The translations under genes were made by a program, and so were the position numbers. A stretch of 14,597 nt of DNA from Candidatus Thorarchaeota archaeon. Lineage in GTDB: Archaea > Asgardarchaeota > Thorarchaeia > Thorarchaeales > Thorarchaeaceae. The stretch is from positions 1 to 14,597 of the forward strand of contig SHMX01000014.1 of assembly GCA_008080745.1 (NCBI GenBank). The letters run 5' to 3'. Shown piece by piece: positions 1 through 14,597 of this stretch. The notes below the pieces were generated by a model, which saw only the letters and a list, made by a program, of their open reading frames with translations, made no database searches and was not told where the DNA came from. How positions within the stretch are numbered: the stretch's first letter is position 1; every line of letters starts with the position of its first letter.

Positions 1-87
1 AACCAGAAGCTGCTGCGGGCCATCAATGATGCGTTGGGGGGGATCGAGGAGGACGGAACGCTGGAAACGCTCAAGATGCGATGGTTC
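1..87 (+). CDS. 3' end (5'-partial) of a probable polar amino-acid ABC transporter substrate-binding protein; no stop codon at the expected place
   Basis: Frame 1 reads NQKLLRAINDALGGIEEDGTLETLKMRWF, resembling the C-terminal signature of family-3 binding proteins (L...IN.AL..L..DGTL..L..KWF). After RWF the frame runs on into antisense leuS sequence. Confidence 0.5.
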
Positions 88-514
88 CGCCGCTCCTCGC
101 TCCCCGCGCGGTCCGACGCCCCAGGGCCTGCTGGCGGATTCGCTCTTCCGTCATATCCACCGGCACTGTCATCCGGTCCCGGACGCGACCGTCGACCTGG
201 ACCGCCAGGGTCACCTCCTCCTGGGCGATCAGCGCCTCGTCCCACGCCGGCCACCGCCGCTGGTGGACGCTGTAGTCGCCCCCCAGCCGTTCCCAGATCT
301 CCTCGGCCAGGTGGGGCGCGAAGGGGGCCAGCAGGAGGACGAAGGTGCGCACCGCCGCCGCCAGCTCCCCGGTCGCCCCGTGGGAGCGATGATGGTCGCC
401 CAGCTCGTTCAGCGCCTCCATCAGGGCCGCGATGGCGGTGTTGAACTTGAAGGCCTCGATCTCCCCGGTGACGCGACGGATCGTGCGATGGACCACCCGC
501 GACAGATCGCCGGC
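71..514 (-). pseudogene. leuS: Fragment of leucyl-tRNA synthetase (anticodon-binding and C-terminal region), truncated at both ends
   Basis: Motifs VHRTIRRVT..IE.FKFNTAIAALME.LN, LLLAPFAPHLAEEIW and WP......EEVTLAVQVDGRVRD are typical LeuRS C-terminal segments. There is no catalytic domain upstream (it is replaced by the duplicated amidohydrolase 5' end), and the terminal VIYVP..LVNIV-type segment is missing. Confidence 0.85.
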
Positions 515-999
515 CCCATCTCCCGGCCGAAACCATAGGCCTCGAAGGTCTGGACGATGAGATCCTCCTGCCCGGGAGAGCTCTCTCCATCCATCGTGCC
601 CAGCGCGATGGCGAACTCTCGCTCGTCACGGACACCGTGGAGGTCGAGCACGAAACGAATCCCATACCCCTCTACGACGGACCGGATCAGATCCCGATAG
701 GGCGCCCGGGGATCGGCGTTGGGATCGGTGCGAGACCTGCGGCGAGCGACGACGGCGTGGGCACCCGCCAGCTCGGCCACCAGGGGGGCCATCCCGGCGG
801 TGTACTCGTCCTCCTCCTTCTTCTCCCCATCGCGCATATGGGTGGCGCCGTGGGGCGCGGAGACGAGGACGGGCACGCTGCCGGAAACGTGGAGGAACTC
901 GGGCTCATCCCCCCTTGCCAGCCGGCGATAGCGGACGTCGGCCTCGAGGCCGACGAGGCTCTCGATCAAGCTGGACGCGTGGGGAATCCTTCTCTCCAT
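515..999 (-). pseudogene. 3'-truncated duplicate of the N-formylglutamate-amidohydrolase-like gene at 9488..10213
   Basis: Near-identical to the intact copy up to ...AYGFGREMGPA. It then reads out of frame into the leuS fragment to a stop at 421 and lacks the C-terminal QVEL motif. Confidence 0.85.
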
Positions 1000-1005
1000 G
1001 AAGGG

Positions 1006-1034
1006 AGTATAGCACACGGGGGTCTGGGGCACAA
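1006..1034 (-). promoter_or_regulatory. Sigma70-type promoter (duplicated copy), probably leaderless
   Basis: TTGTGC-N17-TATACT with an extended -10 TG, 6 nt upstream of the ATG at 999; no Shine-Dalgarno. Confidence 0.55.
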
Positions 1035-1056
1035 AGGAATCTCTTGCGAGGCTCGC

Positions 1057-3399
1057 TCACCGCGAGCTGATCACCATCAGGTAGTGGGCGACGGTCTGTC
1101 CCGCGTCCATCAGGAGCTCGGGATCGAGGTGCTCGATGGTGTCGCCGGTGGTGCCGGAGAGATCGTCCCCGGGGCGGTAGATGGCCAACCCGGAGTAGGC
1201 CTCATCGCCCCGCCCCCAACCGGTGTTGAAGGCGAACTCCCAGCCGGGCAACGGCTCGGCATCGACGCGGAAGCGGCGGGCGCTCTGGTCGAAGGCGCGG
1301 GCCAGGCCAGCGCCCTCCTCGTGCCGGTAGAGGGCCTCCTCGCCGGCCGCCAGACCCACCAGGTCGACCTCGGTCCACGTATCCTCGATCCGCTCGATCA
1401 CCGGCGGGTGATTGACCAGGTAGCGGCCCCCGTCGACGTCGAGGGCGGCGAAGACCACCGTGCGCCCCGGCACGAAGCCGATCTCCTTCCACAGCCGGGC
1501 CACCTCCATCATCACCGCCACGCCGCTGGCGTTCTCGTCGGCGCCGGGGAAGATGGCGCCATCGTGGGGCATGGGCCCCCAGTAGGGTGCGGTGACCAGG
1601 ATCCGGTCGCCCTCGGTGGTCTGGTCGGCGCCGGGGATGTAGCCGACGACGTTGACCGCATCGACCTCCTCGTACTGAAGTCCGGCCTCGACGCTGACCG
1701 TGACCCCCGTGTCGATCCGCATCTCCTCCCCCGTCTCCAGGTCGGCCATCAGCTCATCCAGATCGAGCCCCACGGCAGAGAGAAGCTGCCGGGCAGCCGT
1801 CTCGCCGATGAGCAGATCGGGCCGGCTACGCATATTGCTGTCGGGATCGAACGAGAGACCGCCAAAGGGACCCATCCAGATGGGGGCGACATCGGCGCGC
1901 CAGAGTTCATCATCGGGCACCATGATCAACAGGACCGCGTTGTCGGCGCCGGCGTAATGGCGAACGTAGCCGCTGTCCTCCGGGCGGAGGGCGAGCACGA
2001 CCTTTTCCACCGGCCGTTCGCGATCCAGATTCCCCATGATGACCAGTTCCTCCTGCCGCGCATCCGTCCCCTGGAAATACCCCTGAGGGGAGAAGGAGAT
2101 CCCCTCGCCGAGTTGGAGCTGAGTCCCATCGTCATTGAGCACCGCGACGGCGGGTTCTCTGACGACCTGCCCCCGGACGCCGGTGTAGGCCTGGTAGTAG
2201 TTACCCCACGTCATCTCCGTCAGATCCGCCTGCTCGAACTGGGTGGCGATGTAGGCCGCAGCGGCGTGGCCACCGCCGGGGCCGGAAGGGCGACCTGCGA
2301 GCTCCGGGCGACTGAGATAGGCGACATCGTCCCAGGCCCGTTGGAGGTTGAAGTCCTGCGCCATCTTGGCATACTGGGACTCGATGCTGCTGCTGGCCAG
2401 CAGAGCCTGGGCGCCCCAAAGAACGAGGCCGATGACGATGAAGAACCGGAGCACGGACCAGCCGCTGGGGTGGAAACGCCCCTTTTCGATGAAGCGCTGC
2501 AGACCGTAACCGAAGAGGTTGAAGCCCAGAATGGCGACGAAGAAAGAGATCGCCGGGGCCAATGGAAGCCAGGGCATGGAGCGGAAGTAGGGCCAGGAGG
2601 TGCCGAGCATGGCGCCCCAGTCGGGCACCTCGAAGAAATGGACCACGTGCCCCATATCGACGGCGTCGTCGACGTAGATCCCACCGCCGCCGATGAAGAT
2701 GTGGACGAAGCCCAGCTCGCCCAGGATCAGAAGCACCCCGCCCATCTCCAGGGCCGCCAGCGCGAGGAGGGTAGCCAGCAGATTGGGGAGGACGTGTCGG
2801 CTGAGGATCTGGGGCGAGCTGAGGCCAATGGCACGAGAGGAGAGGACGAAGAGGCGATCGCGCAGGGTGAGGACGTTGCTACGCACGATCTGAGCCACCT
2901 CGCCCCACCCAACGAAGGAGAGGGCTATGATGAAGGCGATCTGCCCTCGCCGGATGCCGACGGCGAAGACGAGGAGGATGGCCAAGATCAGGGCCGGAAT
3001 GGCGGCCAGGAACTCGGTGACGGTGGTGACGGTGCGGTCGAAGAGAGAATGAGGCCACCAGCCGGCGAAAGTCCCCAGGATCAGACCCAGCAGAAGCCGG
3101 ATGGTCATGGCGACGAAAGCGATAATCAGGGTCTGGCGGGCGCCGTAGAGAAGCATCGAGAGCATATCGCGGCCCTGGTCGTCGGTGCCGAGCGGATACT
3201 CCTGGGAGGGAGGAAAGGGCGCACGCTGGAGTTCGCCGTCGATGGTCTGGATCCGATCCCGCCGAAACGGGTTATGTGGCGCCACCTCGGGTCCGATGAC
3301 GGCGAGGAGGACGAAGCACGCCACCAGCACGGTGCCGAAGATGAAGGATCGGTCCCGCACGGCGCGAGTCAGGCGTTGCCAGAGGGTCTGGGGTTTCAT
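1057..3399 (-). CDS. OppC/DppC-type peptide ABC transporter permease fused to a degenerate M28 peptidase-like extracellular domain (780 aa)
   Basis: N-terminal part: PLGTDDQGRDMLS.LLYGAR.TL, AIPALILAI, RAIG....I..RHVLPN and PDWGAML (OppC family), about 7 hydrophobic helices. C-terminal part: DVAYLS.PELAGR.SG, NVVGYIPG and GADENASGVAVMMEVAR (M28 family). GAGGAG Shine-Dalgarno 5 nt before the ATG. Confidence 0.85.
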   Translation of the reverse strand: MKPQTLWQRLTRAVRDRSFIFGTVLVACFVLLAVIGPEVAPHNPFRRDRIQTIDGELQRAPFPPSQEYPLGTDDQGRDMLSMLLYGARQTLIIAFVAMTIRLLLGLILGTFAGWWPHSLFDRTVTTVTEFLAAIPALILAILLVFAVGIRRGQIAFIIALSFVGWGEVAQIVRSNVLTLRDRLFVLSSRAIGLSSPQILSRHVLPNLLATLLALAALEMGGVLLILGELGFVHIFIGGGGIYVDDAVDMGHVVHFFEVPDWGAMLGTSWPYFRSMPWLPLAPAISFFVAILGFNLFGYGLQRFIEKGRFHPSGWSVLRFFIVIGLVLWGAQALLASSSIESQYAKMAQDFNLQRAWDDVAYLSRPELAGRPSGPGGGHAAAAYIATQFEQADLTEMTWGNYYQAYTGVRGQVVREPAVAVLNDDGTQLQLGEGISFSPQGYFQGTDARQEELVIMGNLDRERPVEKVVLALRPEDSGYVRHYAGADNAVLLIMVPDDELWRADVAPIWMGPFGGLSFDPDSNMRSRPDLLIGETAARQLLSAVGLDLDELMADLETGEEMRIDTGVTVSVEAGLQYEEVDAVNVVGYIPGADQTTEGDRILVTAPYWGPMPHDGAIFPGADENASGVAVMMEVARLWKEIGFVPGRTVVFAALDVDGGRYLVNHPPVIERIEDTWTEVDLVGLAAGEEALYRHEEGAGLARAFDQSARRFRVDAEPLPGWEFAFNTGWGRGDEAYSGLAIYRPGDDLSGTTGDTIEHLDPELLMDAGQTVAHYLMVISSR

Positions 3400-3419
3400 A
3401 GACGCTCCTCAAGATGGGA

Positions 3420-3440
3420 GCCCAGGCGGTCAGCCTGGGC
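3420..3440. other. GC-rich hairpin in the 5' leader of the permease gene
   Basis: GCCCAGGC-ggtca-GCCTGGGC is a perfect 8-bp stem. There is no U-tract, so it is not called a terminator. Confidence 0.4.
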
Positions 3441-3523
3441 ATTTGCTCCTACCTACTTATATATCCCGAACCGGCGTCCGACGTTCAAACCACGCGTGGA
3501 CTCGGTCCGCGGATGGCGTGGAG

Positions 3524-4432
3524 CTACTCGTCGAACACCCAGCGCAGGCCGTTCACGGCCGCCGGGCGAATGATATTGGCGTGTGTCAGAGCAGGATAGG
3601 GCTCACTGCGGAAGCGGAACCGGTCGTAGCCCCGGCCCTCCAGCCGCTCGGCGAGCTGCTGGTTGCTGGTGATGAACCGGGCCTCCTCGCGGCCGCCGAC
3701 GGTCATATAGAGCGCCACGTCAAGCTCGCCCTGGTCCTCAAGCCTCCGATAGAGCCTCAGCTCCTCGGTGAACAGATCAGCGTTGTTCTTGGTATAGTCG
3801 CCGCTGATGGCGACGAAGCGCGTAAACGGGGGTTTGTCTTCCCCAGTGTACTGGAAGAGAGCGTACATAGTGAAATACCCTCCGTCGGAGTGGCCGATCA
3901 GCGTCCCCCCGGCGGCGGTGTCTGCCAGATACTCCTCCTCCACCAGGGGAATCAACTCCTGGGTAAGGAAACGGTAGAAGAGGTCAGGATACCAGAGAAA
4001 GTCCGTATCCCGCCCGTTCCCCTCCTCGTAGCCGATGCCGACCAGGATCGACTCGGGAATGGATCCACCGTCGCCGAGCCCGGCCACGATCCCCGCGACG
4101 CCGTCGCCCTCCAGACGCCAGTGGGAGCCGTCGAAATACCAGTCGGCGTCGAGGAGGTAGATAACAGGGTACCGCTCCGAACCGGAGGATTCGTAGCTAG
4201 CAGGCAGGCTGACGTAGATCCGGTAGTTCGCGTGGGTACACTCGGAGCGGAGGGCAAAGGGCGATTCCGGCGGCGGTATCGGCGTGGGAGAAGCCGTCGC
4301 GGTGGGTGCCAGGGTCGCCAAAGGCGCCGGCGCCACGGTCACTGTGGGAGCCGGTGAAGCGGGATCAGCGCTGCAACCCACCAGAGAGACCCCGAGAATT
4401 ACAATCGACACGAAGATCCAAGAGACCTTCAC
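3524..4432 (-). CDS. Lipoprotein alpha/beta-hydrolase (IroE/BesA-like putative esterase), 302 aa
   Basis: GTG start with AGGAGGT Shine-Dalgarno 8 nt upstream. Lipobox LVG-C at residue 20, then a Pro/Thr/Ala linker. YRIYVSLP.SY, YPVIYLLDAD and nucleophile motif GHSDGG; H-containing C-terminal segment. Confidence 0.85.
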   Translation of the reverse strand: MKVSWIFVSIVILGVSLVGCSADPASPAPTVTVAPAPLATLAPTATASPTPIPPPESPFALRSECTHANYRIYVSLPASYESSGSERYPVIYLLDADWYFDGSHWRLEGDGVAGIVAGLGDGGSIPESILVGIGYEEGNGRDTDFLWYPDLFYRFLTQELIPLVEEEYLADTAAGGTLIGHSDGGYFTMYALFQYTGEDKPPFTRFVAISGDYTKNNADLFTEELRLYRRLEDQGELDVALYMTVGGREEARFITSNQQLAERLEGRGYDRFRFRSEPYPALTHANIIRPAAVNGLRWVFDE

Positions 4433-4465
4433 TGACCATCACCTCCTGCTACCGGTGTTCACTTG

Positions 4466-4798
4466 TCATAGCCGCCGGGAGCTGCCTGCGACGATGAGAG
4501 TCGCGAGCGACCGTACGGCCGATACCACCGACGACGAAGATCGAGCAAGCGCGTCGGTCGAGTAGGCCGAAGGCCGTATCGAGACCCGCGCGATGCCCGC
4601 ACGATCATTCAACCGACACGTGCCGGCCTTTGGGTACGATATTTGGGGCCTCGCGCCTTCTCGGATGTCCCTCGCGCAAACTGTCGAGCCCTGGTCGCGC
4701 CCTCCCATCCGAACCAGCCGGTGCGCCGCTGCCTCACGCAATATACGATTGATTCGCTCCGAAACGAGGATCGCCCTCGGATCCAGATCGTGCCACAT
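4466..4798 (-). CDS. Small hypothetical protein; C-terminal part derives from a REP-like element
   Basis: Ten-nt perfect anti-SD complement GGAGGTGATC directly upstream of the ATG. The N-terminus is helical and charged (ERINRILREAAAHRLVR). The 3' part runs through the repeat at 4540..4585. Confidence 0.45.
   Translation of the reverse strand: MWHDLDPRAILVSERINRILREAAAHRLVRMGGRDQGSTVCARDIREGARPQISYPKAGTCRLNDRAGIARVSIRPSAYSTDALARSSSSVVSAVRSLATLIVAGSSRRL
4540..4585. repeat. REP-like element, family A (CGGTCGAGT-hairpin-GTATCGAGAC)
   Basis: CGGTCGAGT-A-GGCC-GAA-GGCC-GTATCGAGAC at 4555..4585. Positions 4540..4565 are the exact reverse complement of 8322..8347. Confidence 0.75.
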
Positions 4799-4873
4799 AG
4801 GATCACCTCCCCGTTCCCTCCCCGCCCACGCTCACCAGGGAGATCAGCGTCAGGTTCCAGTCCCACAACCGGG

Positions 4874-5221
4874 TCAGAACCCCGCGCAGGCGGCCGGAGA
4901 TGGTTGCTGCGGCGACTGGAAGGAATACGGGACAACCTCGTCGACCCCTTCGTCGAGGGTCCGCAGCGCGGCAACGAGGTAGGCCAGAAAGAGGGCCACG
5001 TCGTTGTCCTCCCGGTCCAGCGAGAACCAGACCGCCGGCCAATCGAGGCCGGCGATCCATTCGCCCAGAAGCGTGGTCTTGCCATAGCCCGCGGGTGCGG
5101 AGACGAGCGTCAGCCGGACGTGACGGCTGGCGTCCAGGCGCTCGAGCAGACGTGGTCGAGAGACTAGCTCCGCCCGAACGGAGGGAAGATGAAGCTTGGT
5201 GCTCAGTAACGTGTCCACCAT
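4874..5221 (-). pseudogene. Truncated MalT-family (STAND/LuxR) transcriptional regulator, N-terminal 115 aa only
   Basis: LLSTKLHLP...LVSRPRLLERL, Walker A SAPAGYGKTTLL and WFSLDREDND...FLAYL.AAL. It stops before the Walker B (LVLDDYH-type) motif, and I found no continuation in the other frames. Confidence 0.85.
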
Positions 5222-5351
5222 TAACCCATCCCGAGGCTGGGGTTCCCGCGCCAGCTACCGGCTGCCGGAAGCCCGTTCTATGCCGGAGATGATACTATAC
5301 GATGCCGACTTGAGCAAGGGACGGCCGGATCTCTGTCTGCCGGTGAAAGCA

Positions 5352-6847
5352 CAGGAGCATAGGTTTAAAAACTGACAAAGTGCGGTATCCTGTAAGCAAG
5401 AGTGAAAGGATATCGCAACGATGGGAAACCCCAAGAAGAGCTGGTTCATCTTTCTAACAAACCGAGACGCAGTCATTGCCGCACTGAAACGCGGTGAATG
5501 CGATGGGATCCTGCCCGCAGCACGAGGATTCCTGGACGGATTCGCCGAATTTTGTCTGGAAGCGGGTGTGCTGGAGTGTTTCGAGGCCTTTCCCGATCCG
5601 AGAGCGCGGCGGAGCATCCCGATCTTCTTCTTCTGCAACACGTTGGTCTACCGGCCGTTGTTCCACCTGAAACGGCTGGCGCCGATTGCAGACGTGCTGT
5701 TCCGGTCGCCCTACATTCTTCGACAACTGGGATTCAATGGGCGACAGATTGAAGAAGGATTCTACCAAACGCCAGATAGCCAACGTCCATTCACGGCACA
5801 ATCGATTGGAGACTGCTTCGCCAAATCGGAGCCGGAAGACTTTCTGGTAAATCAGATGGACGTGCTGCGCAAGTTGAAGGACTATTGCCCAGGCGAGTTT
5901 CTGTCGGGGATGTGGGTGATGGACAGCGTCACCATCCACGTACCGCGAGGCGCTCATACTCCGGAGCAGGAATTCAAAGTGTGCGTTCTGGGTGTTTGGC
6001 AGGAGAGTACCGTGTGGCCCTTGTTGTGGGCATTTGTGCCCAGCACAGAGCACGAGACCACGGTGGGCCAGAAAGTGTTCGCCGCTGCTGAAGAGGTGTT
6101 GGGAGCCGGTACCATCCGCCATCTGTTGGTGGATCGCGGGTATTTGAACGGTCGCTGGGTAACTGAACTCCATGAACGAGGAACACGGGTGACCATCGGC
6201 GTGCGGAAAGATATGCTGATTATGGAAGAGCTGATGAACTGGGGGCTCTCGCCCAATGCCGAGTGGGATCCTGTAGACCCGCCGGAGATCCACCAAGATC
6301 CTAAGCCCCAGCGCGAGATCTTGGCCATCTCTCATCTGGAAGGGGAATGGTCCACGTGCGACGCTCCCTTGTCCGGTTGTCTCATTCGAGACACCTATCC
6401 GGGAGAAGTGAAGTACCAAGGTCTGGTCACCACGGCGCACGATATATCGGCCTGTGAGATCTTGGATGATAATGGCTGCCGATGGACACTCGAGGAAGTC
6501 TATATGACCCTGACCCGCTACTGGGAGCTTGATGACCTGCCTCCCTGTCGTCCGGGGATTGCCTACGCGATGGTTCATTTTGCTTTGCTTGCCTTTACTC
6601 TGCTCGGCTTCTATCAGCAAGAAACGGATATCGCCTCCGATACCAAGACCTGGAATGCTGGTCCGCCACCGATTCCTCTTCCCGAAAGCGAACTGGCGGT
6701 CTATGCTGGCCCCTATTTCGCACTTCTGCAGCCCAGCGAACTGGTCGAGATTGTCCTTGCCAATATCGACGCCTGGCAGGCTAACCGCAAGCAACTCATC
6801 CTTGCGCTCCGCATGTGCGAGGGCAATACCTAAAACCTATGCTCCTG
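5352..6847 (+). mobile_element. Insertion sequence of the IS4 superfamily (DDE_Tnp_1 type), 1,496 bp
   Basis: Perfect 15-bp terminal inverted repeats, CAGGAGCATAGGTTT (5352..5366) and AAACCTATGCTCCTG (6833..6847), enclose a single transposase ORF. The element is visibly less GC-rich than its flanks. No clear target-site duplication. Confidence 0.9.
5421..6833 (+). CDS. DDE transposase (IS4 superfamily), 470 aa
   Basis: Candidate catalytic triad D168 (VMDS), D238 (VDRGY) and E358 (RWTLEE). AAAGGA Shine-Dalgarno. The stop codon overlaps the right TIR. Confidence 0.9.
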   Translation: MGNPKKSWFIFLTNRDAVIAALKRGECDGILPAARGFLDGFAEFCLEAGVLECFEAFPDPRARRSIPIFFFCNTLVYRPLFHLKRLAPIADVLFRSPYILRQLGFNGRQIEEGFYQTPDSQRPFTAQSIGDCFAKSEPEDFLVNQMDVLRKLKDYCPGEFLSGMWVMDSVTIHVPRGAHTPEQEFKVCVLGVWQESTVWPLLWAFVPSTEHETTVGQKVFAAAEEVLGAGTIRHLLVDRGYLNGRWVTELHERGTRVTIGVRKDMLIMEELMNWGLSPNAEWDPVDPPEIHQDPKPQREILAISHLEGEWSTCDAPLSGCLIRDTYPGEVKYQGLVTTAHDISACEILDDNGCRWTLEEVYMTLTRYWELDDLPPCRPGIAYAMVHFALLAFTLLGFYQQETDIASDTKTWNAGPPPIPLPESELAVYAGPYFALLQPSELVEIVLANIDAWQANRKQLILALRMCEGNT

Positions 6848-6990
6848 ACAACCGGGCAATCGCATCTATGTCCATGACTGCTTGTCTTGTCTCGCCATGC
6901 AACCTAGTGGAGCTTTCAAACCTGTTTCAGCATCTGCTGGCGGTTGAAACCGTGCCAACATCTGCAAAGCCAACCTTCGTCGGCTCCTTG

Positions 6991-7044
6991 AAAGTCCCCG
7001 AAGGGGGACTTTGCAAGCATAGCCCGCGACTTCAGTCGCCGGGC
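6991..7044. repeat. Double-hairpin REP-like element
   Basis: AAAGTCCCC-GAAG-GGGGACTTT (9-bp stem) followed by GCCC-GCGAC-TTCA-GTCGC-C-GGGC. It resembles the CGACTTCAGTCG hairpins associated with HUH (IS200/RAYT-type) elements. Only one copy is in the window. Confidence 0.5.
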
Positions 7045-7147
7045 GGGGCTTGAAAACCGGCCGAAACCAGGAGACTCCTCGACATTCCGTAGTGCTCCCA
7101 GCGACAGATGCACTCGACAACTGGCCCAAGCTTTCCCCTCCCGGCAC

Positions 7148-7687
7148 TCAGATCGCCCGAGCCATCAGCAACTCGTCGTGGAAGACCCCCTCGTGGCGGA
7201 TGACCCGGGGCTCGACCCCGTAGACCGTGAAGCCGCACCGGGTGTAGCACCGGATCGCCCCGGCGTTCGAGGTCACAACGCCCAGCTTGACGATCACCAG
7301 GCCGAGGTCCCGCGCCCAGGCGACGCATCCCTCGATCAGTGCCCCGGCGACCCGGAGGCCGCGCCAGGCCGGCTGGACGTAGACACCCCACATCGTGCCA
7401 CTGTGGCCCGTCTTGGGCCACTTCCCGCGCGCCAAGCCCGTCATCCCGATCAGGCGCCCACCGGCCGCGGCGACGTAGATCACGCCCCGCTCCTGGGCCA
7501 CGTTCTCCGCTATGAGCTCGACCCACGCCGTGACCCCCCTCTCCTCCGTCAGCGCGGGATCGGCGGCGAAGGCCTGGGGATGGCGGGACAGGGCTTCCAG
7601 TCGTAGCTCGAACGCCGCGGCCGCATCCTGCGGCACGGCGGGGCGGATCGCGACCTCACCTCGGGATGTCGTCAGCTGACTGGGCAT
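7148..7687 (-). CDS. GNAT family N-acetyltransferase (179 aa)
   Basis: The real start is probably MPSQLTT at 7687, 5 nt after the DUF427 stop, not 7948. Motif A VYVQPAWRGLRVAGALI; V.TSN.GAIRCY.RCGF...G.EP; DELLM. Confidence 0.9.
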   Translation of the reverse strand: MPSQLTTSRGEVAIRPAVPQDAAAAFELRLEALSRHPQAFAADPALTEERGVTAWVELIAENVAQERGVIYVAAAGGRLIGMTGLARGKWPKTGHSGTMWGVYVQPAWRGLRVAGALIEGCVAWARDLGLVIVKLGVVTSNAGAIRCYTRCGFTVYGVEPRVIRHEGVFHDELLMARAI

Positions 7688-7692
7688 CGCCC

Positions 7693-8184
7693 TCACCAAC
7701 CCACCGTGCCCGGTCCACCCTTGAACGGGCCGACCACATCGTCCGTGATCCAGCCGCCGTAGAAGCCACCCGGCTGGGGTCGCACCCGCTCGTCGTCGAC
7801 ATAGCAGGCGTCCATCGGCCCGGCGTAGAAGGCCACGTGATCCCGAATGCTTTCGAACTCGGGGCGGGGATCGGGATAGGCCCACGCCGCCCGCTCCGCC
7901 CTCCGCTCTCCCACCTCGACCGTGTAGTAACGGGCGCGTCCCTTCCACTCACAGAGCGAGCTTCCCGGGGCCGCTGAGAGGTGCACCATGCGGACGTCCT
8001 CCGGCGGGATGTAGTAGACCGGGGGATGACTCGTCTCCAGCACCCGCTTCGCGTCCCCGGTGTCAGCTATGGTGACGCCGTTGAAGATGACCTGGACGCG
8101 CTTCGACGTGGGCTCCACCCGGGGCGGCCGCGGGTAATCCCAGACCGACTCCTGGCCCGGACCGGGCTCGATCCGTTTTGGCAT
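7693..8184 (-). CDS. DUF427 domain-containing protein (163 aa)
   Basis: ESVWDYPRPP, RVLETSHPPVYYIPPEDV, SLCEWKGRARYY, AAWAYPDP and QPGGFYGGWIT. AAGGAG Shine-Dalgarno. Confidence 0.92.
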   Translation of the reverse strand: MPKRIEPGPGQESVWDYPRPPRVEPTSKRVQVIFNGVTIADTGDAKRVLETSHPPVYYIPPEDVRMVHLSAAPGSSLCEWKGRARYYTVEVGERRAERAAWAYPDPRPEFESIRDHVAFYAGPMDACYVDDERVRPQPGGFYGGWITDDVVGPFKGGPGTVGW

Positions 8185-8236
8185 GAGATACTCCTTCCAG
8201 AACGTGAATTTCTGTTCCGAAAACAGCCACCCGCGC

Positions 8237-8347
8237 CGGTCGAGTGCGCCCGAAGGGCGCGTATCGAGACAAAGCGGGCGCCGCGCGTGGTCTCGATACG
8301 GGCTCTCGCGCTGCTCAAGCTCTACTCGACCGACGCGCTTGCTCGAT
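8237..8347. repeat. Inverted doublet of family-A REP-like elements
   Basis: CGGTCGAGT-GCGCCC-GAA-GGGCGC-GTATCGAGAC (8237..8270) faces GTCTCGATACG...CTACTCGACCG (8290..8332). Confidence 0.8.
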
Positions 8348-8390
8348 TTTCATTGTTGGTTGTGCCCCAACGGGGTGTGACGGCTGTGTT

Positions 8391-8466
8391 GTAGGGGCGA
8401 CGCGGTGGGTCGTCCATGACGAAATTCAACGGCCGCTCCCAGGGGGAGCCGGCGGCTCGCCCCTAC
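8391..8466. repeat. GTAG-type REP doublet (REPIN-like)
   Basis: GTAGGGGCGACGCGGTGGGTCGTCC ... GGGGGAGCCGGCGGCTCGCCCCTAC. The outer 10-bp inverted repeat is perfect (GTAGGGGCGA / TCGCCCCTAC). It lies 2 nt past the stop of the hydrolase gene. Confidence 0.75.
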
Positions 8467-8468
8467 GA

Positions 8469-9491
8469 TCAGCTTTCGCCCGGTTGGATGAAATCGAGCA
8501 GCAGGCGGTTGACCTGGTCCGGCGCCTCGTTCTGCACCCAATGCCCGCAGCCGGGGATGTACCGGATGGAGAGATCCGCCACCCACTCCTCGAGGCCGTA
8601 GGTCAGCGGCTTCCCCAGGGCCACGTCGTCCTCAGCCCAGATGAGGAGCGTGGATGACGCGATCGACAGGCGCTCGGGCGGCGTCCGGTGGCGCAGGGCG
8701 GCCCGGTACCAGTGGATCATCGACCGCATGGCGCCGGGTTGAGCCATAGCGGAGGCCATCACCGCCAGATCCGCATCGGAGAAAGCGTCCTTGCGCACCG
8801 CCGTCCGCCGGAAGAAGAGGCGCGCCGAGGCCGGGGGCGAGAGGGTGAAGAGCATCTCCGGCAGCCACGGGAGCTGGAAGAACCCGGCGTACCAGGATCT
8901 GAGTCGCTGCGACCAGCCGCTGCGCAGCTCGCGGGCGAAGGCCGCCGGGTGCGGCGCGTTCATCACCACCAGCCTCTCCACCAGCTCGGGATAGTCCATA
9001 CCCAGCCGCCAGGCGACCACCCCACCCCAGTCGTGGCCCACGACGAGGGCCCGCTGGCAGCCGAAGGCGTGGACCAGACCCCGGACGTCGGCAGCGAGCC
9101 GGTCGATGGCGTAGCTCGGCACGCCGGACGGCTTGTCGCTCAGGTTATACCCCCGCTGGTCCGGCACCACGACCCGGTATCCAGCCCGGACCAGGGGCGC
9201 GATCTGGTGGTGCCAGGAGTACCAGCACTCGGGGAAGCCGTGGAGCAGCACGGCCAGGGGACCGTCCACCGGCCCGGCCACGACGACGTGGAACCGGAGC
9301 CCGTTCGCCTCCACGTAGCGGGACTCGGCCGGCACTCCCAGCCCGGTGACGGCACGCCGGGTCAGACCATCGACCCGGCGGGCCAGGGCGCGTTGCAGGG
9401 CGCGCGCCCGGGCGACGAGCCACGCCCCGACCCCGGCCGCCAGTCCAGCGGCCAGGCCGGCGAGGAGCCAAGATCTCTGTTTCCGTTTCAT
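8469..9491 (-). CDS. Alpha/beta fold hydrolase, epoxide-hydrolase-like, with an N-terminal hydrophobic anchor (340 aa)
   Basis: LLHGFPECWYSWHHQI, PDQRGYNLSDKP, nucleophile GHDWGG, W...D..L and GHWVQNE. ATGA overlap with the upstream gene's stop. Confidence 0.93.
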   Translation of the reverse strand: MKRKQRSWLLAGLAAGLAAGVGAWLVARARALQRALARRVDGLTRRAVTGLGVPAESRYVEANGLRFHVVVAGPVDGPLAVLLHGFPECWYSWHHQIAPLVRAGYRVVVPDQRGYNLSDKPSGVPSYAIDRLAADVRGLVHAFGCQRALVVGHDWGGVVAWRLGMDYPELVERLVVMNAPHPAAFARELRSGWSQRLRSWYAGFFQLPWLPEMLFTLSPPASARLFFRRTAVRKDAFSDADLAVMASAMAQPGAMRSMIHWYRAALRHRTPPERLSIASSTLLIWAEDDVALGKPLTYGLEEWVADLSIRYIPGCGHWVQNEAPDQVNRLLLDFIQPGES

Positions 9492-10213
9492 GCTAGCACC
9501 TCAACCAAGGTAACGAGGGCGCGGATGACGCGCTCGATGCGCTCCCGATCGCCGTGAAACGGCGTCGTCAGGTGCGCATCCTTGAACCGCTTCACGATCC
9601 GGCACGCCTCGTGGAGCTCCACCTGGGCAGCGGGAACCCCGAGATCCTGGGAGACGAAGCGCGTGATCGTGTCCTGACTCAGCCCGCCGGTGAAGCGGGG
9701 ATCGTTGACCACCAGCCGGTCCGCCGGACCCATCTCCCGGCCGAAACCATAGGCCTCGAAGGTCTGGATGATGAGATCCTCCTGCCCGGGACAGCTCTCT
9801 CCATCCATCGTGCCCAGCGCGATGGCGAACTCTCGCTCGTCACGGACACCGTGGAGGTCGAGCACGAAACGAATCCCATACCCCTCTACGACGGACCGGA
9901 TCAGATCCCGATAGGGCGCCCGGGGATCGGCGTTGGGATCGGTGCGAGACCTGCGGCGAGCGACGACGGCGTGGGCACCCGCCAGCTCGGCCACCAGGGG
10001 GGCCATCCCGGCGGTGTACTCGTCCTCCTCCTTCTTCTCCCCATCGCGCATATGGGTGGCGCCGTGGGGCGCGGAGACGAGGACGGGCACGCTGCCGGAA
10101 ACGTGGAGGAACTCGGGCTCATCCCCCCTTGCCAGCCGGCGATAGCGGACGTCGGCCTCGAGGCCGACGAGGCTCTCGATCAAGCTGGACGCGTGGGGAA
10201 TCCTTCTCTCCAT
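9488..10213 (-). CDS. N-formylglutamate amidohydrolase-like protein (Zn-dependent exopeptidase fold), 241 aa, intact copy
   Basis: VLVSAPHG, VLDLHG and QVEL motifs. The start is reassigned to MERRIPH (10213) on the basis of the promoter position. Confidence 0.7.
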   Translation of the reverse strand: MERRIPHASSLIESLVGLEADVRYRRLARGDEPEFLHVSGSVPVLVSAPHGATHMRDGEKKEEDEYTAGMAPLVAELAGAHAVVARRRSRTDPNADPRAPYRDLIRSVVEGYGIRFVLDLHGVRDEREFAIALGTMDGESCPGQEDLIIQTFEAYGFGREMGPADRLVVNDPRFTGGLSQDTITRFVSQDLGVPAAQVELHEACRIVKRFKDAHLTTPFHGDRERIERVIRALVTLVEVLA

Positions 10214-10277
10214 GAAGGGAGTATAGCACACGGGGGCCTGGGGCACAAAGGAATCTCTCGCGAGGCTCGCTCACCGC
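9729..10277. repeat. 549-bp direct repeat, copy 2 (partner 515..1063)
   Basis: See copy 1; 545/549 identical. Confidence 0.95.
10220..10248 (-). promoter_or_regulatory. Sigma70-type promoter, probably producing a leaderless mRNA
   Basis: -35 TTGTGC (10243..10248), 17-nt spacer ending in TG-C, -10 TATACT (10220..10225), then 6 nt to the ATG at 10213. Confidence 0.6.
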
Positions 10278-10496
10278 CGGTGGCAATCTAGAGACGCCAA
10301 CCCTCATTCCGCTCCAGCTGGCATTTCGACACCGTCACAAGGCATCAATCAGAATCAGCATCTCCTTGCCTGTGACGCCCAACTCCGGGTGGCGACGAGC
10401 GGCGCGAGCCGCCAGCTCACCATCTCTGGATGGGGCACGTACTCGGTCACGTGGCTGACGCCGTGGCGGGTCACGTAGATGTGCTGTTTCTCGCTG

Positions 10497-11642
10497 CTAG
10501 TGTTTGCGCTCCGTCACCGACCTACGGAGGGTCGGGACGTAGTTCACGCCCAGGCTGAAGAAGAGGATGCCGAAGGAAAAGGCGGCAATGACGATGGCGA
10601 ACTCCATCCAGTGGGGGACATAGGTGGCGCCGGCCGGCGCCTGCAGCGCGAACCAGGCGATCGAGGACCGGTTGAGCGCCAGTCCGATCAGCGTGTAGAT
10701 GGCGCCGAACAGCAAGCAGGTCTTGCTCCTCCTGATGCGCGTGCCGAAGATGACCAGCGGCATAATAATGCCGAGGACCATCTCTGCCACCCAGATCACG
10801 CTCAACCAGCCGCTGCTGAAGGCCAGCCCCAGCTCTCCCGCGACCACCAGATCACCGACCTTTAGCACGAGATAGATGGCCTGGACGACGGCCACGATGG
10901 TGGCCAGACGAGTGAGAAGCTGCATAGGCGCGGGCTTTCCCATGGCCCGCCAGGTGACCAGACCCAGCAGGATGGCTACCGTTAGCCCGCTGAACACAGC
11001 GGACGTGAAGAAGAGGATGGGCAAGATCGGGGTCCACCAGAGGGGGTGAAGCTTATGAGCGAGTACCAGAAAGAGCGCGCCCAGCGAGCCCTGGTGGACG
11101 CAGGAGAGCAGGATGCCGAGGCCGGCGATCAGCGGGATCCCCCGGTTGATCAGCCGAATCGGCCACCAATCCCGATCGGCGAATACGACACCCACCAGCT
11201 CCAGCACCAACACGCCGAAGTAGATGGCGACGGAGATGCTGACCTCGAACATGAAGGAGTGGAGGTTCCAGCGCCACGGCATCAGCACACTGTAGAAGTG
11301 GTCCCAGCGGCCCAGATCCATCAGCAGGACCAGCACCACCAGCAGGTATCCCAGAAAGCCGGCCAGGAGGGCTAGATGAGCCACACCGTGGTATTCCTTG
11401 CGGTTGAAGATGTGCAGCACGGCGGCCAGGGTGAAAGCCCCGGCCGAGAGCGGCACGGTGAAGACGTCGAAGGCGATCCACAACCCCCAGGGATAGCCGC
11501 TGTTCAGGTTCGTGGTTGCACCCAGGCCTGTTGCCAGCCGGATGACGCCCACGATCAGCCCAAGGACGACCAGGGCCCCCAAGATCCAGTACGCGACGGG
11601 GATACGAGCCCGCTCTCTGATTCTGGCGATGATCGTTGCCAT
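10497..11642 (-). CDS. HybB/NrfD-family integral membrane subunit (quinone-interacting), 381 aa
   Basis: YPWGLWIAFDV, IFNRKEYH, DLGRW, SFMFEV, HQGSLGAL and LHPLW match HybB/HmcC-type NrfD proteins; about 10 hydrophobic helices. The ATG at 11642 has GGAGG 9 nt upstream (alternative start at 11672). Confidence 0.9.
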   Translation of the reverse strand: MATIIARIRERARIPVAYWILGALVVLGLIVGVIRLATGLGATTNLNSGYPWGLWIAFDVFTVPLSAGAFTLAAVLHIFNRKEYHGVAHLALLAGFLGYLLVVLVLLMDLGRWDHFYSVLMPWRWNLHSFMFEVSISVAIYFGVLVLELVGVVFADRDWWPIRLINRGIPLIAGLGILLSCVHQGSLGALFLVLAHKLHPLWWTPILPILFFTSAVFSGLTVAILLGLVTWRAMGKPAPMQLLTRLATIVAVVQAIYLVLKVGDLVVAGELGLAFSSGWLSVIWVAEMVLGIIMPLVIFGTRIRRSKTCLLFGAIYTLIGLALNRSSIAWFALQAPAGATYVPHWMEFAIVIAAFSFGILFFSLGVNYVPTLRRSVTERKH

Positions 11643-11646
11643 AGTC

Positions 11647-12537
11647 CTATGCCTCCCCTCTTCCTTCGACATCCGGTTCGTTCACTTCGTCCCCCATCCG
11701 GCGCTTGCTAGCCCAGTAGATCCCCCCCAGGACGGCGGCCACACCACCCAACATACTCGGCGTGCCGATCATGGCCACCTTGTCGCTGAGCGCCGGTACG
11801 GGTTCGGAACCAAGAACGGGTAGATCGAACTGCTCGCAGCGGACCCCAGAGATGTAGAGCCAAGAGGTGCCTCCGGCCTCCGTCTCGCCATAGATGTGGT
11901 CGACGTACTCACCGGGGTTCTCCTCAATGCGGGAGCGCGCCTCCTCCAGCAGCTCCTGCCGCGGGCCGAATTTGAGCGCGCCCGTCGGGCACGCCTCGGC
12001 GCAGGCCGGCTGAAGCCCCTCCGCCTGCCGGTCAGCGCAGAACGTGCACTTCGCGATCGTCGGTAGGGTCTCGTTCCAGTCGATCTGGGGCACGCTGAAA
12101 GGACAGCTCACCATGCAGTAGCGGCACCCGATGCAGCGTTCGGCATGGTAGATCACCGGCCCCTCTTCGGTCTTCTCCAGCGCCTGCACCGGACAGACTG
12201 AGACACAGGCGGGGTGGAGGCAGTGCATACACTGATACTTGCAGAAGGTCTCAGTGGCGCAGGTCTGATACTTCTTGACCACCGTGAGGTTGTCAGCCGT
12301 CAGTTCAGTGGGAGGTTCAGCACTTGAGGGCAAGCCATTCCACTCCCTGCAGGCTTCCTCACAGGCCAGACATCCGATGCACTTGGTCGCATCGTAGAGC
12401 ATGGCCGCACCATTCTCAGCGTCCACCTCATCCGACGCACAGGCTGGATCCGGTCGAAAAAGAAGCGCTCCTACACTCAAGCCCGCGAGCTTGAGGATCG
12501 TTCTCCGACTCACCAAGTCTTGTTTCTGCCTATTCAC
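11647..12537 (-). CDS. HybA-like Tat-exported 4x[4Fe-4S] electron-transfer subunit with a C-terminal TM helix (296 aa)
   Basis: GTG start at 12537 with an AAGGAG Shine-Dalgarno overlapping the upstream TAA. Twin-arginine motif SRRTILK. Cys motifs CIGCLACEEAC, CMHCLHPACVSVC, CIGCRYCMVSC and CTFC...PACAEAC. YGETEAGGTSWLY; terminal TM helix followed by KRR. Confidence 0.92.
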   Translation of the reverse strand: MNRQKQDLVSRRTILKLAGLSVGALLFRPDPACASDEVDAENGAAMLYDATKCIGCLACEEACREWNGLPSSAEPPTELTADNLTVVKKYQTCATETFCKYQCMHCLHPACVSVCPVQALEKTEEGPVIYHAERCIGCRYCMVSCPFSVPQIDWNETLPTIAKCTFCADRQAEGLQPACAEACPTGALKFGPRQELLEEARSRIEENPGEYVDHIYGETEAGGTSWLYISGVRCEQFDLPVLGSEPVPALSDKVAMIGTPSMLGGVAAVLGGIYWASKRRMGDEVNEPDVEGRGEA

Positions 12538-12553
12538 GATTCCGGTGTCTCCT

Positions 12554-14596
12554 TTACTCCCTGTAGTCCTTCCGGCGGATGATGATCGGTGTGGCGGTGA
12601 CGCCGGCGAGTGCGATTCCGATCCCAAGCACTAGAGGCCAGCCCGGTCCAGCTGGAGGCGGTGCCGCGTCCGCAGCCTGTGGGCAGTCGGGCAAGGCGGG
12701 TATCTCTTCGACGATGACACGGGCGTTGGCCTCCATCTCATCCGGCGCCACGTCGTCAGCGGTCAGGAAGAGGTCCTCATTGCAGTGGCAACATTCACAG
12801 GTCTGGTTCTGCGGCGTCTCCCGCTGGATGTTGTGGGGGGTCGCGTACTTCCAGGTCGGAACGTTGTCGAACTGAGGTATGAGATCGTCGCCGTAGAAGG
12901 CGAAGGTGTCCGGCGCCACCGGGACGTGGCGGACCAGGACGTATTCCCAGGGCCGATCCTCGCTCTGCATCGGATTGCGACCGATCTTGAACAACATCTG
13001 GCTCTCTTCGGTCTGGTAGTAGGACAAGCCCTGATCGTCCAACCCGACGTGGCAGTCATAGCAGTTCTTGTACGGCCCGGAGACGTGGCACACCTGGCAG
13101 GCGACGGTTTCGGCGTGGACCTCGTGCTCGACGATCTCACTCTCCTCTGAGATCACACCCGCGTGACAGTCGAGGCAGCTCACATCCGGCTCGCCGGCGT
13201 AGCGATGAGCCGGCTCGGAGCCATCGCCGTGGTATTCCGTCACATCGTGGCACTGGAAGCAGGACATACCCTCCTCCAGCCAGTGGACGCTGCCCTCGAC
13301 GCCCTCGTTCTTGCCCTGATACTCGTTGGCCACGCGGGCGCCGTGGCAGGCCATGCACGTATCGCGAATCGAAGCGACCGATTTGACACGATGGCCGGCG
13401 ATCAAGCCGCCAAAGGTGAAGCTGGGCCGGCTGATGTGACACTGGCCGCAGGTCGTGTGACAGCTGTCGCAGTGATTTCCGAAGGCTTCCTCCATCACCG
13501 GATCGCTGAAATCTACGCCTCGGGCCGAGAGCACGGTGTAGTAGCCGGTCAGGTTCTGGTGGAGGCTGGTCGATGCGTGCCGGGTAGCGTCGACGTGGCA
13601 GATGCCGCAGACTCGCTCCGACGACTCCAGCGGATCCCGCACCACGCCCTCGTGAGCGGCCTCCATATCATCTTCGTCTCCAACCCCGCCGTGGCACCCG
13701 ATGCAGTTCTGCGTATTGTGGACCGAGAGCAGGAACCCGTCCTCGATGAAGACCTTCTCCCATGCCTCCAACGGAGGCAATTCTCCCCCTCAGCCCTCGC
13801 CGGAGGTCTGCTCCGACACCACCTCCTCTTCTACCGCCAGATCCTCCAGCTGCACCCGATCGGTGTGGCAGTTGATACAGCTGCCGGAACCGTCCAGCAT
13901 CGACGGCATGTCCGCCGCCGGTTCGGGGGTGGATTCTGGGGCCGGCGCCGGTTCCCCACCGGCACCCGCCAACGGGGTCGGGAGCTCGTAGGGACCGCCG
14001 GGCTCGTGGGCCTCGGTGTCGATGGTGTAGTCCCCCGCGTGGGTCTCCGGGTTGAAGCGCTTGGCGTAGACCTCCGGATCCGTCGTCCACGACGACATCC
14101 CGAACAGGAGCGAGACAGCGTCATAGCCCAGCATGTTCAGCGCCGCCGTCGCCTGGCCCGCCGTCTGGCCCGTGTAGCAGACCAGCACCACGTCCCGGTC
14201 CGACGGGATCGCCGCCAGGCTCTCCGCGCTGAACAGCTCCGTCACGCTCACGTTGACCGCGCCGGGAATGTGGCCCGCCGCGTAGTCCTCCGCCGAGCGG
14301 AGGCTGATGATCGTCGGGTCGTTCTCCGGGTCGCCATCGTTCAGGTTCTCGTAGAGATCCGCGGCCTGGATCGTCCGCGGCCCCTCACTGAAGTAAGCCG
14401 CCGCCGCCCCGGCCACATCCGCCGCCAGGGGGCTGGGAACATCGTAGGACCCCTCAAGCTCGTGGGCCTCGGTGTCGATGGTGTAGTCCCCCGCGTGGGT
14501 CTCCGGGTTGAAGCGCTTGGCGTAGACCTCGGGGTCGGTGGTCCACGACGACATCCCGAACAGGAGCGAGACAGCGTCATAGCCCAGCATGTTCAG
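12554..14596 (-). CDS. 5'-partial selenoprotein: tandem rhodanese domains, CxxCH, Sec (TGA 13790-13792), 10 x CxxCH multiheme cytochrome c, C-terminal TM anchor
   Basis: ORFs 13790..14590 and 12554..13780 are in the same frame, separated by TGA plus 3 codons (GGE). A SECIS-like hairpin follows. The rhodanese domain has GHIPGAVN, active-site CYTGQTA (Cys codon 14177-14179) and LLFGMSSW. There are 11 CxxCH motifs in total. The frame is open to the window edge. Confidence 0.88.
13763..13779 (-). promoter_or_regulatory. Bacterial SECIS element
   Basis: The mRNA reads UGA-GGGGGAGAAU-UGCCUCC-GUU-GGAGGCA: a 17-nt stem-loop (7-bp perfect stem) spanning +11..+27 after the UGA, with the apical loop starting G-U at +18. 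Confidence 0.85.
13790..13792 (-). other. In-frame UGA read as selenocysteine (motif SGEG-U-GGE)
   Basis: Coding-like sequence continues in frame on both sides, the context is Gly-rich, and a SECIS-like hairpin lies downstream. Confidence 0.85.
14002..14141. repeat. Intragenic tandem repeat of the rhodanese module, inner copy (period 456 bp = 152 aa)
   Basis: 136/140 identical to 14458..14597; all 4 differences are synonymous. Confidence 0.95.
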
Positions 14597-14597
14597 C
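14458..14597. repeat. Intragenic tandem repeat of the rhodanese module, outer copy (continues beyond the window)
   Basis: Encodes LNMLGYDAVSLLFGMSSWTTDPEVYAKRFNPETHAGDYTIDTEAHE, identical to the inner copy. Confidence 0.95.

Follow-up and report, generated by a model that had tools for sequence, protein, structure and literature searches.

Three co-oriented genes on the minus strand of the window (the whole stretch analysed, an entire 14,597-bp contig) raise the question of whether a respiratory complex could act on polysulfide or related species with a selenocysteine (Sec)-containing cytochrome in place of a molybdenum enzyme, as an earlier note on this DNA had proposed, and in which direction electrons would run through it.

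Gene content of the locus

The tight packing described in the earlier note is real, with gaps of exactly 16 and 4 nt and an AAGGAG motif lying over the gene 1 stop as claimed. The identities given to the genes, a selenocytochrome, a Tat-exported 4×[4Fe-4S] protein and an NrfD-family protein, hold up. The features are as follows, all on the minus strand:

12554..14597, minus: gene 1, (rhodanese)n - Sec - 11-haem cytochrome c - C-terminal membrane anchor (read-through translation, Pfam)
14422..14597, minus: tail of the preceding rhodanese repeat (repeat search)
14084..14365, minus: complete rhodanese domain, residues 78-171 (PF00581, 55.5 bits against a cut-off of 22.2)
12785..13879, minus: multihaem region with 11 CXXCH motifs (motif positions)
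13790..13792, minus: in-frame UGA, very probably read as selenocysteine, U269 of the read-through protein, context TSGEG-U-GGELPPLEAWEK
13763..13779, minus: SECIS-like hairpin UGCCUCC-GUU-GGAGGCA, beginning 11 nt past the UGA (RNA folding)
12578..12634, minus: hydrophobic anchor helix at the gene 1 C-terminus, residues 655-673 (hydropathy 2.29)
12538..12553, minus: 16-nt spacer between genes 1 and 2, AAGGAG Shine-Dalgarno overlapping the gene 1 TAA
11647..12537, minus: gene 2, Tat-exported 4×[4Fe-4S] protein with a C-terminal helix, HybA/HmcB/FdnH-like (PF13247)
11643..11646, minus: 4-nt spacer between genes 2 and 3, GGAGG within the gene 2 end
10497..11642, minus: gene 3, NrfD-family integral membrane subunit, HybB/HmcC-like (PF03916, 91.8 bits)

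Gene 1, which matches the Pfam families Rhodanese and Cytochrome_C7 and has about 1000 homologues, stops at a TAA (12556-12554) and lacks its 5' end, cut by the contig end at 14597. Its full-length relatives carry a signal peptide and 2-6 rhodanese domains. At the terminus, 14422..14597 directly repeats 13966-14141 over 176 nt with 90% identity and a period of 456 nt, which probably caused the contig to break off. Contigs of relatives likewise stop within rhodanese repeats, and other sequencing runs show 'goes back 416' joints and raised depth. The rhodanese catalytic Cys140 (codon 14179-14177) lies within the loop CYTGQT, and CYTGQ[TS] is kept in every rhodanese repeat of six relatives (L005, L006, L012, L019, L010 and L011).

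Haem 1 (13879-13865) precedes the Sec codon and haems 2-11 follow it. In a 55-sequence alignment CXXCH motifs 3-11 are invariant and motif 2 nearly so, motif 1 falling in an N-terminal part covered by just 16 rows. The same alignment contains 11 conserved non-motif His for the 11 haems, with Sec as the sole conserved Cys/Sec outside the haem motifs; this pattern suggests a wire of bis-His haems with the Sec as reactive centre. The C-terminal anchor helix is shared with L002-L008 and L012.

Gene 2 runs from a GTG at 12537 to a TAG at 11649-11647 and encodes a twin-arginine signal (SRRTILK), whose RR motif is invariant in 13 orthologues, as are the 16 Cys of the four cluster motifs. Its NCBIfam scores are 266 bits for HmcB, 238 for HybA, 141 for FDH-beta and 109 for TtrB. 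Gene 3, from the ATG at 11642 to 10497, has about 10 hydrophobic segments, scores 252 bits with HybB and 202 with HmcC, and is the presumed quinone site. Beyond it lie a 250-nt gap and an unrelated FGase-like gene, and in relatives the genes past the third vary by locus, which makes it plausible that nothing else follows in the operon, as had been claimed, although no terminator was detected after gene 3. Metagenomes of marine sediment, sediment and microbial mats contain near-identical DNA, and the three-gene arrangement turns up in so many independent metagenomes that chance does not account for it.

Probable selenocysteine recoding in gene 1

Several lines of sequence evidence indicate that the in-frame UGA very probably encodes selenocysteine, as first suggested from the letters alone. 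First, UGA stands at the same position in 24 loci, at identities down to 43%, and each of the 11 matches from 9 Chloroflexota genomes has a single TGA. Second, across the 24 loci 97.5% of hairpin alignment cells are paired, with compensatory changes in two pairs, while none of 500 shuffles was equally good and slid controls reached 40-55%. Third, the Sec codon is unaltered in contigs of two other studies, and 15 of the 19 variant sites 3' of the UGA in other samples fall on third codon positions. Lastly, selA was present in all five related genomes tested and selB in four of them. One relative, L020, has TGC (Cys) at the Sec position and no hairpin. Cys also occupies this position in many distant clusters, and Pro, Trp, His or Tyr in some relatives, so the wider family does not rely on Sec chemistry throughout.

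That the TGA is a true stop, dividing gene 1 into an exported one-haem rhodanese gene and a separate decahaem cytochrome gene, is how gene callers treat it in all databases, and Rfam models give no match; the idea is nevertheless highly improbable, given a downstream ORF with no signal peptide, a called TTG start that is merely the Leu codon of ELPPLEAW, a frame and flanking residues kept across the TGA in 24 loci, the covarying hairpin, the TGC of L020 and the presence of selA and selB.

Conservation of the operon

The Fe-S gene comes next after gene 1 in 15 of 15 loci of the window's clade. The membrane subunit alternates between the NrfD type and an FdnI-like cytochrome b (110.7 bits against a cut-off of 115.85), the latter standing in for NrfD at about half of the loci; at three others the Fe-S gene has no membrane subunit beside it. 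As a set, the three genes are not strictly conserved, the Fe-S gene being the constant one in the window's clade. Gene 1 is always accompanied by a quinone module, be it Fe-S plus NrfD, Fe-S plus FdnI-like cytochrome b, or cytochrome plus cytochrome b plus cytochrome. The earlier note's NrfC/NrfD-type module is accordingly right as to linkage, but its subunits are of HybAB/HmcBC/FdnH type rather than PsrBC type.

The rhodanese is fused to the cytochrome in the window's clade and is a separate adjacent gene in the distant L009, L010, L011 and L014 and in 7 of 9 further loci; no rhodanese was found nearby in L020, L029 and L030. Such fusion-type evidence suggests that rhodanese and Sec-cytochrome work together.

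Gene 1 is the first operon gene in L005, L012, L019, L009 and L010. Among relatives that hold the gene 1 5' end and upstream sequence, no molybdenum or NiFe gene is co-transcribed upstream, the genes there being divergent or unrelated; the predicted absence of a Mo-bisPGD or [NiFe] subunit is upheld in these genomes, the window's contig itself ending inside gene 1. Placing the cytochrome where a catalytic alpha subunit would be is fair, since a molybdenum enzyme is the partner of the paralogues closest to subunits 2 and 3.

Comparison with known systems

Molybdenum-free modules of cytochrome, Fe-S protein and NrfD are already known from Hmc, Nhc, Ohc, Nrf and Mcc. The present operon shares its make-up with HmcABC, NhcABC and OhcABC of Desulfovibrio, NrfABCD and MccABCD: a multihaem cytochrome of the periplasm is joined by an Fe-S protein with four clusters and a membrane subunit of the NrfD family, and a molybdenum enzyme is absent. 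Of the NCBIfam models, HmcB for gene 2 and HmcC for gene 3 score among the highest, although far below the equivalog cut-offs (266 vs 420 and 202 vs 550). Unlike Hmc, the operon has no HmcDEF, and its cytochrome is unrelated, with Sec and fused rhodaneses; it is probably catalytic and not an acceptor serving cytochrome c3. PsrABC with Sud (Wolinella, Thermus) is alike in having catalytic, 4×[4Fe-4S] and NrfD-type quinol subunits and a rhodanese-type carrier that feeds polysulfide sulfur to the active site; here, in contrast, a Mo-bisPGD subunit is lacking, the sulfur carrier is part of the cytochrome polypeptide, and subunits 2 and 3 are HybAB/FdnH-like and not Psr/Phs/Ttr-like. The closest paralogues of these subunits belong to FdnGHI-type periplasmic Sec formate dehydrogenase and hydrogenase-2 HybOCAB, whose catalytic subunit is a Mo/W-bisPGD or [NiFe] protein instead of a rhodanese-Sec-cytochrome.

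MccSep of Geobacter sulfurreducens (ExtKL, GSU2937-2936; PMC13510729; PMC6148476), published in 2026, is a Sec-containing multihaem enzyme that reduces polysulfide and is indispensable to S0 respiration (PMC13510729), and its cluster encodes a rhodanese lipoprotein, ExtH (PMC6148476). By analogy, MccSep with ExtH appears to be the best functional counterpart of the rhodanese-Sec-cytochrome. Both MccSep and gene 1 are extracytoplasmic multihaem cytochromes c with one Sec from an in-frame UGA and hairpin, both are annotated as two ORFs, and both have a rhodanese partner. No similarity was detected, neither the gene 1 protein nor its profile matching the MccSep chains in the PDB. MccSep, whose reduction of polysulfide (and selenite) is proven, forms a soluble tetramer and has five haems, a conserved haem-ligating Cys and its Sec in a C-terminal Ig-like domain (D-G-U-P), whereas the gene 1 family has 11-13 haems, Sec after haem 1 (GEG-U-GG) and no second conserved Cys; gene 1 also differs in its tandem fused rhodaneses, membrane anchor and quinone module in the same operon. 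The three genes were assigned to a sediment Anaerolineae bacterium; its phylum, Chloroflexota, goes unmentioned in the main text of the MccSep survey.

A candidate sulfane-sulfur reductase and its alternatives

From the gene content, the recoding signals, the linkage of cytochrome to rhodanese and quinone module, and an operon free of a molybdenum or NiFe subunit, we infer binding among the three proteins, the role of the Sec, the substrate and a reductive direction. Domain content and tight, translationally coupled spacing favour a joint complex. Our tentative preference, at a probability of roughly 0.45, is a quinol-fed sulfane-sulfur or polysulfide reductase. Such a complex, membrane-bound and facing outward, would need no molybdenum to couple sulfane sulfur to the quinone pool: quinol would be oxidised at the NrfD/HybB-type subunit, and electrons would then cross the four [4Fe-4S] clusters of the HybA-like protein and enter the 11-haem wire of the gene 1 protein, which its C-terminal helix would keep at the membrane. 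The N-terminal tandem rhodaneses would collect sulfane sulfur from polysulfide or S0, possibly thiosulfate, as Cys-persulfides and hand it to the single Sec in a Gly-rich flexible loop just past haem 1, where the haems would reduce the Se-S adduct and sulfide would be released. In favour of this reading are the precedent of MccSep, the Sec formate dehydrogenase operons adjoining L006 and L019, the DsrE/TusA genes past the L003 operon, and the sediment and microbial-mat setting of near-identical DNA. The observation of the earlier note is confirmed and its overall interpretation partly supported.

Several points count against this reading. Not all family members keep the NrfD subunit, a rhodanese nearby or Sec at the Sec position. 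Among characterised proteins, those closest to subunits 2 and 3 (HybAB, FdnH/FdnI, HmcBC) send electrons into the quinone pool or cytoplasm, so the reverse direction is equally compatible with the data. Under standard conditions, thermodynamics disfavour the passage of electrons from menaquinol to polysulfide.

The same complex run in reverse would have the Sec centre oxidise sulfide or other reduced sulfur to a Se-S adduct, with the rhodaneses removing the sulfane product and quinone being reduced, a haem/Sec analogue of sulfide:quinone oxidoreductase plus rhodanese. The molybdenum enzyme of the nearest subunit 2 and 3 paralogues is Sec formate dehydrogenase, an electron donor like the other enzymes these relatives serve, which makes this direction a serious rival. 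A redox loop that runs towards quinone and conserves energy would suit the FdnI-type cytochrome b of half the loci; L003 has sulfur-trafficking DsrE/TusA genes downstream, ArsR-type regulators adjoin L003 and L019, and one relative comes from activated sludge. We nevertheless consider oxidation unlikely: MccSep, the only characterised Sec multihaem enzyme, is a reductase (PMC13510729), no conserved neighbourhood gene would oxidise sulfane sulfur further, and in L006 and L019 the operon has beside it one for a Sec formate dehydrogenase that could supply electrons (in L006 the dehydrogenase's Fe-S and NrfD proteins are 49% and 60% identical to those of the window).

Selenite or tellurite might instead be the substrate, for respiration or detoxification, with Sec and rhodanese handling Se(0)/Se-S intermediates. 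MccSep also reduces selenite (PMC13510729), and the ext cluster is required for selenite and tellurite reduction (PMC5877670). A LysR regulator beside the L006 and L020 operons best matches the NCBIfam model 'selenium metabolism-associated LysR', but at 245 and 227 bits it falls under the cut-off of 250, and the L006 gene flanks the Sec formate dehydrogenase too. As MccSep prefers polysulfide and selenium oxyanions are scarce relative to sulfur species in sediments, this substrate seems improbable.

We hold it to be just as improbable that the quinone module feeds a cytochrome whose main task is to conduct electrons outside the cell to minerals or partner cells, with rhodanese and Sec as accessories in, for example, redox sensing or repair. 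The 11-13 apparently bis-His haems, a weak resemblance to decahaem wires of the DmsE/MtrA type (TIGR03508, 32 bits) and the linkage of gene 1 to further multihaem cytochromes in L010 and L011 would fit a conduit, and where a relative has Pro, Trp, His or Tyr in place of Sec, its protein may be a plain wire. A passive wire would explain neither an energetically costly Sec codon and selected hairpin kept over 43-100% identity nor a rhodanese fused or adjacent almost throughout.

Returning to the sulfane-sulfur reductase, the three gene products together would most likely constitute a molybdenum-free, polysulfide-type sulfur respiratory enzyme. The selenoprotein family of gene 1 was not found in the literature, and the new elements are this family and its fusion to rhodanese.

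Organization of the operon

The operon comprises three co-oriented genes:

Gene 1: 14597 (contig end) to TAA at 12556-12554, minus strand; rhodanese-Sec-multihaem cytochrome, with its 5' end beyond the contig
Gene 2: GTG at 12537 to TAG at 11649-11647, minus strand; HybA/HmcB/FdnH-like Fe-S protein, 16 nt after gene 1
Gene 3: ATG at 11642 to 10497, minus strand; HybB/NrfD-type membrane subunit, 4 nt after gene 2

Gene content, motifs and spacing match the account of the three genes in the earlier note, which was therefore correct and left only the strand unstated. Both gaps are as it had read them from the sequence, as is the overlap of the gene 2 Shine-Dalgarno sequence (AAGGAG) with the TAA of gene 1. 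Its remark that nothing else follows is also plausible, as the operon has no further genes in the window and gene 3 is succeeded by a 250-nt gap and an unrelated FGase-like gene. A terminator scan found no terminator downstream of gene 3.

Reading through the single in-frame TGA of gene 1 (13792-13790) yields a 680-residue fragment (P0001) composed, from N- to C-terminus, of a rhodanese tail, a complete rhodanese domain, a Pro/Ala-rich linker, haem motif 1, a Sec segment (TSGEG-U-GGELPPLEAWEK), 10 CXXCH motifs and a hydrophobic helix. The Pfam model PF00581 matches the complete rhodanese domain at 55.5 bits (cut-off 22.2). This domain carries its catalytic Cys in a six-residue loop, CYTGQT, that is kept in every repeat and resembles the CYHGNS loop of GlpE; it is predicted to be a sulfurtransferase. 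The gene 2 protein has a twin-arginine signal and a C-terminal helix, and its four cluster motifs contain 16 invariant Cys in all. The NCBIfam models that score best on it, all under the equivalog cut-offs, are HmcB (266 bits; cut-off 420), HybA (237.6 bits; cut-off 263) and FDH-beta (141 bits). The gene 3 product is a member of the NrfD family (PF03916, 91.8 bits), for which HybB (251.9 bits; cut-off 450) and HmcC (202 bits; cut-off 550) are the top NCBIfam models.

Two other reading frames of the window were noted. The first (1057-3399, minus strand; 780 residues) is an unusual fusion of an OppC-type ABC permease domain with an M28 peptidase domain. The second (5421-6833, plus strand; 470 residues) lies in a patch of lower GC (~56%), has no Pfam match and gives only weak matches to IS4/IS701 transposases (E ~1e-5); a degenerate insertion element is one possibility.

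Provenance of the contig

The window is an entire contig and almost certainly mis-binned, since its GC content is 64.5% against 39-43% in the assembly's 14 large contigs. Together with four other small contigs at 62-65% GC (C15, C17, C18 and C19, the window being C14), it looks to have come from a different, Anaerolineae-like organism. We therefore rejected its own assembly (~41% GC) as genomic context; no continuation of gene 1 was found on another contig there. The closest relatives of the window are Anaerolineae metagenome-assembled genomes (~70% protein identity), and several studies have yielded metagenomes, of marine sediment, sediment and microbial mat, that contain nearly the same DNA; the data sets listed for it include none of RNA.

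At its end the contig breaks off within a rhodanese repeat with a period of 456 nt (13966-14597). Five long contigs of relatives (loci L002, L003, L004, L017 and L018) break at the same place, in tandem rhodanese repeats, and other sequencing runs contain joints at these repeats that go back 416. The repeats are a systematic obstacle to short-read assembly, and their copy number is uncertain.

Probable decoding of the in-frame UGA as selenocysteine

Across 24 independent loci, which range from 100% to 43% identity and span Anaerolineae, Ardenticatenales, Caldilineae and Dehalococcoidia, TGA keeps one position, with coding sequence conserved on both sides. Of 301 Chloroflexota species genomes sampled, nine contained the gene 1 family, and each of the 11 matches had exactly one TGA. 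The codon is also unchanged in other samples, where 15 of the 19 downstream variant sites listed fall on third codon positions.

A hairpin, UGCCUCC-GUU-GGAGGCA, starts 11 nt 3' of the UGA. Its DNA is invariant among close relatives, synonymous sites included, while in a distant clade the third pair is inverted from C-G to G-C, swapping Pro and Ala in the encoded peptide (LPPLEAW to VAPLEPW); two other loci have a G-C to A-U change, both kinds of change being compensatory. In the comparative alignment 97.5% of cells are paired, compared with 40-55% in slid controls, and none of 500 shuffles reached the observed covariation. Only this comparative analysis is informative, the single-sequence folding energy of the UGA region being indistinguishable from shuffles (z = -0.15). 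A scan of the window against Rfam matched no family.

One related locus, L020, has TGC (Cys) at the Sec position and lacks the hairpin; Cys is found there too in relatives' proteins P0171, P0153, P0179 and others. Among five related genomes tested, all have selA and four have selB. The features of a bacterial selenoprotein gene that were examined are hence all present: an in-frame UGA, a stem-loop under selection, Cys homologues, and Sec machinery in related genomes. That the TGA is instead a true stop is extremely improbable in the face of the conserved frame and codon, the covarying hairpin, the hairpin-less TGC relative and selA/selB.

Association of rhodanese domains with the Sec-cytochrome

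Where the 5' end of gene 1 is available, the product begins with a Sec-type signal peptide, continues with tandem rhodanese domains and ends in a Sec-cytochrome of 11 or 13 haems. L019 has two rhodanese domains, L006 and L012 have four each and L005 has six, with CYTGQ[TS]A kept in every one. More distant members encode the rhodanese separately, directly upstream of the Sec-cytochrome gene in L009, L010, L011 and L014 and adjoining it in seven of nine further loci. That the two are fused in one clade and adjacent in others is strong evidence that rhodanese and Sec-cytochrome function together.

The earlier note had proposed looking upstream for a co-transcribed Mo-bisPGD or [NiFe] catalytic subunit. 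None exists in the relatives whose upstream region is visible, as the genes there are divergent or unrelated: cupin-HTH in L005, ComEC in L012, an ArsR-type regulator in L019, CcmEF in L009 and LysR in L010. No Mo-bisPGD catalytic subunit is encoded in the window or co-transcribed in the full-length relatives, and no hydrogenase gene was found in the window or the related loci examined.

The predicted Sec centre and haem wire

In an alignment of 55 sequences, 11 conserved non-motif His accompany the 11 haems, and no Cys or Sec other than this Sec is conserved outside the haem motifs; the haems accordingly have the look of a bis-His wire and Sec that of the putative reactive residue. The Sec loop is Gly-rich and acidic, and presumably mobile. 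In a still bolder variant of the oxidoreductase proposal made below, Sec would serve haem 1 as an axial ligand.

When the profile was searched against 1.84 billion representative proteins, 178 clusters matched at E <= 1e-30. Among clusters not truncated at the Sec position, Cys is found in many (GEG-C-GG; S-C-GG), a vicinal Cys pair (E-CC-GG) in two, and Trp, His, Tyr or Pro in a few, the members with a Cys pair or one of these four residues being among P0169, P0172, P0128, P0132, P0173 and P0111. With Cys in many clusters and other residues in few, the distribution indicates that the Sec/Cys centre goes far back in the family and that some lineages have lost it. The E-CC-GG pair recalls the Cys-Sec pair of thioredoxin reductase, and the Trp codon of some relatives is one base from TGA. 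Cys-type full-length rhodanese-cytochrome fusions were found neither by word-based search nor among the best 150 representative clusters.

An AlphaFold2 model of the cytochrome domain, built on the 55-row alignment, was too poor for placing Sec relative to the haems (mean pLDDT 53.7), and Foldseek comparison of this model with the PDB returned nothing at E <= 0.001. Sequence and profile searches of the PDB gave marginal haem-motif matches only, and in a protein atlas the post-Sec reading frame matched generic cytochrome c clusters only.

The electron module downstream of gene 1

A conserved trio, as envisaged in the earlier note, is borne out for the Fe-S gene but not for the NrfD gene. In all 15 loci of the window's clade, gene 1 is succeeded by the HybA-like Fe-S gene. 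The third gene is NrfD-type in five (the window, L006, L008, L019 and L020); in six it encodes a 218-residue FdnI-like dihaem cytochrome b (110.7 bits, cut-off 115.85; L003, L004, L007, L012, L021 and the P0087 contig); and three loci have no membrane subunit gene in third place (L002, L017 and L018). The fifteenth locus, L005, is on a contig that ends inside the Fe-S gene, so that its third gene lies outside. Elsewhere, L010 and L011 have a cytochrome, a cytochrome b and a further cytochrome in place of the Fe-S module, and in L014 Fe-S, NrfD and small cytochrome genes precede those for the rhodanese and the Sec-cytochrome. The constant theme of these loci is a link to the quinone pool, with no fixed gene trio.

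Subunits 2 and 3 have their nearest paralogues (49% and 60% identity) in an operon for a Tat-exported Sec-FdnG formate dehydrogenase (FDH), a relationship that shows the electron module to descend from quinone-reducing enzymes. It also lends support to the earlier suggestion that the cytochrome here would stand in place of a molybdenum catalytic subunit. This FDH operon (L006:8209-13243), with Sec in HQARI-U-HSATV and its own Fe-S and HybB-like subunits, lies in L006, 2 kb downstream of the rhodanese-Sec-cytochrome operon. A similar operon near that of L019 (L019:14454-17263) comprises Mo-bisPGD, Fe-S and NrfD genes and has an FdhE-like gene as neighbour. A PsrABC-like identity for these neighbours was considered and rejected, the L006 enzyme being Sec-FdnG FDH and the L019 operon adjoining the FdhE-like gene.

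Two further features of the neighbourhoods were recorded. Between the two operons of L006 is a LysR gene just under the cut-off of the NCBIfam model 'selenium metabolism-associated LysR'. Downstream of the operon in L003 (L003:3497-7003), an ArsR-type regulator accompanies a sulfur-trafficking block of DsrE, DsrE2, DsrEFH-like and TusA genes.

Comparison with known respiratory complexes

Complexes of cytochrome, Fe-S and NrfD subunits without molybdenum include Hmc, Nhc, Ohc, NrfABCD and MccABCD, and the absence of molybdenum is therefore not new in itself. The operon shares with PsrABC and the CISM family a four-cluster Fe-S subunit and an NrfD-type anchor, but not the Mo-bisPGD catalytic subunit. 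It differs from HmcABC, whose HmcB and HmcC models score below their equivalog cut-offs and whose cytoplasmic HmcDEF partners have no counterpart in the operon, and from hydrogenase-2 (HybOCAB), with HybA and HybB likewise under their cut-offs and the [NiFe] large and small subunits not found in the window or the related loci examined.

The nearest parallel in concept is Geobacter MccSep (ExtKL), a Sec pentahaem polysulfide reductase that is essential for S0 respiration and also reduces selenite (2026, PMC13510729), and whose gene cluster encodes a rhodanese lipoprotein, ExtH (PMC6148476). Neither the gene 1 protein nor its profile matched the MccSep chains in the PDB (9wt8, 9wt9). MccSep has a five-haem core, Sec in a C-terminal Ig-like domain and a conserved haem-ligating Cys, whereas the gene 1 protein has 11 haems, Sec after haem 1 and no other conserved Cys, and so falls outside the MccSep family. 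Literature searches joining rhodanese, multihaem cytochrome, selenoprotein and Chloroflexi/Chloroflexota returned no paper on the rhodanese-Sec-cytochrome family. As far as these searches reach, the selenoprotein family, its fusion to tandem rhodaneses and the direct operon link to a quinone module are new.

Interpretation and significance

The observations of the earlier note are thus confirmed, and its interpretation is supported in part. We postulate, with a probability of roughly 45%, that the operon encodes a quinol-fed sulfane-sulfur or polysulfide reductase, in which the fused rhodanese domains would hand sulfur to the lone Sec and the haem wire would reduce that Sec directly. Slightly more tentative is the wider proposal of a self-contained, molybdenum-free quinol:polysulfide (sulfane-sulfur) oxidoreductase, an enzyme class of sulfur respiration with no sequence relationship to Psr/Sre, MBS or MccSep, convergent with the last and widespread in sediment Chloroflexota.

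A real rival, if a rather unlikely one, is that the complex runs towards quinone as a sulfide-type dehydrogenase; the apparent origin of subunits 2 and 3 among quinone-reducing enzymes is to be set beside the resemblance in concept to a polysulfide reductase. Reduction of selenite or tellurite, the former also an activity of MccSep, is improbable as the function of the operon. We give equally little credence to the cytochrome being a plain electron conduit.

If the sulfane-sulfur or polysulfide reductase reading is true, the operon addresses two gaps left by the MccSep study, namely the electron donor of a Sec multihaem sulfur reductase and the role of sulfur-transfer proteins: both would be fixed here by fusion and operon structure. 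Because all public annotations examined split gene 1 at the UGA and contigs tend to end within the rhodanese repeats, metabolic reconstructions of sulfur and selenium cycling overlook the family. Anaerolineae and their Chloroflexota relatives rank with the most abundant bacteria of anoxic sediments, and to our knowledge their respiratory abilities are poorly known. On the same reading, the three genes would equip these bacteria with a full pathway linking the quinone pool to sulfur, built on selenium and haem and not on molybdenum.

Follow-up and report, generated by a model that had tools for sequence, protein, structure and literature searches.

An in-frame UGA as a probable selenocysteine codon joining rhodanese and eleven-heme cytochrome c regions

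Does the TGA at positions 13790-13792 of contig SHMX01000014.1 end one gene just ahead of another, or does it specify selenocysteine (Sec) inside a single protein? The contig, all 14,597 nucleotides of which were analyzed and are here termed the window, was deposited with a metagenome-assembled genome (MAG) of a Candidatus Thorarchaeota archaeon. On its minus strand rhodanese domains and a first heme-binding motif precede this codon, and a ten-heme cytochrome c follows it. An initial annotation, made from the letters alone, had proposed one selenoprotein composed of at least two rhodanese domains, one heme, Sec, ten hemes and a transmembrane (TM) anchor. We addressed the question by translation, comparison with related loci, analysis of the RNA hairpin downstream of the codon and examination of the neighboring genes.

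A reading frame interrupted by a single UGA

From 14596 to 12554 the minus strand translates in one frame into 680 residues if TGA is read as U, and the only internal stop is the TGA at 13790-13792, in the context ...EQTSGEG-U-GGELPPLEAWEKV.... Nine nucleotides (GGG GGA GAA) lie between this codon and a TTG at 13780, which opens a 408-aa ORF (12554-13780, minus strand); our translation reproduced this in-frame arrangement as the initial annotation had described it. Of the eleven CxxCH motifs in the frame, one (CINCH, 13865-13879) lies upstream of the TGA and ten lie downstream. It is the ten-heme stretch alone that has been annotated, as a 'cytochrome c3 family' ORF of 408 aa that begins at the TTG and has no signal peptide.

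In the direction of translation, the frame begins with the C-terminal part of a rhodanese repeat (14456-14596), whose 5' portion is lost at the contig end, and continues with a complete repeat unit of 152 aa (14000-14455). The latter matches the rhodanese profile PF00581 at residues 78-171 (14084-14365) with 55.5 bits against a gathering cut-off of 22.2, and the translation places the catalytic cysteine in the active-site loop CYTGQTA (residues 140-146, 14159-14179). A Pro/Ala-rich linker (13880-13999) connects the rhodanese array to the cytochrome part, where heme motif 1 is followed by the TGA, the predicted U269 of the partial protein in the motif GEG-U-GG. Beyond it lie a 17-nt hairpin within the coding sequence (13763-13779, codons L-P-P-L-E-A) and the ten-heme core with its C-terminal anchor (12557-13789), which is identical to database entry P0002. 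The anchor, a TM helix WPLVLGIGIALAGVTATPIII followed by RRK (12578-12640), also occurs in close relatives, and the TAA at 12554-12556 would be the true stop of the fused gene. As TGA serves as the ordinary stop of at least four other genes in the window, a change of genetic code does not explain the interruption.

The contig ends inside a collapsed repeat: a 176-nt stretch of the rhodanese region recurs at 456-nt spacing with 90-92% identity, and repeats of this sort are collapsed by assemblers. When the rhodanese region was compared by blastn with all contigs of the assembly to find the missing 5' end, it matched only the window itself.

The window has 64.5% GC, as against about 41% for the archaeal MAG. 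It is a bacterial contaminant of that MAG, derived from a high-GC Chloroflexota (Anaerolineae-like) bacterium whose share of the MAG consists of this contig of 14.6 kb and perhaps of four more small contigs that are likewise high in GC. This bears on the search for the Sec machinery that the initial annotation had suggested. Sec genes are indeed present in the MAG, but they are of the archaeal type (aSelB, SepSecS, Sel_Asgard and tRNA-Sec) and reside on other contigs of about 41% GC, which belong to another organism; we therefore rejected them as support for this gene. A check for Sec machinery can thus mislead in contaminated bins. The genomes of the five closest bacterial relatives encode SelA and SelB above cut-off in all five cases and tRNA-Sec in four.

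The UGA codon and its hairpin across related loci

We fetched 80 related loci from species-representative genomes, which come from Anaerolineae, Dehalococcoidia, Caldilineae, Thermoflexus and some Acidimicrobiia. Together with the window they provide 81 sequences, and in every one of them the aligned codon is TGA, never TAA or TAG. The frame and the motifs that flank the codon on both sides (GEG-U-GG) are retained in relatives as distant as about 44% identity. When 1.84 billion representatives were searched with a profile, 1337 matched at E <= 0.001, including 207 at E <= 1e-30; among the best 150 matches, 106 stop short of the junction and consist of the downstream half, which lacks a signal peptide, or of pieces of that half. 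In 14 of the 44 representative clusters that span the junction, Cys occupies the Sec column in a C-G-G context, as it also does at the GEG-x-GG position of P0099, P0119 and P0121, and these Cys forms are single uninterrupted proteins. Both kinds of homologs that the initial annotation had recommended looking for, those with Cys and those with a conserved TGA and hairpin, therefore exist. Alternation of Sec and Cys at one site is typical of selenoproteins and hence supports the assignment of Sec.

The hairpin, UGCCUCC-GUU-GGAGGCA, is a perfect 7-bp stem with a 3-nt loop at nt +11 to +27 after the UGA (+14 to +30 when the U of UGA is counted as 1), and it is recovered as the centroid structure when the local sequence is folded. 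Its single-sequence folding energy is unremarkable (z = -1.0, with 29 of 200 shuffles folding equally well) and carries no weight; what raises the hairpin above chance is the comparative evidence. Across 41 distinct sequences the stem is 93% paired, a figure that falls to 44-57% if the 3' arm is displaced, and the covariation score is 0.141 versus 0.054 +/- 0.012 for shuffles, none of 500 shuffles reaching the observed value. The pair 15-29 occurs as GC, AU, CG and GU, and in one sequence the pair 20-24 is swapped from C-G to A-U. Synonymous codon usage is likewise constrained, with an entropy of 0-0.57 bits at codons +5 to +9 (CCT in 78 of 79, CCG in 76 of 76, TTG in 68 of 74 and GAG in 78 of 81). 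This freezing occurs only inside the hairpin, whereas invariant Gly and Val codons outside it retain 1.1-1.9 bits. In the Cys forms the PPLE motif is less strictly kept, as would be expected if part of its conservation were driven by the RNA. Thus, the hairpin that the initial annotation had pointed out proves to be conserved, covarying and frozen at its synonymous sites.

The minimal SECIS element of Escherichia coli fdhF is a 17-nt upper stem-loop situated 11 nt after the UGA. The hairpin described here has the same length (7 bp plus 3 nt), the same spacing and the same location within the coding sequence, and shares a G and a U in the loop; it differs in sequence, and its common form has no bulged U. 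In three of the loci (L039, L042 and L047) the hairpin is shifted, includes a bulged U and has a loop of 5 nt. A scan of Rfam models around the UGA gave chance-level matches only and no SECIS family.

These observations bear on other conceivable origins of the TGA: a mistake in sequencing or assembly, a recent pseudogene, or readthrough without selenium by near-cognate tRNAs (for Trp, Cys or Arg). Such an origin could be entertained for a contig that comes from a metagenome bin and terminates in a collapsed repeat, and in one representative cluster, P0127, Trp (TGG) does stand at the aligned position. However, the same TGA recurs in 81 of 81 independent assemblies, a SelB-type hairpin with canonical spacing and covariation follows it, the relatives possess Sec machinery, and Cys alternates with Sec at this site, and we hold this explanation to be very improbable. 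Instead, the comparison with relatives supports selenocysteine as the reading of the UGA, very probably through the SelB pathway of bacteria and under the direction of the 17-nt SECIS hairpin that starts 11 nt downstream within the coding sequence.

Export, heme ligands and gene neighborhood

A second objection is that the TGA is a true stop between two genes, one for a rhodanese-monoheme protein and the other for a ten-heme cytochrome starting at the TTG. This is how gene callers read the locus, and nearly all database entries comprise the truncated downstream half alone, just as the initial annotation had expected standard annotation to split the gene. Heme of the c type is attached only after export, yet the ten-heme part has an export signal in none of the 80 loci. 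In contrast, where the upstream part of a locus is complete, it almost always starts with a signal peptide, usually with a lipobox. Moreover, the stop is invariably TGA and invariably in frame, the hairpin is conserved as RNA, and the Cys forms are single proteins, all of which makes a two-gene arrangement the least credible of the readings considered here. A full-length relative, L021, has the architecture that was predicted for the protein, including a signal peptide upstream of the region covered by the window: the signal peptide is followed by four rhodanese domains, heme 1, U698, ten hemes and a TM helix, and it shares a polypeptide with all of the hemes only on the fused reading. The upstream part varies, with one rhodanese domain in L028 and a length of 1009 aa in L023; the 431-aa form of L074 represents a minimal member. 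In relatives in which the rhodanese is not fused, the place of the Pro/Ala-rich linker is taken by a Pro/Thr-rich stalk that comes after the lipoprotein signal.

With TGA and SECIS hairpin in 80 of 80 related loci and with Cys homologs, the single selenoprotein of the initial annotation is upheld: judged from sequence comparisons, Sec recoding of the UGA within one polypeptide is very probable. The window from 14596 to 12554 (minus strand) would then be the 3' 2 kb of one gene, whose product, by analogy with its orthologs, is likely to be exported and membrane-anchored, with its signal peptide encoded beyond the contig end. The predicted order is signal peptide, tandem rhodaneses, Pro-rich linker, heme 1, Sec in the Gly-rich GEG-U-GG loop, ten hemes and TM helix. 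Because of the split annotation, metabolic reconstructions of Chloroflexota would miss an exported redox enzyme, misjudge its localization and undercount the use of selenium.

Alignment A2 contains eleven invariant CxxCH motifs (motif 1 at C16, C19 and H20), with the Sec column between motifs 1 and 2. Only ten non-motif His residues are invariant for the eleven invariant hemes, so that a His ligand is not assured for one of them, and outside the CxxCH motifs the alignment indicates no invariant Cys other than in the Sec column. Weak profile matches relate the cytochrome part to DmsE-type decahemes and cytochrome c7. A sequence search of the PDB matched the rhodanese part alone and none of the cytochrome part. 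An AlphaFold2 model of residues 225-680 from a 44-row alignment (mean pLDDT 62.6, pTM 0.54, Sec loop below 50) is too weak to place Sec relative to a heme, and a Foldseek search with it against the PDB returned no match at E <= 0.001.

Downstream, the cytochrome is followed on the same strand by an HmcB/HybA-like four-cluster Fe-S protein (11647-12537; Fer4_11). This protein bears the twin-arginine signal SRRTILK and, at its C terminus, a TM helix. Its likely GTG start lies 16 nt past the cytochrome stop and is preceded by AGGAG. This is followed by an NrfD-family membrane subunit of the HybB/HmcC-like type (10497-11672, minus strand; PF03916, 91.8 bits), the presumed site of quinol or quinone. 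The Fe-S protein scores 265.7 bits with HmcB (NF045715), whose equivalog cut-off is 420, and 237.3 bits, also below cut-off, with HybA; the NrfD-like protein scores 251.8 bits with the HybB-type model and 202.3 bits with HmcC (NF045714; cut-off 550), both below the respective cut-offs. The two partners thus form an HmcB/HmcC kind of module without being members of those families. The Fe-S gene lies directly after the cytochrome in the 15 closest relatives (L021-L035) and likewise in about a dozen further loci, mostly from Dehalococcoidia; at the thresholds used, an Fe-S partner is nearby in only about half of the loci.

The association with rhodanese is broader. Rhodanese is fused to the cytochrome in the clade of the window, about 52 further loci have a two-domain rhodanese gene directly upstream on the same strand, and only five of the loci whose upstream flank exceeds 1 kb are without one. 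The fusion is a Rosetta-stone link between the cytochrome and sulfur or selenium transfer chemistry, and the near-universal occurrence of either fusion or adjacency argues for a sulfur or selenium substrate.

Possible function and comparison with known systems

Taken as a whole, the explanation that we consider best, and hold with high confidence, is a single gene for a Sec-containing rhodanese-eleven-heme protein. Its likely function would be that of a quinol-linked reductase of sulfane sulfur or selenium, with workings that gene order and analogy with the Sud/PsrABC and ExtH/MccSep systems suggest. Together with the co-transcribed Tat-exported Fe-S protein and the NrfD-like protein, the cytochrome would make up a respiratory module that is linked to quinol and lies on the outer side of the membrane. 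Cysteines of the rhodanese domains might capture sulfane sulfur (from polysulfide, thiosulfate, S0 or possibly selenium species) as a persulfide and pass it to Sec, giving a selenenyl-sulfide adduct, which electrons from the heme chain would reduce with release of sulfide. As to the parts of this proposal, a role together with rhodanese in sulfur or selenium redox chemistry is somewhat favored by the analogies, and the reductive direction, i.e. that of a polysulfide or sulfane reductase, is put forward tentatively.

Two other functional readings accept Sec as real. According to one, the protein serves either in extracellular electron transfer, as a conduit to iron minerals for instance, or in redox sensing, with Sec as a potential-tuning axial ligand and the rhodaneses as accessories. 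The eleven hemes, the membrane anchor, the weak matches to DmsE-type decahemes and cytochrome c7 and the shortfall of one invariant His are compatible with this, but the near-universal link to rhodaneses with a catalytic Cys speaks against it, as does the fact that Sec is costly and usually catalytic. According to the other, the sulfur chemistry is oxidative, with a thiosulfate, sulfide or polysulfide dehydrogenase feeding electrons via hemes and Fe-S clusters to NrfD and the quinones. The HmcB/HmcC-like partners are consistent with it, as such complexes are commonly held to deliver electrons from the periplasm to the membrane. Rhodaneses use thiosulfate, and HmcABC-type modules can run in either direction, which leaves room for oxidation; the Wolinella Sud/Psr pairing, on the other hand, is reductive. 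TsdA-type cytochromes oxidize thiosulfate at a His/Cys-ligated heme (PMC13510729). Against both readings stands MccSep, the only characterized Sec multiheme cytochrome, which is an enzyme and specifically a reductase (PMC13510729). We regard the conduit or sensor as unlikely, and the oxidative enzyme as equally so.

We return to the reductive module in comparing the locus with known systems. The HmcABC and HybAB modules also combine a multiheme cytochrome, a Tat-exported Fe-S protein with a C-terminal TM helix and an NrfD-family protein in the same order; the cytochrome described here is not HmcA-like and carries putative Sec and rhodaneses, and the HmcB and HmcC scores of its partners are below the equivalog cut-offs. 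In Wolinella succinogenes, Sud, an exported sulfur carrier of the rhodanese type, feeds the membrane complex PsrABC, in which a four-cluster Fe-S subunit is likewise combined with a quinol subunit of the NrfD type. The molybdopterin subunit PsrA is absent from the window, and in its place is the putative Sec eleven-heme cytochrome, with the rhodanese covalently fused to it. This yields a testable hypothesis of sulfur respiration without molybdopterin.

A close parallel is MccSep/ExtKL (GSU2937-2936) of Geobacter sulfurreducens, a Sec-dependent pentaheme reductase of polysulfide and selenite (PMC13510729). According to PMC5877670 its gene is part of the extHIJKL... cluster, and the title of ref. 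58 of PMC13510729 calls ExtH a rhodanese-like lipoprotein. Like the protein predicted here, MccSep is an exported multiheme cytochrome c with one Sec specified by an in-frame UGA and a SECIS-like hairpin, is annotated as two ORFs, has Cys-type homologs and has a rhodanese partner, which is ExtH in the ext cluster and is fused or encoded directly upstream here. A kinship with ExtKL, which the initial annotation had left open, found no support: the model NF040886 gave no match at E <= 0.01 for P0001 and P0099, nor even at E <= 10 for residues 225-680 of P0001 and for P0123, and it is the association with rhodanese that the two systems share. They further differ in the number of hemes (five as against eleven) and in the position of Sec, which in MccSep comes after all hemes, in the D-G-U-P loop that an Ig-like domain contributes, and here follows heme 1 in GEG-U-GG. 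MccSep has a conserved non-motif Cys for a His/Cys active-site heme, whereas here there is apparently no invariant extra Cys. Finally, MccSep is soluble and periplasmic and belongs to Desulfobacterota and Nitrospirota; its counterpart here is membrane- or lipid-anchored and belongs to Chloroflexota and Actinomycetota.

Our literature search found no report of a Chloroflexota Sec multiheme cytochrome, and a 2026 selenoproteome review includes ExtKL, the GSU2204 family and the octaheme TIGR04315 family, but not this one. We cautiously suggest, with rather less assurance than for the sulfur or selenium role, an uncatalogued and widespread family of Sec eleven-heme cytochromes in Chloroflexota and some Actinomycetota that arose independently of MccSep and that, with fused or separate rhodanese sulfur carriers and HmcB/NrfD-like subunits as partners, serves as the catalytic subunit of a molybdenum-free, quinol-linked reductase of sulfane sulfur or selenium. 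Sec multiheme cytochromes were proven to be enzymes only in 2026, with MccSep. If the above is correct, the family would be a second, unrelated example with many more hemes, and thereby a second, convergent solution to sulfur respiration by heme plus selenium, in abundant uncultured bacteria of sediments and the subsurface.

Reading frame and relatives of a probable fused gene

Translation of the minus strand from 14596 to 12554, with TGA read as selenocysteine (Sec, U), yields 680 residues with a single internal stop, a TGA at 13790-13792 (minus strand) in the context ...SEQTSGEG-U-GGELPPLEAWEKV.... Gene calling recovers two ORFs from this frame, namely 13790-14596, which is open at the contig end, and a 408-aa ORF extending from a TTG at 13780 to a TAA at 12554. 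TGA is also the terminator of four or more other window genes, so the genetic code is standard. The part 5' of the TGA contains two rhodanese copies on the minus strand, one cut by the contig end and one complete (Pfam match at residues 78-171) with the active loop CYTGQTA, followed by a Pro/Ala linker and a single CxxCH motif (CINCH, 13865-13879, minus strand). In the part 3' of the TGA, on the same strand, there are ten CxxCH motifs, and a TM helix (12578-12640) lies at the C-terminus. A hairpin, UGCCUCC-GUU-GGAGGCA (13763-13779, minus strand), which is a SECIS candidate, begins 11 nt past the UGA and is itself the centroid structure of the local fold. Every sequence statement of the initial annotation is correct. 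Its interpretation, that UGA readthrough fuses tandem rhodaneses to an 11-heme cytochrome, is supported by the alignment at the TGA codon, by conservation of the hairpin, by homologs with Cys and by the architecture of related loci, all described below.

A word-indexed search recovered 809 relatives; the few taxon names among them are Chloroflexi or Anaerolineae. Nearly all are 400-500 aa long and start with (L/M)PPLEAWEKV or LEAWEKV, and thus represent the clipped 3' half. Four longer matches span the junction; each opens with a signal peptide, and three have Cys at the position of the U of the window protein. We scanned one genome per species and obtained 80 loci from Anaerolineae, Ardenticatenales, Caldilineae, Thermoflexus, Dehalococcoidia and some Acidimicrobiia. 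In all 80, a conserved open frame precedes the ten-heme part and is broken by a single stop whose aligned position does not vary; this stop is TGA in 81/81 sequences (the 80 loci and the window), giving the motif [S/E]GEG-U-[G/A]G across the loci. Homologs with Cys, or with a conserved TGA and hairpin, at the GEG-x-GG position, which the initial annotation had suggested as a check, are both found. A profile search against 1.84 billion cluster representatives gave 1337 matches at E <= 0.001 and 207 at E <= 1e-30. Among the best 150 of the 1337, 106 stop short of the junction, being 3' halves or fragments, and 44 cross it; in these 44 the Sec column is occupied by Cys in 14, mostly as C-G-G, by Trp in one, and by a gap or another residue in the others.

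The Trp form, P0127, is a full-length representative of 455 aa with GPGEG-W-AGE, one base from TGA, and may reflect either a genuine replacement of Sec by Trp or a different base call. Many rhodanese-less 3' halves (P0007, P0010, P0012 and others) are named 'thiosulfate/3-mercaptopyruvate sulfurtransferase' by JGI, a label presumably inherited from fused relatives and misleading for these entries.

Where the 5' part is complete, a signal peptide is present at its start in nearly every locus, mostly with a lipobox (...LAAC, ...VAAGC), and the ten-heme part has none in any of the 80 loci. Taken together, it is highly probable that the TGA is read as Sec and that the product is a single polypeptide. 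In the common minimal form, exemplified by the 431-aa protein of locus L074, a lipoprotein signal leads into a Pro/Thr stalk, after which come heme 1, Sec and 9-12 hemes. Proteins in the clade of the window protein additionally carry rhodanese domains, placed after the signal and before the stalk. The number of fused rhodaneses varies among close relatives: L028 (4590-5339) has one; in L021 (4165-6255) a signal peptide and four rhodaneses precede heme 1, which is followed by U698, ten hemes and a TM helix; the 1009-aa 5' part of L023 (3229-6255) has room for about six. The window repeats, with a period of 456 nt, are ~91% identical, and it is because of this near-identity, which breaks or collapses short-read assemblies, that the contig ends inside the rhodanese array.

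The hairpin as an RNA element

Pairing and covariation were evaluated on 41 distinct sequences. Pairing in the 7-bp stem reaches 93% and drops to 44-57% with the 3' arm slid by 1-3 nt, and the covariation score of 0.141 exceeds that of column shuffles (0.054 +/- 0.012), being reached by none of 500. Pair 15-29 occurs as G-C, A-U, C-G and G-U, and pair 20-24 shows a C-G to A-U swap in one sequence. Since the hairpin lies within coding sequence, we also asked for conservation beyond that of the protein, counting at each codon only those sequences that carry the majority residue. The hairpin codons are near-fixed (Pro CCT 78/79, Pro CCG 76/76, Leu TTG 68/74, Glu GAG 78/81 and Ala GCA 49/54); the codons of invariant Gly and Val residues adjacent to it have entropies of 1.1-1.9 bits. 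In the Cys forms the PPLE motif is loosened to DPMD, APVD or PPLQ, as expected if the RNA imposes part of this apparent protein motif. In L039 (6097-6138), L042 (164-205) and L047 (6181-6222) the common GCCUCC/GGAGGC form is replaced by a shifted hairpin, CCCCGC-UGGAA-GCG-U-GGG, with a bulged U and a 5-nt loop, indicating that the SECIS has been remodelled there with the UGA kept.

Source of the contig and Sec genes of the assembly

The assembly has 19 contigs, of which 14 (C1-C13 and C16) have a GC content of 39-43%, C15 and C17-C19 have 62-65%, and the window's own contig, C14, has 64.5%. The window is a bacterial contaminant within the archaeal bin, and the small high-GC contigs probably represent bacterial (Chloroflexota) contamination of the archaeal MAG. 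The assembly does contain Sec genes, as the initial annotation had proposed looking for, but these are of the archaeal type, lie on low-GC contigs and do not belong to the organism of the window, so the check by itself would have yielded a misleading false positive. Four of them, coding for a short aSelB (469 aa), SepSecS (TIGR03531, 471 bits), a 'Sel_Asgard' protein and tRNA-Sec, are packed within ~4 kb on C5 (19000-30000). A SelD match with one in-frame TGA on C1 (338860-339666) suggests that SelD of the low-GC host is probably itself a selenoprotein. Bacterial SelA was absent from the whole assembly, and no Sec-gene matches were found on its high-GC contigs. The genomes of the five closest relatives of the window protein all have full-length bacterial SelB and SelA above curated cut-offs, and four have tRNA-Sec (70-76 bits).

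Two further features of the assembly were observed. An EF-Tu/SelB-like GTPase match (122 bits) on C2 (310031-310831) lies in a 452-aa open frame with one in-frame TGA; possible readings are a selenoprotein, a pseudogene and a pair of genes. In the window, two direct-repeat copies (508-807 and 9722-10021, 9214 nt apart), 99% identical over at least 300 nt, flank most of the contig and could be an assembly artefact or reflect a circular or duplicated element.

Functional context and comparison with known selenoproteins

The gene that begins 16 nt past the TAA encodes a four-cluster Fe-S protein with SRRTILK as its twin-arginine signal and a TM helix at the C-terminus; its best matches, HmcB (266 bits) and HybA (237 bits), are both under cut-offs. 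It is followed by a gene for an NrfD-family membrane protein, HybB/HmcC-like. The Fe-S gene is directly 3' of the cytochrome in the 15 closest relatives (L021-L035) and about a dozen more loci, mostly of Dehalococcoidia. Rhodanese is the most constant partner, being fused in the clade of the window protein; in ~52 more loci a separate two-domain rhodanese gene lies immediately upstream in the same orientation, and of the loci whose upstream flank exceeds 1 kb only five lack it. The fusion therefore provides a Rosetta-stone link between a sulfur carrier and the Sec cytochrome.

By analogy, these proteins might constitute a quinol-linked module on the external side of the membrane, in which electrons would pass from NrfD via the Fe-S protein to the heme chain, and a rhodanese persulfide would hand sulfane sulfur to Sec, forming a Se-S adduct that is then reduced to sulfide. 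We offer this sulfur-reductase function tentatively, regarding it as at best about evenly balanced. The alignment has 11 invariant hemes and 10 invariant non-motif His, with no extra invariant Cys; hence one heme may be unusual, possibly lying near Sec or being ligated by it. An AF2 model is of poor quality (pLDDT 62.6), with the Sec loop below 50, and a Foldseek search with it gave no match.

One model for the proposed rhodanese-fed module is Sud/PsrABC of Wolinella. A second is MccSep (ExtKL) of Geobacter, a Sec-dependent pentaheme polysulfide/selenite reductase (PMC13510729), whose gene is placed in the ext cluster with ExtH, a rhodanese-like lipoprotein (PMC13510729, PMC5877670). Among known systems MccSep/ExtKL comes closest in kind, but the window protein is not a member of its family: it has no match to NF040886 even at E <= 10, and its cytochrome part has no sequence match among PDB chains. 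MccSep/ExtKL has five hemes, and its Sec follows all of them in a D-G-U-P loop, whereas the window protein has 11, and its Sec precedes ten of them in GEG-U-GG. The prokaryotic selenoprotein families covered by a 2026 review include ExtKL, the GSU2204 family and an octaheme TIGR04315 family, and none like that of the window protein; a model for it is likewise missing from NCBIfam release 20, and a full-text literature search found no description of a Chloroflexota Sec multiheme cytochrome. The family of the window protein appears to be a second one of multiheme cytochrome selenoproteins, independent of the first, and in this case the rhodanese partner is fused to the cytochrome.
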